Positions 1 through 64,000 of a stretch of 64,000 nucleotides of DNA are shown here, piece by piece. Under the pieces are notes generated by a model. It was not told the origin of the DNA. It saw only the letters and a program-made list of their open reading frames with translations, and ran no database searches. The position numbers and the translations under genes were made by a program. The stretch is taken from NCBI GenBank assembly GCA_951406725.2, contig OX597828.1, positions 11,222,001-11,286,000 on the forward strand, read 5' to 3'. The first letter of the stretch is position 1; each line of letters starts with the position of its first letter. This DNA is from Octopus vulgaris. Taxonomy: Eukaryota.

Positions 1-168
1 GCCATGCTGGAGCACCTCCTTTGGTCGAACAAATTGACCCCAGGACTTATTCTACCGGTATCTATTGCCGAACCGCAAAGTTACGGGGAAGTAAACACAC
101 CAGCATCGGTTGTCAAGCGATGTTGGGGGAGCACACGCAGACACACGGACATATACACACGCATACAT

Positions 169-200
<32 letters not shown>

Positions 201-352
201 GTAAACGTATATACGACAAGCTTCTTTCAGTTTCCGTCTACCAAATCCACTCACAAGGCTATGGTCGGCAGTCCGAGGCTATAGTGGAAGATACTTGCCC
301 AAGGTGCCACGCAGTGGGATTGAACCCGGAACCATGTGGTTGGTAAGCAAAC
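1..352 (-). mobile_element. SINE family B (tRNA-like head + CORE-like segment + internal microsatellite + 3' domain), 3' end cut by the window edge
   Basis: Reverse complement matches the copies at 16359 and 63188, including the CORE-like ACCTTGGGCAAGT motif and the internal (CA)/(TA) run. Confidence 0.85.
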
Positions 353-539
353 TATTTATATCAGATAGAAAAATTATTCTTTCGGACAGAATCAATACAG
401 CGTCGGACAGTGGCAATATTTCGTCCGGCTTTCGCATTCTTATTCCCAATGCTCCAAAAGTAATCCTTGGCTTTCAGCCGCCTAAGCTCGGAAATTTTTT
501 TTTTTTTTTTTTGGCGATCGAGCAGTGAGGCAGTCATAA

Positions 540-1900
540 TGTACTATAGTATAACAGCAATACCTTTAATCTACTATGTATAACTTTGAATCTGTGTTAG
601 TAAACAGTGTACCTAGGGTAGTGGTTAACAGAATTGATACCCTGTATATTATCAGTTTGTGTAGAATCCCTTCTCTTCATTTTCACCATTCATTGTCAGT
701 AATAAAGTCTTCCAATTACTCAGCCTCAACTATATCTCCTGTTCATTCTTTTAATTTTATCTGATTTCCAGCTGTCGCTCGTTAATCTCTTGTCAAAGAC
801 ATCCAATCATCCGGGCACAATATATCTCTTGTTGATCATTCTTCTAACTTCATCTGACGTCTCTCTGAACTCTCTCAACTACTGCCAGTTTCTCGATTAT
901 CTCTTGTCCAATATTTCAGATATCTATCTCAGATTAATTCTCTCTGATATTTCTATCCTCGTTCTCTTCAATACGCACAATTTTCCTGGATCTCGCGTCC
1001 TTCCTTCTCAAACATTGCTCGTACAGAAGCCATGTCGTTTGTTATTTTGAACTTCTTGTACCAGTTAGGAACCACGTCTCTCGGTATCCATGACTTCACA
1101 TCATTAAATGCTTTCGCAGACTTCTATACACAGCTTTTAGCCAGTTACAGTCCTTGCATCCAACGTACTACCATCAATGCCGAATTCAGACAAGACAGCA
1201 CACTCAACATATTTTACCATACAGCACATAAACTGGTCGTTAAATCTGCCTAAAATAATAGTTGATTATACCTCAGACGGCGCCGCTGTCTCTTTAAAGA
1301 AAATAAAGCAAGAACACTCCGCATAACTTATTCCAAAAAAACATAAAAAGACACGATTATTCTGAATGAAATGCAATTGATCATAAGTAAACACGAGCAC
1401 GACTGGTCTAACCCAGCACAAGAACAAAACAATACAACACATTCTCACCTCATCATTTTTGGCATATTCAAATGGCAAAATGCTTATACGGACAAGTTAT
1501 TCGGAGTCATTAGAATGAAGGACAAAAAGCCTTGTAGTATCTGTTCCAGTTTATTGCCCTCACAGTTCGAATCTCCCTTGGGATATATTTACTTTTCACA
1601 ATTTCAGCTCTTTACGTTATCGGTCAATTCTGCTGGAACCAACTTTATCTTTCACCCCTCTAGGATTTTCCTGCTCCTTTTGCTTCTAATTCCTCTGTAT
1701 ATATGCAACAAAACCCTTCTGAGGTCTTTTTTTATTCATGTCTTTTACATCACCATCGATAGGAATAACCAACTGTAAAGTGTGAAGGTTCCTCCTGATA
1801 CTCCAACTGGATGAGTGGTCCTGGAAATTTCTCAACACTAACATGGTGCTTGCCTCAGCTAAAGCTACTGTTTTCATCTAATGCCTCAAGCTTTCGGTCT
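540..1900 (+). mobile_element. Possible highly decayed CR1/L2-type LINE fragments
   Basis: Broken peptides loosely resemble APE endonuclease and RT motifs (SLLIILLTS, ILVLFNTHN). There is no intact ORF. Confidence 0.25.
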
Positions 1901-2859
1901 TGTTCTTTTTTCTTCTCTCTCAAGACAACCAGCTGGCATAATTGTTAGCAAACGGTCAAAATGCTTAGCGACGTTCCGTCCGTCTATACGTTCTGAGTTC
2001 AAATTCCACCGAGGTCGACTCTTTCCTTTTCTCTCTCTCCTTTCCTTCTCTCTCGTTCTCCCCCTTCGGGCATCTATTTCAGTTTTTGAGAACACAATAC
2101 AAACGTGACCTCTCTCACCCTGCCAGCTAATGTTCAGCTTTTAAATGTACTTCCGTGCGGTCATTTGATTTTATAAAAGTAACAACTACATCCGCTCAAA
2201 TTGCACACATTTTAATTTAGAATGGAATGACATTAGACAATGTAGTATTCGGTGTACGAAAATACAGGATGATCATAAGTTTAATTCATGAGGGTCACCC
2301 ATGTGTTAAATAATGTGATATCAAAAAAAAGCTGAAGGAAACAGATTTCAAGGATCACCTCTGCCATCATTTTTAATTCTTGTTTTTAAGTCCTGGTTAG
2401 ATCCGATCGAATATTCCATGATTATACTGGTTTTATTCAGGACATATCTAACAGTGATTACAATGTCAAATAAGCCCTATTTTTCTAAGCCTGTAGAGAT
2501 TAGTTTAAAGAAGACTTGACTTCTATTTCTAGCAAGCTCAGTTATGAGAGCCTTTTTAACCTAGCATGCGGCAATTTTAATTTGTTGATAATCCTATTGT
2601 GAAACTGTCAATGTAATCTTATGGTTAAATACTTAGTTAAGCCTTTTCTATTAAGATACTAAAGGGAGTTTGGCTTTGTTGTTGATTTTGTAGGATTGGT
2701 TTTTGTTTTTGTAACTTGTTTTTTTTGTTTTTGCTTCTTGTTTTTCTTTTCTATACTTTTGCAAATATCTATCAAGCAATACCTAAAACACTCGCGACGT
2801 GTCATAGATTTGCCATCATTGACTCACGTAGAACCACTCTTGTTTCGTAATCTACTTGA

Positions 2860-2929
<70 letters not shown>

Positions 2930-3274
2930 TTCCCAGCCCATTAACCACTGTGGCATTCATTTGGAGAACAAACTACACTAAAAGAAGCATTTTGTTAAAG
3001 GCAATCTTTTTTGTCCAAATTCAAGTGGACAGATTCCGTGATACTCACGTTGAGAGAACGTCTCATAGAAATGCATGCTGCATAAAAGCACACATATCTA
3101 TATCGTTGGCAGAGGAAAATCGTTTGCCACGCCACTGGAACTGAGAGATGTCGGCATTTCGGCATACTGTGTCTTTTTTGGCATCCACGTTAAGTGTGTT
3201 TTAAAGACTGGCATTTGACTATAATAATGCTTCTATCCCTAATAATTGCTAGTAACATTTAGTGGTTCTTAGCT

Positions 3275-3349
3275 CTAGGTGCTGGTGGTGGGGGATGCGG
3301 CAGCAGCAGCAGCACCAGCACCAGCACCAGCACCAGCACCAGCACCAGC

Positions 3350-3410
<61 letters not shown>

Positions 3411-3434
3411 ATGGTGTTAGTAGTAGTAGTAGTT

Positions 3435-3484
<50 letters not shown>

Positions 3485-3500
3485 CATTGTTGCTGTTGTT
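3275..3500. repeat. Compound microsatellite (GCA)n-(CCAGCA)n-(GTA)n
   Basis: Read directly from the sequence. Confidence 0.95.
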
Positions 3501-4439
3501 GTCTCTGTTATTCTTATTTTGTTGTGAGGGAGCTTGTGGTGATTATGGAAGCCCAGAAGTAAAAACAATGATATTATTGGAGAGTTTTCTTAAAGTGGTG
3601 AGATAGCTGAACCGTTAGTGTGTCAGATGAAAAACGCTTAACGACATTTTGAACACTACGTTTTTGAGTTCAAATTACGCCGAAGTCGAGTTTGCATTTA
3701 ATCCGTCTGGGATAAAATTAGAACAAGTCAAATATTGGGATCGATGTAAATAGGGGAATTCTGCCATTGTACTGGATTAATTTAAGAATAATGTAACACA
3801 AGGATGGACAGTACCTGGCTTTAATGGCAAATCACAGCATTTGTTTCTGCACTGGACACTAGCTTTAGGTTACTGAATTTACATATATATCGTTAAATAA
3901 GATTATTCTTTAGAAATACTATGTAATGGAATAATTTTCAGCAACAGATGTGTGTGTGTGCGTCCTTTGCAGGAATGTAGCCATGCACAGTTAGTTTGTT
4001 TTTTTAAATCTTGAAATCTGATAGTGCTTAATCACATTCTACCTGAGGAACCACCCACACACACCTGTAAATAGACAAACCTCCTCCCACAAAATTTCAG
4101 GAGTAGTGCTTATAGCAGAAAAAAAATTATTGAGAATTTATTTGCTGTCTTTTCGGGTCGTTAAAATAACTACCATTTGAGCTCTGTGATCGATATAATC
4201 GATTAACCCACTCCTCCTAAAGGTACTAAAACGTGTAATAATTACTGTGATTGGTTGGATCAGTGGAGATAGTAATAGAAGATGGATGGATGGATGGATG
4301 GATGGGTGGATGGTGGTGATGGTGGTGGTAAAAAAGTGATTATATTTGTGGTCGTCGTCCATTTTCACAATAACACCAGTAACAGCAAGATGAACAAGCA
4401 AATCAACAGCAAGAAGAAGTAGAATTATTTTAAAATATA

Positions 4440-4542
4440 TAGAAAAAGGATGAGCAAGAAAAACGAGGAACTTGAGGAAGGAGGAGGAGGAGGAGGAGGA
4501 GGAGAGAGGAGAAAGAAGGAGGGGGAGGAGGCGGAAAAAGAA

Positions 4543-4574
<32 letters not shown>

Positions 4575-4618
4575 AGAAGAAAATGAAGAAGAAAAAGAAG
4601 AAAGGGAAGAAGAAGAAG

Positions 4619-4649
<31 letters not shown>

Positions 4650-4827
4650 TGAAGAAGAAGAAGAAGAAGAAAATGAAGAAGAAAAAGAAGAGAGGGAAGA
4701 AGAAGAAGAAGAAGAAGAAGAAGAAGAAAATGAAGAAGAAAAAGAAGAAAGGGAAGAAGAAGAAGAAGAAGAAGAAGAAAATGAAGAAGAAAAAGAAGAA
4801 AGGGAAGAAGAAGAAGAAAATGAAGAA

Positions 4828-4859
<32 letters not shown>

Positions 4860-4884
4860 AAATGAAGAAGAAAAAGAAGGAGAA

Positions 4885-4919
<35 letters not shown>

Positions 4920-5325
4920 AGAAGGAGAAGAAGAAGAAGAAGAAGAAGAAGAAGAAGAAGAAGAAGAAGAAGAAGAAGAAGAAGAAGGAGGAGGGGGGGA
5001 GGAGGAGGAGAAGAAGAAGAAGAAGAAGAAGAAGAAGGAGGTGGAGGAGGAGGAGAAGGGAAGAAGAAGAAGAAGAAGAAGAAGGAGGAGGAGGAGGAGG
5101 AGAAGAAGAAGAAGAAGAAGAAAGAGGAGGAGGAGGAGAAGAAGAGGAAGGGAAGAAGAAGAAGAAGAAGAAGAAGAAGGATGAGGAGGAGAAGAAGAAG
5201 GAGAAGAAGAAGAAGAAGAAGGAGGAGGAGGAGGAGAAGGAGGAGGAGGGAAGAAGAAGAAGAAAAAGAAGAAGAAGAAGAAGAAGAAGAAGAAGAAGAA
5301 GAAGAAGAAGAAGAAGAAGAAGAAA
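4440..5325. repeat. ~880-bp polypurine (GAA/GGA)n array with higher-order units GAAAATGAAGAAGAAAAAGAAGAAAGG(GAA)n
   Basis: Read directly. It explains all the poly-E/K/F/S/L ORFs in the track. Confidence 0.95.
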
Positions 5326-6191
5326 ACACACAAAAACAAAGATTACAAAAATAACTACAATGTAAGGACAACAATTGACAAAAACAAAAACAACAAATTC
5401 AATTAATAAATTAAAAACAACATAGAAACACGCCATCAGAGAGATTTATGAGTTTCGAAATAGAAGTGAAGTCAGAAAGAGAAAGAGAGAGAAAGAAAGA
5501 GAGGGGGAGAGAGAGAAACAGGCAGAGACAGGCAGGCAGATAGGCAGACAGGCAGGCAGACAGCTAGAGACAGTGAGAAAGAGACAGACAGCGAATGTGA
5601 CAGAGACTGACAAACAGGCAGACGACACAGACAAAGACGTGTTTGCCTTATTATTTGCTCTATGTCGTTTGTTACTATTTCTATGATCAATGATTTCGCT
5701 GTTTTATTGTGAATGCCGGATTGTATATATTTTTCACCACTTCTTGACTGACATCTTCTGGACTTTATTTCAAGCTTTCCATTTGCCGATTCATATTTAA
5801 AGTAGAGACGGAAATCAAAATCTTGCCTAAGCAAAACGAGAACGAAAAACAGAACTGATGAACGAATAAATTTTACGGGATGACTTGAGTATTTTAGCCA
5901 CATATAAATATAGTTTAAACGTTTACATGAAGCATAAACTGTCTTTCGTCGCTGGAGTCCACGAAACTTTGAGTAACAATGAAAAACTACTTCCGTTGCA
6001 AAAAGACACGCGCACTCACACTTCTCTCTCCACCTTTCTTCCCTTTTCTTTCTGATGAAGTACCATTCTCAAAAAGTAATACACACACCCTCTTTTTTTT
6101 TCTATCATAAACTGAGCGTCAATCTAACACATTCAATAAGCACGTCCTTTTGACTTCGTTGTTTTTGTTTATATTTTTTCAAATATATATA

Positions 6192-6548
6192 TAGGAGTGG
6201 TTGTGTGGTAAGAAGCTTGAATTAAGGAATAAAAGAAGCTTGCTTCCCAACCACATGATGCCAGATTCAGTCCCACTGCGTGGCACATTGAGCAAGTGTC
6301 TTCTACTATAGACTCGGGCCGATCGAAGCTTTGTGAGTGGATTTGGTAGACGGAAACTGAAAGAAACCCGTCCTGCATATATGCATTTTTTTTATTTTCT
6401 CTCCCTGTTTATTTCAGTGTTTCTTTCTGTTGAAGAGCGTAAGCTCGAAACGTAAAAGACTTTCTCACTTTCCGAGCGTTAAACTAATACATCTGTTTGT
6501 TGTCTACACCACCTGTCTTCGTTTTTTTTTCTTTTTTTGTAAATTCTC

Positions 6549-6620
<72 letters not shown>

Positions 6621-6842
6621 TATGTATTTATGTATGTATGTATGTATGTATGTATGTATTTGTGTCTTTGTTTGTGTCCTCCGCCACCATCACTTAACCG
6701 ATGCTGGTGTGTTTACGTCTCAGTAACTTAGCGATTCCGCAAAAGGCTTACAAAGAATATGACCCGAGGTCAATTTGTTCGACTAAATGCGGTGCTCCAG
6801 CATGGCTGTAACCAAATGACTGAAACAAGTAAAAGAATAAAA

Positions 6843-6845
<3 letters not shown>
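6192..6845 (+). mobile_element. SINE family B, with a family D repeat inserted at its internal microsatellite
   Basis: Head GGAGTGGTTGTGTGGTAAG, CORE-like segment, and 3' domain ending GACTGAAACAAGTAAAAGAATAAAAGAA. Confidence 0.8.
6385..6550 (+). mobile_element. Family D short repeat carrying a minimal Penelope-type hammerhead motif (relatives at ~6020-6180 +, 41268-41378 +, 45793-46000 -)
   Basis: TCTTT-CTGTTGA-A-GAGC GTAA GCTC-GAAAC-GTA-AAAGA at 6422-6459. The downstream GAGCG...TAATAC segment is shared with the other copies. Confidence 0.6.
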
Positions 6846-6911
<66 letters not shown>

Positions 6912-7392
6912 TATATATATTATTTAGTATAGGAAAGAAGAAGAATGTGTAACAACAATAATGATTTAATCTGAAAACATTAAAGTAGGTTTATGTAAGG
7001 TTATGTGGTAAATACTTTCTTTCGACAACGACATGATCTTATGTTCGGTCCTATTCCAAGGTTATTCTGCTATAGATTTAACCAATGCCTTGGCCACAAA
7101 TTAGATATCTCTCTCAATAAATTTATGTTCAATATACATGCGCGCGCACATACTCACACGCACACACACACACACGCATACACACAGTCACATACGCACA
7201 CATAGTAGAAATGGTGTGTACAAATAAATCTTCAGTTACTGCTTTTATGTTTAGAGCTCCACGCATATAAACTTCCATATAGTTGTCATGTGACTTCTAC
7301 AGTATTACTGGAGGTATTTTGTATTACTAGTGAAAATGTGTGTGCGTGTCTCTGTGTGTATGTATGTATGTTTGTATGCATGTATGTATGTG

Positions 7393-7424
<32 letters not shown>

Positions 7425-7517
7425 TGTATGTATGTATGTATGTATGTTTGTATGTATGTATTAATATTTAGCAGAAGTAAGAGAGTGATTCAAGTTCCGA
7501 GAGTTACATGATATATA

Positions 7518-7721
7518 TCTTTTACTTTTTTAATTGTTTCAGTCATTTGACTCGGCCATGCTGGGGCACCATTTCGAAAGAATTTTAGTCGACTGTCTCG
7601 AAGCCTGATACTTATTCTATCGATCTCTTTTGCCGAACCGCTAAATTATGGAGACGTAAGCACATCAAAACCTGTTGTCAAATGGTGGTAGAGGAACAAA
7701 CACAGACACAAAGACACACAC

Positions 7722-7760
<39 letters not shown>

Positions 7761-7769
7761 GGTGAGAAC

Positions 7770-7801
<32 letters not shown>

Positions 7802-7962
7802 CGACGCGCTTCTTTCAGTTTCCGTTTTCCAAATCCCCTCACAAGGCTTTGATCGTCCCGAGACTATAGTAGAAGACACTTGCCCAATATTTCACGCAGT
7901 GGGCCTGAACCTGGAACCATGTGGTTGGGAAGCAATTTTCTTACCATACAGTCACGCCTGCG
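7518..7962 (-). mobile_element. SINE family B, near full length
   Basis: Reverse complement of the 16359 and 63188 copies, with an internal (TA)n run. Confidence 0.85.
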
Positions 7963-8664
7963 ACTACGTATATGTAAATGATTATCTACATATACCTATA
8001 CATACAGCATATGTATAGACACTCATTTTCTTCATTAACCATTATTCCTTGTCTCCTTTCTTGGAAGAGGTCGACTCTCTGGAACACTGTCCTTACTTAT
8101 GTTCTTTCCGGCACGTATCGACTTGCAACAGTTACAGTTAGAACCTGGTCTCGAATTGATTGAACTGTAGAGGCTATCGGTACTGACCTTTCCTCGAGAC
8201 CAAGCAAGTAAATAATAATAATAAAACATAGAAATATATAGAAATATAAAGAATAAGATAAATTTTGTCAATGGAAAAATGTAGTACGAAAATCAGAGCA
8301 TGATTGGGTTTAGTGCCGTTTTCTCTTTTACATAATTTCCTTGCTGGTTTTATATATAACTCACTTTCTTGTTGCTGGGACTTCGTAGATATATCATTGG
8401 TTATTGACAGACACAATGTTCCTATCGATATCTATGAAGTCTCTACGGATTCCAGGTCACAATTTTATAACAGATCAGCTGTCAGGCAAGAAATGATATG
8501 AGATCGTTCAATGTGTTTGGCAGCGCTTCGATCATATTTTGTTTTCATTCATTTCAACGTCAATAATGGATTGGACCGTTTGAGAAGATCTACGATAGAC
8601 GAGTAATTCTCAGTGATCAACGATCATTTCATTAATGACATATTTCTACATAAAACATACATAC

Positions 8665-8748
<84 letters not shown>

Positions 8749-8854
8749 TATATTATATTTACACACACACATATCCATATATAGATACACATGTGCATAT
8801 ACATATATATATATATATATGTATATGTATGTGCGCGCATGCATGTCTCTCTCT

Positions 8855-8916
<62 letters not shown>

Positions 8917-8962
8917 CACATGTTCATATGTACATATATGTTTGTGTGAGTGAGTGAGTGAA

Positions 8963-9969
8963 AGTGTATTTATGTATGAGCACACCAATACACACACACA
9001 CACCGATAAATAAGCACATGTATTTTTATATACAAGTCACGTTTAGATACGTACATTCATGTGTGTGTATGTGCGCGCGCGCGTGTGTGTGTATGTGTGT
9101 GTTTGGACGAGTAATTTTCTCCTCTACTATTTGAAAATTCACACACATTTTGAATTACCCACGCATCCTTAACTCATTCCCACTTACACACATCCACACA
9201 CACACACATACACACACACACTCAGAGTCATTTAAACAAAAGTAGATGCTTAATCCAAGAATAATGTGCATTTCATTACGAAAGCCGAATTCCACATTCT
9301 CCTTCACACATCGTCACACTTTTCACCTGCTGTCTAGTTGACTCTTATGAACACTTCTTAATGAACCTCTTGAGAAACGTGATTCATTTGCACATAGCTT
9401 GTCCATTGTACTCTGTGCGGAAATTAAACGTATAAGTCCATCCGTTACGTTGAAAGACGGATTCAACTTTGTTATATTATTGTTAGTAAGATGGCGTGTT
9501 ATACAAATGCGATTGGATTGGTAAAAAGAATGATTTTTTAAAAAAATATGTTTAAATGAATGAGAGCAAATCATTTACCAATATAGTAGTTATTTCACAT
9601 TCGTCCATTGGTTAATATTCATTAATAACACCAGGAACTTGGTGTGTCTTTATGCTTTGAGTCATTGTTCAGGTGCAAATTTCCGGCAGAAGGGAGCGTG
9701 ATTTTATAGTGTTTAAAAGACGTACGTTTATAGAAGTTTTAAGAAAATAGGATGTTTGATGCTTCACAGAAGATTTAAAGTAAAAAAAAATTATCGTTTT
9801 TAGTATTACAATGATAGGGCAAATAAAACTGCTTTCAATCAGTAGTAGCTTCTTCAGTATTAATACTTAACATATACAATACTTAAAATTGGGTCTTTTG
9901 ATCAAATTACGCCACTATCCTCTGTTAATTGCTTCGCTAAACTAACATGTACTATTAGGACTCGGTTCT

Positions 9970-10030
<61 letters not shown>

Positions 10031-10222
10031 TCTTTTACTTGTTTCAGTAGTGTGTAAATTTTCAAATAGGAAAGGAGAAAATTACTCGTCCAAACACACA
10101 CACACGCGCGCGTGCACTCACACACACATGAATGTACGTATGTAAACGTGACTTGTATATAAAATACATGTGCATATTTATCGGTGTGTGTGTGTGTTGG
10201 TGTGCTCATACGTAAATACACT
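8963..10222. repeat. Inverted duplication with arms at 8963-9145 and 10050-10222
   Basis: AGTGTATTTATGTATGAGCACACCAA...CTATTTGAAAATTCACACA aligns to the reverse complement of the second arm with scattered mismatches. Confidence 0.9.
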
Positions 10223-10272
10223 GATGGGGCACGTGTTATCTTGTCTCTGAATTATAAGTTAGTTGTTTAGGC

Positions 10273-10383
10273 CGGTTACTGACGAGAATTCGCCTGGTAG
10301 ATAATATGGTCTTGCTAAATTATCTATTAAAAGATGGCAAGCAATATTATTTGCTAAAGAAATTCGAAACCATGGTATAACCG
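10273..10383 (+). ncRNA. Type I hammerhead ribozyme, copy 1; predicted cleavage after GUA at 10377
   Basis: Stem I CGGTTA/TAACCG; core CTGACGA 10279-10285; stem II GAATT/AATTC; GAAA 10366; stem III AC-CATG-GT; GTA triplet. Confidence 0.85.
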
Positions 10384-10764
10384 TTATATAACAAAGTAAA
10401 GGTTTTTATTTTTCATTTACTTCGAAATTTGCTATAAAATTGTGGTTTTTGGCCGTGTTCGGCTGCTATTTCTAGCATGTAAAAATTATTGTTAAAGGAT
10501 AATTTTCTATTTTGAAATACGAATATGTTGTCTATTGACTTTTTATACATGCTAGACCACTGGTGGTGATATTTATAACGAGTATTCGCCACCCTATATA
10601 TATATGTACCTTATGAATATGTTCTTAGCATTCTCGAAGTTTCAGCTCGGCATTGTACCCATTGCTGACTGTAAATGCGCCTGCGCGCGATATTTGAAAA
10701 ATTATAGCATATAATGATGGGAAAGTGTTATCTTGCCTCTGAATTATAAGTTAGTTGCTTAGGC

Positions 10765-10875
10765 CGGTTACTGACGAGAATTCGCCTGGTAGATAATATG
10801 GTCTTGCTAAATTATCTATTAAAAGATGGCAAGCAATATTATTTGCTAAAGAAATTCGAAACGATGGTATAACCG
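10765..10875 (+). ncRNA. Type I hammerhead ribozyme, copy 2; predicted cleavage after GUA at 10869
   Basis: Same stems and core as copy 1, but the stem III loop is GATG. Confidence 0.85.
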
Positions 10876-11011
10876 TTATATAACAAGGTAAAGGTTTTTT
10901 ATTTTTCATTTACTTCGAAATTTGCTATAAAATTGTGGTTTTTGGCCGTGCTTGGCTGCTATTTCTAGCATGTAAAAATTACTTGTTAAAGGCTAATTTT
11001 CTATTTTGAAA

Positions 11012-11078
<67 letters not shown>

Positions 11079-11176
11079 CATTTATCGATTTTTTATATAT
11101 GTATCCATATATATATATGTATAAGTATGTAAATGTGTGTGTATTTATATTCATAACTTAACCTTATGTACTTTCT

Positions 11177-11308
11177 AAAATCTCTGACGAAGCCTAAAGA
11201 AACATCCAAGCACCTCATTTTCATCTACTAATTACTTCAGTCTACTGGAGGGATAAAGGCAGAATGAGGTATTTTTGCCTCTTGCTTGAAACAGCTGTAA
11301 GATATTTT
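11177..11308 (+). ncRNA. Candidate type I hammerhead ribozyme of a different sequence family, with a long stem II insert
   Basis: ATCT-CTGACGA (11184-11190)-AGC...GCTT-GAAAC-AGCT-GTA (11297-11299)-AGAT. Stem III is the palindrome ACAGCTGT. Stem II closure is imperfect. Confidence 0.6.
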
Positions 11309-12469
11309 CCCAATTTCTATTCCTGTATGTTATATATTTTAATAATTACTGGTATCTTTATATATTTTATATGTAAAGCATAATGTGTTATACATGTATG
11401 TATATTCTTGTAATTGTCATTTTAGTAAGTAAATAAATAAATTGACATAAAATAATGTCTAAAAGTTGATGAACCACCTATTGACTCCCTCCATTTTCTT
11501 ATTGCTCTCTCTCTCTTTCTCTCTCTCGATATATATATATATCTTTATGCAAACACACACACATACGCAAATGCACACGCACACGCACATATATATATAT
11601 ACACACATACACATACTTACCATTAGAGGTCACAGGTATTAGGCTGGAGATAATCATTCTATCATTCCATCATAATATGAGGTAAATATGTCTGCATGTG
11701 TGCGTGTCTGTGTATGAATGTGTACGTATGTGCATGTGTGCGCGTTTGTGTATGTATGCGTGTGTGTGCAGACATGCTTATATTGCATACATTCATGTCC
11801 ATACAATCCACAAAACTCTTTGGAGTCTGATGATATATTAGCATTTATTTTAGTTATATACAGCATATTACAATAATCTACACGTGTTTCCACGTAGAGG
11901 AGCTTTACCAAATATTCACTTCAAAATACAAATTAATAAATACCAGACAAGAACAAGCAGTGGAATGTCTTCACACAAGCATATAAACTTCCAGACAATA
12001 TAAATGAATACATTATACAATATATAATACTAATAAAGTACGGACCAGACCATCAAAACGAATTTAAACAAACAAAAATAATTCTATGCAAACACTGCCC
12101 TCTGAACCAAGGGTAGCACATACAGCTATTAGGACATATTAAGAACATTGAAAAAAAAACTCCAACCTCGATCTATTTTACGACCAGGCCCCAACCTCGT
12201 TCAACAGCGGAGATGAAATCTAGGTCAGATTCTTGTAACTATAAATAACAACAACCCTACCTTCTACGGAATATTAACCAACATAATTTGCAGCCAATTC
12301 ACTTCGAATAAGACAAATGGAGGGTCTCTGATGAAACTGCATTGACAATATTGTAAGGCTGCATCTGCAACAACGTTCAGTCGCTGCAGTGGAAACATCT
12401 GTAAGCCATTGTAATATGCTGTATATCACAATAAAATAAAAATAGTCGATGTACAAGCCGCCAAACTCT

Positions 12470-13527
<1,058 letters not shown>

Positions 13528-14865
13528 ATATACGTGTGCCCATATCTCCACCACTACTCGACAGCCGGTGTTGGTTTCTTTACGTCTCTACAACATAACG
13601 TTTCGGCAATAGCTACTGATTTCAAAATAAGAAGTGGCATCGATTTGTTGGCCGAAAACACTTTAAGGCGATGCCCCAGCATGACCGCTGCACACTGACT
13701 GAAGCAAAGTAAAAGATAAAAGATACGAAACCACCAAAAACAAATCAAAGTCGAGCACAGAAGAACCTGTTCACCAATTTCGCCATATTTCTTCCAATTA
13801 TCATTTTGGAATAATTTTCTCATTTGTGGCATGGTTTGTCTTGTAAGAGATTTCTATTTCTTCATTGTTTCTAGTTTCATTCTAATTTCTTTCCTGGGAT
13901 GGCATTAGTCTAATCAAATCATTTATCAAGCTACTTGTTAGTTCCGGCACTTCTAAAGATTAGTTCCATATTTGCAAAGAGCACACATAGCTTTATACCC
14001 ACAAGGCATGATTCTTTTTCGTTTTATCGGCGGTGCGGCGAAGCTTCTGTGTTCAACTTCATTTTCATCAAGATGTCAGTACATGGTTGGCCAAACAGGC
14101 CTGCAGCAGTTTGGTAAACACTGCTGCCACAAATGGGATTGTATCGCAGCGTCCATTTTGCAGCCCGGCAGCTATATACACAACACTTCCCTAACATCGT
14201 GCAGAGCATTATACTTGCTATTATATTGACTCGAATCAACAAGAGGCGAAATAGAATTTCATCGTCAGCATGCGCATGCGTGCACAAACATATCTGCTTA
14301 TATTCCGATCTGAACAGTATTCCAAACACGAAAACAGAAAGTTATTATCGTCTGAAAATATCGCTGAAGTAATACGAAGTTATTACACTCTCAAAATACA
14401 CACAGGCGGTTTGCAAAGGCGTTCTTTTCGAGACATATATCCACGATATTTTATTTTCTCTCTTATATCCTGTGCAAATATCAGAAAATAATGTTACAGT
14501 TATTTTCATGTGGCTAATATACCCTTAAATATACCCTTAGAAAATATTCTTAAATTAAGCATTTTGCTAAGTTAGCAATCTTGGCAAGCTCAATATAATT
14601 AGCCGAGTTGATAAAATGTCTACCGGTGATAACAGCGACGGTTTCGCATTTGCCCATTATTACTATACTGTGGGTGTGTTGAGTTAGCCTGACTTATATT
14701 CATAGTAAATATACATCAGTAGGTATCACATCTACATATCAAATTTTCAGTACCTAAAATTGCTTATCTTATCTACAACACGAAAATATTATTATGTTGT
14801 ACTCATATATACATATATATCTAATATTCTTCTGATACAACATTTCTGATGTATTCTTCTTTTTT

Positions 14866-14980
14866 TGCTTTGAGGAGAATGTTAATATGTAATTAAATTA
14901 ATTTAATTATAATTATAATTGATTTAATTTTTTCCATGTTTCTTACATGTTGGTGTTATGATTCGAAACGATCGTATGCA
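14866..14980 (+). ncRNA. Degenerate type I hammerhead motif with a long stem II insert
   Basis: TGCT-TTGAGGA-GAAT...ATTC-GAAAC-GATC-GTA-TGCA. The first core C is replaced by T. Confidence 0.45.
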
Positions 14981-15148
14981 TGGATTAAAATTTTATAAAA
15001 CTTTAAACATCTCTTTCCAAACTTAAAAAAAAAAAAATGTTTGCAACAATAAGCTACAAATTTAGTATGAAGAATCTTTATTAGAAATCTAACTTTGGAC
15101 CCCACCACCCAAAGTAATAAGTTTCAAATTGAACACAACCTTTCTCAC

Positions 15149-15187
<39 letters not shown>

Positions 15188-15263
15188 CCCTTGTGTAATA
15201 AAGTACTACGTACAGAGTAGCCTAAAAGTCACGCAGCAAAGCATTTGACTTTATTTTTATTAC

Positions 15264-15308
<45 letters not shown>

Positions 15309-16358
15309 GTTATTATTATTATTATTGTTATTGTTATTGTTATTATTATTATTATTATTATTGTTATTATTATTATTATTATTCATTTTGTTCATCGTGT
15401 ACAAATATGTGTGTATTCATCATTATTTTATTTATTTTATTGAATTTTGTAAAAATTGAAGCACGTTTTTGACAATACAATTCCAGAGTGTATTGAACTT
15501 ATTTTGTCCGTAATTTTTGGCACGATTTTATAGTTCTAGAAAATGTTGGGCAACTAGCAGAATCGCTAGCACGTCGGAAACCTTGCTTAACGACATTTCT
15601 TCTGGTCCTTTACGTCCTGAGTTCAAATGAGTTGAGACCAACTTTCTTTCCTTGGGAAACGACAAAATAAAATATCAGTAAAATACTGAGGCCGATGTAT
15701 TTGACTTGCTATCTCTGCTCAAATTTGCTGGCCTTGAACCTTGCAACGGAACTGTGTCCTATTCAGAAGGATCATTGGGATCTCGACCGCTTGTACGTCA
15801 CGGAAACCGGGTAACCCGGCCTTATGAGTCCTGGGGCTCGAGAATAAAGAGAAACAGGATTTACAGAATCCTATAACATTGTTTTCAAATTTTGCCTCAA
15901 GGCCAGCAATTTTGGGGGTGTGAGTAAGTCGATTACATTAACCCCAGTGTTCAACTGTTTGTTTTTTTTTCCTCTATTTTATCAGCTTCGAAAGGATGAA
16001 CGGCAAAGTCGACTTCAGGCGAACTGCCGCTAAGCACATTCAGACGGGCTCACATTTCAGCCAGTCTGCTGCCTTGTATACAAGCATATAATAGTAATTC
16101 TATGCATAACATGTTATGCAGCACAGCTGATATATGAGGAGATAATCTACCATAATCCAATGTATTAGCTTTTAATATGTGATTTTATATAACTTCATAG
16201 ATATATGATATTAACAAAACGTAATCTTAAAAAAATAACAACGCTCAAACATTATTGCTTTTATTTAATGAAACTGTATGGAAGACAATTTTACAGCCAA
16301 ATATTATATACGATGGGCCCTATTAATATTTATTTTTATTTTGGTGAAAAAAATACAT

Positions 16359-16521
16359 AGGCGCAGGAGTAGCTGTGTCGTAAGAGGCTTGCTTACCAAC
16401 CACATGGTAGCAGGGTCAGTCCACTGCGTAGCACCTTGGGCAAGTGCCTTCTACTATGGCCTCGGGCCGACCAAAACCTTGTGAGTGGATTTGATAGACG
16501 GAAACTGAAAGAATACCCGTC

Positions 16522-16612
<91 letters not shown>

Positions 16613-16820
16613 TGTGTCTGTGTGAGTGTTTGTCACCCCACCATTATTTGACACCCGATGTTGTTGTGTTTACGTTCCCGTAACTTAGCGGTTCAGCAAA
16701 AGAGACCGATAGAATAAGTACTATGTTTACAAAGAATAATTCCTCATGTCGATTTGTTCGGCTAAAGGCGTTGCTCCAGCATGGCCGCAGTCAACTAACT
16801 GAAAAATTAAAACAGAAAGA
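16359..16820 (+). mobile_element. SINE family B, full length
   Basis: GGCGCAGGAGTAGCTGTGT head, CACCTTGGGCAAGTG CORE-like motif, internal (TA)n(TG)n, and 3' domain. Confidence 0.9.
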
Positions 16821-17370
16821 TTATTTGTGGAGTTTTATAGCATACTAGCAAATGCACTCGTCCTTTAGACTGTTTAAGTTGCTTTGGTGGTATTTTTTTT
16901 TACCAAATAATTGAACTGCCGAGAAGGTTTATGAGTAGCACGGCAATCTATGTTTCCGATTAACCTAGGAACAGAAAACCAAATCGAAGGCTGGTTATAG
17001 TGGAGGTCGTTACACTTTAATGATCATAGAACATACAAGTTTGCAAGTGATGCAAAGTAGAACTACTGAAGTGAAAAAGTGAAAAAAGTGAAAAAGTGAA
17101 AAAACGCATTTGGTAGGTAAACAAAGGTATCAACAAATAGAAGAGAGGGAAGCGAACATCACCTTCCAAGTAACTCAGAATAGTTTAATGTCCAAGTTTA
17201 ATGCAGTTTAAGTATGGAGATTAAGATTGTTTGGTATTGGATATTCATCGTGTACAGTGTTCCAAGTCAATTTAATAACCGTCGCAAGTGGACAGTCGAA
17301 ATAAATAGACAAAATCCTTTCCCTTTTATAATATTTTCTAACCAAGTAATAATATACAATTACAGAATAT

Positions 17371-17732
17371 TCTTTACTCTTTTACTTGTTTCAGTCATTT
17401 GACTGTGGCCATGCTGGAACACCGCCTTTAGTCGATCGAGCAAATCGACCCCAGGACTTATTCTTTGTAAGCCTAGTACTTATTCGATCGGTGTTTTTTG
17501 CCGAACCGCTAAGTTACGGGGACGTAAACACGCTAGCATCGGTTGTCAAGTGATGTTGGGGAACAAACACAGACACACAAACAGATATATATATATATAT
17601 ACATATACGACGAGCTTCTTTCAATTTCCGCCTTGGTCGACCCGACGCTATAGTAGAAGATAATTGTCCAAGGTGACACGCAGTGGGACTGAACCTAGAA
17701 CCATGTGGTCCGTAAGCAAGCTACTTACCACA
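17371..17732 (-). mobile_element. SINE family B
   Basis: Reverse complement of the 16359 copy with a small deletion. Confidence 0.85.
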
Positions 17733-17856
17733 TAATAAATCAAAACTATGTGAAAAGCTCTAAAACATATTCTCTAATGCCAATCAAAATACGACCATAT
17801 AGATTTTAAAAACTATGAAAGACCCTACATACAAAAAAATTATGTACATACAATGA

Positions 17857-18050
17857 ATTAGAGAAAATCCCGTACGACCCACCGGTTTTCCCGGTTTGTC
17901 CATTTACGCGGGGGCTCTGACAAAATATTATAGTGCATGACCATCCTTGGGACATAAGTAATGTATGTGTAAAGTTTGGTGAAAATCAGTTGGGAATGTA
18001 TGCGTTAGTCAATATACACACACACACACTCTGATTTATATATACTAGAT
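17857..18050 (-). mobile_element. Possible non-autonomous Helitron-type element
   Basis: The minus strand begins TCTAGTATATATAAA followed by (GT)n and ends in a GC-rich imperfect hairpin before CTCTAA, resembling microsatellite-bearing Helitron derivatives. Confidence 0.35.
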
Positions 18051-20111
18051 TTAAATGAATGATTTTCTATCAGCTTAACTGGAGAACAAAAAGTGACACC
18101 CAGGATCTCTTTTAGGGCCATTGAGAAAGGTATGAGAAAAAAGTTATTTTCAGATCGAAGTATTGGGCCAAATGCTTGCAACCGAATGTACTTCATAGAA
18201 CGTACCCAAGGTCCAGATAGCGTTAAACAGGTTGATGTATTAAGTCTCTCGTGTCTAATAATGTAGTATGGCATTCATAACTTTCCTGAGAGTATCACCA
18301 GTGTGAGTTAAGTAGGGGCCATAACTCAGAATGGGAAGTGGCATGTATTTGAACAACATATACAAATACAGGTATATCAAGTACTATACATCGTAAATTT
18401 TTGATTTATTGAAGTAACCTCTGCCTCTAGAGGTTGCATCATAATTAGTAAATGGCTATTTAGTAATTCTCAAGTGGAGCTAATTGCCATTTGTTAATTA
18501 TGATAATCCTATAGGGGCGGAGATGATTTTAATAACTCAAAATTTTATGTTATGGTATTTGACATACCTATATTTGTTTAAGTGAACTAAAATTATTTTA
18601 AAGGATTCTAAAATAACTTTGTGGGTTAAATTTATGGATTGTAAACTAAAGATAACGATTAATGCTGTCGTGATTGGAAATGATCGAATACTACAATTCA
18701 TTTTGTTTCCTACCGTAATGTTAATTTATTGTAAGTTGACGCTTTCATCCCTTTCTACAAATGTGTACTCAAGCGGTGGAAGAAGCCTCAATGTGACTAC
18801 CTGAACTGCAAGAAATCTGTTAAATCAAAGCTAAATCACACCACAGCCAACTGTCTTAAAGAAGTACTCTTTGGGCAATTTTTTTCTTTGTTCTCTCTTT
18901 TATCCCGCTTGTAGTTCAAGGTTTGCGTTTTATACTCCATGATGTTAGTCCAATCAGCGTGCCGCTTATCTTACGGTGGGGTCTCTTGCTATTAGTAAGG
19001 TTCTTAGGGACTAGTTTTTCACAATAACAGGAAGTGGGATTTGAACTCGTAATGCACAAAGCCGAAATATCACGCCCCAGAATGCTGTTATACTTATGAA
19101 CCTGGAAACGGTGGAAAGCTTAGTGGAGCTCCGTGAAATTTGAACATAAGGCGCAGAGTGTCGGAACAACAATTCCACCCCTTATATTTTGGATAATATT
19201 CCCAAAGGTACAAAAATACTCTCGCCGTCCTTTGAAGCAGCCAGAATATTGATCGCTGCAACCTGTTCATTTTCTTTCCTCGTAACCACATTGCCAATCC
19301 TACTCCCCACTTCAACATACCTTTCAGCCCTACTATTGTGTACCCTCTTTTCTTATTCTTTATATTCTTATCTATTCTTCCTCACGTCCCAACGAGGCGA
19401 TACTCATCTTTTAGCTAACCTAGTATTCTGTTCTCAATTCTGGATACAACACTACCTCTCCTACCACATCAAAAACTTTCGAACTTTTTTCTCCTCCTCC
19501 TCTCTTAAGTACTCCTAACACTCACTTTATTCCTTCTTCCTTTCTTCACTCCTCCTCTCTCTCTCTCTCTCACTCTCTCTCTCCCTTTCTCCCTCACTGT
19601 TTCTCTCTAACTGGTTTGCTTCCCCACTTAGCTCCTTTTTTCCAACACCTAATTGTTATCCTTTGCCCGTTCTTTTTCTCTGCCGCAACCAATGTATATT
19701 AAACTCAATTCGCAATTCTGTGACTTTTCTTCTCTAATGATGCAAAACTAACATTCGCTTTTCTGACACAATTGCAGCCATGTTATGAGAAAATAAATCC
19801 ACTTTATAAATATGTTTCTGTATATGCGTGTGCGCATGTACACACACACACACACGCACACACATATTCACACATACAAACACACGTACATACATTCATA
19901 CATATTTGTGTGTGTGTGTGTGTGTATGCATACGCATATACATAATACTTTGTGCTTATTACAGAATTCTTTCCTCCTGCTTGTGGACTAACATGATTTC
20001 CAGGTTTCCAAATTGGAATTATCGACGATAGTAACATTCCTTAACTTTTCACCTTTTAAACGGATGAAATGCGTATGTATGTGTGCGTGTGTATGTGTGT
20101 ATGAGTGTGTA

Positions 20112-20184
<73 letters not shown>

Positions 20185-20639
20185 ATACATGTATATGTAT
20201 TTATATGAATGACCACTGGATTGACGGATTGGTTGATTTTTCTTCTGGTGTTCATTTTGTGAATTGCATATTATACAAATTTATGCAGACAAACAGATAC
20301 AACAGGTTCGTGAGATTTTATTTTTGGCTCTGACAAAATATATCTCGTTACCCTACAGACCGAGGATTGCAAACTGATTAAATTCTGGTTGCTTTCTGAC
20401 AAGCAAAACTATTTTTTCTGAACCTATAGCGATGACAATTACCGGTGTCGTGAACCCCAAAAGCGCATAGCTCCCCTTTCTTATCGGAAGAGAGATTACC
20501 AACGTCCGAAACGAATCCGTTAGAGGTAGAATGATTTTCTTCAGTGCATCTTCTACGCCATGTTTTGGGATAATGAATTCGTCATTTTGTGTGTCTAGAC
20601 TATGAAACACTGGAATGACATTGTATCTTTCATTAAAAA

Positions 20640-20945
20640 GTATGACCTGTTGCCATACCTCTGGAAAGATTCAAAAATTGTTGTAAGAGAATTTCTACTT
20701 CAATAACCCCAATTTCTGGCCTCCTAATTTCCCCGATTGTAATCCCATAGTTTACAGTTCATGTAGGGCGCGGTTGAGAAAAAACCTCACCCCAACAGCT
20801 CTGCTTGTAATACTAAAGCCGAGTTGGGGGCTAAGATTAAAGGTTTTCGAAGATCTTCTCAAGGACACAGTGAGGAACGCATGCTGAATGTTCCGCAGCC
20901 GCTCAGAGGCTGAGGTGGAACCTGAGGTCGACTACACTGACTAAA
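20640..20945 (+). mobile_element. Decayed Tc1/mariner (DD37D/maT-like) transposase C-terminal fragment
   Basis: Broken peptides CHTSGKIQ, PNFWPPNFPDCNP, GAVEK, SACNTKAEL and DTVRNAC*MFRSR. Confidence 0.7.
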
Positions 20946-21326
20946 CTGCTATATCCCAGCCATAATCTATTTGATAGTTTTTGATCCGTTAACATTCTTT
21001 ATCTTTATATGGAATTTTGTGAAAAAAACCTCTATAAGAGAGGAAAGTATTGGGTTGTCCAGAAAGTTCGTACCGATTTGGTACAAGGCCAGCAATTTCG
21101 GGGCTGGGTATGTCGATTACTTCGAACCTGGTGCTGTACTGGTACTTATTATAACCGAACCCGAAAGGAAGAAAAGTAAAGTCGACCTCAGTGGAAGTTG
21201 AACTCAGAACAAAAGAGGAACGAAATGCCGCTAAACATTTTGCCAGCTTGCTTGCCTTAGTGTTTTTATTTATATTAGTGATGGAAATGGTGATGCTGTT
21301 GTTCCTTTAAATGCTATATTATTCTA

Positions 21327-21892
21327 TTGGGTTGTCCGGAAAGTTCGTGCCGATTTATAGCAGCTTATCTTTCGACTTATTTTAGAACATGGTTGTGTCC
21401 ATAAAATAGGATTTGACTACACCTCCATTTAGAGCACAGTTTAAGCTATCTTTTCGTGGAAGAAGGTTTATGTTCCTATAACTTGTGTTAATTCTGTAAC
21501 CCTTTAAAATGGAAGATAAGAAAGTTCATTTTCGGCACTTGATGCTTTGGGAACCAGACAAAAATTGCTGCAGCTTGGATGGGATGTGTTACCCCACCCT
21601 CCATACTAACCAGATATTGCTCCTTCGGATTTCCACTTATTTAGGTCTCTGTAGAATAGTCTTAATGGTAAAAATTTCAATTCCTTGGATGACATAAAAA
21701 GATACCTTGATGAATTCTTTGCCATGAAACCACCTGAATTCTGGGAAGAGGGTATTTTCAAGTTAAAGGAAAGATGGAGACGCATCGTGCAACAAAATGG
21801 TTCATATTTGGTTGATTAAAAGTGTAATGGCAAATATTTATTGACCTTTTTCTATCTTTTAAAAATCGGCATGAATTTTCCGGACAACCCAA
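21327..21892 (+). mobile_element. Internally deleted mariner (566 bp) with ~30-bp TIRs and a TA target duplication
   Basis: TIR TTGGGTTGTCCGGAAAGTTCGTGCCGATTT and its near-perfect inverse. The N-terminus MEDKKVHFRHLMLWE is fused to the C-terminus LGWDVLPHPPY*PDIAPSDFHLFRSL...ERWRRIVQQNGSYLVD. Confidence 0.92.
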
Positions 21893-22107
21893 TAGTATCT
21901 ATACTGAGAAGTAATGTTTGTCACCGCGTTGAAGTGGCGACAAACATGCATTTTCTTTTCCTTTTAATCAAACTGTCGAATTTAGCCGGAATACCCTGTA
22001 AACCTAACAACTTATGACGTCAGTCAAACAGTAGTTGCGGTTTCCTTCTCTTCTCTTATCTTGAATATTGCAAGAATTAACCTGAACACTACAATAGTAG
22101 CTGTATA

Positions 22108-22340
22108 CCTATTTCTTTATTACCCACAAGGGGCTAAACACAGAGGGGACAAACAAGGACAGACATAGGTATTAAGTCGATTACATCGACCCCAGTGCGT
22201 AACTGGTACTTAATTTATCGACCCCGAAAGGATGAACGGCAATGTCGACCTCGGCAGAATTTGAACTCACAACGTAACGCAGACGAAATACCGCTAAGCA
22301 TTTCGCCCGGCGTGCTAACGTTTCTGCCAGCTCGCCGCCT
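22108..22340 (-). mobile_element. SINE family A monomer with a 13-bp TSD
   Basis: A-box and B-box-like head, and central GCC.TTCATCCTTTCGGGGTCGATAAA domain. TSD TAGTAGCTGTATA at 22095-22107 and 22341-22353. Confidence 0.92.
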
Positions 22341-22580
22341 TAGTAGCTGTATATCACTGTAATCGCACGCTACTGTCAGGGAACAAAGTTCTACTAGAGG
22401 TGCTACGACTGGAAATATGATGAGATGGTCATGGCTGGAATATCGTTGGTCAATAATCTGCTCGATCAGGGAGCAGATTTTACAAGGCAAAAGGAAGTGA
22501 TCAAAACTAAGTGCTTTGGTCCTGCATGAAATAAGATAATTTACTCTGGTTTCTTTGGCGTGTAATAACCATGGAAAATA

Positions 22581-22648
<68 letters not shown>

Positions 22649-22651
<3 letters not shown>

Positions 22652-22944
22652 CGTGATCACCGTGACCGTCCAGGCTATCAGATGTTGCTACACATCGCTG
22701 GTCACAATGCGCTTTGCATTGTTTTAGCCTTCAAATGACACCACCCCGCTGGCTAAGCGAACAGGCCCACAGAAGAAAGAGTGAGAGAAAGTTGTAGCGA
22801 AAGAGTACAGCAGGGATCGCCACTACTCCCTGCCGGTGCCTCGTGGAGCTTTAGGTGTTTTCGCTCAATAACCACTCACAACGCCCGGTCTGGGAATCGA
22901 AACCGCGAGTCCGCTGCCCCAACCACTGGGCCATTGCGTCTCCA
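22649..22944 (-). mobile_element. SINE family C, head X + tail Q
   Basis: The tRNA-like head matches the 52393 copy, and the 3' part matches the tails at 30379 and 62190. Confidence 0.8.
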
Positions 22945-23284
22945 TATATATGTGTGTGAGTGTGTGTGTGTGTGCGTGTGTGTGTGGCCAATCTTTTATC
23001 ACTAAACAGGCAATTATTAAAATAACTGTCCTTAGCTCACGAGGTCTAACAATACCGATATATATTCGGAGTTGGCATTCGTACTTATCAAGATCAGATT
23101 AATGTAGTGTTGGGCATTGAGTTAATGTTTGTTTCTTCTCCACGAGTAAGCGCCATTTATTAATTCATTAGAATTTTCTTCTCTCGCTAATTGCTTGTAA
23201 TTCAATCTTTTGACATCATATTCATCAATCTGTTTGTTACTCCTCTGCGGTATCAACTACTGCTGAGTTATCTAGGTCAGAATA

Positions 23285-24206
23285 TTGTTTCAAATTTTGG
23301 CGCAATGCTATCGGTTTTAGGGAGACGTTTTGGACGATTATATCGAGCTCAATGCCGTCAATTTTAGGGAGAAGATTTGGACGAATATATTGACTTGTAC
23401 TCATTTTATCAACTCCCGAAAAGATGAAGGAAAATTCAACCTTAACAGGATTTAAACTGAGACCGAAACGAGCCAAAATAAATACCACTAAGCATTTCCC
23501 CAACGCGCATACGGCCGGCTCTGCTAGCCCGCGGCCTTGATCTAGCTGAGAATAAGGGTTTCATATTTTGGCAAAAGGCCAACAATTTGGGTGGCGGGGA
23601 GTACGTCGATTAGCTTAACCTCCCCCCACTATTGCTCAACTGGCTTTAATTTATCGATCCAGAAAACATGAAAAGCATAGCGGATCTCAGCGGAATTTGA
23701 ACTCAGAACGTAAAGATGGGCGAAATGCCGCTAAGCATTTTGCTTAGCGGCATTTCGCCCGTTGTGCTACCGATTCTGCCAGCTCGCCGCCTTAAAGAAT
23801 TTTATCTTAGAACATAAAGACGGATGAAATGCCGTTAAGCATTTGCCTGGAGTGCTAACGATTCTACCAGTTTGCCGCCTTAAAGGTAAAGTCGACCTCA
23901 GCGGAATTTGAACTCAGAACGCAAAGATGGACGAAAAGCTGCTTAGATTTTTACCCGGCCTGCTAACGATTCTTATTTCTTTGCTGCTCACAAGGGGCTA
24001 CACACAGAAGGGACAAACAAGGACAAACAAACGGATTAAGTCGATTATATCGACCCAGTGCGTAACTGGTACTTATTTAGTCGACCTCGAAAGAATGAAA
24101 GGCAAAGTCGACCTCGGCGGAATGTGAACTCAGAACGTAGCGACAGACGAAATATTGCTAAGCATTTCGCCCGGCGCGCAAACGTTTCTGCCAGCTTACT
24201 GCCTTA
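23285..24206 (-). mobile_element. Cluster of tandem and nested family A SINEs
   Basis: At least five head or body segments in the same orientation. Confidence 0.85.
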
Positions 24207-25383
24207 GAGTCCAGCTTAGAATATTAAGAAATGATAAATAGTGTTGTTGTTCTGTTGTCTGACCTGTCTCCTACCTGAAAGAGCGAACTGCTGATCAAAC
24301 GAGTCCCAGAAATAACTAACTCATCACTTGTGGAGTATGTTTTTTTTCTTTTTTTTTTTTCTTAGTTACAGTATATATAGAAACACATTATTCAATTTGT
24401 GTTTCCGTTTTAAAATTATAGAGTTTGGCTGCTATTTCTACCACTTCAAGCAACCACTTAGAGATTTCCTCATTGAAGATTTAAGAGAACAACGTATTCT
24501 TAAATTTTATTTTACCTGTTATTTTTTCCTTAAAGTTTCATTAGTATATCTTGAAATATTCTAATGTTCTAATATTACCAATATTCTGATATTCCGATAA
24601 TCCAATATAATGCAAAACTTTAGCAAAAACTTTCTTCTTTAATCAGTATTAAATTTTTATATTACTTTTTAATTCTGTCCTCTTTTTGCTTTTCTTGTTT
24701 TGTTTTTTTGTTTTGTTTTGTTTTTTGTTTTTTTGTTTTTTTGTAATAAATGAGAAAAGCGTTTCAAAGAGGAGCCGTGAAGAAACGAAAAGAAAAAAAG
24801 GAAAGAAAGCAATTGAAAAAAAAAACGAACGACAGAAGAAAGGAAAGAAAAAAGGAAGGCAAAGAAAGAAGCGATATGACAAACTTAAAAGGAGAGAAAT
24901 GAAATATACGAAGATCAGAAAAGAAAAGAAATTAGAAAATAATAATAATAAAATAGAAAAGAATATAGCGAAGAAATCAGAAAGAGTTAGAAAAATTAAG
25001 AAAGAATATGGTAGTATAATGAAATACAGAAAAGAATATAAACGAAGAAAGATAGCTAGCTAGAAAGCGTTTGGTGTAATGTAGGCTCAAGATTGGTCGG
25101 TTTCATGTTTAAGCAAGAGAAGTATTGAAAATTATCAGATTAAGCAGTATAGCTATAGTTAACTGTGATAGAACGGAAATTTTTCCCCAATCGAGTAATT
25201 GGAGCAAAAACCCTGACAAGAAAGGAGTAAACTTAGTTAAGAATTACCAACTTCAAAGAAAAAACAAAAGATTTCTCTGAAGGAAGAAGGGTGTGTGTGG
25301 AAGGAAACACAATGCTTTTAAAGATAAACAAATGAAGCATCGAAAAATTTATATTAACTTATTATTGTTCTTGATATTATTGC

Positions 25384-25417
<34 letters not shown>

Positions 25418-26116
25418 TACATTACTCTTATTATCATTAGTATTTTCTTCTTTCTTTTAATGACTTAGTCTCAGACAAATCTCTTGGTAGTTCAATAAAT
25501 ATTGCCAGCGCAGTCAGTCCTCTGTTAACCGCCAAACTCCCTAAGGGTATGACCTGCATATTCACGAAAACTATCCAATTATTTCTTGTCTCTTCAAGAA
25601 AAGCGATAAGTGCTATAGTTGTATCGCATTGAATATATTCACCCTGGCAACTATTCCTGACCGTATTGGACAAGTAATAGTAAGATAATGAACTATACTT
25701 AGGAACAATGATGGAGACACACCCCAAGGACTTCAGGATAAATATAGTCGGAAGACAATGAGACAAAGGACGAAAGAAAAAGAAAATAAGATGAAGAAAA
25801 GACAGACAATCAAGTTGGATAAATATGAATGAAATATTATATTATTATAAATAAGAATTCCTTTTTTTAATTCTACTTATTACTGTTCTCTAAAATATAA
25901 TTCTTGAAAACCTTAAGACAAATCCTCTTCTTTCGTTCTAGAACTATCGCAAAAGATTTTATTTTTTATTGAATAAAATAATACTTAGTGTGACATATGG
26001 TTTGTTGATGGTCCCTTATAGTTTAAGAGAGAGAAATAAAATGTTATGTCGTCTATGGCTTTCTAAATAGATTATGAAAGTGAAATGAAGTCGATCGCTG
26101 CATGGAGGACTGCGAG

Positions 26117-26356
26117 TTTGACGTTTAAGGTTCAGTCGTTGTTTGAGGTTAACTTTTAAGGTTCAGCCGTTGTTTGAGGTTGACGTTTAAGGTTCAGCAT
26201 TTGTTTGAGGTTGACGTTTAAGGTTCAGCCGTTGTTTGAGGTTGACGTTTACGGTTCAGTCGTTGTTTGAGGTTGACGTTTACGCTTCAGTCGTTGTTTG
26301 GGGTTGACGTTTACGGTTCAGTCGTTGTTTGGGGTTGACGTTTACGGTTCAGTCGT
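26117..26356. repeat. 31-bp minisatellite, ~7.7 copies (GTTGACGTTTACGGTTCAGTCGTTGTTTGAG)
   Basis: Period read from 26241 to 26272. Confidence 0.95.
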
Positions 26357-27931
26357 TTCAAAAAGAGATATCGTAAGACGGAATGCCATATAAGAAGGTT
26401 ATATTTGGTTAACTGTGTAGATCCAAGTCACTCACGATCTGTCTGACTGATGATCAAAGTTGTTCCAGATGTGACCCCTCGCACATTGTTTTCTTTCCTT
26501 CAGCAGATTTGGCCAGATCGGCTGGCAACAAAGATTTTGCCAAGACTGACTCTCAGTTTGGTTTTGTGATGGAAAACGGTACACGTAGCAAATGCAGTGG
26601 CAGATGCACTTTGCCGGTCACACAGCTCCTTTACAGCCAGAGTGTCCGTTGGTGCTAATCAAACACCATAAATTCCACACTTTTTTTTCAGTTTTACGAT
26701 CTGGCTTGAAATGCGTGGTGCCTATCGTGAGTATTCTGGGGCGACGCCGAATTTGATAAATGACATTTAGTTCAGACCAATGTCGGTCACGAGTATTTGT
26801 CAGGATATGCCTGCTAAACGGTGTCCATACTTTGGAGAGTGCAATCATTACTTTAGTTGCCACTTCCGAGTTAGGACATTTTTGTACACCATATAGATGA
26901 TTGAGATAAGGAATTCACAGCAATGTGGGTCCACCACGGGTGGTAATTGCACTCAAACACCATTAATCCGTTGGCACCTGATGGCAACGAGGAATATGTG
27001 TATAAACTGCATTTGACTTTATGTGTCTTTTGGTTGCTGTTTATAGAATTGCAGCTGCGTCAATAACAGCAGGGAGAATGACAGTAACAGCGATACAACA
27101 ACGGCAATAACAACAACAATACCTTGGGTAATATAGAATAAGATAGCATTTAAAGGAACAACAGCATCACCATTTCCATCACTAATATAAATAACAACAC
27201 TAAGGCAAGCAAGCTGGCAAAATGTTTAGCGGCATTTCGTCCCTCTTTTGTTCTGAGTTCAACTTTTGCTGAGGTCGACTTTACTTTTCGTCCTTTCGGT
27301 TTCGATAAAATAAGTACCAGTACAGTACCGTGGTTGAAGTAATCGACGTACCCAACCCCGAAATTACTGGCCTTGTGCCAAATTCTAACAAATGTTAGCA
27401 ACGCTAACAGCGACGGGCAAATATGAGAACCTCCGCGAAGTTCGTTAATCTGCTAGATATAACAGCCAAATACCCCTCAAATCACGTCCTACTGTAATTA
27501 AATAAGAAATGACTCATTGGATAATGTAGTCCCGTGTATAGAACAAAACATGGAATAGTTACTTCTATAATGTACTTGAGCACATTTCTGCACGAATAAA
27601 TTTGGTGGAGTCAGACAACAATAACATTACTACCAAGAAAAGGGGTGTTTTTGTCCGAGCCACAATCTTCTGAACTAAAAATCTGCTCGAATAGAAGCAA
27701 AGAAATACGATTTTAGCGCAGTCTCAGTCGAGTTGAGGAAACGAATCTTTCCATGTCGCAGGCGTGGCTGTGTGGTAAGAAGCTTGTTCCCCAACAACAC
27801 AGTTCAGAATGGCTTCAGTCACACTGCGTGGCATCTTGGGAAAGTGTCTTCTACAGTAGCCACGGACCGACGAAAGTCTTGGCAGTACATTTGGTTGACA
27901 GAAACTGAAAGAAGATCTGGCAGAATGTGCC

Positions 27932-28345
27932 AGCAGCGAGCTGGCAGAATTGTTAGCACACCGGGCGAAATGCGTAGCCCTATTCCGTCCGTCTTTACGT
28001 TCTGAGTTCAAATTCCGCCGAGGTCGACTTTGCCTTTCATCCTTTCGGGGTCGATTAAATAAGTACCAGTTACGCACTGAGGTCGATATAATCGACTTAA
28101 TCCGTTTATCTGTCCTTGTTTATCCCCTCTCTGTTTGGCCCCTTGTGGGTAGTAAAGAAATAGGTATTTCGTCTGCCGCTAGGTTTTGAGTTCAAATTCC
28201 GCCGAAGTCGACTTTGCCTTTCGTCCTTTCGGGGTCAATAAATTAAGTACCAGTTACGCACTGGGGTCGACATAATCGACATAATCCGTTTATCTGTTTT
28301 GTTTGTCCCCTCTGTGTGTAGCCCCTTGAGGGCAATAAAGAAATA
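27932..28345 (+). mobile_element. Family A SINE dimer inserted into a family B SINE (head at 27757)
   Basis: A full unit is followed by a headless unit joined at AAGAAATA|GGTATTTC (28163). An imperfect GAAACTGA..AGATC duplication flanks it. Confidence 0.88.
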
Positions 28346-28499
28346 GGAAACTGAGAGATCACCGTTTGTATATGTGTGTGCGTGTGTGTGTGCGTGTGCG
28401 CGTGCGCGTGCGTGTGCGCGTGCGCGTGCGTGTGCGTGCGTGTGGCCGATAAAAAATGAAAATATAATCAAAATAAACATACACGCACAATGCTGCCTC

Positions 28500-29077
28500 A
28501 ATCCAATTGTTCTTGAGAAAGTGAGAAGGGAAAAGTGGAGACATGACCATACTCTTCAACAACCACGTCCTAACTCTTTCTGGGGGTGTGGCAAGGAGCC
28601 GGATCTTGTTGCCACGCATATGGCAATACTCTCCAGCAATACTCTGTTTGACCATAGTCTCTAGCATATTCTCATATCCGCCTGAATTGAGCCTAAGGCC
28701 CTTTTCAATAATGTGGGGCGGCATGACATCACATTCACTGCAGACGTACCCAAAGATCATCAGAGTTCACGCTGGCCACGACTTCGTAGTCACATTCGCA
28801 GCTGTCCATGTCACGTCTTACAACCATTACAATGTTTACAGAGTGTTAAGAAGCAGTCATGTGGTCGGCATTTTGATATTCGGTGCCAAACAGCATGATG
28901 TAGTTAAATTCTTTTCCAAAATTCAGATGGCTTCCAGTGCTCCAATGTCAGCTAAATTTTTCTCAACTACAACTCGAATCTTTATGCTCTCCAACGTTGA
29001 CTGTTCACCAATACATCAAGCTGTTTCTGGAAAAAGGAGATATAACAAATTGTAAAATTTAGCCCGAATGCCCTTTA
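28500..29077 (-). mobile_element. Decayed DD37D/maT-like transposon
   Basis: Peptide MIFGYVCSECDVMPPHIIEKGLRLNSGGYENMLETMVK, followed after a frameshift by WQQDPAPCHT. Confidence 0.78.
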
Positions 29078-29810
29078 CGTGTGGATCTGTGGCTATAAAA
29101 AAATGACAAACGCCCAAAGTGCCACGCAGTAGGATTGAATCTGGAACGTCATGGTTACAAACCCATCTTATTAAACATTCGGCCATATTGCGCCTGCCTA
29201 CCTCTACACAAACCCACACACATACACACACAAACACACACACACATACACACACACATACACACACACATACACACACACACACTCACAAGTCCTCATA
29301 TTTTCCGGCATGTATACATACATTGTGATTTATTCATCTTGACAAATGATCGCTGTCTCCTCTTGCTTCCTCGTTGCCAGTGGCATTTCTGACTTTCCAT
29401 CCATGACACCTAAGATGACTATTCAGCATTGTTGCACATATGCATTGTTTGAAGCATCATAGAGTGACAGCTGAAATTTGTAACTTAATGACCGCTGGCA
29501 ACCAGTTAGTTCTGCACACATCACCACTCTTCCATCGCCATAGGACTTTCAATAAATGGGATGACAAATGAGGTCAACACAAAGAAACATCTGTACATCA
29601 CTAGAATATGATAAACATACATAAATACATACATACACAGAATCATACATACATACAAACATACATAGATAAATTCATACATATATACATACATGTGTAC
29701 GTACATATATGCATACAAACATGCAAACACATACATGCATACATATATACATACATGCGTACATACATATATGCATACATACACAAACATATATATACAT
29801 ACATACAAAC

Positions 29811-29871
<61 letters not shown>

Positions 29872-30378
29872 ACGCACAGAAATATTCCCAAAAATACAAC
29901 TATTATATTTTCGTACAATGTCCACCAAACTGCTCAATAAATCCGAATATGGTATCAAATTCCATCAATTAAGTGTTATAATATAATATAATACAATACA
30001 ATGTAATATACTATACTACAAGGCACATAATGTACTATAATATGATATAATGTATTGTTATGCAAGCGAAATGACACTTGAAAATAAAACAGGTATCATA
30101 TTAAAATATATGTTTATACTATGGACATAAAGCTATGTTACTCGCAAAAATATGCGCATAATAAATAAATATATACACAGGTTGCAGCCACCATCAGACG
30201 CCAAAGCGGACAGTATATGAAAATTGCCAATTGATGTGACGTGGTAGTTAACATAAACTGGAACAGTAATATATCATAAACCGCTGAAATGTCGTAATTT
30301 CAAATTATGTCTATCTAGTTGTAAAGCATTGCAGCTGTGTTGTATATGTTCATGTGTGCGTACGTTTGTGTGTGCGTG

Positions 30379-30657
30379 TGAGAAGCGTGGCCAAGTGACC
30401 AGGGTGTTGCATTCACGATCGTGAGTTCGTGGTTTCAATTCGCAGTGTGGCTCTGCGTTGTTTTTCATGAGCACAATTCTTCACTTAACTATGTTCCAGT
30501 CCATTCGTCTGTAAATTGGTAATCTTTCGACAGTCTGAGGTTTCGTTCGCGCAGAATATTGGCCAGCGGGGTAGCATCATTTTACAGCTAAACAATGTGA
30601 AGTACATTGTGACCAGCGTTGTATAACAACATCTGATAGTCTGAATGATACCGTGAT
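30379..30657 (+). mobile_element. SINE family C, head Y + tail Q
   Basis: The head resembles the 43630 copy. The tail GCCAGCGGGGT...CATTGTGACCAGCG...CAACATCTGATAG matches the 22649 copy. Confidence 0.7.
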
Positions 30658-30677
30658 ATATATATATATACACTCAA

Positions 30678-30710
<33 letters not shown>

Positions 30711-30712
30711 CA

Positions 30713-30759
<47 letters not shown>

Positions 30760-31614
30760 TCATATATATATATATACGTATATTGGAGCCACGAAGGACC
30801 CGTCGTGCGAAAGCTAGTCGATCCTACAGCCTTATGATCGTGAGCTGAATGCCCTAATCACTAATTCATGAAGCAATACACTATAAACTAGGAGGGAGAG
30901 TCTACACAAAAGGAGGGGCTGCTTTCTTTTCAATGCACTTGGTCCAGTGGTCCACAAGCTTGCGCATTACCTTCAAGAAGAAGGTTTCAGAACAAAGCTG
31001 CTCTTTGTTCTTCTTTGGTGCAAATTGCTAGTGGAGCGGCCATGCTTACACTGTAAAGCCAGAACGGAAAATGATACGATAAACCTCAAACTTAGATCAA
31101 ATGACCACATTAGTACCAACTATAAGCACGCATGTGCAGAAGGTAATGGGACAATAATAAAAATCTGTTATGGCGAAAGGGCGGATAATTGTTGACCTCC
31201 CCTCGTAGACTAGAAACCCTTAGACAAGTATGGCACGTTCAGGAATTGAAATCCCAATAAAGGTCAATCAAGCAATATTATTTTATGGCATAATTTTTAG
31301 AACAAAATCACCATAAGCCAAGAAATTTATATAAAAGGAGTTCAATCCTACCCCTATAACAACTTCAGTTTCAATGAAAGACACCTTAGAATCACGAGAA
31401 CACAAGATTCTCAGTAAACTATCATATCAAGCGTACATATGAAACATCAGCTGCTAACAGATGTGTGTGCGTTTGCGTATGTGTGTGTACCAGTGCGTGT
31501 AGATATATATATATATATGTGTGCGTGTGTGTGTGTGTGTGTGTGTATATGTATTCCTGTATGTATATATATATTTATATGTGTGTGTGCATGCATGTAT
31601 GTGCATATATATAT

Positions 31615-31655
31615 ATGATGAATGACTTGAAATTAACAGCCATGAAACGATCGTA
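31615..31655 (+). ncRNA. 5'-truncated type I hammerhead motif
   Basis: ATGATGA-ATGACT...AGCCAT-GAAAC-GATC-GTA. The first core C and the 5' strand of stem I are replaced by (TA)n. Confidence 0.45.
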
Positions 31656-31878
31656 GTGATATATTAATTATATTTTTTTAATAATTTTGTTATATATTTA
31701 AATAATATAAATTAAAAAATCTTATGTATTGGCTTAAGTTTTTCATTGTATGATTTGCCTAATAGTGGTTTTGTCTCTAATTTAGTATAATATAATATAA
31801 TATTTTATTATAAAATTGGATTCAATCCTAAATCTGATTTTTCCCTGTAAGTTTGGATTTATTCCCTAATATTTATTA

Positions 31879-31918
<40 letters not shown>

Positions 31919-32780
31919 TACTACCTATATGTTTGTCAGTATTTTTGTATATCTGTTTGTGTCAATGTATGTATGTATGTATGTGTGTATTGGAGAAGGT
32001 AAGAGAAAGAGAGAGACAGACTGACAGACAGACATACTATAAAATTTAGAGTTGTTGAAAGGTAAAACAGGATTTGCATAGGTGACTGATGGAGATGAGA
32101 AATGATCAAAAGACTCGAGGAAGAACGACGCTGAAACAGAAAGAAGAAACTTTTAAAATAATTATATATGAACTGGTCGAATATATTTATGGAAGCTGAA
32201 ATAATTGAGAAACAAGACAACAACGAACATTGTAGTGAAGACGAGAGGAAACAATACAAAACCTTCAGCATTTTTCTTCGCAGCCATTCGGAATAGACAA
32301 ATAATATAAATAATATGAGACGACAATATATAAAGAGCTTCCTTGCAGACTGGCATTTATCATTTTTAGATTTGTTTCATCTCAGCTTTGTTTTTGTTTT
32401 TTGTTTTTGTCTGGCTTTGTATAACTATTTTTTTTTTGCTGCCAATGTCTACACACATCCAATAAAACACCTCAGTAGTTTGTTGTCAATTGGTTCTGAG
32501 CGTATAACCGCTGTCTGTCACACCTTTAGAGATAATTGCTCACCAGCCAGCACACGGATAAATACATACGTGCACTGACCTACACATACATATAGGCACG
32601 TATGCACGCATACACACGTACACAGACACATACATACACACGCATAGAAATACGGAAAGAGAGAGAAGGGGCGGAGCAGGAGCAGGAGGAGAAGAAGCAG
32701 ACGAAGAAGACGATGAAGATGATGACGACGACGATGATGATGATAATGATGATGATAACGACAACAACGACGACGACGAC

Positions 32781-32817
<37 letters not shown>

Positions 32818-33135
32818 AAGGAGGAAGAGGAGGAGGACTGTAAGGCAGCCATACGGGCAGAGAGTAAATGTTAGTTAAATTACAAGTGAAAATAGAGGAA
32901 GAAACGAAGAAAGAGACAGGCGTGGGGGGGAGACCCGGGGAAATAAACATGGACGTCAGACAAACGTGTATTCACATATTCCATCAAAATAAAATACATG
33001 CTCTTCCATTGATATATTGCTCAAAATATATATCCAAACTTCTAGGTTCATTGAACTTCTATCGTCATTTTGTATTCAAAACCATTTTTTAACAGAGATC
33101 TATGAGAAAAAGTGATTAATATTTCTAATGTGTTT

Positions 33136-34190
33136 AAGGCGGAGGGCTGGCAGAATCGTTAGCACGCCGAGCGAAATGCTTAGCAGTATATCGTCTGCCG
33201 TCACGTTCTGAGTTCAAATTCTGCCGAGGCCAGTTTTGCATTTCATCCTTTCGGAGTCGATAAATTAAGTACCAGTTACACACTGGGGTCGATGTAATCG
33301 ACTTAATCCGTTTGTCTGTCCTTGTTTGTCCCCTCTACGTTTAGCCCCTTGTGGGCAATAAAGAAATTAGAAACTTTAATATGTTGTGCAAAATACTTAG
33401 CAGCCTTTCGTCAATCTTCATGCTCCGAGTTCAAATTCTGCCGAGGTCGACTTTGCATTTCATCCTTTCGGGGTCGATAAATTAAGTACCAGTTACGCAC
33501 TGGGGTCGATATAATCGACTTAATCCATCTGTCTGTCCTTGTTTGTCTCCTCTGTGTTTAGCCCCTTGTGGGTAGTAAAGAAATAGGTATTTCGTCTGCC
33601 GTTACGTTCTGAGTTCAAATTCCGCTGAGACAAACTTTGCCTTTCATCCTTTCGGGGTCGATAAATTAAGTACCAGTTACGCAGGGGTCGATATAATCGA
33701 CTTAATCCGTTTGACTGTCCTTGTTTGTCCCCTCTATGCTTAGCCCCTTGTGGGTAGAAAAGAAATAAGAATCGTTAATACGTTGCGCAAACTACTTAGC
33801 AGCATTTCGTCATCTCCACGTTCTGAGTTCAAATTCCCACGTGGTTGACTTTGCCTTTCATCTTTTCGGGTTCGATGAAATAATGTACCAGTTGAGTAAC
33901 CAATTTAACCTCTCCTCTGAAATCGCTGGCCTTGTGCCAAAATTTGAAATCGATATCTCTTATGTGCTTAAAGCTGAGAGTTGGCAGAATCGTCAGCAGG
34001 CTGGGTAAAATGCTTAGCGGTATTTCGTCTGCCGCTACGTTCTGAGTTCAAATTCCACCTATGCCGACTTTGCCTTTCATCCTTTCGGGATCGATAAAAT
34101 AAGTAGCAGTTGAGTGCTGGTATCGATATAATCGACTTACCGACTTCCATGAAAGTGCAGGCGTTGTGCCAAAATTCGAAATCAATATTT
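33136..34190 (+). mobile_element. Family A SINE tandem array (four joined units plus one adjacent older copy)
   Basis: Junctions at ~33368, 33586 and 33768. Confidence 0.9.
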
Positions 34191-34209
34191 CTAAAGTGTT
34201 GATTTGCCT

Positions 34210-34484
34210 TATTCTTTGTAAGCCTAGTACTTATTGCATCGGTCACTTTTGCCGAACCGCTAGGTTACGGGAACGTAAACACACCAGCATCGGTTGTCAA
34301 GTGATGTTGGGGGCACAAACACAGACACACAAACGCACACACATACACACTCACATATACATATATACGACGGGCTTCTTTCAGTTTCTGTCTACCAAAT
34401 CTACTCAGAAGGCTTTGGTCGGCCCGAGGCTATAGTAGAAGACACTTGCCCAATTTGCCACGCAGTGGGACTGAACCCGGAACC

Positions 34485-34485
<1 letters not shown>
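34210..34485 (-). mobile_element. SINE family B, truncated at both ends
   Basis: Matches the other family B copies. Confidence 0.85.
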
Positions 34486-34518
<33 letters not shown>

Positions 34519-35175
34519 ATATACGTGTGTGGGTTTGAATGTGTACATGTATGCATATGCACATGTATACATATAAATACAAACATTAGCATACGTAAAC
34601 ACACATACACACGCACATACACACACATTTACACACACCCGTATCCATATACACAAACATACAGTCTATTCCATTAACCTCTATTAATTTTGTTTTTAAA
34701 TTTTTCATAAAATTGTATTTTATGTATTTGCAATTTGTATAATCATTTTCCCTAGTGCATCTTTTAAATATTATAATGTTTAAAGATTTCAGTACTTAGA
34801 ATAATGTTTTTTTGCTACGTTATATTTTAAATTCCGTCTTCCTTTCGTTATTTAAATGAGTTTGGTAATTAGCAAGACACTTTTAATGGAGAAATATGTT
34901 GAGCATAATGCATGTAACGGTCATCTGTCTAAATGTCTTTTGGTATATTAAGAACTTCGAGAATAAATGATGCCAGATGTATGAATTGCTTTGAAGTGTT
35001 TTCTCAGTAGCGAGTTGTGGTAAAAAATACTGGTTTCCTAACCACATTGTTCCGGGTTCAGTCCTTCTACGTTGCACCTTGGGCAAGCGTCTTCTACAAT
35101 AGACTTGGGAATAGACTTGGGCGTACCAGAATTTCGTGAATGGATTTGGTAGACAGAAACTGAAAGAAGCCCTTC

Positions 35176-35213
<38 letters not shown>

Positions 35214-35248
35214 TATATATATATATATGTATATATCATATATATAAT

Positions 35249-35291
<43 letters not shown>

Positions 35292-35418
35292 AATTATATA
35301 TACATATATATAATATAATATAATATAAATTATATATATATATATATAATATAAATTATATATACATATATATAATATAATATGGTATCAATTATATATA
35401 CATATATATAATATAATA

Positions 35419-35467
<49 letters not shown>

Positions 35468-35613
35468 ATGTAATATAATATAATATAATATAATATAATA
35501 TAATATAATATAATATAAATTTATATATATAAGGATATGATTTATATTTAAAATACCGATCTTATCAGGTGGCCAGCATGGGAATAAAATCCTTTCAAAG
35601 GTAATAATTATTT

Positions 35614-35785
35614 AAAATCATAATTTAGGGTATCTAAAAGATGCCGCCACGCTTGAAATAGCAGTCAAAACTTGATCTAAAACCACACAAAATGTTCATA
35701 CACCTGCTGTATGAATATTTAATGTGGTTTCTGACTGCTATTTCCAGCGTGGTAGTGTCTCTTAAATACCCTAAATTATAATTTT
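35614..35785. repeat. ~170-bp imperfect fold-back palindrome
   Basis: The arms pair inward to GTTCATACA-CCTGC-TGTATGAAT, with the loop at 35703-35707. Confidence 0.85.
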
Positions 35786-35862
35786 ATATATATATATATA
35801 TATATGTTAAATTAGATTTAATCCTAAATCTAATTTTTCCCTGTAAGTTTGGATTTATTCCC

Positions 35863-35961
<99 letters not shown>

Positions 35962-36275
35962 TGATAAAACGGTAAGATAACAAAAGAAAGAAAGAGACCT
36001 CAATATTATGTAAATAGAGGAAATATATATATATTTGCTAGCTTAATAGGGCGGCTTTTCAAGCTAGCTCCTGTGCAGGGCTCTTCATTAGGCCTTGAGC
36101 CCAACAATGACAATTCATGCATTGAGTACATTTAATTTTATTAAACTTGAACAATATTTTTCAAGCAATTAACAATTTTCATCAAAATAATGATGTAATT
36201 TGTTGACTTGGAACTCATTGCAAAGCTGCATGATAAACATCTTTTGTCTTCCCATTCGGGGGTCAATTACAATTT

Positions 36276-36330
<55 letters not shown>

Positions 36331-37349
36331 GTTGAATGTATTCAACTATCACCATCACCAGTACCACCACCGTCGCCACCACAACTGTCATACACACACC
36401 ATTCAGACTTCTGACGCCACCGCCATCAATAACTTTGACTTCGCCGCTTTCCCCTCTACCATTATCACCACTGTCTTTCACATCGCTTACTCTCACCGTC
36501 ATACCTGACCACCACAACAATCAATGCCGGTGTTTCGCTCGTCGCTACGTCCTGAATTCAAATTCCGCCGAGGTCGGCTTTGCCTTTCATCCTTTCGGGG
36601 TCGATAAATTAAGTACCAGTTACGCACTGGGGTCGCTGTAATTGACAATACCCCTCCCCTCAAAATCCAGTCTTTGTGCCTATAGTAGAAAGAAATATTG
36701 CTTGATGAAAATGCATAGTTCACCTATAGAGAAGCATGTCTATAATGCGACCAACTTAAAACATTTGTCGAATAACAGCTGGTTTGCCCTGCAAATCAAC
36801 ACTTTAGAAATATTGATTTCGAATTTTGGCACAAGGCCTGCAATTTCACGGAAGATACATATTTGTCTGAAAGTGTTTGTTCTCCAAAGATAAAATAATA
36901 TACTAGCGGTTAGCATATTCACTTTCTAATCAGCCGGAACGCATAACGAACGAATATCTGTCATCGTCTCGATTCTTGCATTCTAATATGCACAAGACGA
37001 TTTGTTAAGGGTTAGTAGCTACCAACACGCATCAGCAGATAATTTGCTTGTTGTGGGTATAAACAAGTGCTTCAAACCCTTGTTAGATGCAACAGTTCAT
37101 AGTACCTTTGACTGAGGATACGCACTGATGTCGAGATACCAGGTAACCCAAAGTCTCTTTATGCTAATGAATCAAGTATGTTATGATCACACTGTAGTAT
37201 GGAAGGAACACTTACACTCCTATGAGGAAACACTACAGCTTATAACGTACAATTTAAGAAATTGTTTATGTTATGCTTTTTATACATAAATATATACACA
37301 GCTTTTATCATGTCCATATTTTGGCAATATCGAGAGGTCTAAAATATCA

Positions 37350-38000
37350 TTTTATAAGATACGTACGTTTGAAACAGAATTGAAGAAATATCCATAGACA
37401 CATAGTCCCAAAATTCCGCCTTCATAAAACACAAGAGTTAACATTTCTGCATAATTATTAAATTGCATATAGAACAATAAATAACTACCGAGAAACATAC
37501 AGACCAACAACTTCTACACCTATTTACATCCTTTTGTGATCATAAAAGCACAAGACAAGCAATTTTCTATACGACTAACAATAATCTTCAACTTTCAAAA
37601 AAAAAACAAAAAATGCTATGAATAATATTAACAGGTAAAGAAACTGACCAGCTAAAACCTACCACCTACATACTACCTACATTTGTGAACTCCTAAAAAT
37701 TCCATTACAAAAAAGTTGACACACCCAATTACTAAAGTTTGTATCTTTGACCTTTACATTCTCAAAGCAAAGGAATAAATCCAATAAAAACAAAAATAAC
37801 TAACATTACTGAGACATAGCCCCCTTACTTGAGAAAAAAAAGGACACGTCTAAATATGGTCCCTTACTTACAAAGTATATGACGAATAATTCTAAACAAT
37901 AACATAATACCAAATTTAATCAATAAAAATTTCTCCAAAATACCTTTCCATAACAATCCACCCTAAAACCTAATCACCGCTCCAGTCGAAACATACGCCC
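37350..38000 (+). mobile_element. Probable decayed Penelope-like element RT C-terminal/thumb region
   Basis: Peptides LTFL and ITTEKHTDQQLLHLFTSFCDHKSTRQAIFY resemble the PLE KPT..QYLH..S.H....K.AI.YS segment. There are many stops and frameshifts. Confidence 0.45.
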
Positions 38001-38170
38001 AAAGAATATATAAAGAGAACATATATAGCCAAGATTAACTTCGATGCATCGCAGTCCAACCATGGCTTAACTGACCGAAACTTCGAAGTTAGTGTCAAAA
38101 ATATTCTTGCTTAAGAATAACAAATATATACGAGTGTATACATATATATATATATATATACGTGTATATA

Positions 38171-38201
<31 letters not shown>

Positions 38202-38375
38202 AGGTATGTACATATATATACATGCATACATACATACGTACATACATCTTTCATTTTATTGTTGTCGTGCTGTCACTGATGCTTTACAGTTAACACAGTA
38301 AAATTTAGATATAATTCCATATTGTATAGCCTTGTTAGTTTTGCTGCACACACACACACACACACACGCATATAT

Positions 38376-38468
<93 letters not shown>

Positions 38469-39424
38469 TGTATGTATGTATGCAAAATACAGAGAGAAAG
38501 AGAGAGAACGAAAATGTGTGATTAAGAAAGAATGTGTGCGTGAGTGCGTGCGTGTGTGTGTGTGTGTGATGTATAGCACTGCCTCGCTATTGCATATCTA
38601 CCACACTTCTAATGCAATAGTATATTAAATCTAAGTGATGCCTGGAGCACGTCTGGAATATGTCTACTACACACCAAACATACTTGTAGACCTCATCAAT
38701 ATACAAACAAGCATGCTGCTTATTTCCTTAACAGTTCAGCTAGAAGTTATTAAAATATATCACAGAACAGATTGATTTTTACCATAGTTGCAAACAGGAA
38801 TTTAAGTGTTTCTATGTCCTCTGAAGTTCTGCTTGTCTTTGCAAAAGATTGAAGAGATTAAACTTGGAGTGTCTCGTGCTGAGGTACTTATCACAGAAAA
38901 TACGTAAGTTCTGTTACAGTTCAAAAGGCCTCCTCTCAGCGTGTGTACTTGCTTAAACATAAAGAGGTTGCTCACGAGCAATACAAGTGCACGCAGCCCT
39001 GACTGTAAGTATAGAAAATATTGATTTCAAATTTTGGCACAAAGCCAGCAATTTCGGGGGACGTGGACAAATCGATTACATAAACCCCAGTGATAAACTG
39101 GTACTTATTTCATCGATCTCGAAAAGATAAAAAGTAGAGTCGACCCCGGCGACAATTGAACTCAGAACGTAAAGAGGAACATACCGCTCAGCAATTTGCC
39201 CTGCATGCTAACGATTCTGTCAGTTCACTCCCTGAAGTATAGAAAATATAATTAATTATTACTTATTATTATTATTTAAGGGAGCTCGCTTCCTTAAATA
39301 TAGAAATTATAATTACTTAATCTAAACGATACTAGGGTTCACAATTCAATTTATTTAGCAGTGCCCCTGAATACTGCGCCTTTTGATCTGTTTATGTAAC
39401 ATTCTGATAAATAACGTCTTACTC

Positions 39425-39485
<61 letters not shown>

Positions 39486-40626
39486 ACTTTCGATGGGTTG
39501 CCAGAACGGTTTGAGCATCGGAGAAAATATCGTACAGAATTTCCTGCGGCTCTTTTAAGTTCTGCATCCGAATTCCATGGAGATCAACTTAGCATTTTAT
39601 CCTCCTGGGATCAACCTATTAAAGTACCAGTGAAGTACTGCGGTCGATATGATCCACTATTTCCCTGTCACAAAATATCAAGCCTTTGTATCTATCTTAA
39701 TCATTTAGGGTGGTGAATTGGCAGAGTCGTTAGGGAATCGGAGAAAAAAACTGAACCCGCGATATTTGTTCCGGTATTTCACAGTGAAGATTCAAATCTT
39801 ACCGACGCCAACTTTGCCTTTCATTTTATAGTGTTCGATAAAATAAAGTACGATCGATTAGTTCAGTTGACATCATCGACAAGCTTTTACTACCCTTACT
39901 TCTAAACCACTGGTTTTGTGCCTGTTTTCGAAACGAGTATTTAGCTCCGGAAACATTTGACAAAGCTTTATGTTCTGAGTTTTGATCCTTTCGTGATCGA
40001 TTTTGCCTTTCCTCCTGAAATCGGCAGAATGTGCTACCAGCCAAGTACAGATATTGATTTAATCGACTAACCCCTTATACAGATATCTGGCTTTGCTTCT
40101 ATATGCAAAATCGTTATTTTGTCCCCTTGATGAAACAAACCTAAAATCAAATTCATCCATACCAAGGCCGTACTGGTTCTTTATAAGAAATTGGCAACCC
40201 CGGACCACATTATCTTATGTATCCCCTCTTAAAAATACTAGTGATACGATGCAAGGTTTGGGAAAGCTTGGCTGCTGTTTTTAGCAGACTGAACAACTAC
40301 CTACAGGCTGCTTTGTTGGTTAGTCAATTTACTGAAGTTGTTTAGCTCCAGGTCAGCCTTAATGAAGATGACCTATGATCAAAATCACTCCCTTTCCAGT
40401 CATGACCATTCCGACTTTTAGTCTGGCATCATGAATCCAAATACCAGGTTAGCCAATGTACTTCAAGATATCATCCTGTTTTTAAGATGGTACGGTTTGA
40501 CAAAGGGAGATTTCGCTGCTTTTTCTAGCATGACGAGCAACCAACTGAGGCATGTGGTAGATAACACAACTGCACTTGCGTTACTGTATTTCATATCTCT
40601 CTTTTCCCCCTTCTATTTATCTCCCT

Positions 40627-40650
40627 ACAGACAGACAGACAGATAGACAT

Positions 40651-40733
<83 letters not shown>
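40627..40733. repeat. (GATA)n microsatellite
   Basis: Read directly from the sequence. Confidence 0.95.
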
Positions 40734-40734
<1 letters not shown>

Positions 40735-41100
40735 TCACACATAAACTAGATAATTCTTAGTCTTCAGAATCCATAAAAATGCTTTGCTGAGGATATTTAG
40801 CAATGCCAAAACGTATCTCTTGCTCCCCCTGTTGGCATTTTAATTAAGTTTAATTCCAATCTGCATTATATAGATTGTTTCAAATTTTGATCAACTGATC
40901 TTTTTGAAATTACGTCCCTTGTTTCTTACCTTTTTTTATATATATTTTAAATATCCTTAAATGGGCTTTTTGCCTATTAATTGCACAGTACTATTAATCG
41001 ACTCAGGACTTATTCTTTGTAAGTCTAGTACTTATTCTAAGTTATGGGAACGTTTCGGTCTAGCGTCAATTTTTCATTTCTTCCAGCCACTTTTACGCAC

Positions 41101-41376
41101 GAGTGGCTGGCTGTGTGGTAAGTAGCTTGCTCACCAACTACATGGTTCCGGGTTCAGTTGCACTGCGTGGCACTTTGGGCATGTGTCTTCTACTATAGCC
41201 TCGGGCCGACCAAAGCCTTATGAGTGGATTTGGTAGACAGAAACTGAAAGAAACCTGTTGTATATATGTAAACGTAAAAGACTTGTTTTATTTCTATTCC
41301 TGAGCGCCATACTAATACAATTGTTTGTTTGTACTCCACCTGCCTTCGTCTTTTGTTTATTATCGTAAACCTTCCC

Positions 41377-41468
<92 letters not shown>

Positions 41469-41717
41469 TGTATGTATGTATGTATGTATGTATGTATGTA
41501 TGTATGTGTATATGTTTGTGTCTCTGTTTGTCTCCCCAACATCGCTTGACAACCGATGCTGGTGTGTTTACGTCCCCATAACTTAGCGGTTTGGCAAAAA
41601 GAGACCGATAGAACAAGTACTAGGCTTACAAAGAATAAGTCCTGGTTTGATTTGCTCGACTAAAGGCGGTGCTCCAGCATGGCTTGCAGTCAAATGACTG
41701 AATCAAGTAAAAGAGTA
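41101..41717 (+). mobile_element. SINE family B, with a family D fragment in its internal microsatellite
   Basis: Head, CORE-like segment and 3' domain are all present. Confidence 0.85.
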
Positions 41718-43629
41718 ACCAGTCGAAGAATCGCTGGGTGAAATATCATCCTCAGAACTACCTTGTTTAGGTGTGTGTTAAACAGAATTAGGCTATCAAG
41801 AGCAGAATTTTCTATTTCTAAGTATGAGAAAGGGTATGGCTGGCTGGTGCAGAAAGGAACAGCAATTTAGGATTGACAACTATTACATTGGCTTGCAACA
41901 CTATAGTTTGATTTCCCCTCCGAGTACAACTACCAGCGAGTGAAGCAATCAACGAAAGACTAGCATCGTATCCAGGGGATGATATATATCTCATGGAAAA
42001 CGAAAGTAAATCCTCGTGATTCTTAAAACGACGAATGTCTTCTTTCTTTTTCCTTCTTTTTCTGATGTTTTCAAGAACCAGATAATTTTTAGAAGACACC
42101 ATTAGTTACGAATAGTCTTTTACAGATTTCCTCAATTGCAATTATAATGTTAAGTGTGGCACAAAATGTATTACGACATTCCACTTCCTGCCAAATAAGA
42201 AAATAAAAACATGATTGCATTCTGTTTCTCCCACCATCATCTTCAATACGTCACCAATCAGACCACGATGACATTTCATACATATTGATTTATATACACT
42301 AAGATCCATTTCGATTAATTTCGGTCTAGCATCATTTCTTCCAACCACTTTTACGCAGATTTATTCGTAAAGCATCCTGCTTCACTGCACAGGAATTTGT
42401 TTCATTTCAGCGCGAACATTAAGCGAAAAATATATAAAATATCAATTGATTCAACCGTTTCATATTTTATGCCAAATTTAATTTCTTAATGCAATTTCTC
42501 CCGACATACTCCGACATATTTGAGCCAAACGTAAAAAAATGTCGGATCATAAAAATCTATAATTATATCGTTATTCGATCTTTTAGAAAACTACTTTTTT
42601 TATATATTTTTCTCTTATTTTTTTCGTTCATCATTTTCATTCATTTTTCAACCAGGGAAATTATTTTATTGCGAAATCGCAAAAATTAATAATCGTTCTA
42701 AGACATTCTATGGAATATGGGATATGTTAACTGGAGATTTTCGTTCACTAGACTATGAAGCAGGTTACCCGAGAGCTACAACGTACAGCATTTTTCATCG
42801 ATCTTCTTTTAATGTTTTCTCGTTTGCAAAATCACGAAACTCAGAGAAAAAAAAAATGGTTAAATATATCGTTTTCAACATTCCAGTCATTGTAAGTTAT
42901 TAAGTAAAAGTTGATAAGTTAATCAAATTATAATTCCTCCTATTCATATTAAAGCAAAATATAGTTCGGTGAAATTCGGAACAAATCTGTACTTTCTCGA
43001 TCAGCTATTAACTCTCTTCGTGTATGTGTGTGTTTGTGTGTCTGTGAGAGAGAGAGAGACAGAGACAGACAAAGCCAGAGGGACAGGGACACACACACAG
43101 ACAGAGAGAGGAAGAGAGAAAGAGGGAAAGAGAAAAGTATGTGTGTAATGTGTTTAGCGTTATTATATATCAGATTTTGTCGAGAAAGTCGGTTAGTCGG
43201 CTTTCTCTTCAGTTATATTAACACTGATGAATGTGTGTTTGTGTGTGTGGTGTGCTCATAAATGTACATTTTAACTTCCTTTTTTTTCTTGTTCCTTTAC
43301 GAATATTTAATAAATAGTTTGGCTTCCCGTTGAATTTTTTCCTTCGGCAAAATCGTTAGGCAAGCGGAGAAAATATCAAGCAGCACTATTTCCGGCTCTT
43401 TACGTTGTGAGATCAAATCACATCAGTTTTGCTTTCCGTTCTTTCGGGCACATTAAAATAGAGCTCAGGTACAGAATCAATTTTGCGGAACCATTTCGGA
43501 GTATTGATGTTTACCGAACCACGGGTGCTTACTTTCGTTACCACACTTTAAATGAAACAAATATGATTACTTACATAATTAAATGAAATACAGGTACCTA
43601 TACATAAGTAGAAATTATACTCATAAATA

Positions 43630-43884
43630 AAATAAATGCGCCCTTTTAAAGCCTAGGTAGGCTCATGGGTCCGGTTTCGCGGTTTCAATGGCGTATGTGT
43701 TCCCCAGCTGGACAGGACGCCAGTCCACCGCAGCTTTACTCATTTTTGCCAGCTGAGTGGACTGGAGCAACGTGAAATGAAATGTTTTGCTCAAGAACAC
43801 AACGCGTCGCCCATTCCAGGAATCGAAACCACAATCTTACGATCATGATGCTGACACCCTAACCACTAAGCCACGCGCCTCCGC
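43630..43884 (-). mobile_element. SINE family C, head Y + tail P
   Basis: tRNA-like head GGAGGCGCGTGGCTTAGTGGTTAGG...GGTTTCGATTCC. The tail GGACTGGCGTCCTGTCCAG.TGGGGAAC...GAAACCGG matches the 52393 copy. Confidence 0.82.
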
Positions 43885-44538
43885 ACTAGTCTATGCAAGG
43901 CATCAGTAAAAACGTCTAGTGGTCGCGAGAATTTGAAGTTTCTGCTTGTAACTTGATTTTAGATTTTGGCTCAGAGCCAGTAATTTTGGTGTGCATCGAC
44001 CTCTGTATTCTAATGGTACAATTTCATTGACCCTCGAAAGAATGAAAGGCAAAATCGATCCTGGGCAGCATTTCAACGCAAAACATACAGACGGACAAAA
44101 TGCCGCTAAGCATTTTGCACGGCGTGTTAACAATTATGTCAGCTTGCTGCATTTTGTGCTCCTAAATTAATTCAGACTATAAGAGCTTCCAGAACGTCAA
44201 TCTCCAGAAAATTGGTGCTGCGCCTCTACTACTCAAGAACTGGGGGAGATTGGGTCGGCTATTGCAATCCGCAAATTCCAGGCTTTAAATCAATACAAGG
44301 AATAAATATTATTGTTAAATTTATCATTGTGGTTATACTTATTGTTTTTTGCCGTAATTATGGTTGTTTTTGTAGCAAATATTATTTTGGCTGTCGTCGA
44401 TTTTCATCCGTTTTTTTTCTTTTGCTAAGAAGAAAAAAAATCTTCAAAAGAGAGATGTTTCCTTACACAAGAATAATCTCAATATATTATATTCTATATT
44501 TTAAATGTTAGTTTTAATGTGACATATTTTTCATTCAC

Positions 44539-44593
<55 letters not shown>

Positions 44594-44803
44594 AATGTAT
44601 ACACGAACATATGTATGTATGTATAGATACATATAGGTTAAATTATATATAGACATACTTGGGAGCTTGTCTGGTGGCTTATCTAAAACAAGCTTCCGCT
44701 TTATAATTGCATTTTTCACGACTCAATTCATTTGCGCTTATATGCGTGTGTGTGAGTGAGTGTGTGTGTGTGTATGTGTTTTCTGTCTGTGTGAGTGCAT
44801 TAA

Positions 44804-44839
<36 letters not shown>

Positions 44840-44990
44840 GTTATACATACTACATATATATGAATCCACACACACATGTATGTACACACAACTATATATA
44901 TATATGTATATATATGTACATATATATAGTATGTATTTGTATATGTGTGTGTACGTCTGTGTACCTATATATGTATATATCTATGTATAC

Positions 44991-45047
<57 letters not shown>

Positions 45048-45182
45048 GACACAAAATCGTTCGGAAGCATTTGCTTCCTTGTCTTCTACATATTTATATA
45101 TTTGTTTTTGTCCATAAATATCAAAGATATTTTTGTCTCATTTATTTTTGTATTTATATATTATATAAATATATAAAATTTA

Positions 45183-45222
<40 letters not shown>

Positions 45223-45344
45223 ATATTTCTGTTTGGCATATGTATACGTATTATACGTACATCCACATATATATGTCTTAATATAGAGGGTAATACTTGC
45301 GTGTGTGTGTGTGTATGTGTGTGTGTATGTGTGTTTGTGTGTGT

Positions 45345-45387
<43 letters not shown>

Positions 45388-45519
45388 GTGATTCGTACCT
45401 CAATTCGTAGTAATTGTGCGAAATACAGAAATAATTCGAGAAATACAGACAGAATGTCAGCTTACGTACAAACATGCCTACCCACTTTTAAATACATGCA
45501 CACCAACATACATACATAC

Positions 45520-45573
<54 letters not shown>

Positions 45574-46000
45574 GTACGTGTTTACTTACATACCAATACT
45601 TGAATTTGAAAAACTGAAACAAAACATTTGATTTATGCGCACAAAAAATACTTATAATGAAATGCGCGCGCGCTCTTTCCTCCAAAATTATTTTATGTAT
45701 CACAGCGAAGACGGAAAATCAGAAAAAGTGAGCAAATTCGTGACGGAAAAAATTATATATGTATATATATCAAAATATATATATATATATATAATTTTAA
45801 TCCAAACGGGAAAACAAAAAAACAACAACAGTGGAACAATTACAGTATTATTATTAATAGGCGCTCAGGAAATATGGAAGCAGGAAGGTATGACGTTTCG
45901 AGCGGAGCTCTTCGTCGGAAACATAAAGAAGGAAGAGAGAGGAAAGAAAGATCCCAAAGAGGGCAACAGGAGATGGAGAAAAAAACGACTGGTGTTTACG

Positions 46001-46084
<84 letters not shown>

Positions 46085-46086
46085 GC

Positions 46087-46118
<32 letters not shown>

Positions 46119-46185
46119 ATATGTATATATGTACATGTAAATGTATGTATGTATGTATGTATGTATGTATGTATATATATGTATA

Positions 46186-46526
46186 TTCTTTTATTCTTTT
46201 ATTTGTTTCAGTCATTTAGTCGAACAAATCGCCCCCAAGACTTATTCTTTGTAAGTTTAGTACCTATTCTATCGGTCATTTATGCCGAACCGCTATGTTA
46301 TGGGAACGTAAACACACCAACATCGATTGTCAAGCAATGGTAGGGGAACAAACCCAGACACACAAACATATACATATATACGACAGGCTTCTTTCAATCT
46401 CCGTCTACCAAATCCACTGACAAGACTTTGGCCGGGCTATAGTAGAAGACACTTGTCCAAAAAACCACGCAGTGGGTTCAATCGGGAACCATGAGGCTGG
46501 TAAGCAAGCTACTTAGCACACAGCCA
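46186..46526 (-). mobile_element. SINE family B
   Basis: Matches the other family B copies. Confidence 0.82.
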
Positions 46527-49500
46527 AGAATTATTTTAAGATAGATCCCTTTTCGAAATAAAAATAGGGGTTGAGACAAAGTCATAAGCGAGAACAGACC
46601 GCATTGGATTTCTGGTTCATGGTTATATATATATATATTTTTTTTTTATCATTGCAAACCGATGACTACTTCTTGTATTCATGTTTACATTCGAATAAAT
46701 TAATGAACGTGTATATGTGTATATGTGTATATGTGTGTGCATGTCTGTATGTAAGTATGTGTAATTTTTTATTCATGCACATACACATATATGTATATAC
46801 ATATCTGTCGCGTATATTTACAAGCAAGTTCGTCTGGTGGACACGTTTTTAGATAATTATCTGATTATTCTATGCGAAACCAAATGGTGAAATTGGCTAA
46901 AATGCATCGATGGCACTTTGATGAATATATATATATATATGTGTGTATGTATGTATGTATGTATGTATGTATACATATAGAAACACATGCACTGGTAAAA
47001 AATACATATCTGCGTATGTATTTATGTTTGTGTGCATGTATGGATACGACAGGTATCCTGTCGCCTTCCACCTATCACATTCACAAATAGCCCTGGGCTA
47101 TAATAGAAGACACTTGCTCAAGGCGCCATGATGTGAGACCGAACCCGAAATCAACTGAGTGCCAAACGAACTTCCGAATCACACATTCACATCTATATTC
47201 GTTATATACTTCCATTATTTTATTAAGTGGCTTATTATTCTAGAAAGAACTGAATACGATATAGATGCAGAGTCGTTTATTTTCTTGGTTAACTTAAGTG
47301 ATACTTAGAATAGTAAAATTGCATCAGTACAGATTTGTATTTCTTCAAAGGCAAAAGTAGGCATTTGATGGAAAGTTTAATATATTTACCACGGATTATG
47401 TCATGCTGAAATTTTCTGACAAGAATGAAATGGTGCTATGCATGATTACCTTAGACTAGAAATTTTAAGATCAACGTAATATGCTAACAAGAAAACAATA
47501 CGTATGCATATTTTATGCTTCTTCTCCTTTGTTCCTCGATTTTAAATTTCAAATTCCTATCCCGCCAAATATAATCTAGAAAGGCTAATCTTCCTTGCAC
47601 TATATGACCACGAGGAAACACCACGTGTTAGAACAGTATACAGAGTGGACAACGATGTGGTGAAACTGAACAACTACACAATGATAGTTTAAAGGGAGAA
47701 ATGTGGAGATTGAGTGGAATTATTAATTGTAAAGATTGAACAAAATCTATAAAACAACAGTTACTACTTCTCTGGTGATAGAAAATAGGTCGAATAATGA
47801 GAGGTAAAAAGAGAAATGGAGAAAGGGGAAGAGAGGGAGAGGGGATAAGTAAAAAGAGAGAATGAGAGATAGAGAATAAGGGAGAGTTTGAAAGAAAGAG
47901 AGAGCGAGAGTGAAGGTATGTTTGAGCGGATAGAACGGGAGTGAGGGTATGTTTGAGGGGAGGGAACGAGAGCAAAAGTGTGGGAGGATTTGAGAGAGGG
48001 AAATAACGGGAGTTAGAGAGATTTTGAGAAAAGGAAAGAGTGTGAGGGAGTGTTTGAGAGATGTAGAGTGCGAGAGCGAGAGTGGGGATGAGTTTAAGAG
48101 AACGGAAAGAAGATGATGCCGCTATGGTCAAGATTTAGTAGTTTTACAAATTTTCAAAACTGGAAAATCATCAATTATAAATAGACAGGTAATGTTGTGT
48201 TTGCGTTTAAGGTGTAGAAAAGCATTACTTTTTAGTTATTTCTATGATAAACGCTAAAGGCGAGAAAAGAATATAATGTGATGCAATAAATAATATTAAG
48301 AATAATAATAAAAACAATAACAATGAAAATAATAATAATAGTAACAATAATACTGATTTCAAATTTTGGCACAAGGCCAGCAAGTTCAGCGCGGGGGTAA
48401 GTCAATTGCATCGCCTCCAGAGCTCAATTCCGTCGAATAACAATAACAATAATATTGACACTGAAAACGACCACAATATTACTTGTAATAAAGAACATGG
48501 CACAAGGCCAGCAATTTTGAAGGGAAAACGTAAGTTTATTTCATCAACCCCGTACTTTAATTTAGCGATCCCGAAAAGATGAGAAGCAAAGTTGACCTTG
48601 GCGGAATTTTAGCGTAAAAGTGCCGGAAGAAATGCAGTAAAGAATTCTGTCCGGCGAGCTAAGGATTTTGCTAACTCGGTAGTAACGTCAATAATTACAT
48701 TATTTTCATTAGAGTCGTCATAATTTCGGTACACAAATAGTTCTCTTTTGTTTGTGATATGTCAGATATAGGGTGAGACTCAACCAGTCTAAATCAACCG
48801 AATTTAATTAGGAAATCTAAAACTTAAGGCACTATGCACAAAGAGGATGACGGAGGTTAGCAGGGTTCCGTTATAAGGACAGATATAGTATCACAGACAT
48901 TAAGGGAATATAGAAGTAAGATTTAAGGTGCTTATCAGGCTCTTCTAGGTTTTCGAGGTGATGACTTGTCGGAAGGAGGCTTCGGGTTCCCTTCCTAGAT
49001 AGTGATATATTGATTGGAGAACTTGGCAAAAAATGTTACTTTCTTCTGAGAATTTGACAAAAGTATTGTTACTGTCCTTAGCTAATGAAAATCTTTAACC
49101 ATGTTCTGTATGACAAAATCTTTGTCTCCTGGAATGGAAATGCTTTTCCTGCCCTCTCCAACGTAGCTTTTGCAGTGTGTGCTAACTCGGCACCACATTC
49201 TATCAATGTTAAAACTGGGATTTTGATTGTGTCTTCGAGATGCTTCACAATGCATAGCAGTGCAAATGACACCACCCTCCTTCTTCTCTCTCCTTAACCT
49301 AGAATACATTATTCATAAGCAATTTGCATATTTCATTTCGTGCCAATGCCAAACTTGTACTGCGCTATAAACACTCTTCATACGACAGAACACAATCTCT
49401 GAAACAATGCACTTCCATCACGATAATTTGCAAAATCGTCTTAAATTACACGGAAAATAACACCCACTTTATCATTTATTGATGTTCAATGACTCAACTG

Positions 49501-49653
49501 CCATGGAGACTGGCCTATTGTTCATAAGCAATGTTGTTATTACATATGATTGGACATACAAACAAACAGAGAAGTCGTTTGATTTGCTAGAAATCATTCC
49601 ATCCTACTGACTTAATACAGACAACACAGAAACTGACCATATATATACAGACA

Positions 49654-49872
49654 GAGTAATCTCACGTCATATCGCGGTTCACCGATCGCGGTTTATTATT
49701 TAAGCGTACGTCGATTCCTCCATGGTGTTGTTTTGCATTTATAATAAAATAAATATATACAAATTATGAAAATTATTAAAAAAACATACAGTACTGTTTC
49801 TACTTTGCAGATTTTCACGTACCGCGGAGGTGGGGTTCGAACGTAACACCCGCGATAGACGAAGGATTACTG
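49654..49872. mobile_element. Tigger/pogo-like MITE
   Basis: Imperfect terminal inverted repeats AGTAATCTCACGTCATATCGCGG and CCGCGATAGACGAAGGATTACTG, with TA following the right end. Confidence 0.55.
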
Positions 49873-49934
49873 TACACACAAACATATATATATATATATG
49901 AATTATATCAATGTGTATGTGTGTATATATATTG

Positions 49935-49974
<40 letters not shown>

Positions 49975-50020
49975 TTATATGAATGTGTATGTGTGTATAT
50001 ATATTGATCATATATATATA

Positions 50021-50416
50021 TTGTATTGGCATCCTTTCTGTCTCGGGAGACAATGGAGTTGCGCATGAAGTAGTCTAGTCCGGCTTTTATATTTCATGTC
50101 CTGATACATTTCCTGCTGTGGCTGTGTAGTCCTATCCTGGACAAACATTCCCTCTGGCAGGTACCGCAAATGTAGCGAAGACTGTTCCTGGCTGGTTGTA
50201 GTGCCATAGTCTCTTGTTTACGTCTCTTCCTTTCTTTCCATTTCTCCTCTCTCTCTCTGTCACTCCTTTGTATTCCCTCTTTTACGGTACGTCGCCATTC
50301 TCCACGGTTGCCGGCAACTGCCTCCCAACCGCTAATATTGATGTTGCAGGCCTTCATGTCCCTTTTGCAAACATCCTTGTAACGTAAGATCGGTCTACCC
50401 ACAGACCTAGTACCCT
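50021..50416 (-). mobile_element. 5'-truncated RTE-clade LINE: ORF C-terminus (stop at 50094) and 3' UTR
   Basis: GRPILRYKDVCKRDMK...WEAVAGNRGEWR...CGTCQRECLSRIGLHSHSRKC is the typical RTE/BovB-like C-terminus with a zinc finger. Confidence 0.92.
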
Positions 50417-50417
50417 A

Positions 50418-50458
<41 letters not shown>

Positions 50459-50459
<1 letters not shown>

Positions 50460-51739
50460 GAGGGACGTTCAATAAGTAATGCCCCTGACCCACTTGCAGT
50501 TGTTTGATCTAGCTGCAATTTTGCATGTGCAATTATTCATATCTTTATAGATTAAATGGCGAATTACAGCTCTGTGGTTTCTGAGTTACAGGTGTTTGAA
50601 CTGAGTCAAATGTGAAATGGAGCCTGTTGAGTGTCGAGCAGTGGTCCGGTTTTTGTATTTGTAAGGACGCACACCACGGGAGACTTTGATGAAATGAAAG
50701 TAACTTATGGTGATGATGCCCCATCATATGACCTTGTAAAACGCTGGCATCGTGAATTCAAACATGGTCGGAACTCTGTGGAAACAGCTCCCAGATCTGG
50801 TCGCCCCCCTTCTGCCATTGATGAGGCATCTGTCCGTCAAGTTGATGCTGCCATTTTGGAAGATCGACGCATAACTATTCGCCAAATAGCCCATGAGGTC
50901 AAGATTAGTACCGGGTCTGTGGAAACTATCATTCATGACCATTTGCATATGCAAAAGGTGTCTGCCAGATGGATTCCCAGGCTGCTCACACCTTTCCAGA
51001 AGCAAGAACGCGTCGAGTGCTCGAGGATGAATTTGGAGATGTGCCAAGAAGATGAGTCAAATATTTTCAAAAGACTGATTACACAGGATGAAACCTGGGT
51101 CCATCACTATGATTCAGAGACCAAAGCCCAGTCAATGCAGTGGAAGCACCATGACTCACCTCCTCCAAAGAAGGCAAGGGTTCAGCCCTCCGCTGGCAAA
51201 GTCATGCTCACAGTCTTCTGGGACCAGGACGAAGTAGTGATGACAGATTTCCTGGCAAAGGGTACCACAATTACAGGAGCCTATTATCCTTCACTTTTGA
51301 GGAAATTAAGAGAAACTATCAAAATCAAGAGGCGGGGCAAGATCAGCAAAGACATCCTCCTCCTGCAGGACAACGCTCCGGTCCACAACTCGCGTCTCGC
51401 CAGATCAAAAGCACAGGCGTGCGGCTATGACCCCCACCCCCACCCCCTACTCTCCTGACCTTGCACCCTCTGATTTTCACCTCTTCCCAGTCATGAAGTT
51501 GTTTTTGAAAGGAAAGCGTTTCCCAGATGATGCAGCCTTGATTTCTGAAGTCACGTCGTAGTTGGAGGACCAAGCTGGGGTCTTCTACAAAAACGGTCTC
51601 CAAAGCTGCATCAAACGATGGGAGAAATGCGTAACTCTGGATGGTTCCTATGTAGAAAAAGACTAATAACTGTGCCAAGTTTCGTTGCTCTACTGCTATG
51701 GGAAGTGGGTCAGGGACATTACTTATTGAACGCCCCTCG
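50459..51739 (+). mobile_element. Full-length mariner transposon (1281 bp) with 37-bp TIRs, inserted in (TA)n
   Basis: Left TIR CGAGGGACGTTCAATAAGTAATGCCCCTGACCCACTT. The right TIR at 51703-51739 differs at 2 positions. TA is present on both sides. Confidence 0.97.
50617..51666 (+). pseudogene. Mariner DD34D transposase, inactivated (irritans-like)
   Basis: Starts MEPVECRAVVRFLYL* and contains WIPRLL, TQDETW, LQDNA and HPPYSPDLAPSDFHLF. It has two in-frame stops and at least two frameshifts. Confidence 0.95.
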
Positions 51740-51784
51740 TATATATGAATTATATGAATGTGTATGTGTGTATATATATTGATC

Positions 51785-51828
<44 letters not shown>

Positions 51829-52392
51829 ATATAAATATACACACGCATGTATATATATATGTGTATATAGAAATATACATACATAGAGATATATGTATAT
51901 GCACATACATACATATACATGCATACTCGCACACACATATATACACTTACACACACATACATATATAGACGATTATATATATATATATATATATATATAT
52001 AATGACGCGATGGTCATGGCTGGGATGCCTTCTATCAAATCTAGATTATAGATGAGTTGGGACTAAATGATAACAACAACAGCAACTATTCTATGTGTGG
52101 CCTTGTGCCAATGTAGGAGATCAATAGATATTTGGGTGGTTAATTAGCTTCGATTCAATCGAATGTTATTCAAGCCACTTCGATAAATTGGCTAAATTTA
52201 GAAATCAATATGATGAATATTGATTTTTAACGATGTTGTGTGGGTGGTGTATCGTCGGTTGGTAAAAGTAGAATATATGATTAAATACCTCTTGAGTATT
52301 TTAAATTCAATCCTTTCCATTCTGAGTTCAAATCTCGGCTGGTTTGATTTTGTTTCTTAATTAATATTTGAACTTGAGTATCAAATGTAAGA

Positions 52393-52700
52393 TGTGGAGG
52401 CACATGGCCCAGTGGTTAGAGCAGCGGACTCGCGGTAGAGGGATCGTGGGTTCGAATCTCAGACCGAGTGATGTGTGTGTTTATGAGCGAAACACCTAAG
52501 CTCCACGCGGCTCCGGCAGAAGGTAATGGCGAACTTCTGCTGACTCTTTCGCCACAACTTTCTCTTACTCTTTCCTCCTGCATCTTGCAGCTCACCTGCG
52601 ACGGATCGGTGACCCGTCCAGGTGGGGAACCTATACGCCAAAGAAACCGGGAAACCGGCCCTTATGAGCCAGGCGTGGCTCGAGAAGGAACAAACAAAAC
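52393..52700 (+). mobile_element. SINE family C, head X + tail P, with a 13-bp TSD
   Basis: A box TGGCCCAGTGG and B box GGTTCGAATC. TSD ATCAAATGTAAGA at 52380-52392 and 52701-52713. Confidence 0.92.
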
Positions 52701-52842
52701 ATCAAATGTAAGAAATGAAGAGGGAAAGCAAGAGGGAAATAAAGAGAGGGAAGATAGGAGAGTTAAAAGGGGGAAGGGAGAGGTGAGAGAGGGAAAGAGA
52801 GAATGGAATTGGGAGTAAGAGTGAAAAGGCATGAAATATATG

Positions 52843-53074
52843 TATTTCTTTACTGCCCACAAGGGGCTAAACATAGAGGGGACAAACAAGGACAGACAAA
52901 GGAATTAAGTCGATTACATCGACTCCAGTGGAAACTGGTACTTTATTTATCGACCCCGAAAGGATGAAAGGCAAAGTGAACCTCGGCGGAATTCGAACTC
53001 ATAACGTAACGACAGACGAAATACCGCTAAGCATTTCGCCCTGCGCGCTAACGTTTCTGCCAGCTCGCCGCCTT
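52843..53074 (-). mobile_element. SINE family A monomer with a 17-bp TSD
   Basis: TSD AAGGCATGAAATATATG at 52826-52842 and 53075-53091. Confidence 0.93.
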
Positions 53075-53372
53075 AAGGCATGAAATATATGGTTTATAAG
53101 TAGAAGTCACAGGTGTAAAAGATTTGGATGAAGTGAGGTGGCGGTGAAAGGAGAAGACAGGTAACTGGAGGGAGTGAAAGAGACGGTTAGAATGAATGAG
53201 AGGAAGGTGAGAAAAAAGTACAAATAGGTGTGGGAGAGAAAGATGATGCGAGGAAAGGAAGATAAGAAGATATGAGAGTGAGAGTGAGAGTGGGTGAAAG
53301 ACGGAAGTTTAAAGGGTAGTCGAAGGGAGTGACAGAGAATGGGTTTTAGGTGTACTAGGACTATATTTTGCG

Positions 53373-53606
53373 TAGGCGGCGAGCTGGCAGAACCGTTTGC
53401 ACGCCAGACGAAATGCGTAGCCGTATTTCGTCTGCCGTTACATTCTGAGTTCAAATTCCGCCGAGGTTGACTTTGCCTTTCATCCTTTGGGGGGTCGATA
53501 AATTAAGTACCAGTTACGCACTGGGGTCGATATAATCGACTTAATCCGTTTGTCTGTCCTTGTTTGTCCCCTCTGTGTTTAGCCCCTTGTGGGTAGTAAA
53601 GAAATA
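53373..53606 (+). mobile_element. SINE family A monomer
   Basis: Complete from GGCGGCGAGCTGGCAGAA to AAGAAATA. Confidence 0.93.
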
Positions 53607-54069
53607 TATATTTTATATGTCCTTCGTTTTTAAGACAGCAAAGTGTGAGGTGAAGAAGACTGACTCCCATTTCCAAAGGGTAGAGAGACTCCCTGGCAGC
53701 TTTTACATATCGAAGAATCCGTAAATCGAGTCTAATGAGTACTCTTTCTCCCTCCTCTCTCCCTCACACACGCTCTCTCTCTTTCTCTCAATCTGTCTCT
53801 GCATCTATCTGTCTACCTATCTATGCTTTCATTTAAAAGCTGGAAATCAATGTGAGAAACTGCTTTCTTACATTGACACTTTGTCACGGATTTTAGGACA
53901 AAGCCACAATTGAGCTCAGTACTTGAGAAGTGCTATATTATCCAACCCTACAACTGTGATGAGTGAAAGGCAAAGTTGATTCTGTCAGGATTTGAACCAG
54001 TTCATAACGAATCCTTCACTATATACAGCAAGACCTATTTATCCTATATTTCTCTAGGATCAATAATAT

Positions 54070-55445
54070 TAGTCTCAAATTTTGGCATAAGGCAAGAAAA
54101 TTTGGAGGAGGGGTTAAGTCGATTACATCGATCCAAGTACTCGACTGGTACTTATTATATCGACTTTTAAAAGGATGAAAGGCAAATTTGACCTCGGCGG
54201 AATTTGAACTCAGAACAATAAGACGAACGAAATGCTGTTAAGCATTTTGCCCGGTGTGTTAACGATTCTGCCAGCTTGCTCGCTGCCTTAATATCGGTTT
54301 TAAATTTTTGCACAAGGCCAGCAATTTATGAGAAGGATAAATCGATTACATTGATTCCAGTGTTCAATTGATACTTATTTTATCGGCCCCGAAAGGATGA
54401 AAGGTTGAAAGGCAAAGTTCACCTGGGTGAAATTTGAACTCAGACCATAAGGACGGACGAAATGCTGCTAAGCATTTTACCCAGTGCGTTAACTATTCTG
54501 CCAGTCTGCCGCCTTTCGTCGCCTTCATTGATTCCTAATGTAGGTACAAGGCTCCTAACTTGAAATAAGAGTACAAATGGCCATGTCGAATTCCAGTATT
54601 AGATTGGTACCTAATTTCCCTGATCCTGGAAGCATAGAATTTAGTATTGACCTCGAAGGAATTAGATCTCAGAATAAAAAGAGACGTAGCTGCAAGGTAT
54701 TTTGTCCACTACGCTTTAATAATTGCTTCTAATTTTAGTACAAAGACAGAAATTTTGAGGAAAGAATGTTAGTCGATATCATTGATCCGAGAGCTTGACT
54801 GCTACTTTGTTTTATCGATTCCTGAAACATGACTTCGGCGATGTTTGAGCTCAGAACAAAAAGGCAATGTTGGCCAGAATGCAAAGGATCGGAAACACAC
54901 GCTACAAGCCTCTTTCCCAACGATCTTACGATTCTACCAATACTTTTTTTAAGTTTTGGCACAAGGCCAGCAATTTTCGGGTAAGGGATAAGTCAGTTAC
55001 TTCGACCCCAGTGTTCAACTGGTACTTATTTTATCTACCCCGAAAGGATGAAAGGCAAAGTCGATATCGGCAGAATTTATAGACGGACGGAATGTAGCTA
55101 AGCATTCGACTGGCGTACTAAAGATTCCCTCAGCTCACCGCCTTTACGTTTCTACTAATATTGATGAGGGGAAAAATACTGCAGAAAGGAAGAATGAATA
55201 CTAAATACTAATGCAATATTATTATGTGTAATAAAGGCGGCGAGCTAGCAGAGTTATTAGCACGCCGGACAAAATGCTTAGCGGCATTTCTTCCGGCTCT
55301 CCATTCTGAGTTCAAATTCGCAGTGGCGACTCCGCCTTTCATTCTTTTGGAGTCGATGAAATAAGTAGCAGTTGAGCTCTGGGGTCGATGTAATCGAGTA
55401 GACCCCACCCTAAAATATCAAGCTTTGTACCTGTAGAGGAAAAAA
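54070..55445. mobile_element. Cluster of older family A SINEs (several on -, one on + at 55234-55445)
   Basis: Same head and central domain, with the alternative tail GGCCTTGTGCCAAAATTT. Confidence 0.8.
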
Positions 55446-55755
55446 TTATATATGTAATAGAGCATTATATATGTAATATAGTGAGATGAAAAATTTTGAT
55501 CAAATGAACTGGATTTAAATATGAAATTCACTCCGATCAATACTGTCTGTATGATCCACATAATTTTATCAACTGATCATAATGTAGTACTTAAACAAAC
55601 CAACACCGGTTGTCAGTTGGTGAAAAGAACGTACGCAAAGACAGACACATCCAGTTTCGGACACCCGTTTACTTAGAAGGCATTGGTCTGTCAATGCCTC
55701 AGTAGAAAACTGTTGCCTGAAGTGCCGCGCACTCAGACTGAATCCGAAACCATGT

Positions 55756-56672
55756 ATTTCTTTTCTACTCTAGGCACAAGGCCCGAAATGTTTGGGGAGG
55801 GCGGGGGGGGCAATCGATTAGATCGGCCCCTGTACGCAAAGTCGACCTCGGCGGAATTTAAACTTAGAACATAAAAACAGATGAAATACCTATTTCTTTA
55901 CTACCCACAACGGGCTAAACACAGAGAGGACAAACAAGGTCAGACAAAGGGATTAAGTCGATTATATCGACCCCAGTGCGTAACTGGTACTTATTTAATC
56001 GACCCCGAAAGGATGAAAAGCAAAGTCGACCTCGGCGGAATTTGAACTCAGAACGTAACGGCAGACGAAATACTTATTTCTTTACTACCCACAAGGGGCT
56101 AAACGCAGAGAGGAGAAACAAGGACAGACAAACGGGTTAAATCGATTATATCGACCCCTGTAACTGGTACTTATTTAATATACCTCGAAAGGATGAAAAG
56201 CAAAGTCGACCTCGGCGAAATTTGAACTCAGAACATAGCGGCACACGAAATACCTATTTCTTTATTACCCACAAGGGGCTAAACACAGAGAGGACAAACA
56301 AGGACTAACAAACGGATTAAGTCGATTACATCAACCACCAGTGCGTAACTGGTACTTATTTTATCGACCCCGAAAGGATGAAAGGCAAAGTCGACCTCGG
56401 CGGAATTTGAACTCAGAACATAGCGGCACACGAAATACCTATTTCTTTATTACCCACAAGGGGCTAAACACAGAGAGGACAAACAAGGACAGACAAACGG
56501 ATTAAGTCGATTACGTCAACCCCAGTGCGTAACTGGTACTTATTTTATCGACCCCGAAAGGACGAAAGGCAAAGTCGACCTCGGCGGAATTTGAACTCAG
56601 AACGTAGCGGCAGACGAAATACTGCTAAGCATTTCGCCCGGCGTGCTAACGTTTCTGCCAGCTCGCCGCCTT
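55756..56672 (-). mobile_element. Family A SINE concatemer (one head, four ~184-bp bodies and a deleted terminal unit) inside an old family B copy
   Basis: GAAATAC recurs at 55883, 56067, 56247, 56432 and 56616. GAAACCATGTATTT flanks both ends (55746 and 56676). Confidence 0.93.
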
Positions 56673-57842
56673 CAGAAACCATGTATTTGCGAAGCGAGCT
56701 TCTTAACCACGCAGCAATAGTATCCATAAGGCTGAAGTTTAACCTGATTTCCAAGGTGTATAAGTGACTGAGATTACAGCATTCCCCACTCCAAAGGACG
56801 CCGGTCCATCGCAGGATTAACTTCCCAGGTATTATTAGAACTCATAGACAGCTAAATAGACTGGAGCAAAGAGAAACGAAGTATTTTGCTCACGATTATA
56901 TCGAACTTCCCGGTCCTAGAATCGAGTCCACGATTTTATGATTACGCGTGCAGTTTCCTGCCCAACAGATCAAACGCTCTCCGGCATAAAAAGAAGATTC
57001 GAAAACAACAAAGAAAGAACTCTTCGAAGGCTCATAACAGACCTAAGTCTTAAGTCCCACCTAAGTCAAATTTGTCAAAATTTGCAGACATTACTAAATG
57101 ATCACTTTTTCTATTGTTCCTTTCTGGGCGCAGAACATTACAAAATCTTTAGGGTCTTATATTCTGAAACTGCATTGTTTTTATTTATTTTCTTCCGGGG
57201 TAAAACAATTTCTGCCTGATAGAATAACTACCAGGTTTTTAAAACTGTAATACTGGGTTCGATTCATTCGACTGATATTCTCATCGTGGAGCCCCAGCAT
57301 GGCTGCAGTCAATTGACTGAAGCAAGTAAAAGATACAAGATGAAAGATAAATGATAAAAGATACGTCGTCAGCGTGGTTTCCCGGGATCACTGGTTGTTT
57401 CGGAACTTACAACATACATCCTTACCCAAGTAATGAGGCCTAGGTTGATCAAACCAAGGTGTGTATTCAAGCAGCCTTCTACTAACCCTACCGATCATCT
57501 ATAGAAAACAAAATAGATTTTTGTGGTAACATATTTGTTTCCATAACAAGAAAGTTCATGTGTCCCCGATAAAAATGTTTTGATGTCAAAATGTAGGAGT
57601 CACTGCTGTAAAAGCAGTGATGGTAATTTACCGTTTCCAACTTCCTGTTGCATTTAACTCTGTCATCTACAACATACCCCGTTATCAATCATACATTTCC
57701 TTGCTTTAATTTATCATGCTTGTTTGTTTATTGTTCTTCTTCCTCTTCTTTACTGTCACGTCCGCCACAACTACTGCCACGACCATCAAAATTAACCAAA
57801 ACCACCACCATTATCTTTATCCTCTATCTCTGCCTCTCTCTT

Positions 57843-57918
<76 letters not shown>

Positions 57919-58095
57919 TATCTCTCTCTCTCTATATATATATATATATTTGTATGCATATATATATATAAAGATAGATACATACATACATACGTACGTA
58001 CGTACATCTATGCATACATACACACATACACACATACATGCATACGTACGTGATTCCATGCATACATACATGCATACCCACACACACACACACAG

Positions 58096-58147
<52 letters not shown>

Positions 58148-58340
58148 AGAGAGAGAGAGAGAGAGAGAGAGTTACATGTTCATATGTGTGTATATATGTA
58201 TGTATGCATATATATTATATATGTGTCTATGTATATATGCATGCATTCATGCATGTATGTACGTATGTATAAACTCACACATAAGAACAGATATGCCTCT
58301 TTTGCCTTCTTTTTCCTTCTCTCGCTCAAATTCTCCCCCC

Positions 58341-58376
<36 letters not shown>

Positions 58377-58927
58377 TTCTCACACTCTTCACTCCCTCTC
58401 GCTACTTCTCCAACCAAAATTAGAGCAAAGCAATGGATGCCACGCAGAATGTACCTTACGGTTTGTTTTGTCTGATGCCACACACTATATATATACATCG
58501 CTACGAAGATACTATCTGTATATATCATTACAAAACAGACGGAGGGTAAATAAGTAAGCATTTCTCACAAGCCTTGCATAAGCTGCTATTTTAACGTGCA
58601 ACAACGCCATTTGTCGACCTCCTACCATTTTCCTACTCCCACTCCGACTCCAACTCCGTCTCCGTATGTATTCCACCCGCTCTTCTTTCCCCTCGTTAGC
58701 TTACGTCTGCCTCTTTCTTCTAATAAGTATTAGCCTTGCCTCTCTCACTCTTTATTTGCTCAGTGTCTCTCTTTCGTCTTCTTCTGCTTCTCGGAAATGA
58801 TTTAATGAATATTGTTTGAAAAGTGCGAAAGGCCTCGTTAAATCACCAACATCAGTTTCCGAAACGTCTCACCAGATAGACTGTGTGAGGTCATCTAAAT
58901 ACAAAATATTACACATTAATACTCAAA

Positions 58928-58960
<33 letters not shown>

Positions 58961-59302
58961 CACACACGCACACGTGCGAGTACGCACATATATTTGCAAA
59001 CAAACAGCCGAAATTAATACACCCACACATGCGCATACGTACGTATCCATACTCCTAGACACAAGTGAGTGCAAATATTCACGCACACACATATACACAG
59101 ACACAAGGCTACACACACAAACATGTACAGACTCAAGCACACAAAGCTCTGTCAGTCTCTCTCTCTCTCTCTTTCTTTCTCTCATACATAAATACACACA
59201 CACACACACACACTCACGCATACGCATGCACACTCAGATATATGCAAATACATACATGTCCGTATACGTTAACAAATGAATGTACACATATACATACTGA
59301 AC

Positions 59303-59349
<47 letters not shown>

Positions 59350-60098
59350 GGGCATACATATACCCATAAAACCACATGTCAAAACATATACACACGTACA
59401 CACAAGCACCCACGTACTACGCACATACAGACAGAAAAGGGCGCACACATATTTACACAGAAATACACACATAGACGTATATTACACATACTAAGGAATG
59501 TTTAAACAATGACACACAAATAGGGGAACACACAAACACACATTCAAACACACAGTGATTCCAACGAACATACGATTTTAATATTCCTGACATGTTGGTT
59601 TAAAATTCTTGTCATCGTATTTTATAGCAACCGAATCCGAACAGATAAATTTCATGTGACTTGCCCTGGCTGGCAGTAAATCTTCCAGTACTTGTTCTCA
59701 GAGCTGGTTCGCTGCCTGCGTTTAGAGCAACTTGCCCAACCCACTACAACTTATGCACTGAATTATACGGTTTGCATTCATATATTTAGTCATTCATTCA
59801 TTTCCCCAGTTCTTATAGATTCGTTGTATTTGTTTTGAGGGGAGGGTGTTAGTTGATACCTTCGACCCCAGTACTTCGGCGGTGCATTTCTTTAACAAAT
59901 CCAGAAGAATGAAGGCAAAGTAGACCTCGACTGGATTTTAACCTTGAGCATAAAGAAACCAAAACAAATACCGCAGGGCAGTCTGTCAGAAGCTCTAGCG
60001 ATTTTGTCAATTTACCGTCGTTAGATGAAATAAGTTTGAATATTACACTTTTAATGACTTTAACTATAGAGTGAAAGCAAAGACAAAATGAATATTTA

Positions 60099-60482
60099 AT
60101 TCTTTATTGCCCACAAGGGGCTAAACATAGAGGGGACAAATAAAAACAGACAGATGGATTAAGTCGATTACATCGACCCCAGTGCGTAACTGGTACTTAT
60201 TTAATCGCCCCCGAAAGGATGAAAGGCAAAGTTGACCTCGATGGAAATTGAACTCAGAAGATAGCGACAGAGGAAATACCAATTTCTTTACTACCCACAA
60301 GGGGCTAAACACAGAGGGGACAAACAAGGACAGACAAACGGATTAAGTCGATTACATTGACCCCAGTAACTGGTACTTATTTAATCGACCTCGGCGGAAT
60401 TTGAACTCAGAACGTAGCGGCAGACGAAATACCGCTAAGAATTTCGCCCGGTGTGCTAACGTTTCTGCCAGTTCGCCGCCTT
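60099..60482 (-). mobile_element. Family A SINE dimer
   Basis: Junction GAAATACC|AATTTC at 60280/60281. Confidence 0.9.
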
Positions 60483-60772
60483 AATATGCGTTTCTCCATA
60501 AACACTATAGCTTTGATAATATATTAGCAGAAACCGTTGGAATTCCATGTTTCATGAATGTACTTCTTTAAATTTTGATTCATAATTTTATACGATTTCA
60601 TAATATTGCCGAATGATCATAAAAATTTCCGCTGTGTTTTCGATGTTGTACTGTTGTCAACATCATTAAAAGTGTAGCTGTTGATCTAGTTTCCTTATAG
60701 CTCTCTCTTTGCTACAGGCACAAGGCCTGAAATTTTTCAGGGTGGCGGCTAGTCGATTACAGCGACTCCAGT

Positions 60773-61074
60773 TTATTTGTCCTTCTCGAGCGATGCCTGG
60801 CTCGTAAGGGCCGGTTTCCCAGTTTCCTTGGCGTATAGGTTCCCCACCTGGACGGGATGCCGGTCCGTCGCAGGTGAGCTGCAAGATGCAGGAGGAAAGA
60901 GTGAGAGAAAGTTGTGGCGAAAGAGTCAGCAGAAGTTCGCCATTACCTTCTGCGGAGCCGCGTGGAGCTTAGGTGTTTCGCTCATAAACACACACATCGC
61001 CCGGTCTGAGATTCGAACCCGCGATCCCTCGACCGCGAGTCCGCTGCTCTAACCACTTGGCCATGTGCTTCCAC
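60773..61074 (-). mobile_element. SINE family C, head X + tail P, nested in an old family A copy
   Basis: Nearly identical to the 52393 copy. TSD CGACTCCAGT on both sides. Confidence 0.92.
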
Positions 61075-61940
61075 AACGACTCCAGTACTCAACTGGTACT
61101 TATTTTGTCGACCCTGAAGGATGAAAGGTAAAGTCGACCCCTGCTGAATAATGAACTCAAACCATGAAGCTGGAAGGCATCCTGCTATAAATGTCTCCCG
61201 ACACTCAGACAATTCAGTTAACTCACAGCCTTCTTGTTCGTTTGCTTTTCATATGAAAATTTTCAAGGGCAGAAGATCATCAAGCAAGTTGCATGGTGAT
61301 ATTTGTTCTGGCTCTTTACGTTCCGAGTTCAAACCCTGCTGCAGTCAAATTTGCTTTGTCAGTGCCTTTAGGTAGTCGTCCAGATTACTCCTTCCGCGAA
61401 AATTGCTGTCTTTGTTCCTAAATCAGAAAACATTAGAGTAAATATTTCGATTTTTGCTGCGTGACTAACGTTAACAAAACTGCAGTAGACAGACTCATGA
61501 CGTGAGAAGCAAAATGATAGTAATGTAGATGCTGTTACGAGGTAGTAACCAAGTATCTATGCGATTACTTAACCTTCTAAAAATAGCAGCCAAATATTCC
61601 TCGAGTAACAAACTACCATCTGTAAAAGAAAAACATTATATGATGTTGTCCTAGACATACTTAAGTCTGATTAAAATCAAAGATGGTCAAAGTTAGAATG
61701 CCTTTGATCATAGGCTTCTTTAATTAGAGCTTTCGGCTGGTAGCACTTGCATGTACAATAGGTTTGCAAAACAACATGTATGTGTGTGTGTGTTTGTGTA
61801 TGTATATATATATATATATATATATACATACATACACAAACATAAATAAATATATATTCTTTATTCTTTTACTAGTTTGAGCCAGAGGCTGGGGTCATAC
61901 TGCAGCATTGCCTTTCTATATAAGAGAGAGATACATATAA

Positions 61941-62184
<244 letters not shown>

Positions 62185-62189
62185 ACTGT

Positions 62190-62486
62190 TTCATTGTATG
62201 AAGCAGACTATCGGATGTAGTTATTCACCGCTATTCACAATGCACTTCCTCGCATTGTTGTAGCATCCGATTGATGCCACCTCGCTGGCTAAGCGCACAA
62301 ACCACCACTCTCCTTAAATGGTTCGCTTTTCCGTTGCAGAGTTACCAATTTACTGCTGAGCGGGCTGGAGTGAAATGAAATAAAATATTTTACTCAAGAA
62401 CACAACACAAAGAGGGTTTCGTGGGGTGGATGCAACTATCTTGCGAATGTGAATGCAGCATCGTAACCATTAGGCCAAGCACCTTC
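62190..62486 (-). mobile_element. SINE family C, head Y + tail Q, diverged
   Basis: The minus strand shows GTTGTGTTCTTGAGTAAAA...CTCCAG, then GCTTAGCCAGCGAGGTGG...CATTGTGA...CATCCGATAG. Confidence 0.65.
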
Positions 62487-62803
62487 ACACACGCACGCAC
62501 ACGCACACATGTCTGTCTGTATTTATATATGTATAAATACTCGTACATACATACATACATACATACATGCATACATACGTACATACGTACGTACATACAT
62601 ACATACATACATACATACATACATACATACGTACATACATACATACATGTAATTATTGGGGCCCTGCCTAAATACTAATCTTGAGAAATTGGGTTTCTCA
62701 AAACCAGAATGGAGAAAGCTGATTCGAAGACTATAGATCCAAACCATCACTGGAACTGTAAAACTGTAAAACTTTCCAGAAGTTTATCATTTAAATATAT
62801 ATA

Positions 62804-62938
62804 TATTTCTTTACTGCCCAGAAGGGGCTAAACATAGAGGAGACAAACAAGGACAGACGAAGGGATTGAGTCGATTATATCGCCTCCAGTGCGAAACTGG
62901 TGCTTTATTTATCGACCCCAAAAGGATGAAAGGCAAAG
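62804..62938 (-). mobile_element. 5'-truncated family A SINE with a 13-bp TSD
   Basis: TSD TTAAATATATATA at 62791-62803 and 62939-62951. Confidence 0.85.
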
Positions 62939-63187
62939 TTAAATATATATAAGCATGTCTCGACATGCAACTACATGCATGAGAATACATACATAAAACA
63001 AAACGCCCAAATATGCACATGAATTGACGCCAAATACTGCACATAAATGTCAAAATGTATATACACGTAAATGTCAAAATACCTTGTTGATGTATTTAAA
63101 ATTCCAATGAAGGAACCTTGTGTTTAGTTAGAAACTGGCCCATTTTGTATTGGAAAAAAATCTTGAAATAAAACTGAATAATGACTT

Positions 63188-63586
63188 AGGCGCAGGAGTG
63201 GCTGTGTGGTAAGTAGCTTGCTTACCAGCTACATGGTTCCGGGTTCAGCCCAACTGCGTGGCACTTTGGGCAAGTATCTTCTACTATAGCCTCGGGCCAC
63301 CAAAGCCTTGTGAGTGGATTTGGTAGACGGAAACTGAAGGAAGCCCGTCGTATATATATGTATACATATATATGTGTGTATGAGTTTGTGTGTCTGTGTT
63401 TGCCTCACCCCCAACATCACGTGACAACCGATGATGGTGTGTTTACGTCTCCGTAACTTAGCGGTTCGGCAAAAGAGGCCGATAGAATAAGTTCTAGGCT
63501 TACAAAGAATATGTCCTAGGGGCGATTAGCTCGACTAAAGGCGGTGCTCCAGCATGGCCGCAGTCAAATGACTGAAACAAAAGAGT
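63188..63586 (+). mobile_element. SINE family B, full length
   Basis: Runs from GGCGCAGGAGTGGCTGTGTGG to GACTGAAACAAAAGAG. Confidence 0.92.
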
Positions 63587-64000
63587 ATACATACATACAT
63601 ACATACTAGGCTTCTCAAAACCGGAAAGGAGAACGCTAATTCGAATACTGCAGATACAATCCATCACTGGAACTGTAAAAATCTGAAAAAATATCCAGAA
63701 ATTTAGTATTTAGATATATATGACAATGTCTAGATATGCAACTATATGCATGAGAATACAGGCATGAAACAAAACATACAAATCTGCACATATGCATACA
63801 TACATACATACATACATACAAAAATACCTTGTTACTGATGTTGAAATTCCAATAAAGGAATCTTAGATCTAGGTTAGAAACCGAATCTTTCTCTATTGAG
63901 AAAACTGAACAATGATATATATACACACATACACACATACAAGCATACATACATGCATGCATGCATACATGCATGCATGCATGCATACATGCATGCATGC

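What the first reader, a model, noticed from the sequence alone, without database searches (positions are those of the whole stretch)
10222..11013. Non-coding element with twin intact hammerhead ribozymes predicted to excise a 492-nt RNA
Seen: two ~298-bp direct repeats flank a ~195-bp spacer, and there is no ORF. Each repeat contains every element of a type I hammerhead: 6-bp stem I (CGGTTA/TAACCG), CTGACGA, 5-bp stem II (GAATT/AATTC), GAAA, a short stem III and a GUA cleavage triplet. The predicted cut sites after 10377 and 10869 are 492 nt apart. Stem II is capped by a 70-nt insert that itself folds into two hairpins (TAGATAAT/ATTATCTA and GGCAAGCAAT/ATTATTTGCT) instead of a small loop. Established: retrozymes and Penelope-like element terminal repeats carry hammerheads, retrozyme monomers circularise, and short palindromic stem III sequences such as ACCATGGT allow dimeric cleavage. 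Inference: this is a retrozyme-like or non-autonomous Penelope-derived element that makes a ~492-nt, possibly circular, RNA. The branched stem II appears atypical of the minimal animal type I hammerheads. I cannot confirm that it is undescribed.
Basis: partly seen in the sequence, partly recalled or inferred. Interest (0 to 1): 0.88.

Follow-up and report, generated by a model that had tools for sequence, protein, structure and literature searches.

The report
Jumping RNA with stretched hammerhead ribozymes
This is one copy of a scattered, protein-free mobile element carrying two hammerhead motifs predicted to self-cut; the class is known, but one ribozyme arm is unusually long, and thousands of similar long-armed motifs in this genome would be missed by a standard search.

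Summary
Observation largely confirmed: two ~300-bp repeats (95% identical, 492 apart), each with a full type I hammerhead motif; no ORF. The locus is 1.6 units of a dispersed 492-nt family (77 motifs with an exact core genome-wide). Copies show Penelope-like (PLE) hallmarks: scattered 5' ends, two fixed 3' ends, 5' inversions (19 of 51), (TA)n targets (40 of 51). It is best read as a non-autonomous PLE/non-LTR retrozyme, a known class. It arose by a 40-nt insertion, largely a duplicated hairpin, from a larger sister family (749 motif hits) with a ~40-nt arm. The same genome holds 3,381 further motif hits with 78-108-nt stem II, one in the terminal repeats of a full-length Hydra-type PLE. Rfam misses the window's motifs; the published minimal descriptor allows only 24 nt. 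No autonomous partner was found; cleavage, expression and circles are untested. New variant of a known kind.

The parts
10215..11013 (+). Whole insertion: 1.62 head-to-tail units of a 492-nt non-coding monomer, 5'-truncated, ending at the family's first 3' end
   Evidence: length 798; 5' at unit position 488, 3' at 300
10215..10519 (+). Repeat 1 (upstream, pseudo-LTR-like copy)
   Evidence: alignment
10273..10383 (+). Type I hammerhead motif 1 (stem I 10273-78/10378-83; core 10279-85 and 10366-68; stem III 10369-76; predicted cut after 10377)
   Evidence: activity untested
10286..10365 (+). 80-nt stem II domain: 5-6 bp base helix, internal loop, then predicted rod 10295-10356
10295..10334 (+). 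40-nt insertion absent from sister subfamilies; its first 24 nt duplicate the following hairpin
   Evidence: alignment; (19-22 of 24 identical in three copies of an older subfamily, 13 of 24 here)
10270..10294 (+). Possible 3-bp pseudoknot GGC 10270-72 with GCC 10292-94 (hypothesis)
   Evidence: 91% paired, no double change within family; weak covariation across sister families
10520..10594 (+). 'Tail' between the family's two recurrent 3' ends, ending GCCACCC
10595..10605 (+). Short internal (TA)n, variable in length between copies; second recurrent end
10606..10713 (+). Remainder of the monomer upstream of hammerhead 2
   Evidence: 133 candidates; of 40 scored most match all 121 nt
10765..10875 (+). 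Type I hammerhead motif 2 (predicted cut after 10869; private C-to-G change at 10863 breaks the stem III palindrome)
10378..10869 (+). Predicted 492-nt doubly cleaved monomer RNA, 33% GC, strongly self-paired (z -4.8 against 60 shuffles)
   Evidence: existence untested
11014..11076 (.). (TA)n tract at the 3' junction, the likely insertion target
   Evidence: family-wide bias

Best explanation
This is a genomic copy of a dispersed, protein-free 492-nt repeat unit with a type I hammerhead motif, likely a non-autonomous Penelope-like retroelement (non-LTR retrozyme) that would borrow the reverse transcriptase-endonuclease of an autonomous Penelope-like element, most likely of the Hydra clade. Shown: dispersed copies, two fixed 3' ends at TA dinucleotides, scattered 5' ends, 5' inversions, (TA)n flanks, copies longer than one unit, and compensatory changes in the ribozyme helices between subfamilies. 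Inferred: an endonuclease nicks a (TA)n tract, reverse transcription primes 140 or 220 nt downstream of the cut site and runs back through an uncut or re-ligated hammerhead, giving up to 1.6 units; a two-hammerhead copy such as this one could be cut twice (helped by dimer pairing through the palindromic stem III) to release a 492-nt RNA that a host ligase would circularise. The long stem II came from a hairpin duplication distal to a conserved internal loop and was likely tolerated because the tertiary contact sits in that loop. This copy looks aged rather than a current master.
For: 54 matches from 40 scored of 1,422 candidates on many contigs; 81 exact-core long-arm hits, 77 of this family by inspection, control 2. 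Of 51 distinct loci (60 minus 9 duplicates): 31 end at unit 290-319, 14 at 380-409, 6 elsewhere; 5' ends spread from 5 to 488; 19 carry an adjacent 5' inverted segment; 24 exceed 500 bp; 40 have (TA)4 at the 3' end against 183 of 1,964 background windows. These match the pLTR, inversion and one-sided tail pattern described for PLEs (PMC8557442, passages). Stem II pair A-U to G-C in 11 of 59 copies; rod pair U-A/C-G 26/22; 45 double-change cells against 24.8 shuffled. Stem III loop is AT in 13, TA in 15, AA in 2 of 30 sister loci, so the palindrome is kept. A full-length Hydra-type PLE in this genome has the same two-end, (TA)n, inverted-pair architecture and an 85-nt stem II; published Hydra hammerheads have ACCA/TGGT and ACAG/CTGT stem III and prefer (TA)n (PMC8557442 supplement).
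Against: No autonomous partner sharing sequence was found: none in 51 family loci, 30 tail loci, 31 and 30 sister loci or 7 kb upstream of 20 sister motifs; neither the active Neptune-like family nor the Hydra-type copy L244 shares DNA with it. RNAalifold on 59 copies recovered stem I only, not stem II or the rod. Three rod pairs are unpaired in 24-27 of 59 copies, and the shuffle control ignores relatedness. In equilibrium folds the active shape costs 2.5 kcal/mol when the RNA ends at 10395 but 5-8 in longer RNAs and 12.4 as a dimer. No pile-up of 5' ends at the cut site (0 of 48 segments start at it, 6 start 6-15 nt after it). Only two loci show two full motifs at unit spacing; no long arrays. 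Samples were chosen by score or intact motif, which favours long, intact copies. In the 2026 preprint 8 of 9 predicted retrozyme dimers did not cleave.
Confidence: 0.85

Rival explanations
1. The unit is only the terminal repeat (long 3' UTR end) of an autonomous PLE whose coding part I did not reach.
For: The Hydra-type copy L244 has about 2.1 kb of non-coding DNA between stop codon and hammerhead, so 1.5-kb flanks can miss an ORF; only a sample of loci was examined.
Against: Upstream of the hammerhead the family continues into its own tail and (TA)n (a closed 492-nt cycle) in 24 of 51 copies; 5' junctions go straight into (TA)n, inversions or unique DNA; 20 sister loci read to 7 kb upstream show no contiguous ORF.
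Confidence: 0.08
2. The element moves as a SINE-like passenger on uncut tandem transcripts; the hammerhead is slow or dead in vivo and no 492-nt or circular RNA accumulates. (Compatible with the class call; differs in the RNA step.)
For: Active fold disfavoured in long RNAs; no 5'-end pile-up at the cut; many cDNAs run through the cut site; metazoan PLE hammerheads cleave poorly in vitro (PMC4209133, sections read).
Against: Compensatory changes in stems I, II, the distal helix and the stem III palindrome across subfamilies imply selection on the fold in source elements; circular templates would give the same copies.
Confidence: 0.35
3. A one-off local tandem duplication of a dead repeat, with a chance hammerhead-like pattern.
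For: Most family copies hold a single hammerhead.
Against: 0 of 100 shuffles give the motif; the same head-to-tail junction occurs at dozens of unlinked loci; a second two-motif copy lies on another contig (L085); the two repeats differ from the family majority mostly at separate positions.
Confidence: 0.02
4. The mobilising partner is a Neptune-clade rather than Hydra-clade PLE.
For: A young Neptune-like family with many 775-aa open frames sits in (TA)n here; a Neptune-like fragment abuts one copy (L084).
Against: No shared DNA; the abutting fragment has its own 3' end; stem III type and long stem II match Hydra-type elements.
Confidence: 0.25

Closest known systems
Non-LTR retrozymes of animals (Cervera and de la Pena 2020, PMC7229834; Li, Clavereau and Pollet 2026, 10.64898/2026.07.22.740005)
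   Same: Non-coding, low-GC (33%) head-to-tail unit with one type I hammerhead per unit; short palindromic stem III; many solo copies; coexistence with PLEs; strongly self-paired monomer.
   Different: Unit 492 nt (170-400 nt in the 2020 paper, within the 51-972 bp of the 2026 preprint); at most 1.6 units seen, no arrays; stem II domain 80 nt instead of a 4-bp helix with small loop; explicit PLE-type inversions and two-end tail; circles not shown. Tandem Repeats Finder does not report the locus, so the 2026 pipeline would likely miss it.
Hydra-clade Penelope-like elements (Craig et al. 2021, PMC8557442)
   Same: (TA)n targeting; type I hammerhead with ACCA/TGGT- or ACAG/CTGT-type stem III; pLTR, inversion and tail architecture.
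   Different: No ORF; published Hydra hammerheads have stem II of 3-7 bp with loops of 3-10 nt; no sequence-linked master found.
Minimal PLE hammerheads (Cervera and de la Pena 2014, PMC4209133)
   Same: Type I topology, G10.1-C11.1, palindromic stem III suited to dimer cleavage.
   Different: Descriptor allows stem II up to 7 bp and loop 2 up to 10 nt, 24 nt in all, against 80 nt here; this motif has a 6-bp stem I and a 2-3 bp stem III.
Discontinuous Clec2 hammerhead; PLE-X1 hammerheads of Selaginella
   Same: Natural hammerheads tolerate long insertions: 150-1,500 nt in helix I (PMC6155905 passage); loops of about 30-35 nt in stem II.
   Different: Clec2 is type III, single-gene, insertion in helix I; PLE-X1 arms are about 40-55 nt and in plants.

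Membership tests
Type I hammerhead ribozyme | Core CUGANGA / GAA / NUH with stems I, II, III in type I order | tested here: met
   core plus G10.1/C11.1 intact in 35 of 59 copies (sample biased to intact motifs)
Type I hammerhead ribozyme | Helices supported by compensatory change | tested here: met
   stem II A-U/G-C in 11 of 59; stem I and II variants in sister families; related sequences, so few independent events; RNAalifold did not recover stem II
Type I hammerhead ribozyme | Match to an Rfam hammerhead model | tested here: not met
   no hammerhead family at E<=1 in 9000-12500 or E<=10 in 10230-10520; expected with an 80-nt stem II
Type I hammerhead ribozyme | Self-cleavage | not testable with these tools
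   needs in vitro transcription
Non-LTR retrozyme | Non-coding head-to-tail unit of a few hundred bp with a type I hammerhead in consecutive units | tested here: met
   1.6 units with two motifs here and in L085
Non-LTR retrozyme | Dispersed multi-copy, low GC, no LTR-retrotransposon ends | tested here: met
   ends are PLE-like; PBS/PPT not searched for explicitly
Non-LTR retrozyme | Multimeric tandem arrays | tested here: not met
   longest of 51 copies is 798 bp; published families also include mostly monomers and dimers
Non-LTR retrozyme | Expressed as linear and circular monomer RNA | tested here: inconclusive
   no RNA holder on record; only contigs of guessed RNA runs
Penelope-like element (non-autonomous) | 5' truncation, partial tandem (pLTR), adjacent 5' inversion, tail at one end | tested here: met
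   tail about 85 nt, longer than the 30-40 bp quoted in PMC8557442 but shorter than the 181 nt of L244's family
Penelope-like element (non-autonomous) | 3' sequence shared with an autonomous RT/GIY-YIG element | tested here: inconclusive
   none found in the loci sampled; the genome could not be surveyed whole
Autonomous PLE | RT and GIY-YIG ORF between the repeats | tested here: not met
   longest frame 65 aa; no PLE protein match in the window with the 7 fragments used
Plant LTR retrozyme | Type III hammerhead in LTRs | tested here: not met
   motif is type I

The most novel reading that the evidence does not exclude
This genome carries an unrecognised radiation of several thousand active hammerheads in which stem II has grown into a 40-105-nt rod, anchored by a small loop-loop pseudoknot, carried by Hydra-clade Penelope elements and their circular-RNA parasites; standard descriptors and Rfam overlook the whole set, so hammerhead counts in such genomes, and claims that some PLEs lack hammerheads, would need revision.
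Probability: 0.4. Interest if true: 0.68.

Novelty: new variant of a known kind. Interest (0 to 1): 0.5.

Why it matters
The element class is known, so the locus alone is modest. What adds value is the ribozyme architecture and its traceable history: a short-arm ancestor, a 40-nt hairpin duplication, then compensatory change keeping a rod. It gives a natural series for asking how long stem II arms affect cleavage and whether a loop-loop pseudoknot replaces the usual tertiary contact. Over 4,000 motif hits with 30-108-nt stem II in one genome, outside the 24-nt limit of the published minimal descriptor, suggest animal hammerheads are under-counted. The copies also give testable footprints of more-than-unit reverse transcription, which bears on the open question of whether PLEs use circular templates.

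Tried and rejected
Rfam: no hammerhead hit. Two motifs 5.58 kb apart on C2 were a segmental duplication, not a full PLE; two 3.1 kb apart on C22 were separate subfamily copies with no ORF between. Neptune-like fragment beside L054/L084 and the active Neptune-like family: no shared DNA. Hydra-type fragments near L278 and L285 are separated from the motif by (TA)n and other repeats. Two-hairpin fold: favoured in 5 of 59 copies; two of the eight pairs of its first helix unpaired in 26 and 30 copies. One search used a mis-registered structure string and is void; one search replaces it. Expression: no RNA holder listed; contigs from guessed-RNA runs cover the unit but mostly carry another subfamily's variants, and the 'goes back 493' joint is just the genomic tandem junction; not evidence either way. 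Circle versus tandem template: within-copy overlaps are about as alike as best between-copy matches, uninformative. Pseudoknot count (14 of 23 Watson-Crick, shuffled mean 9.9, p about 0.025) used an ad hoc picker on related sequences after dropping 7 of 30 loci; a hint only. Pfam finds nothing in the L244 frames. Earlier findings: none. Literature searches with no relevant hit for long stem II or cephalopod hammerheads. Lunse et al. 2017 (PMC5785218) is not held and was not read; one supplement of PMC4209133 could not be searched; bioRxiv supplements were not seen; Repbase and Dfam could not be searched.

Full report
Observation. The sequence is as described in its main points. Two repeats, 10215/10222-10519 and 10714-11013, are 95.4% identical and offset by 492. 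Each holds stem I (CGGTTA/TAACCG), CTGACGA, a stem II opening with G-C, GAA, a short stem III and a GUA triplet; numbering puts the predicted cuts after 10377 and 10869. The motif occurs twice in the window and in none of 100 shuffles. The longest stop-free frame is 65 aa. Rfam returns no hammerhead family. Repeat 2 has ACGATGGT, a private change seen in 1 of 59 copies.

A dispersed family. A search of the own genome (2.8 Gb, 227 contigs) gave 54 matches from 40 scored of 1,422 candidates. An exact-core pattern with a 62-92-nt stem II gave 81 hits (control 2), 77 of this family by inspection. In 51 distinct loci (60 fetched, 9 duplicates removed; chosen by score or intact motif) the 3' end falls at unit position 290-319 in 31, at 380-409 in 14 and elsewhere in 6; 5' ends spread over the whole unit; 19 have an adjacent inverted segment; 24 exceed 500 bp; 40 have (TA)4 at the 3' end against 9% of background windows. 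The window copy, 798 bp, is the longest of the 51. One other locus has two full motifs at unit spacing (L085). So the 'spacer' is simply the rest of a 492-nt monomer and the locus is 1.6 units. Partial tandems, adjacent inversions and a tail at one end are the arrangement described for PLEs (PMC8557442, passages).

Stem II. On the alignment, the base helix has A-U in 47 and G-C in 11 copies, an inner rod pair is U-A in 26 and C-G in 22, another U-A in 27 and C-G in 7 but unpaired in 25; 45 double-change cells against 24.8 shuffled. The two-hairpin model has 16 such cells, 11 from the shared base helix. Against this: three rod pairs are broken in 24-27 copies, RNAalifold recovered only stem I, and related sequences inflate such counts. 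Sister subfamilies, reached through variants seen in laid contigs, have the same unit but lack exactly 10295-10334. In three copies of an older long-arm subfamily the first 24 inserted bases match the following hairpin at 19-22 of 24 positions (16 in a fourth with an indel, 13 in the window), so the arm likely grew by duplicating a hairpin, after which cross-pairing gives the rod. A pattern for 30-60-nt stem II with ACCWWGGT gives 749 hits (control 17); in 30 loci the loop is AT 13, TA 15, AA 2, so the palindrome is kept while its sequence changes, as expected for dimer cleavage (PMC4209133, sections read). GG just 5' of stem I and (C/T)C in the stem II internal loop recur in 23 of 23 loci counted, suggesting a 3-bp pseudoknot; this is a hypothesis. 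Pseudoknots between stems I and II are known in hammerheads (PMC3088659, passages).

Partner. No PLE ORF is joined to any sampled copy or sister copy. A young Neptune-like family with 775-aa frames exists (clade label from the linker motif, recalled) but shares no DNA. A second long-arm hammerhead motif at window 11184 led to 3,381 hits of a 78-108-nt stem II with ACAGCTGT (control 3); 21 of 30 sampled have at least 3 bp of stem II and a valid cut base, and 22 fall in four clusters. One, L244, lies in 1.17-kb direct repeats around RT and GIY-YIG-type frames (split by a frameshift) with DKT, CxCx5C, CxxC and CxH, the Hydra-clade features listed in PMC8557442 section 11; its family also ends at two TA sites. 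Published Hydra hammerheads have the same stem III types but short stem II (supplement part 2). I therefore favour a Hydra-clade partner (about 60%), unproven: L244 shares no DNA with the unit.

Mechanism. Shown: structure of copies and conserved fold. Inferred from PLE biology: nicking of (TA)n, priming at one of two internal TA sites about 140 or 220 nt downstream of the cut, reverse transcription back through an uncut or re-ligated ribozyme. More-than-unit copies fit a circular template, as proposed for PLEs, but equally an uncut tandem; no 5'-end pile-up at the cut and overlap identities do not decide. The active fold is within 2.5 kcal/mol of the minimum just after synthesis and 5-8 kcal/mol away in longer RNAs, so cleavage would be co-transcriptional if it occurs. 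Each repeat carries several private changes, so this copy looks aged. Expression data are uninformative.

Comparison and novelty. It works like, and meets the sequence criteria of, animal non-LTR retrozymes (PMC7229834, passages and section 14; bioRxiv 10.64898/2026.07.22.740005, parts 1-3 of 5), with circular RNA untested and no long arrays. The distinguishing feature is the stem II domain: 80 nt against a 24-nt limit in the published minimal descriptor and about 55 nt for the longest in the table I read. Searches for a description of long stem II or cephalopod hammerheads found nothing relevant, but Lunse et al. 2017, subscription papers, Repbase and Dfam were not seen, so the family may already be catalogued as an unnamed repeat. 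Long insertions in natural hammerheads have precedent in helix I (PMC6155905 and PMC6765202, passages). The genome's size and about 30 large contigs resemble an octopus genome (recalled, not tested). Verdict: new variant of a known kind, interest 0.5.

Noticed in passing
window 11184-11299 (+), element about 11061-11600: A second, unrelated type I hammerhead motif with a 97-nt stem II and palindromic ACAGCTGT stem III, 170 bp downstream of the finding, in the same (TA)n tract; clusters with 7 of 30 sampled loci.
   Followed up: partly
G000 genome-wide: 3,381 exact hits (control 3) of CTGANGA-N78-108-GAAACAGCTGT, several families, some young with near-identical inverted pairs 0.6-1.8 kb apart.
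   Followed up: partly
L244 (G000:C1:64854000-64863999, minus strand): Full-length Hydra-type PLE, about 6.8 kb with 1.17-kb direct repeats, a frameshift between RT and endonuclease parts, asparagine-rich linker and a ~2.4-kb AT-rich 3' region; much longer than the under-3-kb Hydra elements described.
   Followed up: partly
G000 genome-wide; L248-L297: 749 hits (control 17) of 30-60-nt stem II with ACCWWGGT: many sister subfamilies, some as same-strand pairs 435 and 691 bp apart; no ORF found upstream in 20.
   Followed up: partly
L091-L120: Very young Neptune-like family with many identical-scoring copies and 775-aa open frames; I saw no standard hammerhead core in the one 3' region printed (L094) but did not search it properly.
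   Followed up: no
L061-L080: Two further families with 26-35-nt two-part stem II and ACCATGGT stem III.
   Followed up: partly
window 6430 (+): Minimal hammerhead-like motif with a U-for-C first core base (TTGAAGA...GAAACGTA), a repeat seen in several fetched loci.
   Followed up: no
window 50631-51458 (+): 275-aa frame resembling a mariner transposase (recalled resemblance, not scanned).
   Followed up: no
runs X1-X4; L139/L140: Contigs from guessed-RNA runs of three studies carry the same variant set, matching the C30 subfamily copy whose first stem II pair is altered; possibly one read-through locus with a weakened ribozyme.
   Followed up: no
runs X18-X20: Long-arm sequence is also held in runs labelled organisms C and D, so the subfamily may predate a species split.
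   Followed up: no
L081-L082 (G000:C2:181368500-181379700): 5.58-kb tandem segmental duplication, 99% identical, containing one family copy interrupted by another repeat.
   Followed up: yes

Follow-up and report, generated by a model that had tools for sequence, protein, structure and literature searches.

A recurrent tail-to-internal joint in chained SINE copies of Octopus vulgaris, and its possible origin by self-insertion

The window, a stretch of 64,000 nucleotides (64 kb) of Octopus vulgaris DNA, contains 40 BLAST pieces of one repeat superfamily. Family A, its young member, has a 236-nt consensus, which is numbered here along the minus strand from window position 56675 (nt 1). A- and B-box-like motifs mark its head, a central motif follows, and the tail terminates in AAAGAAATA. 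The sister families B and C are older; they have the head and body in common with A, and their 3′ ends differ. At 55746–56688, five chained units are arranged on the minus strand in the order TSD, full A, three A units from nt 53, a fifth unit from nt 53, and TSD:

56675–56688, no strand: 14-bp TSD copy flanking the array on its 5′ side
56440–56674, minus strand: unit 1, full-length family A with complete head
56650–56660, minus strand: A-box-like motif of unit 1, read by eye
56609–56639, minus strand: head hairpin, holding the J1 restart (see below) and the only TATT of the sense strand
56587–56598, minus strand: B-box-like motif of unit 1, read by eye
56541–56576, minus strand: central motif of ~35 nt, in common with an unrelated repeat family of metagenome contigs
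56255–56439, minus strand: unit 2, family A nt 53–236, haplotype 1, 3.4% from unit 1
56075–56254, minus strand: unit 3, family A nt 53–236, its first 20 nt as in unit 2 and the remainder haplotype 2
55891–56074, minus strand: unit 4, family A nt 53–236, haplotype 2
55760–55890, minus strand: unit 5, older sister-family copy from nt 53 with a C-type 3′ end
55746–55759, no strand: 14-bp TSD copy flanking the array on its 3′ side, beginning (element sense) with 5 bases equal to the tail end

Family A is best read as an abundant Octopus tRNA-type SINE with B and C as sister families. SINEBase, in the part of the source available, defines SINEs as short, interspersed elements of many copies with A and B boxes, at least 60% tRNA identity over 60 nt, variable-length TSDs from target-primed reverse transcription, and a 3′ end in common with a partner LINE (PMC3531059). 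Family A is short, interspersed and present in many copies, as judged by BLAST in the window and by the sequencing runs X4 and X10, and its TSDs vary in length from 8 to 17 bp. ARAGORN and Rfam gave no tRNA match to family A, and no LINE open reading frame was found within the 64-kb window. The motifs of unit 1 were compared by eye with the Pol III promoter A- and B-box consensus. The central motif recurs in an unrelated metagenome repeat (L001–L121), with ~35 nt in common and 24 nt exact; among its 121 loci, 105 of 118 BLAST pieces map to nt ~100–135. Conserved SINE domains likewise recur across repeat families. Peptides of family A match records named Octopus bimaculoides in three of the seven matches looked up, another match being a crustacean repeat at 27% identity. 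Exact-motif scans of viral, prokaryote and metagenome contigs and of plasmids yielded no further A copies. Elsewhere in the window, a 275-codon open frame at 50631–51458 resembles, by eye, a mariner-type transposase fragment, and very long trinucleotide arrays occupy 4534–5324, 12470–13526 and 15251–15383 (GAA x265, TAT x123, TTA x44–45).

The array units meet at a joint, J1, at which the tail is followed directly by GGTATTTC; the downstream unit restarts at nt 53, and the period is 184 nt. The joints and the informative monomer in the window are as follows:

28162/28163, plus strand: J1, in a dimer
33585/33586, plus strand: J1, in the 33-kb cluster
56440/56439, 56255/56254, 56075/56074 and 55891/55890, minus strand: J1, four times in the array
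60281/60280, minus strand: J1 with a one-base tail variant
23974, 33368 and 33767: J2, the tail running into nt 20 of an older B-type head (3 of 16 tails)
22105–22341, minus strand: A monomer whose end equals the first 5 nt of a J1 read-through

The first-pass annotation had reported this tail-to-head joint at four loci (28163, 33586, four times in the 56-kb array, and 60280), and each occurrence was seen again; the second recurrent joint, J2, had escaped it. At 56075/56074, an A replaces the first G of the J1 motif. Sixteen family-A tails were counted in the window, 14 from the motif listing and two with a motif variant (55891, 28345). Seven of them form J1 at four loci, three form J2 and six enter flanking sequence; 10 of the 16 young A tails run on into a further copy. 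Within the window, nt 53 was nowhere seen joined to a B or C tail. J2 displays 4–5 nt of microhomology between tail and head and contains no TATT; the translated public records P0010 and P0013 bear a loose resemblance to it. A peptide-level search for joints returned 17 matches, none cleanly across J1. An extra GG had been assigned to the TSD of the monomer at 22108; it sits instead between the tail and the 13-bp TSD, and other bases precede the upstream TSD copy.

Four of 24 runs (X4, X10, X22 and X23) were compared with the monomer at 53374–53606. Matching contigs number 403,957 in X4 and 158,918 in X10, summed contig depth not being taken as copy number. Among the 15 joint entries listed for organism B (X4), from a longer and incompletely counted set, the tail end continues into nt 54–56 in 132 of 228 contigs; in another 54 it joins nt ~69–75 with ambiguous letters between, which may be J1. 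A further 1,597 loose ends lie before nt 54, and their consensus ends in the tail with an agreement of 0.51. J1 also occurs in two contigs of organism E and in one read of the raw run X22, and a shortened repeat bearing a J1 variant is found in X23 (25 and 18 reads). These raw DNA runs were kept out of the frequencies, with 10 (X22) and 256 (X23) matching reads of 12.9 million each, far below the expectation from repeat density. The X23 repeat is a tandem unit of ~80 nt in which the J1 variant is joined to nt ~170, and it resembles a small SINE-derived satellite. J2 is absent among the joints listed for the comparison runs. J1 is genome-wide in at least one relative and is present under three organism labels. 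Its recurrence exceeds chance: the same restart is used at four loci and ranks first among the tail joints listed for organism B.

A folding z of −2.8 confirms the head hairpin. The restart had been placed in its loop; more exactly, it lies at the boundary between the loop and the 3′ arm. The joint had further been proposed to rebuild this hairpin. It folds into a 5-bp A-U stem at most (z −0.7 to −1.8), and at both array joints that were folded another structure has lower energy than this stem. The weight laid on the hairpin is unsupported by folding.

The array is enclosed by one duplication, as first described, with 14 bp exact at 55746–55759 and 56675–56688. It is not family A throughout, as had been assumed: the fifth unit (55760–55890) is a deleted and more diverged sister-family copy, with a sister-family head type, an internal deletion at about nt 108–150 and 7/55 differences from the A consensus in nt 53–107. 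Unit 1 differs from the consensus at 0/49 positions in nt 4–52, and the contrast between its intact head and the ~10% diverged unit 5 has a p value of 0.014–0.059. The likelihood of a perfect 14-bp TSD is 0.57 for a young event and 0.05 for an old one. Considering the clean first head and the perfect TSD, the whole array could have arrived in one young event.

Units 1–4 are 3.4–10.5% apart in pairwise comparison. Two-versus-two splits among them occur at seven sites, against 0.93 expected under independent decay; none of 20,000 simulations reaches this excess, and p rises to 0.15 when one quarter of the sites has to absorb every change. Five of the split sites, from nt 108 to 229, group units 1 and 2 against 3 and 4, and two (nt 63 and 72) group units 2 and 3 against 1 and 4; no site among the four units groups 1 and 3 against 2 and 4. 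The A units of the array were not copied from one template. They represent two haplotypes, and a joint was straddled at least once by a duplication within the array at the DNA level. Since at least one array unit arose by such duplication, the four array joints are not independent events. This partly bears out one objection that the first-pass annotation had named against its own account, arrays explained by unequal crossover. It had also proposed to read identical units as rolling-circle copies, position-specific variants as a master multimer, and mixed subfamilies as jumping or self-insertion. The units are mixed: the A units fall into two haplotypes, the remaining unit is an older sister-family copy, and neighbours share variants. 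With a full terminal unit and equally truncated repeats inside one TSD, the array has the architecture of SINE satellites and TSD-(SINE)n-TSD arrays; it is neither long and homogenised nor built of repeats cut at both ends, as the spread among its units and their whole tails indicate.

Five clusters are readable in full (56, 60, 33, 28 and 23 kb). Besides the array, they are:

60097–60482, minus strand: dimer with J1 at 60281/60280
33136–34184, plus strand: five-unit cluster in the order A, J2, old head with A body, J1, A, J2, old B, degenerate target copy, B
27933–28347, plus strand: dimer with J1 at 28162/28163, units equally diverged, no clean TSD beside the head
23554–24205, minus strand: A copy joined via J2 to older B-type heads, the cluster lying within one degenerate 14-bp TSD

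In four of the five clusters (the array and those at 60, 33 and 23 kb), the 3′-most unit either is older or belongs to another family; at 28 kb the units are equal. In the 60-kb dimer, the downstream unit has 21/184 differences and the upstream unit 4/152 (p=0.003). The old-type differences of the 3′-most units begin within ~10–13 nt of the joint in four cases. At 56, 60, 28 and 23 kb, the first unit lacks a counterpart of the old-type variants found just past the joint, and hence no hidden TSD is found there. Arms of equal age and a fixed unit number, as in dimeric SINEs, are not observed: the 60-kb dimer is unequal, and the clusters have 2 to 5 units of mixed families. The 33-kb cluster is enclosed entirely by a 17-bp TSD with one mismatch. 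The unit after its J1 starts A-type though the resident start was old-type, which indicates that this joint was delivered ready-made.

In the 33-kb cluster, about 70 nt of one old head, private variants included, are duplicated at 33369–33440 and 33768–33840, and a degenerate third target copy is located near 33952, between two B copies. The B copy at 54944–55165 has a 17-bp TSD resembling head nt 11–28, perhaps an insertion into an old head. The C-type copy at 36530–36696, for which no TSD was found, seems to begin at nt 53; alternatively, it begins at ~nt 43 and carries a 4-bp deletion. Two inverted duplications involve B copies: 34144–34207 and 36791–36854 (95%, 64 bp), 2.6 kb apart, contain a B tail and target flank, and 21076–21327 and 27133–27383 (92%, 252 bp) contain a deleted B copy and its upstream flank.

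TSDs of 8–17 bp are credible at 10 of the 18 ends examined. TATT stands at the start (within a few bases) of seven of these 10 hand-picked 5′ TSD copies, against a background of 7.5% (p about 1e-6), with the 62.9-kb TSD scored as a miss; at that end, TATT is at offset 6. Offset 2 after the tail holds TATT in two of the five listed A ends that enter flanking sequence (the others being 4, 6 and none), in four of six B ends and in every J1. The AATATT at B ends may be partly coded by the element. The array TSD and the 22108 TSD contain no TATT. Insertion targets in the window mostly begin NN-TATT, and the sense consensus of family A contains TATT just once, at nt 55, two bases past the J1 restart. 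Dong/R4 LINEs, considered as a partner, target TAA repeats; none of the long TTA arrays of the window adjoins family copies.

These findings suggest a mechanism, to which we assign a probability of about one half, in which J1 originated by target-primed insertion into existing copies at nt 53 and then spread through read-through multimers and local unit duplication. A putative partner LINE would prefer to nick NN-TATT targets, and the only such site in the element, nt 53–58 of the head, would thereby become a target. Young A RNAs would be reverse-transcribed into resident A, B or C copies at this site, and the 5′ end would be resolved through homology with the resident head, leaving a full copy and a truncated copy within the resident's flanks. 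Pol III may read through such tandems, as the A consensus has no T4 run, and the multimer RNAs or cDNAs could bring the ready-made joint to new loci or to other copies. Local duplications of one unit would further lengthen the arrays. The older or other-family last units and the TATT bias of the targets, matched at nt 53, fit the insertion of young A elements into residents, and for the origin of the joint the mixed units support insertion into own copies, one of the models initially offered.

Several observations weigh against self-insertion. A hidden TSD between first and last units is missing; the array TSD, the 22108 TSD and J2 are without TATT; and J1 is tied to one tail variant, as inheritance from a master would predict. 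The array may also have arrived whole, although the T4/T5 runs present in units 3–5 would hinder read-through. On the supporting side, neither the A consensus nor array units 1 and 2 contain a run of at least four Ts. A more specific version of self-insertion, in which the 3′ end of the RNA anneals through its few read-through bases to nt 53–59 of residents and guides the SINE into itself, is rather doubtful.

Multimer templates are probably also at work, given the missing terminator, the 22108 end with its five read-through bases and the ready-made 33-kb J1. Under the main alternative, a single ancient accident created the joint, and all later spread is retroposition of a master, dimeric or multimeric, old last units being acquired by recombination or template switching with residents. 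The T-type tail variant occurs in 6/6 J1 tails and 3/8 other A tails (p=0.03; per locus p=0.08), a linkage expected from a master, as are the sharing of the joint by three organism labels, the terminator-free consensus, the multimer templates implied by the 22108 end and the 33-kb J1, and the young appearance of the array TSD and head; dimeric SINEs are, moreover, described in the portion of the squamate study available (PMC10702118). The age difference between the two units at 60 kb (p=0.003) and the variable unit number are difficult to reconcile with a master. Furthermore, the onset of old-type sequence ~10–13 nt past the joint in four cases would be rare for random crossovers within 50–180 nt of homology, and the joint falls on the target motif in the correct phase. 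As the whole explanation, a master is somewhat improbable, albeit the strongest competitor; as a secondary route, the multimeric master of the first-pass annotation is likely.

Template jumping, in which the reverse transcriptase halts at nt 53, or runs into processed RNA ends there, and hops onto the 3′ terminus of a different SINE RNA, producing mixed concatemers within one event, is quite unlikely. It would account for one perfect TSD enclosing three different templates and for a restart that borders a stable hairpin, and would make read-through unnecessary and the T runs of units 3–5 harmless. It leaves the oldest-last order and the match to the target motif unexplained, and monomers truncated at nt 53 are not clearly overrepresented in the window (one ambiguous case, 36530).

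The remaining explanations carry very little weight. A ~184-nt circular or ligated RNA (tail to nt 53), copied processively as in retrozymes, is consistent with the exact tail-to-internal joint, with a unit size inside the animal retrozyme range of 150–450 bp reported in the accessible part of that work (PMC7229834) and with a 6-nt complementarity between tail and head (naive chance about 0.2%). The family A units have no Rfam match and no hammerhead core, the joint hairpin is weak and the last unit belongs to another family. Since the units, mixed and non-identical, do not derive from one template by the split sites (p=0.15 under the extreme hot-site model) and no ribozyme was found, rolling circle is very unlikely. 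A ribozyme-free version, with the transcript cut at the tip of the tRNA-like hairpin, the tail ligated to nt 53, the ~184-nt circle or concatemer copied by a LINE reverse transcriptase and units mixed by later recombination, appears just as remote. Unequal crossover or slippage at the DNA level alone, as in SINE-derived satellites, is suggested by the sliding shared variants in the array, the old head duplicated at 33369 and 33768 and the shortened J1-bearing repeat in X23, but is highly improbable as sole cause: it accounts for array growth and not for the joint or its dispersal, the tail end and nt 40–52 are too dissimilar to yield one joint at unlinked loci, and the dispersed dimers already disfavour it.

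No new host function is indicated by J1. If the joint reflects self-targeting, it would provide a natural data set on multimer origin (insertion versus dimeric template), on homology-joined 5′ ends and on the birth of satellites from SINEs, and family counts in automatic repeat libraries would be inflated. Ribozyme-free RNA joining, if true, would represent a host-enzyme route to circular SINE templates.

Ohshima and Okada (1994) reportedly described the Octopus tRNA-derived SINEs OK, OR1 and OR2, and may mention tandems. OK, OR1, OR2 and the 'tRNA-Core' repeats resemble family A in their short tRNA-type head, common body, several tails and very high density. In the source excerpts available, SINEs make up 11.6% of the O. 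vulgaris genome (PMC13282606), and OR1 and OR2 are cited as CORE-SINEs (PMC4758252, PMC5804259, PMC4824008). A fixed tail-to-nt-53 joint was not found described for Octopus in the portions of the literature searched (including PMC5786205, PMC8967140 and PMC5907723); Ohshima and Okada 1994, Albertin 2015, the SINEBase supplement, MetaSINE, Repbase or Dfam may list one, or a dimeric or tandem consensus. Comparable chains are known from other animals, as far as the accessible parts of the sources describe them. In the bivalve Scapharca broughtonii, TSD-(SINE)n-TSD arrays likewise begin with a full tRNA head, continue with units of the same head truncation and lie within one TSD; their internal units are also 3′-cut (internal duplication), whereas the octopus A units keep the whole tail, and the octopus joint turns up repeatedly, both at unlinked loci and beyond this organism (PMC11481361). 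Squamate SINE satellites share tandem SINE portions, a longer terminal unit, a unit of ~150–180 bp, local turnover and short variable loci, but reach up to 1000 homogenised units, in contrast to 2–5 heterogeneous, mixed-family units in the octopus (PMC10702118). Animal non-LTR retrozymes also consist of TSD-flanked tandem repeats, each a few hundred bp long; they need a hammerhead in each unit, whereas family A has none and carries a Pol III-type head (PMC7229834). Dip, B2 and Ves form head-to-tail multimers at a similarly high share (Dip 49%; octopus A tails 10/16), their origin by insertion or from a dimeric template being left undecided by the authors (PMC8466645), and sequential SINEU-3 insertions show that a target preference can yield tandems (PMC4494074). 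These elements join full-length units at the tails or across a TSD (PMC8466645, PMC4494074), whereas the octopus joint lies within a head belonging to its own family, and no TSD separates the units. Chained SINEs are already known; the fixed joint is the unusual part.
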